NCBI GenBank assembly: GCA_051362555.1
Contig: CM120649.1
Coordinates: 4,960,001-5,024,000 of the forward strand
Reading direction: 5' to 3'
From: Lingula anatina
Lineage: Eukaryota > Animalia > Brachiopoda
Length of the DNA: 64,000 nucleotides
The position numbers were made by a program, and so were the translations under genes. Under the pieces are notes generated by a model. It made no database searches. It was not told the DNA's origin and saw nothing but the letters and a program-made list of their open reading frames with translations. Shown here one piece after another: positions 1 to 64,000 of this stretch; position 1 is the first letter of the stretch, and every line of letters starts with the position of its first letter.

Positions 1-71
1 AACCCAGCTGGCAAATTATGTTTTTCAACGTTGACAAGACGATTAGATTAGGATTTCCACAGTATAGCTTT

Positions 72-73
<2 letters not shown>

Positions 74-112
<39 letters not shown>
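74..112. repeat. (CA)n microsatellite
   Basis: Direct CA run. Confidence 0.95.
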
Positions 113-118
<6 letters not shown>

Positions 119-209
119 ATAAGAAAGTCACGGTCACCTCAACCTGTAATGTCTATCTATATACAGTATCTATCTATAGCAGGATACCGTGATCTGTCAA
201 CATCGTTAG

Positions 210-2228
210 GGGGGGAATGTCCAGGTAGGTTGGAGATTTTCTCTTAAAATAAAGGTCTTAGCTTTTTTATTCCTATGACATTCATTTAATGTATCTTCAA
301 AACTTCTAATTATGTTGAAACACAGCTCCAACTTCATCGTGTGACGTAATATTGGGGTTTGGGGGACGAAAACACCATTTTTAAACACCTGATTTTTTCA
401 GGCACCTGGACAGCTATAAACATGCTTTTAATGGTATTATAACACTTGAACAAAGTACTACAAAAGGAAATCAGGGATTTTTCTTTAGAGACTTATTTAT
501 GATTTTATCTATAAAAACGTGAAATTATATCAAAATATAAAGGAATTTTCACTTTCAAAGTCAAAAAATTGGAAAAGAGAGGATCAATGAAAAAAATTTA
601 GAAGCACTTGCAGTGCATACTTTTCTTAACAAGCTTGGTGAATTTGGTCTCCCTCAAGTGTACAGGTAGACAGTTATAGCTCGCTCCGATAACGCTATCT
701 CGTCAACCTTGAAAGCATAGAAAACAAGCAAAAACCCTTTCAAGGAGGTTAATTGTCCAAAATAGCAAATTAGCTTTACCTGTTATCGTTCTGGCAATCA
801 CGAAGATGGGTACTCTATTGAGGGTTGAAATTAGCTTGTTTGCATGCATTTGGATGTCAGAAAATCTTATTTTTGTATCAATCTCACCTCCTGTTAGTAA
901 CTTCAAGGGGTTACCGGTAGCACTACCAGAATGATTGACAGGCAATCAAGTAAGCTCTAACTACTCAACCAATCAGTGGCCACGTCAACTGACGTCGGGG
1001 CAAGTGTTAGGGATGTGCTCTAGGATGTGCACACAATATAGCATCATCGCAGGTGGTCTTGTCCACATTCGCCGAGCGAAAAATGGTTCAAAAACACGGT
1101 CGTGTTACGGGACGCCGATCGGACCATCAGCAACAAGAAATAGATGCAACCAGGCAGGGCTTGTTAGAGGAAATGTGTAAAGTTGTGTTTGGCAGAAATT
1201 GGGATAATTATTGAAAAAAAAAAAAAAAAAAAAAACAATGTCGGCCATGAAAGTGCATAAATGCAGCCAGAACTGTACCTCGCGGTATACCAGCATTTAG
1301 GTTGAAAATGATATAGGGCTTAGGCTATGTTCACATGAAAAATCTAAATTCTAAAAACCTAGTCTGTGCCCTGAATACCCCGCGGCGTAATTAAATAGCA
1401 GAGCGAGCGAGTTACTTCCAAAGCTGTAATTAAATCTCGGTTGCGTTTGGAGGAAATTATGGTACCGGCTCATATCTCATAGCTGAAATGAATAATTCTG
1501 AAAAATCAAAATGTTATAAATACTACAGCCCTCACGTGATCTCAGCTTACTATTGTTCGCGCGAGTCTAACTATATCATTAGCTCTTCTTGCTTATTTTT
1601 TTTTTTTTTGCACATGTACTGATATTTTACGTCACTCGATGAAAGGTTACGCTAGGATATTGGCTCAAGTCTTTTCAAAGCAATCTTGTATATGATTTCA
1701 GTCAGTATTCGACGCAATGTTCACGTCAGAAAAAGTCCAAAACACAGAAATTATCACCATCGTAGAGCAAAGTAATCATTAGTTGTCAGGTTAAAGATTT
1801 GATAAACATGCGCCTCGATGCTAGGCCAGATGGCCCAAGTTGCATGGATCTATAAAATCTGACTATAAGATTGATCGATAGTTTGACGGTTGCCGTCACA
1901 GGTAGCAAGCAGCGGAATGTTTCTTTTTTTTTTTCGTATCTCCAAATGTTAAGTTAAGAAAATCAAAAGTACATGTATAGCAACAAGCAATTCAAGGAAA
2001 AACGCGTAGTTTGAGAAAATCCAATGTGTCAGAAACGAAGGCGGGGCATAGACCAAACCACCGGTGCCGATGAGTGCAGCATCAAAATCCTCAGAAAAAA
2101 TATATTTTTTGTTCAAAATGTAAAAAGGTTATTCCGTTAAAAGTTAGATACACATTCAACCAATAATTAGACATAAAAACCCAAAATGATGATTTTTGAA
2201 ATGAAATGTTATTTCAGTACATTCCCCC
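210..2228. mobile_element. Possible nested non-autonomous DNA transposon (Kolobok-like ends)
   Basis: Left ttag-GGGGGGAATGT and right ACATTCCCCC-ttaa form a short inverted terminal match with TTAA-like flanks. The internal sequence was not verified. Confidence 0.3.
1323..1420. mobile_element. Degenerate left arm of the palindromic MITE family seen intact at 53647-53903
   Basis: ggctatgttcacatg...gtctgtgccctgaataccccgcggcgtaatta...gcgagcgagttac aligns to ggcttcgttcacatg...gtctgtgccctgaatatcccgccgcgtaatta...gcgagccagttac. Confidence 0.7.
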
Positions 2229-3623
2229 TTAACTTCACTCCATCACATTTACAGCTGAACTTATTCCTCCTTGTGTAAGCTGACCTTGCGAGGAAGTTTA
2301 TTGGAATGTATTTCTGAATAACAAGTTAAGAAAATTCACTAGTTCACTAAAGACACAAAAAAAAAAAAAATATCACTTTTACTTTAAAGCACTGTTTTTC
2401 ATATTTTGATAAAGTTCGTTACAGTATTGATGTCTATTTAATCTTTTCAGGAATCAATGAACAATATGTGGATAATGCAGTACTGTTGTTGATGTTAATA
2501 GGCTAGAACTTATCATTACCCATGGCAACATACCCGTTATATCTTGCAGCTGCCGTAAAATTATTTTAATACATTATGTCATATATAGGCCTTTATATAA
2601 ACATAGTATCACGTTTTTAATAATTGATATTTTAAATTACGATCCATGTCTTGCATCACGATGACCAGACAACAACGTTGAGTCAACGTTACATTATGAC
2701 GGCGTTTTGATGTGGCTGGATCAACAATATTGATTTGACGTTGAATTTAGGTAGATCAACGGTCCGGCCTGTTTTCAACGTTGATCCAATGTCACTATAC
2801 CTGCTGGGAAATGATGCATATGTGGGCACAATTAAATAACCAGACATCCTTTGATCACGCTCAGTTCTGGTGCACTTTTGGGACAGATTTATGGTGTTAA
2901 CAGTATTGCGAATTCTATTATAAGTCATAAGTACATGTATAAGGCACAAACAATGGAACTTAATTAACACGGGTTCTAAATGTCTATAGTTAGGCACCAT
3001 GAGTGAAATTCGCCAGATTCTATTTCCATTGCCAGATTGTCAAAACGAGAAAAATAAAACACGGTGAGTTTATGGATTGTTTTTATAAGAATGTTTAATG
3101 AAAAAAAAAAAAAAAAACATTGCTGACCTTTTATGAAAATTCTCCCCTTGCTTTATAAAGTTCCAACACGTATTGTCCGTTTTAAGGTTAGAAATACTAT
3201 CATAAGATCTTTGTAGTAAGTTAGTACAGGAGGAGTGACTTGCAACATGCAGGGGCTTGTTTTGCCAATCTGGCGACGAAAGAAATAATCTTTTTTCAAT
3301 TTTTCTTTAGTGATTTACTTTTGATGGTCGATATTATGACCAGATCTTGAGAGAAAGTGTACCTTTTCCTTTACCTTTAATGTGTCAGTTTTAGGCGCGT
3401 ACATCACATCTTTTAAATAACTAAGATACTTTTAACCTATTAAATACAGCCTTTGCGCCATCAAAAAGATGCGCAATAATGGTTAATGGGGCATATGCTT
3501 TATAACGGGCTTTGAGAAAACGAAAGAAGTTCCCCTGGCTTCTTTTAACACATGTCTTTAGATTTCTGTGAGTTACAATTAAGTTATCCTTTATGGGAAT
3601 CCCAGTAACAATGTATCACTTAG

Positions 3624-6600
3624 TTACGGATCCGTTTCTGTGGTGATACTTGCGCTGCCATGGTAACAGCATCGATTTTGCATCTTGCGTACCCATGGTA
3701 ACGACATAATTGTTCCACCGGCAATGAACAATAGAGAGCCGGTAATGTAAAGTGTCAAGTCGTAAGAACCGGTTAAATCGTACAGACTGCCTGAAATAAA
3801 ACAGAATAAAAGTATTTAATAGGTTTTAAAGACGTAAAATGGCTGACTGATATAAACAGGCTAGCAAATAGCTAGCAATTATATCTTGACATATTATCTG
3901 TGGCACTGTTTTATCATTAATTCAAAATACTGATTTATTACAAGTATCATTAATTTTATTATTTATTTGTACGAGAAAAAATCAATAATTATTTGCAATT
4001 CCGTAGGAATAATAAAAATACACCCAAAATTAATATTGACAACTCGAAAGCATAAGCACATACTTCTCCTACAGTATGTATATAGTTATAACAATTATAG
4101 CACTGGAATATAATATCATCAGGCATTAATAGTAAATATGAAAAGAAATAATGTCATAATGATTCTAGGACATCCCCCCCGGACTAAACCCCCCGGAACC
4201 CCCCCTCCCAAGAAATATATATTTGTATATACATATATAAAGTAGAAAGTGTAAAGTTTAAAACATTTCATCCATTTTATTAATATTTTAAGTGTGATAA
4301 TACAACTTCATCATGAAACAAATTATTTCAGAGCAAATTCCCTTTTCATTGACTACAAGTACAGGAAGATTTATTAAATATCTAATCGAAGTATAACCAC
4401 CTATCCTTCAGGTAACGGTGGGGTAAACAGATGAACAGGTAAACAGATATTTTATGAATATTTGTCCTGGGGGGGATTGTCCCGGGGGGGGGGTGTCCGG
4501 GCGGAATAGTCGGGGGGGGGGGGGGGGGTTGTCCGGGGGGAATTGTCCTGATACCGTCAAAATTTATGGCTGACATACCTCCAGTCGATAACAGTAGGGA
4601 ACCCAAACCTACGGCTACCATGGTGAGTCCAAATGAAGGTCCGAGTTTCTCAATACCGACTAAATCTCTCAGAACAACCGGGACCAGAGAGATAGTGGTA
4701 CCTGTAGAACGAGCAGAAATACATTGTATTCAAGTGCCTTGTGTGATTAGATTGGATGGTATCAATGTTTTAAAAATGTTTACCCATTGTAGCAAAAATA
4801 TCTGCATGGGTAAATGAAAATGTTCAGTAGATACAATTATAAATAAACACACTATTATATAATGGAATACCGTAACTATATATATACTCAAATAAAAGAA
4901 GGAGATATGTATTACATGTATTTATATGAATGTGTCTTATTAGGGACTCTTATTTAGTATGTTTTTTAGCTTCAAGAAAAAACATAAATTTTAACAATAT
5001 TGAGTACAGAAAGGAAGAGGGTATACCTGTATTAAGAGTAACATGCCTGCAAAATAAGATGCACGCACAAACAAATATGCACCTATGTATATAACGTACA
5101 TCTTTTGTGTATATATATATATGAACAGTGCAAATAACTCATGCTGCTGTACAATTAAGTATAAAATAAAGACTCTGAAAAGTTACCAGGATCTCACTTA
5201 CCCACGGTCAAACCATAAAAACCGCACACCGTCGCAATCACATTGTATCCCGTCAAAGACGGCAGCATGGAAACAATGACGCCTCTCACCATTATACTTG
5301 CCCCAAGCATATAGCGTCTGTTAGCACACCGGAAGTCTGCAAACGCACCCATCACGATTCGAGCCACTGTGTTAGCAACACCTACAATTGACAGCAGGAA
5401 CGCCGCTTTGTTCACCCCTATCCCCACGTCACGAGCTATATCTGGTATGTAAATATGGAGCACCACGAGTCCTATTTGGATCATTAACATACACACTAGC
5501 CACACAACAAAATCAGCTCTTCTTAATAAGGATACATAGATCACATTTTTGAAAAACTTCGTCGGTCTGTCGCAGCAATTTGAGGTATGTTCTGATCCGT
5601 TTCCCTCGTTGCTCTTTAATTCAGATGTAGGGATCAGAATGCTGAAAACTATTCCTGAGAGAGAACATCCAGCCAAAACCAGAAGTGCGTATCGCCAAGA
5701 AAAAACTTGAACGATGAATTCTGTGAAGGTAACCATTGAAAATGTCCCAACACCTGATCCGCACACAGCAACCCCCATGGCTAGACTTTTCCTCTTCTCA
5801 AAATGATCCTGGACGGAGACAATGCTTTGAAAAAACATCATTCCAAAACCGAGGCCAGTCAAAACCCCGTATGTTAGATACAGCAAGGACAAGTTTGGCG
5901 CTAGGGAACTCACGCCAAATCCCGCCGCGGCAACGATAGAACCAGTGATTCCAACAGCTCGGTGTCCAAATTTTTCTGATAGGGAGCTCGCTATTGGACC
6001 TAAAAATATCCAACCAGAATACGTCTAAAGCATTCATTCTTTCAAAAGTGCGTAGGACTGAATTTAACTTTTATAACCTGTTTTTTTTTTCAGAATCTTA
6101 TTTCGTAACTTACATGTATAACAAGTCGCTTTGATGAGAGTTACACCAAGTTTATATACAGTAAAACAGATTGTAACATAATAAAACCTTGACATAAAAG
6201 CACTCCGAGAGCGCAGACCTCCGCCAAGGCAGCGATTTTTTATTATTATTGATTATTGGTTGATTATTATCCGGATCACCACCAAAAACTAACCACTTCT
6301 AAGTTAACCCATTTCCCACCTACCCTGAAAATTTCATCAAAATCGGTTCATAACTTTTTGAGTTATGTTGCTGACAAACAGACAGACAGACAGACAGGGG
6401 TGAAAACATAACCTCCTTGGCGGAGGTAAATATGCCAAATCCAGTATAAAATATGTTTAATATTTATCTCTCCCTCCCTCTAACAGAGACAGAAAGTGAT
6501 AGACTTAAAAACGGGACTTATTCCAGCTATAAATTATTTTAATTAAAATACATAGGAAATTATTGTTTAAAATCGAAAAAATACTGTTAGCGTATTGGTG

Positions 6601-7684
6601 TATGTTAAGCTCTATAAAGCGCTATAAATGTTTGGTTTACTCATAGTTTGCCAGCTTACAAACTTTAAATGTCTGTAAGGTAATTATTATCAAGAACAAA
6701 ATTAGTTCATTTACATCAAACACAATTTTGAAACTTGTCATTCTGTTAAATTTGTTCCGTTAATGGGAATATCTGTCCATTTGATTTGTCTTCGTGTCGA
6801 CTTTACATGAACAATAAACTCTAAGTTTGGCTGTTAACTGAGCGTTTATTTTAAGCTCAGTGTCATTGCTACAATGAGTAGGCAGATTTCTACTTTTAAG
6901 GTACGAAATACAAACTGTAGACTCGTATGTCATTGTTTACGAAACCACTGGGGAAAGCTGCTGTCATGCAAATTTGATCTGAGGGACAGGGAAGAGCTGG
7001 GTGCGTAAAAAATAGGTGTATCCTACCCATAACCCAGCTCAGAGCTATTTGGACGGCACCAACCCATGACGTCGCTGACCTGCTCTCTTCAAATTCGTTC
7101 AGCAGGGCGATGTAGAGCACACCGAAAGAGTTGATAATGCCGTCTACGATAAAGTGAATGAAGAATGATGCCAAGACCACCAGCCAGTCAATGCAACGGT
7201 CGGTCCGAACTACAGCATTCTCTTCCATCGCTGGTTGTCTTGATTCCGTGAAGCTTAGGGCAGGCGACCAAGACCCTAAGCTTAGCCTGCGTTGTACACC
7301 TGTAAAATATAACAATAATGGATAACATTTTTCTTTCTTCTCCCCATACATTTTTGTAGTGTTGAAGCATCTTGTATTAGCGAACTGACATCTCGTAATG
7401 TAGGCGCAGTATCACTGCAAAACAACAAACATATTTTAACCCTTTTTAATTGGTTTTAGTTTTTATAGTTTTTAGTGTAACAAATTACCTGGACAGTTAG
7501 ATTCCCCTCCAGTGCGTCTCTGACTTAGAATTTTATGCATGTTAGAACTATGTTCTTCTACATCACCATCAGGGTTGTTACCGGACGTGTCACCTTCTAT
7601 TGCATAGTTTTTAAATCCGTCATTGGTAAACCAAACTTGTACTGAACTTTCAAGCACAGCCGTACTCGGAGATGAATCAACCAT
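3624..7684 (-). CDS. SLC16/MCT monocarboxylate transporter-like, tandem copy A (about 518 aa)
   Basis: Exons 7684-7489, 7299-7027, 5999-5202, 4701-4579, 3790-3624. All introns are GT-AG, phase 1. MCT motifs: WLVVLASFFIHFIVDG...SFG, TSWVG, YLTYGVLTGLGFG, HFEKRKSLAMGVAVCGSGVG, GVANTVAR, LYDLTGSY. Confidence 0.9.
4160..4556. mobile_element. MITE-like element with C-rich left arm and G-rich right arm (GGAC..CCCCC repeats)
   Basis: Left aggacatcccccccggactaaaccccccgg is complementary to right ...gtccggggggaattgtcctg. Lies in the last intron of MCT copy A. Confidence 0.55.
6196..6429 (+). mobile_element. Helentron-associated (HINE/DINE-like) non-autonomous element
   Basis: Subterminal inverted pair ACCTCCGCCAAGG (6217) / CCTTGGCGGAGGT (6415), internal (GACA)n microsatellite and a 3' hairpin ACCTCCTTGGCGGAGGT. 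Confidence 0.65.
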
Positions 7685-10467
7685 ATCAACACCCTTGTTT
7701 ATTTGTTCTTTACTGAACTGTAACTTTCAAGGATGGAAAAGACGGTAGTCTGTCTTAAAGTAAGACGTCCTGATAGACCCCCTTTACACAGAGCTGTGAC
7801 CCTAGTGGTACGCTGCAGAATGGATGTCTATAGTGGTCCCTCTATCAGTTTAAAGTACGAATAGATACGTAATAGATGCATTTTTACTGTTAATCTTGAT
7901 GATGTCCCTACCGCCATTCACTGTGCTTCCTTTGATCTCAACGGAAAGTCAGCTATTGTTGTAAATAACAGACCAATATCATGGCAACTTGCTCAGACAA
8001 AGAAAAAAGCGTCGAAAAAATAGGTTAACATTCAGCCTTATACGCCCTTATCAAATATGCATACAAAACTTGTGTTGCGTCCTTATTCTCAATTCAAAAA
8101 CCGTTTCGTGGAGCATGATAAATAGTCTATGTATAATCATCATCTGTATATTCTACCAGTGCATTTAAACCATAAATATCGCAAATACGTTTTACATCTC
8201 ATGGCCCATATTTTAAACATATAATAAATGACACGTCATGACTTGTAAACCTTAATGTAGATGTACAAGGTTAGTCGTACATGAAAATACGTGCATTGCA
8301 TGGTTATACCTATATATAAGCAAAAAATAGCTCGGTTTCATAACAGTTACCAGGGCAACTGGATGAAAAACGTAACATGATGGGAGTAGTTTGAGACTTT
8401 TCAATGAGTCCGCGTCACGAAGTAGAGCCATTTCGTCACACCTCCTATGGACGAACTAAAATGACGTACAATGAACCTTGCTAAGGGACTCCTATCAAAA
8501 ACAAACTAAACAACTTTGCATTTGTCATTTTATTAAGACAAAAAAGGAAAATGTATGCGCTTACTCTTGTGTTTAGGGATTAAGCAAACAAGAAGAAATT
8601 TGATTGCATTAAGTTTACTAGTATTAGTAGTATTATATTTGGAAGTTTGAACATTTTTCGATTTCAAAATGAATATCGAAGGGGGATAGGATTAAAGTTC
8701 GAGAAAAAAACCTGAAAGGGCGAATTTTAATTTTTTCTTTCAATATCATTTGTAGAATTATGGAAAAGTTTATCATTTAAAAACAGTATATACACACACT
8801 CCAGTATAAACCTGACGAAAAATATCTAGATGCATCTTGAAAAACGACGAGAAAATGGCGGTCTCAGACCCTCTCCAAATGTACAGTAGATGTAATTTAC
8901 CGGTGATACCTTTTTCTGAAAATAAAAACACAAATATTCTAACAAACAAAAATTAGAAAGCTTTTTCTCCCACTGTACCTTTTACACCGCCTTCCTGGAA
9001 ATATTAACGTTGACCTTGAACTCCAAATGCATTATGGGAGTTCCTAATTTCAGCAAGAACAGATATTTCTAGCATTGTATTCTCCCCGAGCAGAAAAGTG
9101 TCACCCCTACAACACTAATGTACATTGCTTAAAGGGTACTCATATGTTAAATTTTACTATTATATAACAATCAGTTGTCCAATCATCGTGTAAAATGGGG
9201 ATGTGAGGAGTAGAACATTGACCTACCCATGTACGTTATAGATAATTGAAATATAACTTTCATATTTTTTCAGTACACGGTGGAGGTACCCTGTATAATG
9301 GTCTTACAGGCAATTGCTGAAGGGGAGAAAGGAATTTAAGTAAGGATAAATGCCTCGCTTAAGCTTAAAAAACATGTAAAATAAATAAATATTTCCTCGA
9401 ATGAATTTTTTATTTCATTTTATTTACTCACCAGTCATTATTCACCAAAAAGTACTCTCAGTCAAAGTCAAACTTTAGATTAATATTTTTATGACTAAAC
9501 AAAAAGACTGTCTCGAGCAGAGATTGATGCAGATTACGGAAGTATGTTGATAAACATAACATATACAAAGGTGAGATTTACAATTTGAGGAAAAAAGGAC
9601 AGAAGTTAATTATTGCCTGTTTTACCAGATTTGATTATATTTTGTATCTCAGAAAAAAAACAGAAACTTAAAGTTTGGCTCCAAAAGCGCCTGTTTATTC
9701 CCTCAAACACGTTCATGTAACATGTGTATGTGTGAGGTTGTGATTGTGTTAGCGTAGTGTGTTCGTCTCTTTCCGTTCGTGTTCGTGTATGGCCGTTTAT
9801 CTATAAAACGCGCCCTTTCTCTTTCGCGGCACATTCGTCCTACCACGTGTGTCACATACACTAACAAGAAAATATTGACTTGATTCTTTTTCTTTTTGCT
9901 ATCTTTGATATCATAGAGTTTTGTTTTATTTTTTTATAAAAATAAGTATACTTTACTTCGTTTAGTTGATGTTATTTCATCTCAGATATTCTTTATTTTA
10001 AGTCTTAGTTCATTTAATTCATTCTATTAGTTTCTTTATATTGTCAACACGTTTGTTCTCTTACGTGTGTGTCATAAATTTACATATCTTGTGAATAAAC
10101 AATAAGTTTATTTCAAACTCACGTTCTCGAGTCGTGCAAAAGTCATTGTTACATCTGTTACATTAAAATTATTTCTATACAACCTTGTATGGTGGTTTTA
10201 ATCTAGGACGTAGGATGTTTCGTATGTCCTAGTTTAAATGTTGCAGTACACAGATATTTCACAGTCAATTCATGGTTGATCTGAATACTTATAGACTGCA
10301 GTCAATCAGCCAGTTTCAACTACCAACGTGCTCTAACTCTAGCACATAATCTGATACAGTGTGAATAAATACCAACCAACAGTAACAGAAAATAATCATG
10401 TATAACATTGGTAGATAATCATATATTGGTGAATATTCAAAGGAAAAACTCGCATTTAGTTAAGCTG

Positions 10468-10546
10468 ACCTACCTCCAGCCGATAACAGTAGTAACCCAA
10501 AACTATTTTTCTAACATAGTGAGTCCAGATGAAGGTTTCTCGATAA
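10468..10546 (-). pseudogene. Orphan degenerate fragment of MCT exon 4 (3' half with donor)
   Basis: tacctccagccgataacagtagtaacccaaaac...ctaacatagtgagtccagatgaagg matches exon 4 of the other copies. It has indels, no acceptor and no matching exon 5 downstream. Confidence 0.7.
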
Positions 10547-10617
10547 CAACTTTAGCGCGCAAGCAAATTGTTAAGTTAAACATTTTTTGTCTCTGGAGCT
10601 TCCATAGAGAACCATTT

Positions 10618-13600
10618 TCAAGATTCTGTTTCTGTGATATTTGCGCTGCCATGGTAACAACATCGGCCCTGCAGGTCACGTATCCATGGCAACAGCAGAA
10701 GAGTTCCACCGGCAACGAATAATAGAGAGCCGGCGATATAAAAGGTGACATCATAGGAGCCGAATAAATCATACAAACTACCTGAAACAAAAGGTTTTAA
10801 ATTACTTTAAATGAATTCCATTTAAAACACATGTTTCAATGCATGTGACATAATGGGTAAATAAAACTAGATATATTGTCAGCAGCATTACAGATTTAGT
10901 TATTATTATTATTATTATTATATTCTCATGGAAAACAATATATCTGCCATATTGCATTCCGTACCAAATAATGTACATAATCGAACCCCTTCAAAATATT
11001 AAATTGTGTAAGTTACTTTACCAGTTTCCAGTATGAGCACATGCATGTACCTCCCAAAGAAATCTGCCATATACAGGGTAGTATGACTTCTAAAAAAATA
11101 GGTTATCCCACATCCCATTCCATCTGCTATTATTTACAAATGATAACCTCACAGGCGTAAATTGATATAAAAAAGTGCTTTCTATTCCAGATACCTGATC
11201 TAACATGCCTCAAGGATGGTTGCGCCATCAGAACAGTGTGTTTCTGCAAAATTCACTCAGAGAACTTTTTGTAAACAAAAGCACGCAAACTGGAGGTGGG
11301 ACCATCTTTTTGACCAAATGTGTAGGCCTAACAGAAAAAAAATGATTGAAACAACACTCCCCCTTCCCTAATTAGGCCACATACCTCCAGCAGATAACAG
11401 TAGGGAACCCAAACCTACGGCTAACATGGTAAGTCCATATGAAGCTCCAAGTTTCTCAATGCCGACTAAATCTCTCAGAACAACCGGGACCATTGAGACA
11501 AAGATGCCTGTAGGAAGAGCAAAAGTATTTAAACTTGTGCAATGTGATTATTTGATCTTAGATATGTCTAGAAGAAGGTCTGTGTTCGTTTATTTAAACA
11601 ATATATTTTTGTTCATGTTTTTTGTGTACTTGCAAGTCCACTTATTACAAGGTTTGATCAGTTTGTTAAAAACTATAGAATGTGTCTCCCTTTTTTGCCA
11701 AAAACACCACCAAACGAAGAAGATAATGATAATTATTTACTATAGAATGAAAAATCTACTTATTATATAATATAAAATAACGTTTATTTCGTTCTTAACA
11801 GACTTTTTAGCAAGACTTTTGAGACTTTTGAGCAAGAATGGCTAATTCTTCAAAAGCTTTAGTTTCGTGTATCATGTGTTTAAGCATCATATTGAAGTGT
11901 AACATCATAGTGTGGCAGCCAAAGCAAAACATAAAAACCTTGCATAATCAATTTATTTATATTATATTTTCAGTGTCAAAATACCATACTGCTGCACAAG
12001 TTAAGTAAGAAAAAAAAATAGCACCACAATTCCACTTACCAAAGGATAACCCGTAAAACGTGCACACCGTTGCAATAACGCCGTACTCCTTCATAAACGG
12101 CAATATGGAAACCATGACGCCTGCAATCATGACACTGGTCCCAAACATACAGCGTCTGATACATGTAGCATCGCTTACGTCTGCAAACAGACCCATCACG
12201 ACTCGAGCCACTGTGTTAGCAATGCCTACAATCGACACCAGAAACGCTGCGTTGTTCACTTCTATCCCCATAGCTACAGCTATATCTGGTATGTAAGTGT
12301 ATGGCACAACGATTCCTATTTGGGCTATCAAAATGCACACCAGCCACATTACAAAATCAGCTCTTCGGAGCAAGGGGGTGTGGAACAGGTTTTTGAAGAA
12401 CATTTTAGTTTTGTCACAGCGGGATACGCTCTGCTTGGTCTCATTTCCCTTGATTACTTTTAATTTCAGTGGAAAGTACAGCATGCTCAAGCCAATTCCT
12501 GTAAGAGAAAACCCCGCCAGTACAAGAAGAGTGTACCTCCAAGAAATGTTTTTAATGAGGAATCCTGTGAAGGGCGCCATTGAAAATGTCCCAACACCTG
12601 ATCCGCACACTGCAACTCCCATAGCTAGACTTTTCCTCTTTTCAAAATGACCCTGGACGGAGACAATGCTTGGAAAATACATCAGCCCAAAACCGAGGCC
12701 AGTTAGAACCCCGTATGTTAGATAGAGAAACCACATATTTGGTGCCAATGAACTCACGCCAAACCCCGTCGCAGCGAGAATAGAACCAATGACTCCAACA
12801 GCCCGGTGTCCAATCTTGTCTGAAAGGGCGCTTGCTATTGGACCTGAAATGTATATTCGAAATGTGTTTAAAGCAGTAAACGGTTCATATGCCACTAAGG
12901 CCTAAATATCCTAATTATTACAGTTCATACTATTCATAATATATTTTGGCTTGTTTAACATCGATCTGTCAACTGGACATTGTACGCCGTGTTATTCACT
13001 GTAAATAACTTTAATTTTAATTCAAAACGAGTAAGCAAAACACATCGTCGTGTCTGAAGTCTAATTAATGTTCTACAGCTGTAAAGGGATTTTATTTCAG
13101 AAAAACAGAAGTTAGTCACGTTTACATCTGGCAACATTTCTCTCTCTTGTGGTGATTAAAGAGAAAGGGAGTAGATGAAAAGAATTAATGATGGATTTTG
13201 AGGTCAGTTACGCAATTCTTGTCCAGGAATTATCTTCAAAACTTAAACTTTACATTGTTTCTTTCGCTGTACTAAGATTGTAAAGGCAAGCTATATCGTT
13301 TATCTATTTGTCTATGTATTAATTAGACTTCAGACATGACGATGTGTTTTGTTAACTCTTTGTTTACAATACCTTCTCCGACCTACGAACCGTATCAGTG
13401 CATGCTTATACTAAACCATACCTATGCCCCAGTTCACAGCTATTTGAATGGAGCCAACCCAAGACGTCGCTGACTTGCTTTCTTTAAATTCAGTTAACAG
13501 ACTGATGTAGAACACGCCAAAAGAATACATAATCCCGCCAAAGATGAAGTGAATGAAGAAGGATGCCAATACCACTAGCCAATCGATGCAGCGGTCGGTC

Positions 13601-14295
13601 TGAACTCCGGAGATTTGTTCCATCGATAGTTGACTAGAGTCTGTTAAGCTTGTTATATTTGACCCAGACGCCAAGCTCAGCCTGCGTGGTTTATCTGTAT
13701 AAAAAGAAAGTGCTTATGTCGAATATTTTTTACACGTGGGGATTTTGAACTTGGCGGTTCAAAATGTCAATCTGTTACGGATTTAGGTTTGTGAACTTTG
13801 ACTTTATTTTTAACCAAGTTATTTATTTTCCAAATTTGAAGAAGGTTAAATTGAAGTCCTATTTGACACATGCTTAAGTAGAGAAAGTAACGACCATGCC
13901 GGCGCAAAGAAACCTTTTTGTTTCAAAACCAAGTCTTAATGCTGGAAACGTCTGCTCTAACATTCAGTATGGAACCCAATGCGTTGTGACACCAAGTAGC
14001 GAAGGTGCGTCTTTAGTAAAAAAAGTGATTGAATGAGCACCACGTTTATTTTAAAACTGTACAGCCCACAAACTTTTGGGAACTAGTTGAATAAATTACC
14101 TGAATAGCCATTTCCTTCTGCAGATATTATCTCCCTCAATTCACCATGCCTTTCAGAACTATGTCTACCTACATCAACATCACAGTTGTCACCAGCTGTA
14201 TCATCGTCTGTTGTATCTTTGTTAAACCCGTCATTGGTGTGCCCCTCTTGTCTTGCAATTTCTTCTGCAGTGCTATGTGGGGATGTATCAACCAT
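10618..14295 (-). CDS. SLC16/MCT transporter-like, tandem copy B (about 519 aa)
   Basis: Exons 14295-14100, 13694-13422, 12843-12040 (6 nt longer than paralogs), 11507-11385, 10781-10618. GT-AG, phase-1 introns and the same MCT motifs. Confidence 0.9.
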
Positions 14296-15046
14296 CTTAA
14301 CGCCTTTGTGATGTGTTAAAATATTCGGCCTTCAAAAAATGGAGCAAGGCTCTTTAGAATATAAAGATAAAACATTAATATTTAATTTAAATTTCCTAAA
14401 CAGAGGCGACGGAAAATTGTTAGCAAAGACACTTACACAGAATGTTTCCTTTTGCTTTTAACACCTACGTTTTCTGCGCATACAGATTAAAATGCATTGA
14501 TAACCGCAATGACATCGCTTCTAAAAACACGTTTTAAATGCATTAACATTCCATTATTTAACCAAGCACCTACGTGCCTGTTTAATGTCCCTTTGAAAAA
14601 TTATTCTTCCTATCTATATGTATATTACATGTAACATCTGCATTACTATCAAGTTCATTTATTTACATTTTTTTCGCTTTCAACCGACTTCGTGCTCCTT
14701 TTTTAAACAGATACAATATCGACCTTAACTTAGTTCACCCCATCTGTGTCCCCATCGACTGGTTCAAGAAAAAAAATATAACACATACAACTTATTTGCG
14801 AATCTCCTCAGTGGACGGCTGCATCTCTATGCTTCCTGCTTCATAATCAGGCGAGATATACGTGTACCCTAACTTTCTATCCTATTACCTTTGACGCGTA
14901 CTTGTTCTAGCAGTTACAAAATTGGTTGAAGATCCTTTAACCGCTTTTAATTTGTACAGCTAGAAGGACCTCCAGTACAGGGTAAGGGAACTCAATGTTA
15001 GAGTTAACCTACTTGTTAATAAGATTCACGAATTATATACAGTATA

Positions 15047-15281
15047 TCCGGTGACTCAAAAAAGAGTGACGGATTTTAATTACCTTAAGAGGTCGCAAGC
15101 TTTTGGATTATATTTTGCAAAGATTTCTTATATATTATAATTAGTCAGCCCTGGACATTTCAACTGTTAAAGTGAAACGGTTTTGATGTAATCGTCAAAT
15201 TATTGGCACATGACAGGTGTCAAAAATGCCATAGAACCTGTTAGAAGTCGCATGAGTGAAAGTGACTTTTGAGCAACCCGG
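15047..15281. mobile_element. Tc1/mariner-type MITE
   Basis: ta-TCCGGTGACTCAAAAAAGAGTGAC ... GTGACTTTTGAGCAACCCGG-ta: imperfect terminal inverted repeats with TA flanks. Confidence 0.55.
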
Positions 15282-15583
15282 TATATAATATCATATGGTG
15301 TCATTCATGCTGAAAAGTGCTCAACTCTTGACGAGGAGCTGAGTAATTAAAAAGCAAAGTCAAGTTTTTCTTTATTGCCTTGAGCTGTCACGCTCGAAGG
15401 CTCATGTGGGGCACACATGCTTAAATTGACAATATCTTTAAAACAGGAAAGCAATAGTATTTTGCATTACTAGAGATAATGTTATCCAGCAAATACAACA
15501 GTGTCTGTAGCAGTCTCTAATGTTCGTTTCGCACCTTCTAAAGATCACTCTGCGCACGTGCACACTAACTTTCTCCAAAGTTC

Positions 15584-18213
15584 TCAAGGTTCAGTTTTTT
15601 CGGTAATATTTGCGCTGCCATGATTACAGCATCGTCTCTGGAGGTCACGTATCCATGGCAACAACAGAAGAGCTCCACCGGCAACGAATAATAGAGAGCC
15701 GGTGATATAAAAGGTGACATTGTAAGAGCCTGTTAAATCGTACAAACTACCTGAAATGAGGAAATTTAATTACTTTAGATGACGTTTATTTACATTAAAT
15801 ATATTTCATTGCCCGGTGTCAAAAATATAAATAACAAATAATACTTGATATATTGTCAGTACCCAAAATGATTCCTTTATTATTATTATTGTTGTTGTTA
15901 ATCTATTTAAAAACAATTTATCTCCTATCAGCAAGTTTCAAATCTTATCGCTTCAGAAAATAAGAATGAGTAATATTAGTAAATATATATAATCTGTCTA
16001 ATTTAAATAAAGATCTTCCAGAGAGAGGTATAGTGATTGACCCCTCTTCTTCCCCTTTGGTCACATACCTCCAGCCGTTAACAGTAAGGAACCCAAACCG
16101 TTGGCTACCATGGTAAGCCCTAATGAAGGTCCAAGTTTCTCAATACCGACTAAATCTCTCAGAACAACCGGGGCCATAGAGACGAAGATGCCTGTAGGAA
16201 GAGCAGAAGTATTTTTACTTTGTGTTGTGTGAATATTTGAGTTTTAATGTCTTGTAGGAGACTTATATTCACTTCATGGCCTTTTTTACATCACTATTAC
16301 AAGCGTTGGTTTTTGGTTAGTTTTTCAGTCTCTGTCTTCTTTTTGCCACGCGGATGTCAATTATCGTTAAGCCTAGATATCTTTTGAAATGTGATGCCCA
16401 AACGGAGCACGTATACTGCCCGTAATACCCTTTTTGTACGGCGTCTGAGCGGAGGTAGACGGCGGCCGTGCGAAATCGCACGGAATCGTACGGATTTAAG
16501 GTCATGTAATGTAGTCATGCATACTCAGCGTAGCCCATAGCTCCTTATGATTAAAAAAATCGTTAAGACAATTTCACCGGCTTTACTTATTTTATAAGCT
16601 ATCATGAAGCGAACCGCGTACATTTAGAATAACATATTTAGAATCAAAATACAGTATTATATTATATGACCAATGCTTCGATCATATACCGGAAGTTACA
16701 CAAGTTGAAAGAATGAATAACACAATATTATAAGAAGTTCACTTACCAAGGGTTAACCCGTAAAACGTGCACACCGTTGCAATCACGCCGTACTCCTTCA
16801 TAAAGGGCAATATGGAAACCATGACGCCTGCAATCATGACGCTTGTCCCAAGCATATAGCGTCTGTTAGCGCACCGGAAGTCTGCAAACACACCCATGAC
16901 GACTCGAGCCACTGTGTTAGCAATACCTACAATTGACACTAGGAACGCCGCGTCGTTTACCTTCGCCCCCATAGCTCGAGCTACATCTGGTATAAACGTG
17001 TATGGCACTACGAGTCCTATTTGGAATATCAAATTACACACTAGCCACACGACAAAATCAGCTCTTCGTAGCAATGGGAAATAGAGCAGATTTTTGAAGA
17101 ACATGGAAGTTTTGTCAAAGCCTGGCAACAGCTGTTCTATTTCATTATCCTCGTTGCTTTCTAATTTAGGCGGCACAAACAACATGCTCAAGCCAATCCC
17201 TGACAGAGAAAGGCCCGCCAAGACGAGAAGAGTGTACCTCCAAGAAATGCTTTCAATGAGAAATTCTGTCAAGGCTGCCATCGAAAATGTCCCCACGCCT
17301 GATCCGCACACTGCGATTCCCATGGCTAGACTTTTCCTCTTCTCAAAATGATCCTGAACAGAGACAATGCTTGGAAAATACATCAGTCCAAAACCGAGGC
17401 CAGTCATAACCCCGTATGTTAGATACAGGAACGACAAATTTGGTGCCAATGAGCTCGTGCCAATCCCCGCCGCAGCGAGAATGGAACCAGTGACTCCAAC
17501 AGCCCGGTGTCCAATATTTTCTGATAATGAGCTTGCTATCGGACCTATAATAGATTTTCAAAATGCACAAAAAGAATTAAATCTTTTATACCGGTATGTC
17601 ATTAAGTCTAAATTCACACACATATAGCTTTTAATTCCTTTCACAAAGCATATGCCTTCGTTTTAGTAAATTCGAAATTTTGTTTGGCATTGTATCTATA
17701 TTTATCTATGAAATAACAAAAAAATGAATAAATAAATTATTTAGTCCCCAATGTTTTTTAATTTTTAACACATGGAAAGAAACATTTAAAGTTAAAATAT
17801 TGAAGTTAATTCCAGTACACATATGTGACAAATCCATCTTGAATCCTCTCTCTCTACTCCCTTTCTCTCTCCACAAAATAAAAAAGAGAGAAATATCGAA
17901 GGGGGAGATGTACTTAAATAAGATCCCCACAAGCGCTGTAAAATATTTATTAAGTTTCAAAAACGAAATCCGGAAAAGAATTTATTTTGTTGGCACTTGT
18001 TTCAACCGTACCGATGATCCAGTTCACAGCTATTTGAATGGAGCCAACCCAAGACGTCGCTGACTTGCTTTCTTCAAATTCATTCAGCAGGGTGATGTAG
18101 AACACGCCAAAAGAGAATATAATGCCGTCAACAATAAAGTGAATAAAGAAGGACGCCAAGACCACCAGCCAATCGATGCAGCGGTCGGTTTGAACTCTTG
18201 AGCTCTGCTCCAT
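15584..18213 (-). CDS. SLC16/MCT transporter-like, tandem copy C (about 429 aa, N-terminally truncated; possibly a young pseudogene)
   Basis: Exons 18213-18012, 17544-16747, 16191-16069, 15750-15584 are intact. The upstream part of exon 2 has lost its AG acceptor and has an in-frame TGA (18237-18235). No exon-1 homolog was found, so the first usable ATG is 18213. Confidence 0.75.
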
Positions 18214-19232
18214 CGTTGTTGGTCTGGAGTATGTTCAGCTCCCTTTAGGTGACCCAGACACTAAACTCAGACTGTGCTGTTTGTTGGAAAAATGACAGTG
18301 CTTAACAAACTAGTTTACATGTACATACAGGTATATTGCTTTTGACGGCTCTCAATATACAACCGTTATGGTTTTAAGCTTGGCAAATATGTTTACCTTT
18401 TTCAACAATGGAGGTGCAAATGTAGAAAGTTATATTGAAATCGTATCTATAGCACGCTGAATTTTGAAGAGTTACAGTCCCACCGGAAAATAATCTTAGC
18501 AAAAGACCGTGTTTTCTCCCTACCCTACGCCGTTGGATCTGACAATAGAGCCCGTATAATATTTGTAGGGTACCTATAGGAGCATCGGTAAGCGATCCTT
18601 ATCAGGGGTAAACTGGACTCCCAAAATTACAGTAGTCAGCTCAACGAAAACACACAGGGAAACGGTCCTGATCGCGGGTGTCAGTTGATCAATATTTGGG
18701 TACAGTTACATAGTCTTGACTAGAAAATGTAATTTCAATGTTTAATCGCGGTATGTGTTGGTGGATTCCACGAAGAGCAAGTGATATATAGATGCTATTT
18801 AAATGTATAATAGGTCTATTGCCATCATGCTGAAATGTGCAAATACTCAGTAAATATGCCATGTGCCATGCAGAAAAAATAAACGCCAGACAGCCGATTG
18901 GTATTAAACTAACTTAAACAGAAAGGGAGTCTCTAGTCTGTTAAGACGACAAGCGTCACGCTGTTCTAATTGAGTAATAATCTGTGCCCAATCACAGTGT
19001 ACCTGACTAAACATCGCCGGTGTGGCAGGATATGCAATCATGAACCTTTATCTGTTTCCCATTACTTTGTACTGGTGACATTCGTCCCATTTACTAACAC
19101 CAATACTCCGACTAGCCGTATCCTGTGCTAATCATAAGGGGCCTCGAATTTCCATTTCTAGGACTACCATTCCTGTTACACCGATGTCACAGCACAAAGC
19201 TTTCTTTGTAAGACAATGGAGCTATATAGATA

Positions 19233-19340
19233 CCCAGCAAACATGTCACGTTCGGATCACGTGACTAGCACGTTGCTATGACGTTATAATGTGGTAGCAA
19301 CGTGCTAGCCACGTGATCCGAACGTGACGTATTTGCTGTG
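19233..19340. mobile_element. Small fold-back MITE with CCCAGCAAA terminus
   Basis: ta-cccagcaaacatgtcacgttcggatcacgtgactagcacgttgcta ... tagcaacgtgctagccacgtgatccgaacgtgacgtatttgctgtg-ta: arms of about 46 bp with TA on both sides. Confidence 0.8.
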
Positions 19341-20332
19341 TAGTGTCTACCAGAGAGGGCCTTCTGGCTTCTCTTGCAGTTATAATATTGTTTCAAGGAT
19401 CTTCAACCAGTTTGAGCCACCACAAGAACCACTTAGTCACTTGAAGAGAGTATATATCAAGATGTGGAAGTGCACACAATGATTATCAGATTTACATATC
19501 AAATTCAGAAATAGATGCGCACAGTTCATTTAAAGTGATAGTATGTACTTGGGATGAGATCACAGTATGAGTAAACAGCCGTGCTGAACAAAACCTCTAC
19601 TCAGATAGTTCCAATTGGCGGGAATCGAGAAGTGAAAAAAGGCTCAAAATGGAAGCGTTGCAATTTGGAGGAGCTCTGGTATGTAAATAGGAAGGGCACC
19701 ACCAATGCTGTTCTCCCTATCATTTGTTACCTATGTAATTGTCTGAATCAATATCCAATCTAAAATCATTTAAGAGAATACTCAACTTTATTTACCATAA
19801 CCGTTGCGTTTTATAAGCAGAATGTACACGTTTACCCTTTACCTATAGGGATAATATTTTAGGTACATCATTGTGCAAGTTTTGACACCATTTTGTCAAA
19901 GAAGTAATACTTAATTAAAACAAATAATTGTATAATGCATCTCCGTAATACCAATATACAAGTTTTATGAAATATTCAAGAAATATCAAAGAAAATCGCA
20001 CAGCCTAATTGACTTTACTTATAATTACCGTGATACTATACGTATACTATTGAGGTTTTGAAAAAGCCAGAGTTAAATTTAAAGGTAAAATATTGAATTT
20101 ATTATGACTTATTCAAAACCAATAAAAAAGAAAAAAGTATCAAATATGTATTACAACTAACCCTAACACCATTAGAAAAATTCTCTTCATGTCTTTAGGC
20201 AAGTCAAGTATAAACTAATAACAATTTGAAGTTTTCTCTGGTATGTATTATCATCAGGCCGTCTAAGTCAATTGCTTATACATTCACAAAAACATTGGCT
20301 TTGTTGTCAAGGGTCCGATCCTATGGTGAAAT

Positions 20333-23147
20333 TTAACAAATGTTTGTGATATGCGCGTTTCCATGGCAACAGCATCGTTCCTGGAGTCTGCGTATCCGTG
20401 GCAACAGCAAAATGATTCCACCGGTAACGAACAACAGAGAGCCGGTGATATGAAACGTCAGATCGTATGAACCGGTTATATCGTACAAAAAGCCTAAAAA
20501 AAGATAAAGAGAAAGAAAAAGTTATTTTAATTCAGCATTTTTAAATAAATTTACATCAGTTTGTTTAATAGCTGACTTGATAAAGAAGAATATAAATTGG
20601 TAACAAAATCATATACGCCTTTATTATCATTGTTTCATTTATTATTTTGAAAATGAGTATTATTTATTTATTTATTTATTTATTCATGCATCCAGTTATT
20701 TTCTCGGAAAAATCTTCAGTTTGACTTATTAGGATACAACTGATAGCCAAAATATATATTGACAAACCCCGGAAACAAGTCTACCAACACGCTAGATTAA
20801 AGTCTCTTGGTATATATATATATATTCATACATTGGTGAAAAACTAAAATGAAAAAGAAAATCCATCCTGTTATAGCTAACATACCTCCAGCCGATAACA
20901 GAAGGGAACCCAAACCAATGGCTAACATGGTGAGTCCAAATGTAGGTCCAAGTTTCTCGATGCCCACTAAATCTCTGAGAACTACCGGGCAAAGGGAGAT
21001 GAAAGTCCCTGTAGGAAAAGCAGAAAAGATAATGTACAGAATAGCACCCTGTGCACATGGCACATGGCACATGGACTGCATGTACATGTATATTACATCG
21101 ACACTACTAGTGACTCATGTTGCTGTGCAACATACTTATAAGTGCATTTTACCTGTAGGCCTATATACTGCAAGAATAAAACTGTAAACTTACTAAAATC
21201 ATACCTACCGACTGTCAACCCATAAAAAGTGCACACGGTGGCAATCACGCCGTACCCCATCATAAAAGGCAGTATGGAAACCATGACTGCTCCCACCATT
21301 ACACTGATCCCAAGCATATTGCGTCTGTTAGCGCACCGGAAGTCTGCAAACACTCCCATTATGACTCGAGCCACTGTGTTAGCAATGCCTACAATGGACA
21401 CCAGAAACGCTGCGTTGTTCGCCTCCACCCCCGTCGCTACAGCTATATCTGGTATGTACGTGTGGGGCACTACAAGACCTACTTGGAATATCAACATGCA
21501 CACTAGCCACGCGACAACATCAGCTTTTCGTAGCAATGAGATATGGATGAGGTTTTTGAAGAACCTGGTCGTTTTCTCACAGCATTTTGAGTTCTGCTTT
21601 GTCTCATTTTCCTCGTTGCTCTTTAATGCAGGTGGAACGAACAGCATACTCAAGCCAATCCCTGAGAGTGATAGCCCTGCCAGTACGAAAAGAGTGTACC
21701 TCCAAGAAATAGTATCAATGAGAAATTCTGTGAAGGGCGCCATTGAAAATGTCCCAACGCCTGATCCGCACATTGCGATTCCCATGGCTAGACTTTTCCT
21801 CTTCTCAAAATGATCCTGAACAGAGACAATGCTTGGAAAATACATCAGTCCAAAACCGAGGCCAGTCATAACCCCGTATGTTAAATAAAGCACTGACAAG
21901 TTTGGCGCCAAGGAACTGACTCCAAATCCCACTGCAGCGAAAATAGAACCAGTGATTGCAACAGCTCGGTGTCCAATTCTATCTGACAGGGCACTTGCTA
22001 TTGGACCTAAAAATATCCAATCAGGAAAGGTCCTAAGCGTTCAATTTTTTTATTCATATCTTTTAATTTTTTGAAAATGGAAACATGTGTTCATTCGACT
22101 GCATTATTGATAGCTTAAGATAAATATCTGAGTTGCAGCAATAGTGTTGTCAACTAAGCGGGTTTTTATATACGTCATACTGTACGTCAGAGTAGAAAAT
22201 AACACATTAACGAAGTTTTTTTAATGTTCGTATTTTAGCTTGAGAAGGTTAGATTAGGTATAAAGTATAAACTAGGTTCGTATTTCTTTCTATGCGGAAC
22301 CTTCAGGAAAAGCTGCTAAGCGTATCAGCGATTGCTCAAACTATAATAAAAATATATTTTCGTACCGATGATCCAGCTCATAGCTATTTGAATGGAGCCA
22401 ACCCAAGACGTTGCTGACTTGCTTTCTTCAAATTCATTTAGCAGGGCGATGTAGAACACGCCGAATGTGTATATAATACCGTCCACGATGAAGTGAATTA
22501 AGAAGGATGCCAAGACCACCAACCAATCGATGCAGCGGTCGGTCTGAAGTTCGGAGCTTTCTTCCATCGATGGTTGTCTACGGTCTGTTGAGCTCGCTAC
22601 GGGCGACCCAGACGCCAAGCCCAGCCTGTGTGGTTTATCTGTAAACATCAATGCCCATATATATGAATATTGTTTTTTCTTCTTTTATGTATGTTTCTAG
22701 TGCAGACGTCCTCTTGTACCTGGGTACTGATTACGTCATTTAAGCGCATTGTCAAAACACAATAGATCGAGTTACTTGTACAAAAATGTTCTGAGCAAAA
22801 TATGAGCGACCCATGAGAATTATTTATGTAATCTGTTATCAGTTAATTGTAGATACGGCCAGTACGGCCAGTATATATATATATATATATTTAATGATAT
22901 ATTGTTTGGGGAGTTTGTATTTTTTGCTCAGTATATATTTCAGTATAAACTTCTCTGTATATATATACTTCTCTGACTCAACTACATGTACTTGTCTATG
23001 TCTGTTCGAACTAGACTCACCTTCATCACCCGCAAGGTTGTCACCAGACGTGTCGTCATCTATTGTATCGTTCTTAAAACCGCCATTGGTGTACCCGCCC
23101 TGTGTTGAAATTTCAAGTACGGCGGTGTTCGGAGATGTATCAGCCAT
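20333..23147 (-). CDS. SLC16/MCT transporter-like, tandem copy D (about 493 aa)
   Basis: Exons 23147-23021 (phase-1 donor GAAG|gtgagt), 22638-22366, 22006-21209, 21008-20886, 20493-20333, with the same MCT motifs. Confidence 0.88.
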
Positions 23148-23268
23148 CTCAGCGCCTTAGTTTGTTTGCTCTTTAATGGACTACCAGTTGACTATCCTGT
23201 ATAAAAGTGACGACAATATTCAGCCTTAAAGAAAAAGTGCACAGTTCAACGCTAGGTCCTGGTTTCAC

Positions 23269-23270
23269 AA

Positions 23271-23309
<39 letters not shown>

Positions 23310-23310
23310 A
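23269..23310. repeat. (AAAT)n microsatellite
   Basis: Direct repeat run. Confidence 0.9.
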
Positions 23311-23487
23311 AACTCAAGTGATTTCCCTGGATAAGGAAGTGTACATGTGCCTATGACAATGTTGTAACACTGTTCCTGATAGGGTAAAGGGTAAAATGTG
23401 TGCATGTGACCATGTTACGTTAGAAACAAACATGTTAGCCACTTTTATATGGAACTGGGACCAGGTAAGACTCTGTTCCTCTCTTCT

Positions 23488-23532
<45 letters not shown>

Positions 23533-25427
23533 AAAAGGACGCTTAGAGACCTACAAATCCATAAAATTGTGCCTGTGCTATTTCCCCTTAGCGATCCTTG
23601 TGCCTGTTTTGATAGACTATATCTGCAGGGTGCTGTCCGCCATATTTTGGGGCTAATAAATTGCAAAGAGAAAATATTATCGAAATTTATTCAGTCATGT
23701 AGTGAAAAAATTAACCCCCTGTAAAGTGGCGTCTGCAAAAGTATTTCTATATCCATGCATCCCTATGCAACAGTATCAAATATGCGCAAAAAATCCCTTT
23801 GCTTCCCAATTCGCACATGAGATAATGTTTTGTGGACACAAACATTGATCAGCAGTCAACGTATAACCAGCTTCTGTACTTTCACCATAAAGGAAGCACA
23901 ATACAGTCGCTATAAGTCCCAGGATCCCACTATAACCAGTAATAAATAGCACGTCATAGCATGTGAGATTTTTTTGTAGTGGTTCATTGATTGACGTACA
24001 TGTAAATATGTGTATTGCATGGTTATGACTATCAGGTAAAGATGATAGGTCGGTTTCATAATATAAGTAAACACGTCAAGCCCCTCTATGACCCAAGTTA
24101 ACCTAGGACTATAGTTCATATAAATTATACGTCAACACCATTTTATGAAAAGATAAAAAATTGTGTCCGTAGATTGAAGCTAACCGGACATTTCAGTTTT
24201 AAAGTTTTTTGACCAACATTCTTATGTCTTATGTTATTCAGCCTGGTTATATTACTGGGCTAAATTTTGGACTAAGAGTTAAGTCTTCTTTAACATAAGG
24301 CATATACATGTATATCACTAGCATTACGGATTAAAAGCACATGCTTCAGACATGAACAATAAAGTAATTGACCAGGCAAGCGTTCCTCAATTTAGTTCGC
24401 TGCAGAGCTACACTGAACTCAGTTTTGCAGGTGTTTTGTCTACTACTTTAGACACCATGCCAATTGAGTTAATTATTTTGTGAAAGCTTTTGTCGCTTCA
24501 ATTTTTAAATTAAAACCACACTGCCGTTCTACAAACCATCCACTGTCTGAGGTCACGGGATCGTTACGATTCAGGACGTTGCGTGACCGCGTAACTTCAA
24601 AACGTCTCCCTTTACCTCCGTAGATTGAATTATTGCGTTAAATAAACATCAGCTGGGCATATAAAATTTTTCTAACAATACCTTGAGAAGACAATCACAT
24701 CACCGAATAGACGATTCAAGATAACCCAACTCTCACCTTGCCACGGCCTTGTGCATGTACTTGATGAGTATTGCCTTCAAAGCGTAAAGTAAATTTAAAT
24801 AGGGAAACAGGGCCTTTATGTAAGCACAGTCACGTGGATATTTTGAACCAATTACAAATGAGTCTGGACAAAGATACATGAAAGCAGAACTGAACAGAAC
24901 CAGTGAGTGTCTTTGTTCTTTGTCTGACATGCGCGCCGTACAGTAAAAAAATGCGGTTACAGGAGTGACGGTTCGGTTGTTAAATATAACTTATTTTTGT
25001 GACAAAAGGGGTGTGTCATTGTTAACGTACTGTTTAGAAGTGGTGATGGTCCGGTGTTTTATCTTTTATGTCAGTGGTGCGTCCAATCTATGCACCCCAA
25101 TATAAAATGAATAAAGCAATGAATGTATTTAAATATCAAAATAAAAATAAAAATATTAATAAAATGTAAACAACATTATGTTACTATATCTAGTTTTATT
25201 AATTCGTCTCTCACTTTAATACTGGTATATCAAGGTTTAAAATGTTCAACCTTTATAATTTGTTGTGATGTTTAAATCGCTTTTCTTTTTATAGTGTTTT
25301 GAATTCAAACGACAATTTTCTCCATTTTATGCATCAGTTTCTGCAACAATTTCATTTTTTTGTTTTGCGCCTTCTATAGACCATTCCTAGAAAGTGCACA
25401 ATAACATAAAGTCATTCACTAACGTTG

Positions 25428-28400
25428 TCATAGTTCAGTTTCTGTGGTGATATTTGCGCTGCCATGGTGACAACATCGTCCCTGCAGGTCACGTATCCAT
25501 GGCAACAACAGAAGAGCTCCACCGGCAACGAATAATAGAGAGCCGGTGATATAAAAGGTGACATCGTAAGAGCCTGTTAAATCGTACAAACTACCTGAAA
25601 TAGAAAAGTCAAGAATCATACGTAACATTTACATGTCCGCCTAAATGGTATGTATATTATAAACAAAAACTATAAACTTTGTCTATATGTATGAGACCGT
25701 TGTCTTCGTCGTGATTATTATTATTATTATTATTATCATTATTATTATTGTTATAATATTGATCAATTCGTTGTGTAAAACATTTTTTATCCGCATATCT
25801 TATATACTGTATCAGATTATGAACATAAATTAACCGCTGATGAAAAAAGGGAAAAAAATGTCGGTCTTCACAACCTGCTATATCATGAATATCAGAAAAC
25901 AATATGTAAATCCCCACCCCCCCATTTTGTCACCTACCTCCAGCCGATAAGAGAAGGGAACCCAAACCTATGGCTAACATGGTGAGTCCAAATGATGGTC
26001 CGAGTTTCTCAATACCGACTAAATCTCTCAGAACAACCGGGGCCAAGGAGACGAAGGTTCCTGTAGAAAAAACAGAAGTACTTTTACTTGCTTGCTGTGA
26101 ATACGGGGTGGGGGTGGGGGGGGGGGGCTTGAGTCTTCAAGTTCTATGGAGTGCTGTGTACACGCATTTTATCAAGATAGCTTTCTTGTTTGTTTTTTTG
26201 TGTGTCTGTCCGCTTATCACAATAGTTGGTTTGTTCGTTAGTTAGTGCATTTTTTTGCCAAATTGGACATTAAACGATGACGATGTAAATGATAAGTATC
26301 AATTATTGAATAAAAAGGTTTAGTTATTTTTGAAACTATTTCATTACGCATGCCCCGTGCATTTAGAATGTAAATATATCCCCACATTTTCACTAAAAAT
26401 GAACTAGACTGACTAATACAGCAATATTTTAAAAGCAATTACAGATTCATATAAAATGTACTTCTGCACCTATGTAAACACTGTCATTATATAAGTATAA
26501 ATAACGCAATATTATAAGAAATTCACTTACCAAGGGTTAACCCGTAAAACGTGCACACCGTTGCAATCACACCGTACTCCTTCATAAATGGCAATATGGA
26601 AACCATGATGCCTGCAATCATGACACTGGTCCCGAACATATAGCCTCTATTAATGCACTTGAAGTCTGCAAACACACCCATCACGATTCTAGCCACTGTG
26701 TTAGCAATGCCTACAATCGACACCAAAAACGCTGCGTTGTTCGCCTCTACCCCCTTGGCTCGTGCGCTGTCTGGTATATAGGTATAAGGCACCAAGAATC
26801 CTACTTGGACTGTGAAGGTGCACGCAAGCCATATGACACCGTATAATTCTCGAAGTAAGGAAATGTCGATCACGTTTTTGAAAAACATTGCCACTGTGTC
26901 ACAGCGTGTTAATGTCTGTTCTGTAAGAATTTCTTCATTTTGCTTTGGCTTAGGTGGGAGGAACAACATGCAAAAGCCTATCCCTGAGAGAGAAAGTCCC
27001 GCCAATACGAGAAGTGTGTACCTCCAAGAAATAGTTTTAATGAGAAATTCTGTGAAGGGCGCCATTGAAAATGTCCCAACGCCTGATCCGCACACTGCGA
27101 TTCCCATAGCAAGACTTTTCCTCTTTTCAAAGTGATCCTGAACGGAGACAATGCTCGGAAAATACATGAGTCCAAAACCGAGGCCAGTCATGACCCCGTA
27201 TGTTAGATACAGAATGGACAAGTTTGGCGCCAAGGAACTCACGCCAAATCCCGTCGCAGCGAGAACAGAACCTGCGATTCCAGCAGCCCGATGTCCAATT
27301 TTGTCTGACAAGGCGCTTGCTATCGGACCTAAAAATAGCCATTTAGATTTGTCTTAATCATAAACTGTTTTGAATATGTTTCATGCTAGCATTGATCAAT
27401 CTTCTTCTTTATAAAATCAGTTATTTTTGTTTCTTAAAATAGACGAAATAGTCCATTAATTCATTCTGCTAAGTTGGAAATTGCACTGAAACCAAATATA
27501 CTGGCGTTTTAGTCAACAAAAAACATCTACAGTACAGCATGCACAATTTGATCTTAATGTGTCAATACGATACGAACGCTATGGCCTTTAGCACTGATCC
27601 TTAATGCAACCAAATAAGCAAAGAGCCTCTCCTCCCCTCACTCCCGTCTCTGTCAATTCAGTTGCCAAAAGAAAAAAAATAAAAACCCTTGGCATGTATA
27701 ACGTGAAATAAATTAAGATCGCCCGACCAGTTGTAATGCATGTGAACTAAAGCCAGAGGGAGGGAAATCTGCAGTGCGCATACGTAAACTATACCGTACC
27801 CATGATCCAACTCCCTGCATTCTGAATGGAGCCAACCCAAGAAGTCGCCGACTTGCTTTCTTCAAATTCGTTCAGCAGGGTGACGTAGAGCACACCGAAA
27901 GAGAATAAAATCCCATCCACAATAAAGTGAATGAAGAAGGACGCCAAGACCACCAACCAATCGATGCAGCGGTCGGTCTGAACTCCGGCGCTCTCCGCCA
28001 CTGATGGCTGTCTTGATTCCGTCAAGCTTACGACAGGCGACCACGACGCTAAGCTCAACCTGCGTTGCGTACCTTCAATAATAAAGAAATAAATATATAA
28101 TAAAAACGACGTCAGTTAACGTACACGTGCATAATGCCAATGTACGTGTATATACTGTAGGATCAATATCTCGATTAAATTAATTTGCTTATGCAAAAGA
28201 GTCCGTCTGAAACCTAAATGTCTTGACATTTTAATCAATTTTTATCCAACTACATAAGCCTTTCCCCCGCCCTCCTTTCGGTTATCTTTTATCCCTTTCC
28301 TTTAACATATCAATTTATTTATGTAAATAACAATAAATATATTGGTGTACTATTACACGTGTTGTCTTTTCAGTATGAATCACCAAGTTTACTTGTACGA

Positions 28401-29415
28401 AAACGTGTATGTATCATCGACGTTAGTATAACTATAAGCAAAGTCTAACGCTATAACTACTGGACACTAATGATATACAGAATACCTATGGACTCTATAG
28501 AGAGTGGTCAAAATAATTACCTGAATAAGAACTTTCTCCTCCGACACTTCTTTCGCTTAATTTCCTATCTCTTTTGGAAGTATGACCACTTACAACGACA
28601 TCAGGGGTGTTAACCTTGCCATTTGCGCAAACCTCGTCATCTTTTACATCAAACCCTTTGTTGTCATAACCGATTAGTGATATACCGTTGTTGATATAAA
28701 ATGGATCAATGCTGTCACCATCTACGGGAGCGCTGTTTTCATTTGCCAGTTTAGTGCTGACGGAATGCACGTGGCCATTTTCTGTAACGTGGCTCATTTC
28801 GTCTGAAGCCGACATAGTGGCGCTCAGTGGGTTTTGTTTCGATGCAAGGCTTTTGGTTTTCGGGATTTGGTCATTGTCACAAGATCCGTTTCCAACAATT
28901 AACAGGTTTTGAGAAAGACTGTTGGGCACACTGCCTATAATACTGGCACTTTCTTGTGCTGCTAACTTAGAGTTGACATTTGAACCATGAATGATAATAC
29001 TGGAATCAGTTTTGGCATCGTTATTTGTATTGTTAATTAATCCGCCATCGGCACATCCGTCTTGTAGTGATTCTAGAACAGTATTCGGTGACGCGTCCAC
29101 CACGTCGGCACCATTGCTCACATGCTCTTTGCAGATATCGCTGACGTCACTGACATCATGGCCGCCGTTAATATCTGGTATGACACATTCCTTCTCAAGC
29201 TCATTGTTGCCATTGACATTTGTCACAACACATTCATTAATTGACACATTTGTTTTCAGATCGTTTTCATGGTTTTCGTTTTCCGTCGGTTGTTCTTCGG
29301 GGTGAGACATACTCTGTAATGGAATTGCACCTACATGGTGAGGATTTTCTTCCGAGATATGATCTTGTTGGTGGAGACTAGTCTGATAATGAGATCCGTT
29401 CAGGTGATTAGCCAT
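25428..29415 (-). CDS. SLC16/MCT transporter-like, tandem copy E, with a long low-complexity N-terminus (about 751 aa)
   Basis: Exons 29415-28521 (298-aa N/S/D/H-rich hydrophilic segment, MANHLNGS...), 28072-27800, 27328-26531, 26060-25938, 25594-25428. GT-AG, phase-1 introns. Confidence 0.9.
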
Positions 29416-31148
29416 CGTACATTCGTATCTTGGGCCTGCTTCTTCTTTACAAAATATGATGCTTGGTAGTGTTCCAAACACTTGCTGTTAATTCGCTAAA
29501 TTCTTCTCTGTGTGACATGTAGGGTTTATCACCGGTGTTTTTACCACTTTTGAAACATCAGTTCAGCTGACGCAAGGCGTACTGTAATCCAGGTTTTCCG
29601 TCTGAAAAGAGAAAAAATCAAAACAAGATGTATGTACATGTACCCGGTACTTGTCAACCGTCCCTTGGAGTTTGTACTCTGTATATGGAACGCCGGTGAA
29701 AAATAATGAACTACGATTCCCTGCAGACAAACTCTCCTGCTTCAACGAGTTTTCATCAGCTAACGGAGAAGTTTTTTTAAAGAATTTATTACGAAATACA
29801 TATATGTATTTGTAGTTAAATAGTCACGTGTAACACGGACAAAGTGAAGACCCTTCGTTTCCTAACCACTAACGCACACCTGTCGAGCATGTTTGGTCAT
29901 TTCGGTTCAGAGACGATGTAATCCAATGTGTGTTTACAAACGTGGTTGTTTATATTGATGCGGGGCCTGATTGCGTTTTCAGTTCGTCGAATACAAAAAA
30001 AAGTCGGGGTGTCTTTATTCTTTTCATCAGCTAAAATCCACCCACAAAGTGTGCAGCCACAGTTCTTTTCACGACCTTTTTCACAGACGACATCTTTCAC
30101 CATATTTACAATCGCAGTTGGTGTGAAAATTGATAAAAGCGTCTCTTTCACGTTACCTTGCGTGCTGAACTTCGCAGATCCTCGCATTACAATCGATGTG
30201 TGAGGTTTGAGAAGGAAAAGTGGCATTAAAAGTAAATTATAAAAGGCAAATTTCCCGCATAAAAGTTCACAATGTATAATGTATATATGAGCCCTATCAT
30301 TTTAGCCTCCCACACCTAAAAGATGTATGAGACACACATCCCTTTTCTCACATGTAGCATAAAATTCCTGTCATACGAAACAAAACCTGTTGATGTTACT
30401 CTTCGACCATGTTTTTCAGGATCCATTATCAATTTCTTCTTGGTCAATCATGCTGCTGAATACAGGTTTAGATTAGGACGTATTATGCAGGTCTTGAATA
30501 TTTCATAATAAATATTGTAAACCGCCAGCCTGTAGCTGTTTGTTCTACATGTACGGTACATGATTCATCAATGTAAATTTTCCACCTAACATGCAGAAAA
30601 GCAGAATTAAACTGACCACTGACGTACATGTATATACATCGTAATATGTAATGCTTGTGTTTATACGAAGGAACAATATGAACAATGCTCGTGCTAGCAC
30701 ATACATGTTCCCGCGGGTACCATCTACATGTAGGTTGGACTAAGTAGCCGTCTTTAATTTCTCACAAGCCCCCACATTGAAATTTGCAGCCAGTGCAACC
30801 CATTTACAATTTAAAAAAAAAGCAAGTATAATTAAGCCAGATACATGCATATGTTTGTGAGGAGTGTTTGAAACACATACGAACTGCAGTCGGGAACGGT
30901 TCAACTTGCACTTGACTGCTAATAATCATAAAACAATTTAACTAGCTCTTGTGTGAGGCATCATTAAAAGACCTTTCAGTGCAACATGCATATGCGTACA
31001 GCACTCTTATGTTAAAATAGTCGATAAACTGTGAATAATAAACATTACTTACTCATTTCATTTTTGTTCGGTTCCTTTGTTACTGAAAATGACTATCCTC
31101 ATACAACGCCTTTGCGATTTTGGCAAACAGTCGCCTGATTGCGAGCTA

Positions 31149-31404
31149 GGGCTCATTCCCAATGCAACTATCAGTTTACGTAGGTCGATCCAACTCCGGG
31201 AGGACTCTTGCTGAATGCAACCGAATAAACAGATGGACGTCTCCTCTTGTTTCCAACGTAATACTTTAATTACCAGTTTTTTTCTGTATTTTGCTTAACC
31301 CCAGAAGGAGGTGTGTTCATTTATTAACCCGGTGACATTCAGCGAGAGTCCCCGTGGAGTTGGATCGATCGACGTAGACCGATAGTTTCATTGGGATTGA
31401 GCCC
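31149..31404. mobile_element. PIF/Harbinger-like MITE
   Basis: About 80-bp imperfect inverted arms (gggctcattcccaatgcaactatc...gtcgatccaactcc / ggagttggatcga...gatagtttcattgggattgagccc) with a CTA 3-bp duplication on both sides. Related arms occur at about 34817-34868 and 56349-56600. Confidence 0.75.
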
Positions 31405-34400
31405 CTAACCTTCATCTGAATGGATAGTTCTTAAAACTGGACAAAGTAATATTGGGTTGGGACGATCTAATGACGTCACCAGTGAAAATAGTTCATTCAG
31501 CGTGGCCAGGATCACTGTCCATTGTCACACAATCTGGGTGAACGCTTTCACCATCACACCTGAGATGAAAGTAAAATTTGAAAGCTCTTTCGTCGCCCTA
31601 TCATTACCATTACGTAAGCCTGAAACTGCTACTGTATTGCATAACGAAGACTATAATTATCTTCGATGAGGGAGCTCGGTAATTCAATTTTGGGAACAAT
31701 TCATAGTCTCTTGAAGATGGAATATTAATAGTCTAGCTCTTGTGTAAAGATGGTCAAAGACTGTGACTTAATTATTATAACAGGAGCTGCCAATTAACGG
31801 TTTTGGCTGTAAGTAATAGTTCTCACACCACGCCTTGTAATAATACAGTAGGTAAAAACACGATTACCATCGTCGGTAACAATGCTCATTCTTAACCAAG
31901 GGTTTTGCATTTCTCTATTATGCAGTGTTATTGTGTTTGGTGAGGCATAGGGGGAGTAATTGAGGCTTAACGGGCGAATTGCTACCGCGAAACTGCCAAT
32001 GAAATGAATTTTGATTGCGTTTTTTGTACCTTTATCTTCATCGTATAGACTGCATTAGATTTTTGATTAACGGTCCAGGTGAAATTTTTAACAAAATCCT
32101 TCTTAAAGTTTTATTTCTTTTTAAGTTTTCTTTCGTCCATTATTTTAACCTGACCATATCTTAGAATGATCTTATTAAGTATCTTAGAAAAAATTATTTT
32201 AAATGATTTTATTGTGTATCACGTGAACGATTTTATCTGTGTACTTTTCATCCGCCTGGTGGCAATAAAATAAATGAATAAATAAATAAATAGGTTAATT
32301 AAATATTCACTCGGCCAAAACTTCGTGATAATCACAACGCGCTTCCTTGTGTGATCTCCAGTTCAAATTTTCTTACAGCCCCCTCCGTTACGTAAACTGC
32401 ACAACGTAACGTGTCATAGCATCATGTTGGAGTCAAGGGGCTCAAAAAGCCACTAGACCTACTTGATGAAGATGAAATAAATTAATAAATAGATAAATGA
32501 ATAAATATAAAACGCTTGCACCTTTAAGCTTAAATGTTGTGGATCTTTTTGCACATTCCTGTGTAAAAACAACAATATGTTTTCAAAACAACTTTCGGAA
32601 TATTTTTACTTTCTCACACATAACACACGGTCTGTTTATGACAGTCATTTGAGGTGCAAAGACAACCCTCGGACGGTTTAATTTGACAAAAATATATTGC
32701 TTATTTTCGAAACTAAACTGAGGTACCTTTGCACCGAATGCCACGGCGTCGTGACGTTCGCTCATTTTTCACGCGTTGTCACTCGAGGGATAGCTGTGTC
32801 GGCGAGCCACGGCGACTCGAATTACTGGAACCCGTTGCACCTAATGTACTTGTTAACCCAGAAGGAGATGTATACCTTAAGATCCAAGATTTTGTCCACT
32901 TCGAAACAAGAAGAAATTCAATAATGTAAAGTTTAGATTAGTTGGACATGTTACCTATTTACACATGCAGTATTTCGTGTATGTGTTATCTTTCTTCGTC
33001 AGATAATCTGAAAATTTTCATTCAAAAATATGTTTTAAATAGATAACTTTTTTCTTTTTTTTTTCTTTCTTTTCTTGTTTGATTTTCGATTCATTTATTC
33101 TTAACTTAAGTGCCTGTGTGTGAAACTGAATCCTGAAAACAACAACCAAAAAAATCTATGCGAGGGTATGAGTTCTAATGCCAAAGTTTCTGACAGGTCA
33201 CACGACCCTGCGAGTTCGTCGAGGTCACCACAGTCCTTTCTGTTGACTTATCAAAGTTGTTCTTCCAAGTCCTGGTTTTCCGCTAACACAAACAGGTCAA
33301 GGCATTGAGAGTGCTCAGGGTCCGGTGGAACAAAATAATTTTGGTCCGAGAAATTGGCTTTAACATTTACACCATAATTTACATTGCTGTCGTTGAAATT
33401 TTAATTTTGAATTTTTAATATTTTAATTTTTAATTTTTAATAATTAAAAAAAAATATAGTACTTCACTTGAATTTTCTTGTAATAAAATGAGGCGCGACA
33501 TTCCATTTGATAGGCCTCCTAAGCCAACTGTTTTGGAATATGACCAATTTTCGGGCTTGAGTCCTTTTGTGACATTCCCCCCCCCCCCCCCCCATTCAAA
33601 AAAATAAGAGGTGAAAAACATTCTACATAAATTAGGCGGAAGGCAGACTTTAAGCGTCTTTAATCATCCACTGATCCTGCGTGTAAAATGAAAATAAACC
33701 AAGATTGGCCTAATACGCATTGATAGCGACAAGACGTACGCGCCTAAAAACTTTTAAATGGTAAAAGGGGTGACACTTTTAGTCAATATGTATGTATAGC
33801 TAAAAAAAACCAAGCAACTGCTGTAAATAATAGACCAGGTGGAAATTATCAAAACTTCGTCATTTAAAATATCGTCTGTGAAAGCATCCCTGACAACGCA
33901 ATAAATCATAATGAAAAAATAAAGAAAGACAATGAAGAAAATGACAAAGAGTTGTTTTGCTTCCCTATTCGCATAATAACGTTTGTTTCTTATACACAAC
34001 AACGACAAACAATCAGTCATTCAATTCACGAAGAAAACCCATTCCTACACTACAAATCATGGGACCCTCATTATTCTAAACCAAGGATAAGTGACAGAAT
34101 ATTAATCATTGATGTGACTTTGAAACAGCGCGACAAGTTTTTTCGCCATTTTTGCTTATTTTCTTTATTTAGTTGACAATAAGAGGCATAAGCCGAGGAT
34201 AAGGTAATTTGGGTACAATAGTAGAATTATCCAGGTGGTGCGCATCGTTAAAGCCAGTTCAAGTTACAGCGTCGAGTGCTGAGATGTCTTTCACTGCAGT
34301 CAGAAGATTTGACTTTTTACCATCTTTACATGTACCAGGTTTGAATATATAGTCGCTTAAAAATAAACTCAATAAACAACTTACTCAAACTCTTGTTTTT

Positions 34401-35529
34401 TTTTTTGTTTTTTTTTTTTACTTTTCCCACTGGGCAACTGTAATCAAATACACGCATATATCAATTTAGTCGTTTTTGTTGACAAGGCTAGATTAGACAA
34501 AATGTGTTTATTAATTGCATAATTTTAATTCCCCTTCTTAAAGTGACGGTAGTTTCTAACGTTAAGCAGCAGAGCCTCGTCGTTTACCGCTCAAATCTCA
34601 AACTGCAGTAAGGATCGATACATACAGCGTCCTTATAACAAATATTAGTTCCGTTAGAGGCGACATGGTATGATAAAAATTAATCGAAATGAAACCCAAT
34701 TTCATGTACTGTTAATTAGACCGAGATTGTCTAACATGTTTAAGAACAATTTCGGTATAAATTTTAAGTTATCTTGCTAAACATGACCCAGCAGAGAATA
34801 CATGTATGAAAACTTAGGGACCATTCCCATAACTCTATCGTACTAGCTGCATCGATCTAACTCCTCGGTGATTATTGTAAAATTGCATTCAGTTTAAACG
34901 GCTTTAATGTCCGGCACGCCCCCTCGTAACTTAAAGTACTTGAGTAAAGTCGGGAAAACTATGTGGTGCATAATGTTATTCATGTTGCTTTGAGAGGGGT
35001 ATGTGCCAGACAATTAAGCTGATAACATTGTCTGCGCCTTGGCGAGAGTCCTGCGAAATATCGATCGCCAGTACGATAAGTTTATGGGAACACAGACATA
35101 TACATGTATATATATATAACAGGCACAACCGGAATTACGAGAGCCAGTTGGGTGATCACAAACGGTTACGGGCTCAAGGTACTAAGTGTAAAACAGCTTT
35201 TAAAAATCTTTTACTTTAACACATAAACGACCTTGACCTGTCCAAAGTCTTATCCGTACACCAAAACAGCATGATTTTTTCAAGAACTTACCTGACGACC
35301 GTGCAGTTTTACAAATCTGGGCGACGTCACAAAACAACCGGCGACAGAAAATTGTTCTAAGCTTTCATATAAAAATGTAGGCTTAATTTGACCCAAGATA
35401 GTTCAGGAGTAGTTAACTTTAATGAATAATTGCATGCGTTGTATAGACACGGAACACGTCGCTTTAGTTACCGTCACAGACTGGTGATTATTTCACTCCT
35501 GAGACTTCCAACAGAGCAAATATGGATTA

Positions 35530-36016
35530 AACAAGAGCAAAGTCTTCAACCATGAAGTTGAGCCAACATTCGGTCTTCGGTTCTTGTGCGCAGCCACCCC
35601 TGGCCAAGCACTGTTCACGGGCTAAGAGGTATCACATTCAGCATGAGGGCGAAGAAAATTAATATGACCATGTAATCATATGGTTGACCAGGCGCTGTAT
35701 CATTCCTTGAGTGCGTAAACATTCCCACCGTGAAAATTGAGGAGGTAAGGTTGAACGCGCTTTGTCAAAGCAGGACATTGCCAATGCTCTTTTATCGTGG
35801 ATGTGTGCACAGTCGCAGCCAGCAAAAACAAATTAGGTTGCTTTCTGTGTGTGTGTGTCACTATGTGTGTGTCACTGTGTGTGTTCGAGTGTGTTGGAAT
35901 GCGTATAGATGTGATTTATTTTTTGAAATTTGGACTTTTTTTTGAGTATGTTTTAATGAACATAGAGACAAACTGATAAACGAAGAAGAAAAAATAACCT
36001 CCTCCTTGGAGGTAAT
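35530..36016 (+). mobile_element. Possible degenerate HINE-like element
   Basis: Begins aacaagag, has an internal GT-rich microsatellite and ends ataacctcctccttggaggtaa, similar to the 3' hairpin of the element at 6196-6429. Confidence 0.35.
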
Positions 36017-39000
36017 TACATAATGTAGCAGAAAAGCCCGATAGATATTTTACTCACACAGCTGTAGAAAAGGATGCATTTTCTTAATACTTTAGTTTGA
36101 AAGAAGAGCTTATCAAGTTTTTTTTCCTAACTCTTTCTAGAAAAAGAAAAAGGCAGTTTTGCTACAAACTGTCCTTATAGCAAGCATCCATAGCAACAAC
36201 ATACTGGTACATGAACTATATAATAAAGGCCATAACTGTATGTATTGTTAAGAAGTTTGCTCCACCTATATTTATAGTGGAATACCTGTAACCACCAGTG
36301 TTTTCCACACGACTTTTAACTGTTTTTACGCTGTTTCCACAGGTCTAACAAATGTCCCAAAATGTCATACATATTATGAACAAAAAAGTCGACGTATTGC
36401 GCGTTTACAAACATACAACCATAATCCCTGTCTCCGCTACCGTCTGGAAACTGTAGCATAAAATTTTCGGCTTGCTGGTTATTTGGACCACCACTTTCCT
36501 AGAATCCACTGGTCCTAATCAGGATACACATTTCAATATGACTGGACGTTTTCCCCTTTTAGTATTAATATTAGTAATAACAGGACTTTGGTTTCCTCAA
36601 ACACTTGTTTGTGTACCTGTACCATCATCAAGTAACAGATACATTACATAAAAATTTATTCAAATCAAAAGGTTATTTGAAAACGTTTAGAAAAAAAAAC
36701 TTATTTACATGTCAGATCCCTTAATTTCATACATTCTAAAAAATCTACTGACCCAGAACAAAAGTTTACCGGCAGCTGGCTTGGGACCTGTTGGTAACGT
36801 CGCAGTTAGTACGACATCTACATGCATATACTATTCAAAATATCGTTTTCGTTAGACTTATGGGTAAATATACTGTGTTTGCCCTTTTTAGTTGTTTATT
36901 ATACAGGCGCATGCAACAATAGTCGAGTTTTAGAGGACTACTTCGCTGCGAGTAGAATTACATAGCGTGTTAGTATTTTGCCGTTGAAAGTAAGATGGCG
37001 AGTGTGTGTGTGTGTGTGTGTGTGTGTGGGGGGGGGGGGGGGAGGGGTTGATTTCCAACCATTTTGCATATTGTTTTACCATATCATGATAGTTTTGCAT
37101 TTCCTTATTTTTATCATATAATTTAGTATCATTAATATCAGGAATCGAATTCATTCTTTTATTTATTTGTTAATATTTGCCAAAGAAGGCTGCACCCCCC
37201 CTCCCTTTCTCCTCATGTGCGTACTTCTTATACCCCGCATTCCTTTTTGTCATTGAATGATAAACTGTTGAACTAACCGAGACGTCAACATGATGGATCG
37301 CAATGAAACTCGATATCAATCTCACGCTATTAGAACAACTGATAGGTCTAAAGTTAACGCTCAGCCTCGACGCAAACATTATAATGTGGTAATGAAAAAT
37401 ATTTTTAAATTTGAAATATGGTGCGAATAAACATATAGCACTATTGGCCTTTATACTGATTAAGTTTCGAGAAGTTCAACCATAATGGTTTTCGTTTACT
37501 ACTATGGATATGTGAAGAAATAAAGCAGTACAAGCTGTATCAAAGATCTGTTGATAGAACCAATATCTGATTGAAATATTTGATTGACAAAGGTCACCTG
37601 AACTTATTCTAGTTAGATGCTGAAAAACAAGGAAAGTTAAGAACAACATAGCGTCAAAAAGACGACATATTTTTGGACAAACGAATTTAGGAATAGAATA
37701 TTTCCCTGTCGAGGGGTTTTGTTTTCAGACACAGAAGAGTAAAGGATTATTTTTATATAATGTAATCATATAGGTGGCCTAGAATACGACCCCAAAATGT
37801 GAGATCTAGGTAACTCAATATTAAACGGTGTTGTCAGCGAAAAAATGATTTTTTAAAAACTATGAAGAAAAGGTGACATCTTTATACCAATCGGACGACA
37901 ACAGTGCCGAATGACATACACCGAAGTAACAGTTTTTGATGATATTTCGAAGGGCGCTGACATGACAATTTTCTGCGTTCCAGATTTTGCACGCCTTTTG
38001 TATTGGTAACATTTCATGCTTTTTTCATTATCAAGTTCCAAATAATTTGAAAGAGGAAATTATGTTTGTGTTGAAGATATTCTCTGAACTCAACGAAACC
38101 CTGGCTTTCGTTAAGTCAACAACAAAAGATCACTTTTTTTATGAATGCAACAAATTTGTGTACTGGTTTTCGACAAAGTTTAGAGGGCGTTCTGCTCCGT
38201 GCCAATTAAAAAGACTTTAAGCTCACGGATGACGAGATTGTACTTTTATGCAATCACGCCCTGTGCAAACGTGCTCAGCAGTTAGACTGAAAAGTGACAC
38301 AGATTCTTCTGCTAGGCCTAGATACTGAAATTAACTCAAACCATCCTCTTTTCCGGGGTTTATCTAAATACGTATACGGCATTGCCTCCTCCGATGCTGA
38401 ACAGCTCCTAAGACGTAAAAATGTCGATTGTTGACAGCGTGGAAAAACATTGCAGTAAAAACTCGGCCCGCCTTGAAAAGGCGGAATTCAACTGTGAAGA
38501 TGAGCAACAAAACCCTACATTATACGATCAAAACTAATTGAGCTATCGCTTACCTTGCTGTATTAGAAACTCCGAAATGCGATACGCTCGAATATCATCC
38601 CGTTTATTTTTTATTTGTTGTACGTATATATAACGTATCAGTCTGGTAGACCGACAACGATGTTCTTTGTTGAAGAGAAAGAAAGATTACAACAAATTTA
38701 CATAGGAAATAATAATAAATTAACAACTAACACACTTGTCTGTCTGTTCAAAGTGGCTCGGGAGAGAGAGAATCGAGAGTGGGGGAGGGGACACCCAGCG
38801 CAACTATAAAAAATATATATACTAAAAATAGGCCATCAACACAAATAATAATAATAATAAAAACACGGATCATTAGGATGGGTCTCACACCCTGAGTTTC
38901 AAAGAGTATCTGAAAAACCAGTCACATCGTGCGGATACTAAAGGCAAGCTTAAAGAAACTACCCGAAAATCGGGATAATGAGCGATCGTTAGAAACACTT

Positions 39001-40497
39001 GGTTGAGTCACATTTTCCACTAACGTATACATTTCTAGGCACGAGGCTCCTAATATTTCACTTTAAAGATCTACTTGTACGACGTACATGCTAGCCGCCA
39101 ATGTGTCTCCGAGAAGGGGAGATCATGACAGAATCAATGTTATTTAACATACCTTGTTAATACATTTGTGGGAGACTTCTGCGCACCCTAGGATCGACTT
39201 GGTAACAGCTGACACGAGGTGGTACTTACATGGTAGCTTTATTGGCATCATTCTCTGCGTGCAGTGGGAGGGCGTGCGCACAGCGGTGCCGTTGAATCAG
39301 CCGCTGCCTCCCTCCCTCCGTTTTTTGTGACCGGTCTTTAAAATGCTAATTATTTGTTGAGCGCACGATTGTTTTTACATCAATTAAGTCTCTAGGCTAC
39401 CAAAGTTATAAATGATTTATACGATCTCATTTTATTAATATACAAAGGGTACAATTTTGAAAGTCTTGATGGTTTTGATGTCTGCTGTTAAACATTTGTG
39501 TTGGAAACTGCGTTTTTTTCCTTACATCATTCACAAAATTAACTGTGACAGCCACCCTCTGTGCAGAAGTTGAATCTAATGAAATGGAAAGTTATATGCC
39601 GTTTGAATAATTGTTTGTTTGCCCCTGAAAATCCACCTAAAACAAAAATAAATGCTTGGCTGTATACTTACTACTTGGAAAAAATGAGTGTATTTCGTCT
39701 GTTTTATTTTTAACTTGTATTTTGTGCCTGTGGTCGGCCACTTGGATGGTATATCGTCATATTTCAATAACAGTGATCCAGGTAAGTCATGGGACATTCA
39801 TTTCTCGTGGGACATAACTTTTTCATTAGGCCCTAAGGTTCAGACTCATAGTATTTTCCTACAAGTTCGATATTTGCTGTTTATATCGGTGAGCAATGCC
39901 TCCAAAATTCGATTTTATTTTCTGGATTACTTGTAATTTTTTTCTCTGGTGGTTTTTAATGCTGTTGTCAGACATGCATTCCTCTTTGAGTGCTAAATGG
40001 GCCTCAACACGACGCAAGAATTGAAGTCGTCCGAAACCTATAGCTACAATCCCCTATGCGATTGTTCTCTGTTGTACGCTTGCTTGACAAACGTATGATC
40101 TCGGAGGTCATTCAACCTTGTGTGTACTGAATCTGGATTTTTTCCACTGTCTAGATGTATTGTGAGTCGACAAGACCAGGAGTTACACACAATTGACTAA
40201 CCTCTGTCAATACCGGGGATTGTTTTTACTAGATATTCAGAGGTATGTCTCTGGCTATTTTTTTTTCTGCTGTGAGACAGCGAGACTATCCGTATGGAAG
40301 CAATGTCACCACTCATTTGGCCTGTAGTAAAGGGTAATAGGCCTACATGTAGTTGATTTTTTTTTTCTGTACGATTGCTCACTACCCAATCATTGATTGT
40401 CCTATTGATGGTTGCCAATGGCCGCCAACCTGATCACTATTCAGTATTTTTCAAATCCTGGACGTTACTACTAGACCCCCTGCCCCCATTTTCTAAG

Positions 40498-40538
<41 letters not shown>

Positions 40539-41726
40539 TGCATATATTGCATATATTAATACTAATATAGACTCTACTGTCTGAACATATTGTATTCCCT
40601 TCTGATTCTGCGTCGTTAAATATTTGAAAATACTGTGTGTAGAAAGGCATAAAGAAAGGCCTAAATATAAACATATGGTAAAGTCTTAAAACTAGGATTC
40701 AGCTGCTGCATAAACTGTCATAATCATAGGTTCGCTGCATGTAATCATGAACCAAAACACTTAATTCATTTATAATATTGTTCCGCTTTTTTTTTTTTGT
40801 GTGTGTGCATGATAACGCCCTCTTTTTGTGTTACAAGTCTAAAAATAACACATATTTATCCCTACAACCAGGATAACGGTCCTCATTTAGTGAATAACAA
40901 CAACATACTTTTTTTCCACTGTCATTTTTTATATTCCTCTGACAAAGGCTTGACGGCAACATAAATTACGTTAAAACGATTTTCTGAGTGACTACTATAT
41001 GATGCTGTTGAACATTTCAAGATTTTGTATCCCAGTGCAGTGTATATTTATTCCTATATTTTCTACTTATTTCGAGTTCATTTATAACCCTGCCATTTTG
41101 TCTTTTCACACGAAGTAGGCCTACACTAAAAATAATATGTCACCGAGTAACTATATATCTTGACTTTTTTTCTGCCAAATGTGTCCATGAAATATAGCAC
41201 AGGTGTGTCTGTACATAAAAAAGGAAAGCTTTCTCCAGATATACGTGGGCGTCTTCAAGTCACTACATCGCTTTCGGTGGTCTATTCGAATCGAGGAGAC
41301 CGAAATACACTTTGACATAAGGGGCTTGTTCTCCATCATGGGCCTGAAGTTTTATTTTATTTTATTATTATTTCATTGCAATTCACTTGATTCTCTGCAT
41401 ATCTTTCCCATAGTCCGAAACAGTTCCTCAAAATAACTCGAAATATTTTCCAATTGATGACATTCGTTTCATAGATGAATATGAAAAACAACACTTGTTC
41501 AACAATTTTTCTCTCTTTTTAATAAAATGACATTTACATTATGCATCACGAAATAGACGAACCCGCCAGCAGGTTAAAAAATTGAAAGTCTTTAGCTTAT
41601 ATTTTCATCGACAAGATGCGTCTCAGCAGCGTCAATCTGATTTTTAGTTGCATTCGTTTAGAAATCTGTCTTGATTTTGTCGAGATTTTTACATTTACTT
41701 TTCCCTTTTTTCAAATCATGCCGGAT

Positions 41727-43231
41727 TCAGGATTCCTCTTGTTCCTGATCACTACCGTAAATCAATTCACTAATCGAATCCGTGCTCTTCAAGAACATGT
41801 TGGCGCAATATGGCGAACAAGACACGAACAAAAACGGCAAGTTCTTAATCCCGAAGATCTTGCTCGCTGGACGGATGAGTCGGAGACCCGGGCCGTAAAG
41901 GGGCCCGTTACAGCAGTCACACTGGCCCGTGGGCTGGAGAAGTCGCGCCACGGTCTCCGTGAGGTGGTAGGCACGACGGTGGAGCCCCGCATTCATGAAC
42001 GCCAGGCAGGCAAGGTCGGTCAGTCTCTGAAAATGAACATGAAAGAGAAGGTTTATTTTGAAGAAGTTTCTGAATTAGAATACCTTGGTTATGTATATTT
42101 TCAAACATTACTGTACCCACCCTCTCTAAATTTATCAACACATCTGAAATTGCACAAAAATAAATAAATAAGTAAATAAACAATAGTTAAAATAAGATAC
42201 ACTCCCCCTTACCTGAGGCTGGTTCCTGGTGTTTTCCTTCCAAAACAGCGGATGCATGAAATTATTCCGCACTGTGAGATGTTTCAGGTTTTTCAGCTTG
42301 AGGGCGCCACTGGGCATAGCTGCCAACTGGTTGCCCTCCACCATCAACTCCCGCAAATTTCTACAATAAAGACGCAATTCTGTGAGACAGGTTGTGAAAT
42401 ATAGACACAATTCCAAGAAAATGGTATCTAGAATATAGACAAAATTCTATGAAACAGGTTTGTGGAATATAGACACAGTGCCATGAAACAGGTTGTGAAA
42501 TACAGACACAATACCATGAAAAAGCCTTATTTTTTCTCTTGTATAAAGCTGACCAAAAAGTAAACTGTTTATGAAGAAACTGAATTTTTATTTTCTGTTT
42601 CTTCATTTTCTTAATTGCTGATTTTTTACCGATGTTATTACTTTCTCTTTCTTTATTTTAACCTAAATTTAAAATCTACATCACATGGGCAGTGATCACA
42701 CTAATGTACAGTAAAAAAAAGCAACAGTCCTGCACTTACTTTAACCTCCTGATCTCATTGGGTACAAAGCTGAGTCTGTTGTAGGATATGTCCAGATGGT
42801 AGAGGCCAGACAGGCTGAACAGACTGGAATAGAGCACACACAGTAATCGTGACCATGAGGTATTACCACCTGCTTCTACCATTATATTAAAGATAATTAA
42901 TTGGAAATGATTGTGGTAAAATGCTCTTGTGCAAATAAATAAATACATAAAAAAATAGAAAAGACTTAATTTTTTTTTTAATATGTTTGAACATTTTTAC
43001 TTACAGAACAATATAACTGAACATTTTCCTCTTTACTTTGAATACCATAACATAATCCTTTTAACTTTGTATTTTTATTTGTAAATTCTCTACAACAAAT
43101 TTTTATGAATTTTAGACTCTAAATATATATGTAAATAAATTATTATCATAATACTTATCATCATCATTATTATTATTATTGGATGAGGTACACAAAATTC
43201 CGCAAACACACACGCATAAACACATCTATAT

Positions 43232-43313
<82 letters not shown>

Positions 43314-44813
43314 ATGGCACAGCAAAGATGAATGAGTGGCAGTCTCACCTTAAAGGCACTTGAGACAGTAAGTTGAAGGAGATAACAAGCACTTTAAGTT
43401 TTGTTAGTTTACAGATATCTGGTGGGATTTCCGTGATTGGATTGTTTCGAAGTTTCAGGGTCTCCAGTTGCTTCAGATCAAAAATCTCGACTGGGAACAC
43501 CTGAAAGAGAGATATAAAATGTAAAATAATTATAAGTATTATATCTTTGTTATTTATTAAGTCTTATTTTTTAGGATTTACAAACATGTACTGTAACTAC
43601 ATCAATAAATAAGAGACTAAAATACACAGATACAGTAATCCCTACATGATTCAATGGCATATTGCATCTCAGAAGCTTCAAATATATAGTTTTAACAGAC
43701 CTCTGCCTTCATGTAACAATATCACTACTTGGTGGAGCATTATGCTTCCTAGTTAAAGTCATTGAAGGTTTATAACAAAGATGCATCCCAGACAAAAAAA
43801 ATGCAAAGGATGTAGCTCAGTAACTCAGTTTTCAAAATTTTCCCATTCCTTTGAATTACTAAATATAATCATTAATTTTGTGATTATCTTGGCCCCCATT
43901 CTTAAAGGTTGAGACAGCTTATATACTAAAAGGTATTCTGTATGCCAACAATTGGTCATCTATAATTTTGTAATGTTCTTCATGGTTTTGGGTGTACTAT
44001 TACATTCAATTTGTTTAGTGTGATAAAAATTAATGAAAACAAGGAAACAATGCACCTACCCTTAGGTCATTAAAAGACAGATTGAGGTAAGTGACAGTAG
44101 TCAGCAGGGGTCCAAGGTCTGGAAGCTGGGAAATGAAGTGAGCCTGAAATATATGAGTTTATATTATTATTTTTTATTATTGATAAGATAAATTTAAAAA
44201 ATGATTTTTGGGGTCAAAATTTCAATATATTCTCATTTGTTCCTTTTTCATTCTTGTAATAATTGCTTTGAAAACATGATGCAATTGAAGGCCCTTTGGC
44301 AAAATTTATGATTATACGAGGAAAAAAAAAACACTTGGTAGAACTTAACAGATTCATCACTCAAAAACTTCTCTCAAGGCTCTATTAACACTAACACAAA
44401 CACCCTCCCCCCCCCAAAATAAAGATCAAAACTTAGTAGAAATACGGAGCAACCATCTGAAACATCATGCCGTCAAAAATGGTACATGTAGCAAATAACA
44501 AACAAGAACATAAACCCACCTTTAGACTGAGAGATGTCCCACCATTCATCAGGCAGTCTAATATGGCTAACTCAGAGGGGGTTATAAAACCTTCATCAAA
44601 CTGAGCTGAAATTTTAAATAATAAATCTTGTTCTAATTTCTTCCATAAGAAACAGGGCACAATGTAAAAATAAAAAGTAACATTAGTATATATGATAATA
44701 ATAATAGTAAATAAAATGTGTATATTAAATACAATATTTATAGAAGTGCATGCATACCAGCATATACAGAGGGGCATACTGCCATTTACGTATGTAGTAT
44801 GCACACGCACACT

Positions 44814-44881
<68 letters not shown>

Positions 44882-47235
44882 TAAAATACTTACAAAATGG
44901 AGATCTACTCCTCCCTGTTCCCTGGAAGTATCTGGTTACTCCCGCGTGGAAGATGGCGTCTCTTGCTGGCAGCTCTGTGTCTCTGATTATTAGATAAATT
45001 ATTACATATCAAGTTTTATACAAATATATATACATAAAATGCTGAATATTGACTCAAGTGTTAAATGTAACAGTGTTAATATAAGCAGATAAGAGTAAAT
45101 TAAAAAAGCATTGTCAAATACATAATCATTTACTATGCTCAAATTTTAAATATAACTAATTCAATTATTAAGAATAATAATTATATCAATTATAACAATA
45201 ATTCTATATTTTATAATATACAAAAAGTCATTAGAGTTCAGATATATTCAAAAAGAAAATGTTTTTGTACTCTAATTATCAGTTATACAATCTACATTAT
45301 TGAAATAAGGTTATAAATCGATAAACAAAATAACAGTTTTCTTACAGTTTAAACTCCCTCTCCCTGCTCTTCCTGACTTCAGAATCATCTTCATACAACA
45401 ATATCTCCGTGTGTGGTCCGTTCCCCTCCACACCAGTGCCAGGGGTGTACTTCTTCAGTGGTTTTATCACCGTTTTCACATTAGTATTCAGCAGGGATTT
45501 CATCTGTTCTTTGATTATAGATGCCATTTCCAGGAGGAGCTGTCTTTGGGGGACTCGCGGGGTTGGTTCTGGTAAGTCTGATTCTGAAAAAGAATTAAAT
45601 AATAAATATGTAATAAATAAATAATGAATTTTTAAAAAAATAAACAAAAAGCACTGTAATAATGAACCTGATAATCTTGCAGTTTATTAAATGCTATGTC
45701 ACTTGCTATTTCATACATTTAACTGTTCTTTTTCTTTTCCTTAGAGAGAGAAGGGGGGGGGGGGGAAAGAGAAGAAAAATGGGAAAATTCACAAATAAAT
45801 TCCTAGTTTAAACTACAACAATCATACTCAATTAAATAAATAGACATAAACATGAACAGCTGTAAATACCTATCTTCTACCTTATCATACATAAACATTG
45901 GTTCACAGGAAGGTTTAGGGGTTGGGGGTTACAGATTTTTTCTTTTTACACAATTTGAAAGTTGTTAAAAGACCTTGCCCTACCTGGAGGTTCTACTCTC
46001 ACAGTGTTAATCTGGGTCTGTCTTGGATTCAGCTTCTCCATGAGCAGTTTAGTCAACCTCTTATAATTATGTCTGGAATACATTGTCTCTTTCACTTCAT
46101 CCATAGGAATTTTCTCAACCTCGGACATGTGAATAAGGAAATGTTGCAAAGTAAACTCCGGTGGCTGCGTGTATCTTTCATCGTTACTGAAGTCCACAAA
46201 TAAATTAGAGTCATATTGTAAGGCTGGGTGCCTTTTTGGTGCCCTAGCTGGCAGAGCGTCAGGCCCTCTAGGCTTATACGGCTTTACCAGCGACCGCCCC
46301 TGAACTATGGAATGTTGGGCCGTCGATGCCTCACGACTGTCAAGGATATATCGCCTATCCTGACTTACAAAATGTGGTGTCTGTGGGTGGGTTCTATACG
46401 AACTAGCTAAAAGTCTTGATGACCTTGACCTAGATTTTGTCTTTGACCTTGACCCACTTTTTCCAGAAGAGGGGTAGTATTCTGAAGGTGCTGGGGAGGC
46501 GAGACTTGGCACTACGCTTGGCACTGGGGACAATCTGGCATATTCTTCCTCTATGTGAAGACTTGATCGTTCTGATCTCGGCGTATCTTCCACTACTTCT
46601 ACTGGTTTTGGCTTTGGTCTAGGTCGCCTAAGAAGCTGCTTGCTTTTCGGCTCTGGTTGGTTTGACATCAGCAAAGGCACATGCTGTAATTGAAATTAAA
46701 AGTTTTTCTATGTAGAGAATCAAAGAAAAAGAGAGTAGCTTGCAAACGGAAGGAAAATATATGTATATTAAACACACATAATCAGGAGCAACATAAATGG
46801 AGGTTACCAGTAAATGGTCTGACATGTATGGCTTAAGCATAATACACGTCAACAGATCGATCGGTACCGATATTTGAGAGCACCAAGGGCAAGGCATAAG
46901 TATACAGCTGAGCACAAGCATAACCCATTTGCAATTTTATTGCATGTCCAGGACCCACTAAGTTAATAAAGTACAGAGTAAAGCTGAGTACGAAGGCTTA
47001 ACAAACCCAAGTGCATATATAAATAAATTTACAACTTGATTTTCTAAGTACAGTGCAGTTTACGCGCTGATAAAACAATATATTACAGCCTTTGGTCGGT
47101 TAAACATATTCGCTTGGGAATGCATCACTTCTGTTTAGGAAAGATTACCATGAAATCTCTGTCAATAGTCAATTAAGCGCATAATTAGCATAAATAACTC
47201 ACCGTCATAGTGTTTGGTCCTACTGTGGCCGCCAT
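41727..47235 (-). CDS. LRRC63: Leucine-rich repeat protein, LRRC63-like
   Basis: Ten exons with consistent phases: 47235-47203, 46683-45984, 45583-45346, 44982-44894, 44605-44520, 44143-44060, 43500-43349, 42823-42740, 42360-42213, 42026-41727. Pro/Ser/Arg-rich N-terminus; LRRs (LNLSFNDL, LKLRNNPI, LVISFNLL, LDISYNRL, LMVEGNQL); C-terminal CDCCNGPLYGPGLRLIR...FG..LPFLFVSCSPYC. The symbol is from recalled similarity, not a search. Confidence 0.8.
42370..42520. repeat. About 33-bp minisatellite, roughly 4.5 degenerate units, in an LRRC63-like intron
   Basis: Repeating tgaaacaggttgtgaaatatagacacaa-like unit right next to the exon 9 acceptor. Confidence 0.75.
43235..43310. repeat. (GA)n microsatellite
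   Basis: Direct GA run. Confidence 0.95.
44815..44872. repeat. (CT)n(CA)n compound microsatellite
   Basis: Direct runs. Confidence 0.95.
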
Positions 47236-47451
47236 TTTACAGCCGTTGTCATAACAACAAGACATGCCAAGTACAAGATTACTTCTGCATCAGTTTCAGT
47301 TCGTTAATTCATATGAAATATTGATTTATCGTAAATATTACTCTCAGGCATAACAACATAACAACACTATTATTATAATCAATTAAAGAGTCTTGTAGCT
47401 TATCTTGCATGTGACAGTCATGTGACCAACACCAGCTTGCAACAGACCGCA
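47236..47451. promoter_or_regulatory. Putative bidirectional promoter with an RFX X-box-like palindrome and an M-box/E-box
   Basis: 216 bp between divergent ATGs. GTTGTCATAACAAC at 47245-47258 is X-box-like and GTCATGTGAC at 47417-47426 is an M-box/E-box. The minus-strand start context is AAAATGGCGGC. Confidence 0.55.
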
Positions 47452-48463
47452 ATGTCTCGTCTTCAGCTGTTGAAGAAGTTCGCGCAAGTTGTAACTTTGC
47501 AAGTGCAACAATCGCGAACTTTCCAGGGAAGTGCACAGTGTTTTAGAAAATTCAATGCTCCTCTCTCTGGTAATGATTTAGCTCGGCCAGCGGGCATTGC
47601 GTCGATGATGCGTTTGCCCGTACAGGAAACCTCCGAAGGTACTGTACTGTGTTCGGTCTGAATACGTTTACTAACTAGTATGATTTAAATTGTTTTATGT
47701 AGTTCTTTGTGCAGGTATGCTAATGGTAATTGTGTTCTAGAAACATACGAAGTGCAAATACTAAGATTAATGTGTCTCGCCATAGTTCAGATCGTATAAA
47801 GACTGCGCTACGGCTGTACACTTTGTGGAATGCAAATCAAATGTTGAAAATCAAAACTCCAAGTTTACTAGTATATTATTGAACTAAAATGTGAACTGTC
47901 TGTATTATACTTATGATATTAGGATTTTTAAAATTAAAATCAAAGCAGAATTTCAGCAAGTAATTTTACCTGTTATATAATATACTTTTTAAGTTTTTAA
48001 GTAAAGTATATTTTAATCAAAATATAATCATATTCATTTTACAGTTTATTATTTATCATATTTAGTTAGTCAGCTACCGGTAGTAAGAAACACCTTAGAT
48101 TTAAATAGTAAGGGCAAATTTATTTATTTATGTCCTAAGGTTTGGATGTGTGTTTTGTTGGGGTGCCTCTGGATGCAGGGACATCAAATCGGTCTGGGAC
48201 CAGATTTGGACCACGCCAGATCCGGTCAGAATCCTGTATTATCAGACATGTGAACAATGCCACTGGTATGTGAAATTAACATAGTCTTCACTGTAATAAA
48301 CCTTTTTGGAGTGATTACTGTTCATAATAAGGATTTGAAATTTCATTTGGTCAGTTTTCTCATTAAGTAATTAAAAGAAAAAATGTGATCATATTTAGTT
48401 AAAATTGATGCTTTTTACAGTACTGATAACTCAGTTGAGACAAACAGTAGGCTTTTTGAATTG

Positions 48464-48506
<43 letters not shown>

Positions 48507-51500
48507 CCATCAGGAGCTCAGCCCTTTGATTCAATACAAGTGGCAGATGTTGGAGATGTCTGGATGAATATCTACAACTTACCAGAGGCTTGTAAGAATA
48601 TAAAAGATGGATTCACAAAGTTGATGAGCACTGGCTGTAAGACTTTGGCAGTGGGAGGAGATCACACCATAACATGGCCTATACTGCAAGCTGTCAAGGT
48701 AGGAGAACCCATTTATAGCATTTTTAAATATTTATTTGAAAAATAAAGATTTGTTATACACAGCATTTATATACATGTATAAGATTATCAGTTAAGTTTT
48801 CAAATATTTTGCTAAAACTGTATAAAGTTCATTATCTATAAAGTAATGATTTATCTCTAGAATTTTCAAAAATAAAATTTGGAGAATTAATACATTAGTC
48901 CCGTAAAATACAGCATTTATAAAGTACTAAAAAATTACTAGAAATTTCACTTACAAGATAATCACTTGAATTTCTAAACAGGACTCCATTAGAGAAAAAA
49001 ATTAGGGTCTGTTAATATAATTACCTTCTTTTACTATTTTATTCATTTATTACTTTTATTGTATACAGTGATTTGTAACTATGAAAATATAAAAAAGGGA
49101 TAGATATCATAATCAATTTAGGCAGTTCAAATCTAGTGAGTAATTACTGTATACAGGAAAAGCATGGCCCCGTTGGCTTGATACACGTGGATGCACATGC
49201 AGACACGCAAGAAGCAATGCTAGGTGCTCCTATTGCGCATGGTACTCCTTTCAAACGAGCAGCAGATGACGGATGTCTGGACTGCAAGCGCGTGGTGCAG
49301 ATTGGCCTGCGCGGCACGTGCGGAACGTTACAAGATTACAAGTTTGAAGAGAGCAAGGTGCTGAACTAAGGAATATGATCATTCATTTTTATTTTCAGAG
49401 TGCGTAACAACCCAGTCTCTTGGTCAGTTGTTTTGTAATTATACCCAGTTCATTCTGTGTATCCATCATGTGTACCTAGTATCCAGTCTGTGATATCCAT
49501 GCTATCCATCCATTATCCATCACATACCTATACTTGGTATATATCCAACACATGATATCCATTCTAACTGTGTATCCATTTCATTTTATGTTAATGTCAT
49601 ATGTATCCATGCTACCTATTCTCTCTGTCCATTTTATGCTTTTTACCCTTCATACCAGAGTGTATCTAATTTTACCATGATTGATATACTACCAATTCTT
49701 TGTATCCCATATCATGCTATGCATCCATTATATGTACCTACCTATCTGTAACACCCATTTTATGTATCCATTTCATTTTATCCATCCATCCATCCGTCTG
49801 TGGTGTACTGTTCTGCATATGGAAATGTAGTGTTTGTATTTAGTGATGTGAGTACGTAGTGTTACCTGTAATTAATTTTTTTATGGTGAATAGTTATACC
49901 TGTTGGCACCCTGCTTAAAAGCCCTGCACTTCTCTGCATTTTTGCATTTTTGCATACTTCTACTATCCACCAGACAGACAGAGAAGATACGGGAAAGCCA
50001 AGTGTGTTGAACACAAACTAGTACTGCTGCATGCATACTGCTAACTTACCTGCATGTTACTATATAACTCCATCGCATACTGCCGATTCTACAGCTACTG
50101 CTGACGCCTACTGCCTATGGATAGAGCTACCACATGTTGCTACAGCGTACCATTATAGTTGAATTCTAAAGCTTTAGCTTTACTGCATGTGATATAAGAT
50201 TCAGTGTATGCCAGCAGAGGTACTTCCAAGGGAATAAAAAAAAAATATTTGCAAAATCTAATTATGTACTACATAGTTGTTTTCTGTGTTCACCATCATA
50301 TACATGTATCCAACCTACCCATGTTGCCTGTTCCACACATCTGTATTTTCATGGGCATTGCCATGTTTATTTCCTGTAGGACATGCAATCTCAGGAAGTT
50401 TTTCACAATTTTTGATGAAATATACAGGATACACATTTTTGCAGGAGGAAAAGAAAGAGCTACAACTTCAGCTAGATCCAGTTCTTCTATTTTTTTTTTT
50501 TTTTTTTTTTTTGATAACTTCTTATTGCCATTTTGTCTTGACGGGGTCTGTGTTTTTGGAGTCATAGTATATAGCAGTGTACCGTTTTTATGTCCAGGAG
50601 AAATATGGCCCTGTCGGATTGGTTCACATTGACGCCCACTCTGACACGGGGGAGTCTATGTTAGGGGCGCCTGTTTACCACGGATCTACTTTCCGACGAG
50701 CCGTAGAGGACGGGTGCTTGAAAGGAACCCAAGTTGTCCAAATTGGCCTTCGTGGTACTGGGCATTCATTGAAGAGTTTTGATTGGTCAAAACAACAGGT
50801 GTTTTGTTTGTGACTTTTCTGCTTTTTTTTGTTTGTTTGAATCGCTTTTTATATGCATTCAGGTGTGAATGATCCAGTAGCGGTTGTGGCCTGCTGCATG
50901 CTTGCATGAGTATCTGCTGGTTTGAACTCTCTGACTGAGATCTTATATAATTAATAAAAAGTGCAAACACAATAAAACACTTCCCGGTCACCTCTGGCTA
51001 GTGCAAAATATAAAGCTGTAGGGCACATGTTGTATGTTTATTCAGTCACTTATGTTGTTTGTATTTATGAATTGACAAATGGTCATTATTTCATTTTGTG
51101 TGATTTTATTTAATATTTTATTTTTAGATTACTTTTATGTTTTTGATTTTATGGTACTTCATAGACTAATCATTTGTTTCGCCTCATTTGATTGGTGGAT
51201 TGAGCCTAGGTTAACCAGCCACTTTTTTCCAGTAGAAAAACCTTGAGCCATGACCTATGTGGACAAAACACAAAAAAGAAATCAGAAATGCAGACAAATA
51301 CAAATAAGATAAAGAAAAAACAATTGTGTGTTTTTTACTACTTTACAGTTAACTAAAAATAATTTTGTATGGTCCAGGAAAAGTATGGCCCAGTTGGTTT
51401 GGTTCATATTGACGCTCACGCTGACACCAATGAGGGGCTGCTGGGAGCACCTGTCAACCACGGGGCTCCTTTCAGACACGCGGCGGTGGAGGGGTGCCTG

Positions 51501-54500
51501 GATTATAAGAGAGTTGTACAGATTGGGTTACGAGGGACGGGATATGCAATGGAGGATTATGAATGGGGGAAAAAAGAGGTGGTTTTATAGTCTTCGAATG
51601 AGTCTGCTGATGAGTAGGTCCTAGCTGTTTAGAATCCCTGCTGGCAGCACATTTCAAAAGCTAAAGGCATTTCCCCAAACTGTTATTGTGTGCTGGCTTC
51701 TGCTAGAATTATGAAAAAAATTAAGGAATGCATTTTTTCTTTAATTCAAGTGATGATTTATATTATCATTCATGATTGTATGTTTTTTTTTTCTTTTAGT
51801 GACCCATACGCAGTGTTTTTTCATTGCATGTGTAAGATAAGTTCCTTCCCTTCATTCCACCCATCACTGCATTTGTCAGTCTGTCCTTCTGTATTTGTCT
51901 ATATTCCTTTCAGTCTGTCTGTCATTTTTGGTTCATGTTGGTCCATGTATCTCCAAGCCACCTTCAGTGTGCTTTAGCATATAACACATACTTTATACTT
52001 GACAATGTTCAATAATTTTTTGACATCTTGAACAAAATTCGGGCATGTCATTGCCACTGCATTACCTTGATGTTGTTGCACAGCTAAATAGCTAAGTGGA
52101 ACAGTCTTGGCAATATATCTGTCTTGCCATTAACTGGATGGGCATAATTATAAAACTAGGCATATTATTTTATAAACTTTAGAAAGTTTTGACTAAAACT
52201 TTTAATGTTCGTATGGACCCCATCTCATAATATCCTTTATTTATTTATTAATTAATTTATTTATTTATTTATTAAAATTGATATTTTTTAACCAAATGGA
52301 TGACCTTGTAGTTAGTGTCTGCAGCCTTCAGAGCGGGGTGATATGGGTTCGACCTACCATCTGATATATCGGGGGGGGGGGGGGGGGGGCTAAAATAGTA
52401 TACAAAGTTTCACAGTGCCTTTCAACTAGCAGACCCTCCACAGCGTAAAATTAAATGTAGATTCTAAAAATTTCTCTTTGAATCTTGATTTAGATTTCAA
52501 CCCCTTTGTAATCACACCTCAGAAAGTCAGATTTTTTGTTTTCCAGAACAATGTATGTGAACTTCTATAGAAAAAGCGAAGAGTCCTAACACTGTGACTG
52601 CTTAGTATAACTGTCAAACTTCCAGGGGAAACATGGGCCCGTGGGACTTATACACATTGACGCTCACGATGATACAGAAGAAGGCATGATGGGGGCCCCT
52701 ATTTTCCATGGGTCACCGTTTTATTTAGCCTGCGAGGAGGGTTGTCTCGACACAAAAAGAGTTGTACAGATCGGTTTACGAGGATCAGGGTTTGGGGCCA
52801 AGGATTATTCATATGCAAGGAAAAAGGTGGCAAAATTGCTTGTCCATGGATGATTTAAGTTGACTTTACAATTGGCTAACCGCAATTGCACTTTTTTTAA
52901 CAACACACAAATTAGAATTTTTGGTGTTCTTTCAAAAAAAACTACAACAGAACAGACTTTCATTTCCTAAAATGTAATATTTTAAATATATTTTAATATC
53001 TTTTATATTTTTTTGCCACTGTTGAAAATAGATAGAGTGTGCATTGCTTGCCTCTTTGTTACTGTATCAGTAGCATTCCTAGACCTGTAGCCACGTTTGC
53101 ATACATGCAGCATTTTCAAATGGCGAAGGGAGTACATCTTTCTCTGAAAAAGTGAATCTTTTTATCCCTTAAGCTGAACCACCTTGAGACATGGGATAAA
53201 ACCTGGATTAAATTTTGATTCAGCCCCTGGAACATTTTGACCAAAATGGTGGTGCTTTTCCCCCAAACACCCCGAAAATCCCCATGTCCATGGTCCTGGT
53301 TGCGTGTTCCAAATACAAATGCTTATGAAAAAAATTAGTGAAATGAAAAAATCAAATAGTTTGATCAGAAACACGGTTAGAAATGGTACAGTGAGAAAAA
53401 ATAATAATATAAAAAGGAAAAAATATTAGAAAAATCCAAATGTGTCTTCAAAAAATACACCAAAGACAGTGCAGAATCTCTTTTGTTGTAGTTGTAGTTT
53501 TGTGTGTTGTGCTCGTTTCCCAGTGTTTGACTTCATTACACCCGTCTTCATTACACATTTTTCCAAATCATACTATATGCTTTAGCTTAGGCAGGTACAG
53601 CAATTGCCCTGGGTGTCACTAAAAGAGGGGACCACTAAAAGATTTAGGCTTCGTTCACATGCAATGTCTATTTTCTAAATTCTATTTTCTATTTGCGGCA
53701 TGTCTTATGATCACGGTCTGTGCCCTGAATATCCCGCCGCGTAATTACTGGCAGCGCGAGCCAGTTACTATAAGTTACTATAAGTAACTGGCTCGCGCTG
53801 CCAGTAATTACGTGGCGGGATATTCAGGGCACAGACCATGATCATAAGATAGCGCGAATAGAAAAAAGAATTTAGAAAATAGACATTGCATGTGAACGAA
53901 GCCTTATTGTAACCTTTTATCATCTATTTGTTCTCTTTTGTCTTCTGTTTGTTTCATTGTCAGTGCTATTCTCTGTAGAAAAAACACCGCTTTACAGATT
54001 TCTTCCTTTTGATTGAAATTGGTGTCTTACCTTTACATTGCCTTGGGCTAGTTTCAGAAAAGAACTTAAGACTAAAAAAAAAAAAACAAAAGTATATGTA
54101 TATTAAATTGAAATGTTAAATAAAATAATAACACTGTATTCTAAAAAGAAAGAAATTCTGACTTATGTTTAGACTAATTGGTACTTTTTTAAAATTATTT
54201 TAGTGGACGACTTAATTTTTGACCTTATAGATGACACACAACATTTTTTAGGTATATAAAAGTTATTTTTTTGAAACTGGCCATAAGGTTTTCAATACAT
54301 GTTGTTCCCTTCTTAATTTCATCTGCTGCCTGCTTTTTATTATGCAGAAAATGCTTTTGTTGCCTTTGATAATTATTCATTCTTATAATTAAAGATTGTC
54401 ATAATATTAAAAATGTGTTATTAAATGATTTTATATTTGTTCAAGTGAAAAAAAAAAAAAAAAAACATTAGTTTCTTAGTTGGTAAATCCAGTTGATGAA

Positions 54501-56309
54501 TATTTGATTATAATTATTCATTCAAACTTGAGAAGGAAAAATGCAAACATTTAGCATCCAGTGCATAAAACCTTTCATATTAGTGTAAATGTAAATATTT
54601 TTCCAATAAAAAATGTAGCATTAGAATTTCAAATAATGCTGTCCATTTATAACTTGAGGCATTATTCCCTGTATATATAAAGAATATTTTATGTTCTAGG
54701 GTTTCCGAATAGTCCAGGCACATGAGTGTTGGCACAAGTCACTCGCCCCTCTCATGGAGGAGGTGAGGGAGATGATGGGGGATGGCCCTGTCTACATCAG
54801 TTTTGATATTGATGGCATTGACCCTGCCTTTGCTCCTGGGACAGGTGAGAGAGAGAGAGAGAGAGAGAGAGAAGAACAAAAAGAGAGAGAGAGAGAGAGA
54901 GAAAGGAACAAAAAAAGAGAGAGATAAAGGAGAGAGAGCAAAAAAAAGAGAGAGAAAGAGAGGGGCAGAGAGAGATAAAGAGAGAAATTAAAGTAGTGAG
55001 GCAGAGAGAGAGAGAAATAAATGAGAGAGACTCAGAGAGATCTAGGGGAAAAAGAGGCAAATAGCCTGTCAGTTAGGGAGAGCCATTTTGTGATAAATGA
55101 CATAAGTTTAAATAACCAATGAAGACAGACAGGTAACAAGAGAGAATGCTGCCTGGTTGTACTGTATTCTTTATTCTTTCTTGAATCAACAAATAACTGT
55201 GAAACTAAAAGGAAAATAAATAACAATAATAAATAAATAATAAATATCTCATAAAACAGTCTCATCAAACCAAATTTGTGTGTTACTATACAGTTACATG
55301 TGATATTGCTAACACTATTGTGAGACCAAACACTAGTAGCAACTACAGTACATTCTCTAATTTGAAACATGTACATTGTACACTTTTAATCTAACAATAA
55401 AGTGTGAATAACATTACTTTAAAACAATATCATAAATGTCACATGCTTACTTTTTTGCTCTCTTCTAAGGTCTCCTAAGCTGAGGTCCTGCCTGTCTCAC
55501 TTCTTTCAAATGTCTGCCAAATTCAGCACAGAAAATGCTAGCAGGTCATGTGGACTACTTCTCACTTATGCAGATTATAAGTTGAGAGACTGAGATTGTG
55601 CTAGTTGTGCTTCTAGTACTGCTGGTGCAATCATTGCACCTACACAACACAATATATTATATTATATTATATTATATTATATTATATTATATTATATTAT
55701 ATTATATTATATTTCAGGCACCCCAGAGATAGCAGGTTTGACCCCAATCCAGGCACTGGAAATCATACGTGGTTGCCGGGGTCTAAACGTTGTGGGGGGA
55801 GACTTAGTAGAGGTGAGATCTCGTGGGGGGATATCCAGATGACAGGGATTTAATGTGTAAATACGTCATGAAATGTGCTACCTGTATTAACAAAACACTT
55901 GCTGATCCCAGATGCTGCAGTTACATGTGTGCGTGTGATTGATTGTGTGTGTGTGTGTGTTTAGCGGGGGGGGAGGGGGGGGGGGGTAATGTTTCAATCC
56001 CTTAACTGCTGTGCTGGACATATATTAAGTAGTTACTGCAGACAAGGTAATTGTAATGGGAGGTCACAAGGATTATCAGTGGTTCATTCTGCTTCATTTG
56101 ATGTACGTGGGAGAAGCTTGGAGGGGACTTGTGGTCTGCTGTACCCCATCTCCCCTTGATCAGGCAAGTTAATTGTAACTGAAACTTCCTTCTTTCTTCT
56201 CTAGGTGTCACCACCTTATGATACAACAGGCAATACAGCCTTACTGGCAGCTAATCTGCTGTTTGAGATGCTCTGTGTGTTCCCTGGTGTGAAGTATGCT
56301 GATGTATAG
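47452..56309 (+). CDS. AGMAT: Agmatinase / guanidino-acid hydrolase (ureohydrolase family), 347 aa with any one exon 4, probable mitochondrial presequence
   Basis: Exons 47452-47638, 48140-48265, 48514-48698, [one of four 201-nt exon 4 copies], 54700-54844, 55718-55812, 56205-56309. Motifs [25 protein letters not shown], DAHx[29 protein letters not shown]. The N-terminus is basic, lacks acidic residues and contains RTFQGS. Confidence 0.93.
49157..49357 (+). CDS. AGMAT: AGMAT alternative exon 4a
   Basis: atacag|GAA...AAG|gtgctg, 201 nt, phase 0/0. [67 protein letters not shown]. Confidence 0.9.
50598..50798 (+). CDS. AGMAT: AGMAT alternative exon 4b
   Basis: gtccag|GAG...CAG|gtgttt, 201 nt, phase 0/0. 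[67 protein letters not shown]. Confidence 0.9.
51378..51578 (+). CDS. AGMAT: AGMAT alternative exon 4c
   Basis: gtccag|GAA...GAG|gtggtt, 201 nt, phase 0/0. [67 protein letters not shown]. Confidence 0.9.
52305..52356 (+). mobile_element. Possible decayed tRNA-derived SINE head
   Basis: tagttagtgtctgcagccttcagagcggggtgatatGGGTTCGAcc has A-box/B-box-like spacing but no full cloverleaf. Confidence 0.25.
52626..52826 (+). CDS. AGMAT: AGMAT alternative exon 4d
   Basis: ttccag|GGG...AAG|gtggca, 201 nt, phase 0/0. [67 protein letters not shown]. Confidence 0.9.
53647..53903. mobile_element. Near-perfect palindromic PIF/Harbinger (Tourist-like) MITE
   Basis: tta-GGCTTCGTTCACATGCAATGTCTATTTTCTAAATTC ... 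GAATTTAGAAAATAGACATTGCATGTGAACGAAGCC-tta. The arms pair over about 120 bp; TTA target-site duplication. Confidence 0.9.
54846..55040. repeat. GA-rich low-complexity tract
   Basis: Interrupted (GA)n directly after the AGMAT exon 5 donor. Confidence 0.9.
55652..55712. repeat. (ATATT)n microsatellite
   Basis: About 12 units ending a few nt before the AGMAT exon 6 acceptor. Confidence 0.95.
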
Positions 56310-56348
56310 ACACTACTGACTGCAGTTTTTTTTTCCACCTGGGACACA

Positions 56349-56600
56349 GGAATCATTCCCAGACCTATCGTACTAACTGTGGATCAATCTATCTCCAGGA
56401 GGATTATCGCTAAATTGTAATCAACTTAAGTGGCTTAGCTGTCTGTCATGCCTACTGAAGCTGTTAAGGAGTAATTAAGTATTGTTTAGCAGATTTAGTA
56501 GGTGTGTAAAACATCCAAGCCGCTTAAGCTGAAAGCAGTTTAGCAAGAACTTGGAGATGGATCGATCCTGTTAGATTGATCTAGGTATGAGAAGTCAGCC
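56349..56600. mobile_element. Degenerate fold-back MITE in the presumptive AGMAT 3' UTR
   Basis: Left atcattcccagacctatcgtactaactgtggatcaatctatctccagg...cttaagtggctt is imperfectly complementary to right aagccgcttaag...cttggagatggatcgatcctgttagattgatctaggtatgagaa. It resembles the arms at 31149 and 34817. Confidence 0.6.
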
Positions 56601-57913
56601 ATAGACAAGCAAGGGTATATTTTAGTTAGTAGTTGTTATTTTTTTAAATCTTATTAATCTTCTAACATTTTGTAAACTGGTGCCATTTCTGCTGCAGGGT
56701 TTGTCATGTCTGGACTTAAAACTAAAGTTCTTTTCTGAAACTTTCAGGGAGCCTGTTAAAATAATAATTCTCAGGAAAAAACATTTCCATTTTGTGTGCA
56801 TACAGCCAAAGGAAAACCAAAATTGTATTGCATTCTAGTCTGTGTTAAGACAACAAGATACCTTAGGAAATGACCCAAAGAAAAACAACCGAAGTTGACT
56901 AACTTTGTTTACTACCAAAGCAACAAATGTATAGTATTACACATGTATCATATATGAAACCATGTTCCAAATGTATTTATTTATTTTCTTACTTATTTAT
57001 TTATTTAATATGTATTTTTTTTTACTAATTATGTTTAAAATACATGTGGACTCTACATAAAATGGATGCCTAATCATGATGGATAAAAAACATAACACAT
57101 GCTGTTTTTAATATTAAATTTATTCCAAGCATTTTATAAAATGTGAAACAATGTATTAACAAAACAGTCAAGTGAGTACTGCTGTCAAATTTTATTTGTA
57201 TATTTTAATTGCGTATAAAATTATAGAAAAAATTTGATGAAAAGTACTTGCACGTCAATTGCACATCAAGTTGGAAGCAATGAAACAGTTGATATTGTTT
57301 TCAAAATTATGTATTCTCCAGTTTAGTAAGGAGATTTTTATATTATAAAAATAGGCAATAGGCGGGATATTGTTTAAAATATTGTTTATAATACAAAGCT
57401 GCAACTGCCCATGTGGGATTATGTACTCAAACATGCAATAAAATAACATAGCTGTTACCATCAGGTATTTGTGTCTTTTCTTCATACATGCTTTTTCTTA
57501 TCATATGTTTCTTCTCTTCTTTTCCACCTAGAGTTTTAAATCTCATCTGGTGAATATTCGCTCTCTGTCAGCATGTTATTGGAGAATTTCCCAGCTCCAC
57601 ATTATACTTGTAACTGGGGTGTTTTTTAATCCAGTGATTAGGCATGTTGCCAGTGTGAGATACAGAATCGGTCAAAAGGTACTGAATAAAATGTATGAAA
57701 GCAAGGCTGGCTGAAAAAATAGGATAAATATATAAGCAGACATTTGAATTGAATGGAAGAAAATACTGGCCATACAATCAACAAGAGTTTGAATAACACA
57801 GTTTGTAAATATAATTCATCAGCTGCTTTCCCAGTAAATGTATATACAAATGTGGGGTTTAAAAGAATTAAATATTGTGTTTTGTGGTCATATTAAAACA
57901 ATCAACATGATTT

Positions 57914-58197
57914 CCCGCACGAAAATGCAGCAGTATCGAAGTAGCAAAGAAGCATTAACGCAGTAGTGGTGTGGAGCATATTTGCAGTAGAAATGCAGCA
58001 TACCCTACTGCAATTCTACTTAAAAAATTACATAGGGTTGTACAGAGGAGGAGCATTAATGCAGTAGATTAGCAGCATGATAGAAGCATGTTTCAAATAT
58101 GCTAATTAGCTCCCAATGCGAAGTAGATTTGAGGCATATTTGCAGTATGATTGCAGTAGTCTACTGCGCTGGAGCATCTACTGCGTTTTCGTGCGGG
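57914..58197. mobile_element. CACTA/EnSpm-like MITE
   Basis: tt-CCCGCACGAAAATGCAGCAG ... CTACTGCGTTTTCGTGCGGG-tt: an 18/20 TIR match with a 2-bp TT duplication and internal GCAGTA subterminal repeats. Confidence 0.8.
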
Positions 58198-58533
58198 TTA
58201 AACCATCTAACATGCAAATGCCCATTTAAAATGGAACTTAAACTGTTATCTTGGTGGTATGAAAGCTATTAAAAATAAGTATATTAACATCAGTTTTTTT
58301 AAAGGAAGACATTGTTTGTAACAAAAACCGGATAAAATATATTAAAATTTAGATAAAAGTTTATAACTGGCATTCAACAATTGGTTGTGGAAGAACAGTA
58401 TTTACAAAGCGTCAATGCACAGACTCATCTGTTTTTAAATATTTCCCACGCTCAACGAGAGGCGATTTCAACCATTGTTTTATCACACGTTTTGAACAGT
58501 GTGATTCATCGTATTGCAATGGGCAATAAAAAT

Positions 58534-61500
58534 CTAAAAATTCTCCTTCCGGAAGTTGAAGCCGAATTGTCGACATTTGGCCCTCAGCGTTCCTGCCAGA
58601 GCTGGATTCCCACAGAAGAAGACGGTCACTTTCCCGTGCTTTGTTCTCTTTATCTCCGAGAAAACCTGGAGTCATGAAATAATGTTTTTATCAAATTATT
58701 CTCGATTTTATTCACGTAGGAGTGCATGTGTATGTTTGCATGCCAACCAATTACAAAGAATAGTGTGTAAAATATTTTACGTTATAATAGTGAATAAACA
58801 ATATACTTCATAAAGACTTGCACTCCTGACAAGTATAATGACATACGGAGAGTAAATAAATATAAATGTGTTCAAAAACTCGAAGTTGCATAAATAACAG
58901 AGAGGGTGCTAAATGGGTTAACATTCCTTAATCAATGCTTATATTAGACGAAATATAAATACATGATACTATAGAATAAACCACGTGACATACCTGATCC
59001 CAGTCGGGTCTTCCCGCCTGTGTTCGTGTCCTCAGTCCCGTGATCTTGTCACGTGCTTCTTTGCTGTGCACGAGGTCCAGCGCCATTTGCAGAAGAACGC
59101 CCTTCAGGTCGTTTTTCTTTACAGCTGCTGTCAGATAAACATTCATGTCTGGAATAATACAAGAAATCTTCAAAGATATTACTATCATCCGTCGTCATTT
59201 ATTTTTTTCCATTGATTTGTATATTATTTCATTTATATTCCACTAATCTCATTCATTTTAAAAGATTTGTCTTTATCTTGTTTTTATTTATTTATTTATT
59301 GAATTATTTTCAATTTTTGAAAAGAAAGAGACAGATTGTCATTTTGTATATGAAACCAATATGTTTGCTGTTGACTGAATCTTATCTGTAATCGGAGGGG
59401 TTGCCCGGACAACACTGGCTTTATTTATTCCCTCCTAAATAGATAAATAAACGAAAAAAAAAAGACAACAGTTTACCCAGGAAGTGTTCCAGCCCACTGC
59501 CCTCCTCTTGCTGTTCTATCTCTAACTGACTCATAAGACTGACGAACCACTCAAACGCTTTTTGATCTCGGGATATCCAGAAGAAATCAACCTGTTGTAA
59601 TTGATAAATAAATAAATAATGTTATAAATGAATAAATAAATAAATAAACAATGACATGAAGAAACAAATAAATAAATACAATTATAATTAACAATGTGAT
59701 GGATAAACAAACAAATTATATGATAAATATGACAAATAAGTAATATTTTACATAAATAATGTAATGAATAAACAAATAAATAAATAAAAGGATAAATAAA
59801 CAAACAAATAAATGAATAAAATAACGTATATAAAAACATGCAACATTATTAAAACACGATTTTTAAAATTGATAATTATTAAGTCACCTTTTTGAGATTT
59901 TTCAAGGTAATCGGCCGTTTGTCGGTCCAGCCGTGGTTACACCTTGGGCACACGTGTCTGGCTATTTTGTAGCGCAGCATAATACTCTGCAGTATACTGG
60001 CGAACGGTGTCACCCCAATACCACTGGCTATCAGTACTGCGTGTTCAGCGGAGAAGATGTGAGCCGAGGGAGAACCGTAAGGGCCGTCAAGGTACACCTG
60101 AAAATCAGACATGAGGATCTGTATAGTATGGGATTCAACAGGTATGTTATTTCTTTAATTGTTGCGGCCTGTGTGCCAGCAATTGTGTGACTTTATTACC
60201 TAACGAAAGGTTAATTAAAAGACGTAGAAATGTTGGAGCGCAATGACTTTTATTCTTGCAGGAAAATAACTGAAAAAATTATTACCGTTGTAACAGAGAA
60301 ATGAAAATAGTAAGGGGTGTGCATTTCATCCCATGGTGAAATAACCTGCACTCGAAATTTATATAACACTTTTGTTTATGCGAAACTATGAAAATTAATT
60401 CTCCAAAGCGGCTCTGCTTTGAACTTTACGACACGTATTTTCGGTCGTATGCTAAATAAATATTGATAAATATTTAACGTGTGTAAATGTCCTCAAACTG
60501 TCATGAAATAAACTCTTCGTAATAAAACTGACCTCTAGCGACTCCTCTTGCGGTGCCTCCTCGTTATCAGGCTCAACTTTGTACACAAACGGCGCGTTGG
60601 TCAAATGGCCAAAGTTCTGACCATGCGACTCTCGCCCCCATTTGGTCAAGCGGCGTTGCAAAACCGTCTTTCGCCTCTTAATCACATTTTCCTCGGCACC
60701 CAACCCCCCATCTTCTCCTGGAACCTGCAGCTTGTTTCTCTTGGCTGGCGTTGGCTTCAGTGACGGATCTTTTTTGCTCTCATCGACGTTTGGGATTTCA
60801 ATGTTAACTTCGCTTTCGTCCGCTTGGAACGAAGTATTCTCGTAAGGGTGATCGTGTTTCGTATCATCACACTCCTCATAAACGTCTTCATCGCTCTGAC
60901 ACACGTCCTCGCCCTCCGTTGGTACCTGTAAGCTGTTCCGTTTCTCCTCTTCGTCTGCTTCAAGAATATCTGAAAACCTGTTGAGGAGCTTTTGGCCATT
61001 GGCCTTCCCGTTGGGAGAACGACCGGAATTGTCCTCTGCCTGGTGCAGGAGACTCGGCGTGATGATTGACAGCCTACGCCCCGCCCTCCCCTTCATGCTC
61101 TTGCCCTTGGAGGACAGCGCTCGGCTCCAACGTTTCCGCTTCTCGTCGAAGAAGTCGTAAAGCTTGTTGGTCCATTGCCCCACGCCGCGAATGTGCAGCC
61201 ATATGTATTCTGAGAGAACAGATGGATATTATGAATGATTATGAATAATGATAATAAATTTTATTATTATAGTGTATCTAAAAGTAATATTAAAATATAA
61301 TATTAAAATATATAGATAATGAATAAGAGAAAATGTGTAAACATTATTTTTGACTTCAAAATTCATTTTGTATTAACATCTGTAAAGTTCTGTACCTGTG
61401 CCTATTTCAGATTGGCCTGAACTGTTGCATGCGCTTTAGCTTTTCGATCTTTATAATGTTTTAATTCAGTATAATTTTGAGGTAACTGTTTATAGGTCAA

Positions 61501-64000
61501 GACGACCAGACTACAACAAATTTTCAGCTGACCGCATGGTGACATCAAATAGCGCATTTTGAACTATTTCCGGCGATGGTTTGAATTTTCTGAACACAAT
61601 CCAAGAAGGGTACACACAAGCAATTCTGTACTTAAAGGTTTATTTGTGGAAAACATTTTCAGCCCAAATATTTTCAGACAAACCAAATTTAGACAATTAT
61701 TTTGCCATCCGTTCCTGTTTGGGCACGCGCCAATTCCAACAAATGAATCTCTCATTTTTTCTCGAGCCACGGAATCGGCCGAGAGTTTCCGAAAGTTAAC
61801 GACCTACCAGATTGTTCTGGCGCACTGCTAATGGTGAAAGGATGCCATTCAAACTTGGCAATCTTCGGTATATTGATAAAGAGATAGTCTCCAGGTCCGT
61901 AGTCGAAGTTAGAAGGTCGGTTGATTACTAAATGTGTAACCTGCAAAAAAAAGATAAATAGGAAAAAATGAAACGGTTAATTCACCGGAATTGCGTTTAG
62001 GAAGGGAGGGGGCAATAATTATGTGCTCGTGGAAGAATACGTTCGCATGTGCGTGCACGTGCAAGAATACTTTCGCATTTTGCAACTTTCGTATTTTGCA
62101 CCCTCTACCAGGCAGATATTATAGGCAAATTTTCAAAGGCAGAGAATCAACCCCCCCCCCCCCCCCCCCCAACAACACAATCAATAAATATATAAATGCT
62201 CAAGAAGTTGTCAAGATTGTTCTATGTTTACTGATGGTGATCTACCGGATACTTACCCTTGATGCCAGAAGCACTCCTTCCTTCACGTGCGTCTGTCCCT
62301 GGTAAAGTCTCTTTAGCCACCTGGAGCTGTAAATCTTCTCGCAGATGAAAATGGTGCACGGGGCGATGAACCACATCCAGAAACGAGAGCCATGAAGGAA
62401 AACTAATAACAGCCATGGTGCGTAGAGGAAATGAGTGAAAAAGAAGACCTAAAAACCATATGATAAAATTTTAATATTATTTCACCGTTGCCAAATTGTG
62501 TGGACACGTTTACTGATGTACACTGTATGTTCAACATTTGATAAAATATGGGAGATACATTTCTTTTATTTTTTTAATTAAAATTACCATATTGTGATTG
62601 AGGTTTAATAATAATACCATAACATTTTGGCCTAAAATACAATTGTACCTGAATAATTAATAAAAAGAGACTTCGATTTAAACATTTTATCTATATTGAA
62701 TCTTAATTACCCTGAGTGTCAGAGCAACGTAAAAGCTAGCTTGCTAAATATACCTTGTGGTGGAGTCGCTTTTACTACCTGGTATTGCTACTATGGGTTA
62801 TATATGAAATCAAGATCGAGCTGGCAATACCGGAATCTAGAACCTAGGGTAATCTTAATAAACATAATGTTAAAAAATACCTCAAAATGTCCCGAACGTC
62901 GAACACAAGGAAGCGCACCAATCACAAGTACGATAAGAATTATCACCAATAGCCAGCCAGTGATACTCGCGGATTGACCAACCCAACCAATCCCTGCCGC
63001 TGTTGTAAAAAGAGCTTCGGCAAGAGTGATGTTCAACGATGGCGAGATCATAGCTGAAAAAATCCATTTGAAATGCACATTGAATGCACGGAGCCATATC
63101 ATGATTGGTGTAAAGATGTGTGTACTAGACACTTTCGGAAACAACCGAATAACATCGAGCATTGGAAATTACTGTAAACTATAATAGCTGTTTGTCCCCT
63201 TATCTAACAATTTTGAAAAACACATAGAGGCAAGTTGGTTTAAAACAGTTTATCTTTCCATTTGTACAAAAAATCTAGATGATTGTCGGTATGTCGGAGT
63301 TAACTGTTAGTAGAAAACAAAGTTGAAAAAAAATCAACATTTGGGGAAGAAACAAGCATTTCTTTGTAATAGGAATACACTTACCGAAATTCCCAATATG
63401 GGCAAACGTATGTATCGTACTCAATATGACGATAACCACCGCCACATATTTGTGATATTTTATATGTTTATCTATGGGCAACCAGTTTCCAATCCACGTG
63501 GCCCTCAGTAAGGTCAAGGTCACTCGAAGCATCAAAGCCACAACGAGCGAACAATTGAAGTTCAGTGCCTGTCCTGAAATTGCAAGCAAGATATCAAGAA
63601 ATAAGAAAAATGGTTAATTTTGCATCGTCTTTATTGATTTGTGTGAGTTACATTCTCTCTCTTTCTCTCAAATTTATTATCCTAGAAATAACTCCAAATT
63701 AATTAATTCGTTTATCATTTGATTTATTCTTTTACCCTGTATCCATTTATTCAATTATCTACAATTAATCAATTGCGTACCGTAAATGATAAAGACATCG
63801 TTTCTATAACGAATGAATAATTACAAATATTAATTGATTAATCAAGCTTACCACAAGCACGTGCCACAATATCAAACCCTGTCACGGGTCCCTGGTTCAC
63901 GTCAAAGAAGTAATACTCCAGAGACCGGTGTGTCAGTATGACGATATTGATGATAAAGTACAAGGTGACGAAGATGATGTCCGGAATGCGGTTCTGAGCG
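58534..64000 (-). CDS. NOX5: NADPH oxidase 5-like (3' part; 5' exons, including any EF-hands, lie beyond the window)
   Basis: Exons >64000-63852, 63573-63385, 63053-62881, 62448-62257, 61940-61808, 61209-60533, 60097-59888, 59591-59477, 59148-58994, 58665-58534. Motifs ARACGQALNFN, heme His pairs (KYHK...IHTFAH; FTH...LHG), VRRSGHFEVF, EWHPFTISSAPE, YLDGPYG, IASGIGVTPFASILQS, VDFFWI, ITGLRTRTQAGRPDW, VFFCG, FRKENF-stop. Confidence 0.92.

What the first reader, a model, noticed from the sequence alone, without database searches (positions are those of the whole stretch)
49157..52826. Four tandem copies of the catalytic exon inside one AGMAT gene: a candidate mutually exclusive active-site cassette
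Seen: exons 1-3 and 5-7 occur once, but exon 4 occurs four times (49157, 50598, 51378, 52626). Each copy is exactly 201 nt, phase 0/0, AG/GT-bounded and free of stops and indels. Hand-counted identity is only 38/67 (4a vs 4b) and 42/67 (4a vs 4c), yet 31 positions are invariant, including H-x-DAHxDT, GAP, HG and VVQIGLRG. Variation clusters in DAH[A/S/A/D]DT[QEAML/GESML/NEGLL/EEGMM], [IA/VY/VN/IF]HG[TP/ST/AP/SP]F and GLRG[TCGTLQ/TGHSLK/TGYAME/SGFGAK]. Established: in ureohydrolases DxHxD binds the dinuclear Mn centre, and the loops after it line the substrate entrance; vertebrate AGMAT has one such exon and has been reported to act on guanidino acids. Inference: one gene yields four 347-aa enzymes with a shared scaffold but different substrate pockets, perhaps for different guanidino compounds. 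Mixed oligomers are also possible. I know of mutually exclusive cassettes in genes such as Dscam and myosin heavy chain but not in an agmatinase.
Basis: partly seen in the sequence, partly recalled or inferred. Interest (0 to 1): 0.93.

Follow-up and report, generated by a model that had tools for sequence, protein, structure and literature searches.

The report
Four swappable active-site exons in Lingula
A lamp-shell (Lingula) gene for an enzyme that likely splits guanidino acids carries four old, intact versions of its active-site exon and splices them in one at a time, which likely yields four enzymes with different substrate preferences; lancelet databases show a two-version form of the same exon swap.

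Summary
Confirmed, and now backed by RNA. The gene is the AGMAT/GDAH (guanidinobutyrase-like) gene of a Lingula brachiopod. Four 201-nt, phase-0 copies of exon 4 lie between single exons 3 and 5, each giving a 347-aa frame. Reads show 3-4a, 3-4c, 3-4d and all four 4x-5 junctions; no 4x-4y junction was listed; 3-4b was not seen. RefSeq already models 4a and 4c as isoforms. Copies are old (synonymous sites mostly saturated) and 4a-4c remain under purifying selection (4b: 9 synonymous, 0 replacement differences). Usage differs between sample sets. New here: three lancelet species have RefSeq isoform pairs differing only in the same exon, probably an independent duplication (not statistically proven). 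The exon holds three metal ligands, the catalytic His and both entrance loops, so different substrate preferences are likely but untested. Against: variation is not significantly enriched in the loops, the proven GbuA M161 site is Met in three of four copies, and the acid-anchoring Arg is shared. Closest known: coq-2 and CYP4F3 substrate-switch exons. Not found in print or in this scan's earlier notes.

The parts
47452..47638 (+). Exon 1 coding part (ATG; N-terminal extension, likely mitochondrial transit peptide)
   Evidence: Gene model; exon 1-2 joint in 54 reads of X1; matches RefSeq XP_013401191.1
48140..48265 (+). Exon 2, constitutive; carries Arg98, the equivalent of GbuA R72 / human R105
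48514..48698 (+). Exon 3, constitutive; GGDH metal ligand His155
   Evidence: donor joined to 4a, 4c, 4d and exon 5
49157..49357 (+). Exon 4a (dominant in runs X1-X3; RefSeq isoform X2)
   Evidence: 3-4a joint 31+1 reads, 30+36; 4a-5 29 reads, loose ends matching exon 5 in 21+29 reads
50598..50798 (+). Exon 4b (rare; seen in runs X4, X7, X8)
   Evidence: 3 reads of X7 run from its end into exon 5 sequence; no 3-4b joint listed; 9 synonymous, 0 replacement read differences
51378..51578 (+). Exon 4c (RefSeq isoform X1)
   Evidence: 3-4c joint 2+4+2+2 reads; 4c-5 joint 1+4+3 reads
52626..52826 (+). Exon 4d (most diverged copy)
   Evidence: 3-4d joint 9+1 reads; loose ends matching exon 5 in 4+6 reads
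54700..54844 (+). Exon 5, constitutive; SFDID metal ligands Asp269/Asp271
55718..55812 (+). Exon 6, constitutive (GTPE motif)
   Evidence: agrees with RefSeq protein; not covered by my read lays
56205..56309 (+). Exon 7 coding part to stop
   Evidence: agrees with RefSeq protein; not covered by my read lays

Best explanation
The Lingula AGMAT/GDAH gene holds four old tandem copies of its active-site exon and splices them in one at a time, which likely gives four 347-aa manganese guanidino-acid hydrolases with a shared scaffold and, by inference, different substrate preferences. Shown: the anatomy; single-copy junctions for 4a, 4c and 4d on both sides and for 4b on its 3' side; purifying selection on 4a-4c; unequal use among samples. 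From family knowledge: the exon carries the DxHxD metal ligands, the catalytic His and both entrance loops. Inferred: the shared Arg98 (GbuA R72) keeps all isoforms on substrates with an acidic tail, while swaps at exon positions 15, 18, 21, 27, 30 and 55-56 retune chain length or head group (for example guanidinobutyrate, guanidinopropionate, taurocyamine). Inferred: exclusivity comes from four weak exons competing under splicing-factor control (all four donors read GTG then a non-consensus base, unlike the constitutive donors), with skipping of all four as the leak; frame, spacing and a simple docking-site pairing do not explain it. Inferred: lancelets duplicated the same exon independently.
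For: Junctions: (7 of 9 listed runs laid, about 6-30% of each read). In one search the joint table is complete at its threshold (3 reads, 2 starts) and lists only 3-4a and 3-4c, no 4x-4y. RefSeq X1/X2 differ at 23 positions, all in exon 4. Selection: read-versus-window differences 4a 8 syn/4 replacement, 4b 9/0, 4c 8/2 (binomial p 2e-3, 2e-6, 2e-4); between copies pS 0.65-0.92, dN 0.26-0.40. Faster change confined to the exon: exon-minus-flank identity -0.10 to -0.12 for 4b, 4c, 4d against mean +0.006, SD 0.035, minimum -0.097 in 33 other animal proteins. Residues almost fixed in 53 animal sequences are altered: T30 (53/53) to S, A, S; R34 (53/53) to H, L; Y56 (49/53) to G, H, F. Position 18 aligns with E. 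coli Y155 / arginase N130 and reads Q, G, N, E; positions 53-56 align with loop B. Lancelet pairs differ at 18, 15 and 17 positions, none outside the exon, including Gln versus Met at the GbuA M161 site. Usage: 3-4a versus other 97:15 in X1-X3 and 0:5 in X7-X9, Fisher p 9e-5. Best structure GbuA 3NIO.
Against: No enzyme assay. Loop enrichment not significant. The M161 site is M, M, L, M in Lingula. The R72/R105 determinant lies outside the cassette. Loop A/B chimeras of E. coli agmatinase lowered activity without switching substrate. No 3-4b junction listed; 4b rests on 3 reads. Short reads cannot show whole transcripts; one search showed 15 of 23 joints. The usage difference is confounded: sample type is unknown and the X7-X9 genotype differs from X1-X3. 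No variant rows were shown for 4d (40 of 90 rows shown), so its present-day selection is untested. Shared origin with lancelets is not rejected (AU p 0.18-0.37).
Confidence: 0.6

Rival explanations
1. Same splicing, but the isoforms share a substrate range and differ in affinity, turnover, stability or tissue use (ketohexokinase A/C style tuning).
For: M161 site and Arg98 largely shared; loop enrichment not significant; human enzyme is already broad; loop swaps in E. coli agmatinase change KM and kcat, not substrate; KHK isoforms differ in affinity and heat stability.
Against: Four different residues at positions 18, 27 and 56 and changes at family-fixed T30 and R34; exon-specific acceleration.
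Confidence: 0.25
2. One copy does the work and the others are tolerated spares evolving under relaxed constraint.
For: 4a makes 97 of 112 listed acceptor junction reads in X1-X3; long branches for 4b and 4d; 4b is rare.
Against: Synonymous sites near saturation with no stop or indel and all metal ligands kept; 4b 9 synonymous/0 replacement, 4c 8/2; in X7-X9 the non-4a copies carry all listed junctions.
Confidence: 0.08
3. The cassette is an activity dial: skipped (280-aa, no DxHxD) or weak isoforms dilute or poison the oligomer.
For: Exon 3-5 joins in 8 (X1), 15 (X2) and 4 (X3) reads, in frame; neighbouring subunits share active sites in this family.
Against: The skip reads of X2 and X3 differ from the window at 4 of 30 exon-5 letters, unlike the 4a-5 reads, so they may come from one odd haplotype or a second locus; loss of 67 core residues would likely unfold the protein (inference); all four copies keep the catalytic residues.
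Confidence: 0.05
4. Assembly artefact, remnants of tandem genes, or copies spliced in series.
For: One lancelet gene prediction (CAH1244902.1, 416 aa) joins two copies in series.
Against: Copies are only 118-136/201 nt identical; flanking exons occur once; reads join single copies to exons 3 and 5; RefSeq models of the same lancelet species use the two copies as alternatives.
Confidence: 0.02

Closest known systems
coq-2 exons 6a/6e of helminths, annelids and molluscs (PMC7434440, passages read)
   Same: Equal-role internal homologous exons spliced mutually exclusively remodel an enzyme core; found in several phyla with origin unresolved.
   Different: Two exons, function shown genetically (ubiquinone versus rhodoquinone). 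Here four exons that include metal ligands and the catalytic His; function untested.
CYP4F3 A/B (seen only as cited in PMC7434440) and ketohexokinase A/C (PMC11332825 abstract and passages; PMC9741552 passages)
   Same: Alternative splicing changes substrate (CYP4F3) or affinity and stability (KHK) of a metabolic enzyme, tissue-dependently.
   Different: Two-way; in KHK only one ligand-contact residue lies in the swapped region. Different folds.
Human AGMAT/GDAH (PMC9772407, parts 1-3 of 6 read) and Pseudomonas GbuA/GpuA (PDB 3NIO, 3NIP)
   Same: Orthologous or closest enzyme family; all Mn ligand motifs, catalytic His and the R72/R105 Arg are present; 63% identity to GbuA in the fold match.
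   Different: Human preference shifts by the R105G allele and Pseudomonas uses two genes; no exon-4 isoform pair was found in other animals among 393 fetched proteins except Lingula and Branchiostoma.
Branchiostoma guanidinobutyrase-like isoforms X1/X2 (RefSeq XP_035693584/5, XP_066266478/9, XP_078695358/9)
   Same: Same 67-residue exon swapped, equal-length isoforms, conserved across three species' records.
   Different: Two copies, 49/67 identical; automatic annotation only; I could not see lancelet DNA or reads.

Membership tests
Tandem duplicated mutually exclusive exons | Homologous, equal-length, same-phase exons in tandem between single flanking exons | tested here: met
Tandem duplicated mutually exclusive exons | Each copy spliced to the common upstream and downstream exon | tested here: met
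   Both sides for 4a, 4c, 4d; 3' side only for 4b (3 reads)
Tandem duplicated mutually exclusive exons | Copies not joined to each other | tested here: met
   No 4x-4y joint listed (complete at 3 reads, 2 starts) or among 15 of 23 joints shown; short reads only. Skipping of all four does occur.
Tandem duplicated mutually exclusive exons | Copies maintained by purifying selection | tested here: met
   for 4a, 4b, 4c; 4d only by between-copy pS versus pN
Dscam-type docking/selector splicing | One intronic site pairing with a selector beside each exon | tested here: inconclusive
   Upstream model no better than shuffles; downstream best -17.9 kcal/mol matched or beaten by 11 of 16 mock regions; no cross-species intron data
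Ureohydrolase, GbuA/GDAH subgroup | PF00491 fold with GGDH, DxHxD, DxD ligands and catalytic His | tested here: met
Ureohydrolase, GbuA/GDAH subgroup | Arg at GbuA 72 / human 105 and closest similarity to GbuA rather than SpeB | tested here: met
   Arg98; 451 bits to 3NIO versus 189 to E. coli agmatinase
Ureohydrolase, GbuA/GDAH subgroup | Hydrolyses guanidino acids | not testable with these tools
   needs assay
Substrate-switch exons (coq-2, CYP4F3) | Swapped exon lines the active site with isoform-specific residues | tested here: met
   Alignment to GbuA M161, GpuA Y157, E. coli loops A and B; enrichment in loops not significant
Substrate-switch exons (coq-2, CYP4F3) | Isoforms shown to prefer different substrates | not testable with these tools
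   no assay
Substrate-switch exons (coq-2, CYP4F3) | Regulated choice by tissue or condition | tested here: inconclusive
   Sample sets differ (p 9e-5 and 2e-8) but tissue is unknown and genotype is confounded

The most novel reading that the evidence does not exclude
A four-way active-site switch: one gene makes four guanidino hydrolases with different best substrates, chosen by tissue or stage, and brachiopods and lancelets evolved this swap of the same exon independently, giving a natural specificity panel for an enzyme whose human substrate is still debated.
Probability: 0.4. Interest if true: 0.85.

Novelty: new variant of a known kind. Interest (0 to 1): 0.7.

Why it matters
Splice events that rewrite an enzyme's catalytic core are described as rare (PMC7434440; 9 events touching catalytic residues in the five-species survey PMC7954323; human duplicated exons tend to avoid ligand sites, PMC9741552). 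This one is four-way, carries the metal ligands themselves, and recurs at the same exon in another phylum. The six natural variants sit on two fixed scaffolds, so assaying them would isolate what loops A and B do to ureohydrolase specificity, which the papers read call unsettled, and could point to the physiological substrates of animal AGMAT/GDAH.

Tried and rejected
No whole genome is held for this window, so paralogues elsewhere and the source of the skip reads could not be checked. No indexed RNA holder was listed; raw runs of the same species label were laid instead. Loop-enrichment test not significant. Docking/selector search negative against mock regions; a slight excess over 6 shuffles vanished with the better control. 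Steric, frame/NMD and U12 explanations rejected from the sequence: introns between copies are 579-1240 nt, all phase 0, all GT-AG. No intron homology between copies beyond low-complexity matches. Cross-phylum orthology (4d with lancelet B, and others) is not favoured by the free trees but not rejected by AU tests (67 columns; 18 of 68 rows dropped as redundant, 30 rows used). A 4d-as-agmatinase idea (acidic residues at 15 and 18, by analogy with arginase N130D) is kept only as a low-odds lead because Arg98 is shared. The AlphaFold model (pLDDT 77) confirmed the fold but gave no coordinates to measure pocket distances. No complex prediction was run. Literature: no paper for agmatinase + mutually exclusive exon, ureohydrolase + exon duplication, Lingula + phosphagen; 6 of 7 hits listed for Lingula anatina + alternative splicing + mutually exclusive, none on this gene by title, not read. 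Earlier scan notes: none by words, two unrelated bacterial notes by sequence.
Full report
Observation. Protein identity is 37-42 of 67, nucleotide identity 118-136 of 201, and 31 positions are invariant. The motifs of exons 3 and 5 occur once in the window, DAHxD four times. With exons 1-3 and 5-7 each copy gives a 347-aa frame with six GT-AG introns (exon 7 starts at 56205). Every copy hits Pfam Arginase.

Identity. Exon 4a is 96% identical to Lingula anatina 'agmatinase, mitochondrial isoform X2'. The 4a model differs from that protein at 6 of 347 residues and the 4c model from 'guanidinobutyrase isoform X1' at 6 of 347. So the window is a Lingula, somewhat diverged from the RefSeq animal, and automatic annotation already holds two of the four isoforms; they differ at 23 positions, all within exon 4. 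The closest solved structure by sequence and by fold is Pseudomonas guanidinobutyrase GbuA, 3NIO. The human orthologue hydrolyses taurocyamine and guanidinobutyrate and is nearly inactive on agmatine (PMC9772407, parts 1-3 of 6 read), so 'agmatinase' is probably a misnomer here too (inference).

Splicing. Nine raw RNA runs under the same species label were listed; I laid 7 of them, X7 twice, with about 6-30% of each run read. (X1, X4, X7, X9; exons 1-5) shows joints 3-4a in 31, 1, 0, 0 reads; 3-4d in 9, 0, 1, 0; 4a-5 in 29, 0, 0, 0; 4c-5 in 1, 0, 4, 3; and 3-5 in 8, 0, 0, 0; 15 of 23 joints were shown, many taken by a repeat. (X2, X3, X7, X8; stretch ending before the repeat and before exon 5) lists only two joints, none hidden: 3-4a in 30, 36, 0, 0 and 3-4c in 2, 4, 2, 2. 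Loose ends that read as the start of exon 5 lie behind 4a (21 in X2, 29 in X3), 4d (4, 6), 4b (3 in X7), 4c (4 in X7) and exon 3 (15, 4). No joint between two copies is listed in either call; the listing threshold is 3 reads at 2 starts. No 3-4b joint is listed. So one-at-a-time use is shown for 4a, 4c and 4d and half shown for 4b; short reads cannot prove whole transcripts.

Usage and skipping. Listed acceptor joints are 97 to 4a versus 15 to others in X1-X3 and 0 versus 5 in X7-X9 (Fisher p 9e-5); donor side 79:11 versus 0:10 (p 2e-8). Reads are not fully independent, joints under threshold are missing, sample types are unknown and X7-X9 carry a different genotype, so this shows a difference between sample sets, not tissue regulation. 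Skipping of all four copies is 8 of 48, 15 of 47 and 4 of 44 listed exon-3 donor reads in X1, X2, X3 (my arithmetic). The skip consensus in X2 and X3 differs from the window at 4 of 30 exon-5 letters (synonymous by my reading), unlike the 4a-5 reads, so it may come from one haplotype or a second locus.

Selection. Differences between reads and window, from the 40 of 90 rows shown, are 8 synonymous and 4 replacement in 4a, 9 and 0 in 4b, 8 and 2 in 4c (binomial p 2e-3, 2e-6, 2e-4); no rows were shown for 4d. Between copies pS is 0.65-0.92, saturated in 5 of 6 pairs, and dN 0.26-0.40. The duplications are old and the rare copies are still under purifying selection. Yet the exon has changed faster than the rest of the protein: exon-minus-flank identity to a panel is -0.118, -0.100, -0.100 for 4d, 4c, 4b and -0.056 for 4a, against +0.006 (SD 0.035, minimum -0.097) for 33 other animal proteins.

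What is swapped. The exon holds Asp178, His180 and Asp182 of DxHxD and His194; their roles as Mn ligands and catalytic His are from PMC8125230 (passages). By alignment, exon positions 17-28 are E. coli loop A and 53-56 loop B, position 18 is E. coli Y155 / arginase N130, and position 21 is GbuA M161 / GpuA Y157, reported substrate-recognition residues (PMC10833137, passages, citing Lee 2011, which I did not see). Lingula has Q, G, N, E at 18; M, M, L, M at 21; A, Y, N, F at 27; T, S, A, S at 30; G, H, Y, F at 56. In 53 animal sequences T30 and R34 are invariant and Y56 is 49 of 53. Against the specificity reading: variation is not significantly enriched in the loops (p 0.12 and 0.32), position 18 also varies among single-copy animals, M161 is mostly kept, loop chimeras of E. 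coli agmatinase did not switch substrate, and the Arg that caps the neighbouring active site and shifts human preference (R72/R105) is Arg98 in shared exon 2.

Second lineage. A B. lanceolatum prediction of 416 aa has two exon-4 units in series. RefSeq pairs X1/X2 of B. floridae, B. lanceolatum and a floridae x belcheri hybrid are 349 aa each and differ at 18, 15 and 17 positions, none outside the 67-residue exon; one form has Gln, the other Met, at the M161 site. Among 393 fetched proteins only these three pairs and the Lingula pair differ solely in this span; this is a limited sample and annotation can miss such exons. On a 67-column tree of 50 rows the Lingula copies group (86/84) and the lancelet copies group (91/71), apart from each other, and all four Lingula copies share rare residues (E19, A24, P25). 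AU tests do not reject cross-orthology (p 0.18-0.37, 6 of 6 tests). Independent origin is favoured, not proven.

How exclusivity works. Introns between copies are 579-1240 nt, all junctions are phase 0 and GT-AG, so steric blocking, frame surveillance and spliceosome mismatch do not apply. All four donors begin GTG and lack the A and G of the GTRAG consensus (consensus recalled), while constitutive donors fit it better. A docking/selector search found nothing above controls. Competition among weak exons under splicing factors is my inference.

Comparison and novelty. It is a member of the tandem duplicated mutually exclusive exon class, and works, if the inference holds, like coq-2 6a/6e and CYP4F3 (PMC7434440, passages) or KHK A/C. 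It differs in being four-way, in carrying metal ligands and the catalytic His, and in recurring at the same exon in brachiopods and lancelets. Searches of the open library found no paper, and 'agmat' does not occur in the two surveys read in passages; subscription papers are not covered. The scan's earlier notes hold nothing like it. Verdict: real, expressed, selected; function open. Splicing reading about 0.93, different substrate preferences about 0.6; interest 0.7.

Noticed in passing
window 5194-27353, minus strand: Five long ORFs with MFS_1 hits at 4-7 kb spacing: a tandem array of major-facilitator transporter genes.
   Followed up: partly
window 53646-53904: A 260-nt near-perfect palindrome (91% self-complementary) in the intron after 4d, drawing hundreds of reads that run on into other sequence: likely a MITE-like repeat.
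   Followed up: partly
window 49344-49347: The window's 4a reads Phe-Glu where RefSeq and all reads shown read Trp-Gly: a private allele or an assembly error.
   Followed up: partly
window 45330-47237, minus strand: By eye, a head-to-head neighbour gene starts about 215 nt upstream of the AGMAT ATG; its 249-codon ORF at 45946-46695 has no Pfam hit.
   Followed up: no
P0122 (XP_013422128.1): RefSeq has a second, partial L. anatina locus on another scaffold using 4c; haplotype or paralogue, possibly related to the two read haplotypes and the skip reads.
   Followed up: no
P0004, P0093 (Babylonia); P0303, P0401 (Ciona): These animals have two whole-gene paralogues; the Babylonia pair differs in the same loop positions, a gene-level route to the same diversification.
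   Followed up: partly
P0351 (Priapulus): Its exon-4 segment shares 4d-like traits (acidic residue inside DAHxD, aromatic after HGxPF, Ser-x-Phe-Gly in loop B) but does not group with 4d on the tree: possible convergence.
   Followed up: partly

Follow-up and report, generated by a model that had tools for sequence, protein, structure and literature searches.

An agmatinase/guanidino-acid-hydrolase gene of the brachiopod Lingula anatina carries its exon 4 as four tandem 201-nt copies (4a-4d), and at least three of them (4a, 4c and 4d) are spliced as alternatives. Between 4a and 4b lies a short intronic site that we tentatively read, at somewhat less than even confidence, as a plausible but unproven competing-pairing element: an internal dock whose predicted main partner is a sequence behind 4b, with a less frequent one behind 4c. 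Positions are those of the window, the whole 64,000-nt stretch of contig CM120649.1 analysed here, and all features lie on its + strand.

The gene opens with coding exon 1 (47452..47638; ATG at 47452), joined in RNA to exon 2 (47638>48140). Exon 2 (48140..48265), placed by an RNA joint and by alignment, includes the Arg aligned to R72 of Pseudomonas GbuA, a residue whose role is taken from PMC9772407. RNA joints and the spliced product define the constitutive exons upstream (exon 3, 48514..48698) and downstream (exon 5, 54700..54844) of the cluster, as well as exon 6 (55718..55812); the joint 55812>56205 leads to the last coding exon (56205..56312, end approximate) of a 347-aa product. In between stand 4a (49157..49357), 4b (50598..50798), 4c (51378..51578) and 4d (52626..52826), all in frame and flanked by AG..GT. 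Pairwise, the copies share 118-136 of 201 nt and 37-42 of 67 residues, and an exon tree puts the four together with weak support (57/68, bootstrap not settled). Spliced with 4a, the product is identical to L. anatina XP_013401191 at 341 of 347 positions. The cassette is genuine.

RNA reads join 4a, 4c and 4d one at a time. Of the 91 reads that start from the exon 3 donor in the joints listed, 68 go to 4a, 12 go to 4d and 11 skip all four copies; onward to exon 5 there are 50 reads from 4a, 8 from 4d and, in RNA run X17, 4 from 4c. 4a is dominant in runs X11 and X13. No copy-to-copy joint occurs among the 15 of 39 joints listed, a count that leaves room for low-level co-inclusion. RefSeq XP_013401182 (isoform X1) carries 4c and XP_013401191 (isoform X2) carries 4a, at 64/67 each; two of the four copies thus have annotated isoforms, whereas none of the 3 members of the RefSeq isoform cluster has 4b or 4d, and a protein search with 4d gave no match above 69% identity. 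4b has low RNA depth and no joint among the same 15 of 39. Its open frame is under purifying selection, with 13 synonymous changes against 1 amino-acid change in the divergent lineage X20.

What, then, keeps the copies apart? The reading frame is kept whichever copy is used, and NMD is therefore unable to enforce exclusivity, as the preliminary description had argued from the 201-nt length. It had also set steric exclusion aside. The nearest upstream AG lies 18-31 nt from every variable acceptor, which likely places the branch points close by and makes steric exclusion improbable; as there are no long AG-free zones, we set it aside as the cause. The donors of the variable exons are weak, with 4-6 of 9 U1 matches and +4A or +5G in none. 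A possible cryptic exon from an acceptor-like site at 49973 to a donor-like site at 50219 was rejected (depth 0 in 3 of 4 RNA runs).

The candidate docking site (50191..50230) combines the originally described stretch, 50204-50230, with a 5' extension, 50192-50205. All three complementary strings of the preliminary description are present, and RNAduplex reproduces both of its pairings: with the post-4c partner (51636..51650) the dock is predicted to form 15 bp (4+9+2; -23.5 kcal/mol) interrupted by two single-nt bulges, and with 50901-50921 behind 4b it forms 9+5+4 bp (-20.8 kcal/mol). The CCAGCAG core is common to the two duplexes, both of which run through 50211-50218; thus one site is predicted to be complementary to two selectors via overlapping bases. 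What had been overlooked is that 50192-50205 pairs with 50934-50949, which extends the post-4b partner to 50901..50949 and the helix to ~32 bp (-33.1 kcal/mol). A further stretch behind 4b, 50874..50900, can pair with the dock too. By eye 50905-50920 also resembles 51598-51610, which pairs with the dock at only -12.3, and permissive scoring found no significant homology between cassette introns, which is weak evidence. Rfam has no match on the dock or its partners; its sub-threshold miRNA matches all fall on a palindromic repeat at 53731-53821.

Global folding supports competition between the two pairings, at the level of prediction. The ensemble pairs the dock with the post-4b side at 0.88 and with the post-4c side at 0.05, while the MFE of a 1650-nt fold uses the post-4c helix instead. 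Across global folds the dock core has a pairing of 0.88-0.92 with 50912-50921, and the extension one of 0.94-0.98. The imbalance invites a simpler account, in which the dock:post-4b helix alone is functional as a loop-out that silences 4b, and the post-4c match is incidental, with no competition. The post-4c site indeed sits mostly in a local hairpin (0.91; local pairing with 51600-51612), the described helix does not appear when the dock region is cofolded with 51579-51720, and the lack of a 4b joint among those listed fits as well. Opening the post-4c site costs 7-11 kcal/mol, which counts against the dock explanation. However, the 1650-nt MFE contains the post-4c helix, the post-4c site beats 300 of 300 target shuffles when the dock is held fixed, and the alignment of X20 stops just beyond this site. 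We consider this account decidedly unlikely.

Set against shuffled introns, the duplex energies gave a divided answer: a joint score stood out and single pairs did not. The joint score asks which 27-mer in intron a pairs best with post-4b and post-4c sequence alike; its choice is exactly 50204, at -24.7, the best two-partner site of the intron. This value was reached by 0 of 60 dinucleotide shuffles, 0 of 48 trinucleotide shuffles and 0 of 89 whole-intron shuffles, and by 1 of 86 real 1240-nt genomic segments; the architecture with an internal dock was the best of 9 tried. On the post-4b side, however, -24.7 depends on 50874-50903 and not on the site first described; in a 30-nt window the latter gives -22.4, a level reached by 2 of 48 trinucleotide shuffles and at least 12 of 86 genomic segments. 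Tests of single pairs were not significant (45x60 duplex, 3/36; global-fold helix, 3/33; strict alignment, p 0.65). Canonical architectures do less well, at -15.1 for an upstream dock and -21.3 for a downstream dock that falls inside the palindromic repeat, and there is no convincing canonical dock in intron 3 or behind 4d.

Could all the pairings be chance? Weak splice sites and competition in exon definition would then account for exclusivity, and the aligned dock would be ordinary intron between indel-rich stretches. Strict scoring shows no outstanding inter-intron complementarity in the cassette, skipping of all copies in 11 of 91 listed reads from exon 3 is as expected for uniformly weak exons, and the test windows were picked after the sequence was seen. 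Against this, the joint score beats three shuffle nulls, and the dock of X20 can be aligned whereas its flanks cannot. Of the explanations weighed here we give this one the least credence, and hold it to be very improbable.

Lineage X20 shows 28% synonymous divergence in 4b (pS 0.28). Around the dock, 50197-50269 can be aligned, unlike the 24 contig letters that precede it and those that stand for 50270-50523. The stretch 50197-50228 has no indel and 0-3 substitutions; the probability of 3 or fewer in 32 is 0.01 at a 28% background and 0.6 at 10%. As to conservation, then, the dock stands as an alignable island, but its third stem does not come through intact (2 changes at 50229-50230), and the 5 outer nt of the dock extension are absent. 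The neighbouring post-4b site 50874-50903 falls from -23.5 to -17.4; the joint score rests on this site, and its weakening in X20 counts against the dock explanation. At some point within 50888-51077, X20 carries about 22 extra letters, which could split the post-4b partner. Behind 4c the alignment runs through the partner and ends at 51662, 12 nt past it. Most of intron b aligns as well, at 85-90%, so alignability is not specific to the partners. No compensatory change appears among the 40 of 161 differences listed, whose X20 entries reach 50887 and include none at the post-4c partner. Among the other lineages, the deletions listed for X5 at 50233 and 50953 narrowly miss the paired stretches, in favour of the dock; X3 and X5 have 0 substitutions over 50120-50357/50375, a span far wider than the dock that may reflect a shared haplotype; and X10 (organism B) yields two short A/T-rich pieces only, uninformative on dock conservation.

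Conservation could also reflect protein binding. UGCAUG is an Rbfox-type motif and YGCY a Muscleblind-type motif, and the elements may be such sites; their complementarity would then be incidental, a CAG-rich word happening to match CUG-rich clusters. YGCY reaches 3.3 per 100 nt behind 4b and 2.7 behind 4c, compared with 1.3 behind 4a, 0.7 behind 4d and 0.98 in the window. UGCAUG stands at 50895 and 50903, the latter copy overlapping the post-4b partner; the dock contains a donor-like GAG/GTACTT with 6/9 U1 matches; and several CUGCUG sites accept the same dock core. On the other hand, shuffles that preserve trinucleotides never attain the joint score (0/48), and these motifs leave the A/U-rich 14-bp extension unexplained. 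Protein sites as the whole explanation seem to us unlikely.

If the dock does act by competing pairings, the ~32-bp helix with the post-4b partner would loop out 4b and the 15-bp helix with the post-4c partner would loop out 4b and 4c. Given the weak donors, such loops would mainly keep 4b and 4c out of transcripts that contain 4a or 4d; alone, they would not select the winning copy. That one pairing favours 4c and the other 4d, as originally proposed, is something we can only infer. Skipping of 4a had been left outside the scheme, and rightly: the dock has no good partner before 4a (best -11.7, in intron 3) and none behind 4d (best -17.4). Lying inside the cluster without these partners, the dock alone does not explain the dominant 4a isoform. 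The choice between 4a and 4d would need more, be it splice-site strength, proteins or a predicted hairpin over the 4a acceptor (49053..49162), whose 15-bp stem joins 49059-49073 with 49142-49156 (z -2.06; 7 of 200 shuffles; best of 10 windows folded). More speculatively, 48776..48804 may be a second upstream partner for 50921-50949 (duplex -22.9, cofold ddG -14.2); this pairing, which does not exceed shuffles (p 0.38), would loop out 4a and 4b.

The leading mechanism put forward for mutually exclusive exons is competition between RNA pairings, with an upstream dock in Dscam1 exon 6 and a downstream dock in 14-3-3zeta, Mhc and MRP1 (PMC6071210). Like these genes, Lingula has tandem homologous exons of equal, frame-preserving length, spliced singly for 4a, 4c and 4d, and an intronic site complementary to several others via one core, with the same looping-out logic. 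Unlike in these genes, the candidate dock is internal, situated between 4a and 4b, rather than outside the cluster with a selector for each exon (or all but the proximal one); it has predicted partners at two positions only, none in the cluster-flanking introns. The bidirectional pairing model of Drosophila srp and Dscam exons 4 and 9 (PMC4691838) comes close in other respects: pairing from an element placed among the variable exons spans a single exon, weak splice sites contribute, and 48776-48804:50921-50949 would compete for the same post-4b arm. It differs in that the Lingula upstream pairing is not above shuffles and would span two exons, and in that no downstream dock was found behind 4d.

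The swapped segment belongs to a ureohydrolase, by sequence of the guanidino acid hydrolase/GbuA type, with that activity predicted. Homologues of the product carry the arginase domain PF00491, and the fold follows from alignment to GbuA (PDB 3NIO; E 1.9e-134). DAHxD and DxD metal-ligand motifs occur in all four exon 4 copies, and the R72-equivalent Arg is supplied by exon 2. The ureohydrolase fold, DAHxD and this Arg are shared with human AGMAT/guanidino acid hydrolase (PMC9772407) and GbuA; unlike either, one Lingula gene encodes four versions of the 67-residue segment that holds metal ligands and substrate loop. The position of GbuA M161 reads M, M, L and M in 4a-4d, and no comparable exon cassette was seen among the listed homologues.

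In its broadest form, the proposal is that a brachiopod independently evolved a competing-RNA-pairing switch, with an internal dock, a post-4b hub for two upstream arms and a 4a-acceptor hairpin, by which one mitochondrial guanidino-acid-hydrolase gene yields four enzymes with different substrate loops. We find it rather doubtful as a whole. If true, structure-guided mutually exclusive splicing would reach a metabolic enzyme of a lophotrochozoan; the worked cases of competing pairings in the literature considered here are arthropod genes and human ATE1. As a four-exon cluster that has a candidate internal dock, and of which several divergent lineages are already sequenced, it would let one ask in a compact setting whether every tandem exon duplication gives rise to such structures. 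Pairing aside, the cassette swaps the metal-binding segment and substrate loop, giving four natural active-site variants on one scaffold. The animal substrate of guanidino acid hydrolase is still debated (PMC9772407), and these variants make the question directly testable.

The cassette belongs to a plus-strand agmatinase/guanidino acid hydrolase gene, in which four alternative copies of exon 4, each 201 nt long with AG..GT bounds, follow one another on the plus strand: 4a (49157-49357), 4b (50598-50798), 4c (51378-51578) and 4d (52626-52826). All four encode the same 67 residues, with 37-42/67 identity among copies. Exon 4a is identical to XP_013401191 (Lingula anatina) at 64 of 67 positions, which assigns the window to a Lingula, and RefSeq isoforms exist for 4a (X2) and 4c (X1), each matching our spliced product at 341/347 residues. 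None of the 3 RefSeq cluster members carries 4b or 4d, and a protein search with 4d gave nothing above 69% identity. In an alignment of the protein with Pseudomonas guanidinobutyrase 3NIO (E 1.9e-134), a manual count places the DAHxD ligands and the GbuA M161 position inside the variable exon. M161, a substrate-recognition residue of GbuA according to PMC10833137, corresponds to M, M, L and M in 4a, 4b, 4c and 4d. The Arg equivalent to GbuA R72, linked to acidic substrates in PMC9772407, is encoded by constitutive exon 2.

Phe-Glu is encoded at 49344-49347 of the window, whereas every RNA read that covers these positions, and the RefSeq protein too, has Trp-Gly; homologues usually carry Trp at the Phe position, and Phe-Glu would be either a lineage-specific change or an assembly error. 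A head-to-head neighbour gene occupies the minus strand (45946-47236), with a 249-aa Arg/Ser-rich open stretch at 45946-46695 and, near 47236, what is probably its first exon, ~220 nt from the hydrolase ATG.

Use of the cassette was followed in four RNA runs from three studies (~6% of reads used in three runs, 25% in one). Summed over runs, the listed joints leaving exon 3 comprise 68 reads to 4a, 12 to 4d and 11 to exon 5, and those entering exon 5 comprise 50 from 4a, 8 from 4d and 4 from 4c (run X17). Exons 4a, 4c and 4d are included alternatively and singly, with 4a the dominant copy among listed joints. No copy-to-copy joint occurs among the 15 of 39 joints listed, the other 24 being less well supported, so that rare co-inclusion may occur; none of these 15 involves 4b, whose bin depth is just 0.2-3.1. 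The isoform that skips every copy (48698>54700, 11 of the 91 reads in listed joints out of exon 3) is in frame and likely inactive, because it is devoid of the DAHxD metal ligands. In DNA run X20, 4b shows 14 differences, 13 of them synonymous (pS 0.28, pN 0.006), which points to strong purifying selection on 4b at present. The terminal branches of 4a-4d are all long in the tree (0.35-0.72 vs a median of 0.18), which suggests fast change of the copies after duplication.

The preliminary description had argued that neither NMD nor steric hindrance could enforce exclusivity, and both premises hold. The 201-nt length preserves frame. Upstream of every variable acceptor the nearest AG is 18-31 nt away, which makes distant branch points, and with them steric exclusion, improbable. 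The donors of 4a, 4b, 4c and 4d match U1 at 4, 6, 5 and 4 of 9 positions (constitutive donors, 5-7) and every one lacks both +4A and +5G; they appear fairly weak.

A candidate docking site (dock) at 50204-50230, between 4a and 4b, had been proposed to pair with competing partners, and both duplexes form as claimed: 4+9+2 bp with 51636-51650 behind 4c (-23.5 kcal/mol) and 9+5+4 bp with 50901-50921 behind 4b (-20.8 kcal/mol). In fact, the post-4b pairing extends further, 50192-50205 with 50934-50949, to a total of ~32 bp and -33.1. In the predicted fold of 50100-51750 the dock core is engaged by the post-4b site at 0.88 and by the post-4c site at 0.05. A local hairpin occupies the post-4c site at 0.91, yet it is the post-4c helix that appears in the single MFE structure. 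To open an arm of the post-4b pair would cost 7-8 kcal/mol, and an arm of the post-4c pair 7-11. That the post-4b helix acts alone is unlikely.

Could such pairings arise by chance? For each 27-mer of intron a (after 4a) we took the best duplex with sequence behind 4b and the best with sequence behind 4c, and scored the less stable of the two. This joint score picks exactly 50204, at -24.7, a value attained by 0/60 local dinucleotide shuffles, 0/48 trinucleotide shuffles, 0/89 shuffles when whole introns served as targets and 1/86 real 1240-nt segments of the window; the two-partner dock architecture was the strongest among 9 computed. The partner behind 4b yielding -24.7 is an alternative site, 50874-50903; the site first proposed yields -22.4, which at least 12/86 segments attain, as do 2/48 trinucleotide shuffles. 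Taken singly, the extended pair gave p 0.65 under strict complementarity scoring, where the smallest p among cassette intron pairs (0.034) came from an A/T-rich match elsewhere. No duplex between intron a and intron b (after 4b) scores better than the extended one, yet 3/36 shuffles equalled it, and 3/33 shuffles had as many confident long-range pairs across 4b. The two-partner pattern thus truly departs from shuffled energies, whereas each pair by itself does so weakly; chance as the whole explanation is quite improbable.

Conservation was assessed over 50120-51720 in four DNA runs. X10 gave no usable alignment there; X20 bears the same species label and represents a divergent lineage. A 946-nt X20 contig aligns at 50524-51077 and 50197-50269. 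The 268 letters between these pieces (window 50270-50523; 45 are masked repeat) and the 24 ahead of 50197 are unalignable at 80%, so the dock lies within an island that stands alone. Distance-to-end values imply that 50197-50239 is probably free of indels. Of the island's 6 substitutions, three are listed at 50229, 50230 and 50239; the others apparently fall within ~30 letters of an end, which would leave 0-3 in the dock core. Unless compensated, the changes at 50229-50230 abolish the 4-bp stem, taking the duplex from -20.8 to -18.7; the dock extension loses its outer 5 nt, and the alternative site (50874-50900) goes from -23.5 to -17.4. Behind 4b, X20 differs by 12 substitutions over 50813-50843 and by three over 50875-50887, with none listed for the stretch between (50844-50874); 50888-51077 holds at most 17, together with ~22 inserted letters, of which 19 are unplaced. 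Behind 4c its alignment is gapless as far as 51662, with 11 substitutions over 101 nt, and the next 228 letters are unalignable. The 40 of 161 differences listed cover neither dock partner. Since a large part of intron b aligns at 85-90%, how strong the signal is hinges on the neutral rate: the probability of at most 3 substitutions in 32 is 0.01, 0.18 or 0.60 at 28%, 17% or 10%. Judged by alignment, the candidate dock persists in the divergent lineage as an island, its third stem changed.

We envision that the dock would pair mostly with the long post-4b arm, looping out 4b, and at times with the post-4c arm, looping out 4b and 4c. Because neither the sequence behind 4d (-17.4) nor intron 3, between exon 3 and 4a (-11.7), offers it a good partner, and because 4a dominates, we read the helices as putatively suppressing the middle exons, short of a full selector system. 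The earlier interpretation stands in part: the cassette is alternative and in frame, steric exclusion is improbable, and the partners that a full system would use are missing. That the pairings favour 4c or 4d, as it proposed, is possible. Competing pairing at the dock we hold tentatively. YGCY words reach ~3x the window average behind 4b and 4c, and two UGCAUG occur; we take both to be protein-binding motifs, and that the elements act as such is somewhat doubtful.

Elsewhere in intron a, 49870-50190 is G+C-richer and repeats the word TACTGC, two instances of which resemble the branch-point consensus. This stretch also has three UGCAUG and, ending at 49972, an acceptor-like tract; 3 of 4 runs give it no RNA cover. 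A degenerate TATCCAT-rich repeat (49444-49800) is spaced at ~131 nt. A palindromic MITE-like repeat at 53646-53904 (arms 52 nt at 96%, 85 nt at 88%) has a heavy read pile-up on two strands and sub-threshold miRNA-family matches.

The preliminary description conceded that the dock leaves skipping of 4a unexplained. A predicted hairpin (49053-49162), whose 15-bp stem covers the last 15 intron bases and AG of exon 4a, could provide an answer, yet 4a is the dominant isoform; against shuffles the hairpin is not significant (z -2.06, 7/200, best of 10 windows). A second lead on 4a skipping, 48776-48804 in intron 3, has TATAAGAT..TCAGT in common with the 5' extension of the dock, and lies ~380 nt upstream of 4a as the dock lies ~405 nt upstream of 4b. 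Its predicted partner, 50921-50949, is an arm also used by the dock extension; this pairing is not above shuffles (p 0.38), and a grid duplex scan missed 48776-48804, the best intron-3 pair there being equalled by 4/29 shuffles.

According to PMC6071210, the dock of Dscam exon 6 precedes its cluster, those of 14-3-3zeta, Mhc and MRP1 follow theirs, and docks originate by duplication of one stem-loop arm; PMC4691838 has bidirectional pairing acting together with weak splice sites. The Lingula element may be alike in its way of working. Canonical docks in these texts, in contrast, lie outside the cluster with a selector for each exon, and because the Lingula dock lacks this feature we keep it apart from the canonical class. 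We found no report of an agmatinase with mutually exclusive exons. The gene is absent from the titles and abstract openings listed for Lingula work on mutually exclusive splicing, whose supplementary exon tables could include the cassette, and the papers listed on lophotrochozoan RNA pairing with tandem exons hold no such case. As far as searched, cassette and dock are unpublished. Thus, Lingula has a solid four-way active-site cassette, so far annotated by half only, for which the docking model would be a fair candidate.
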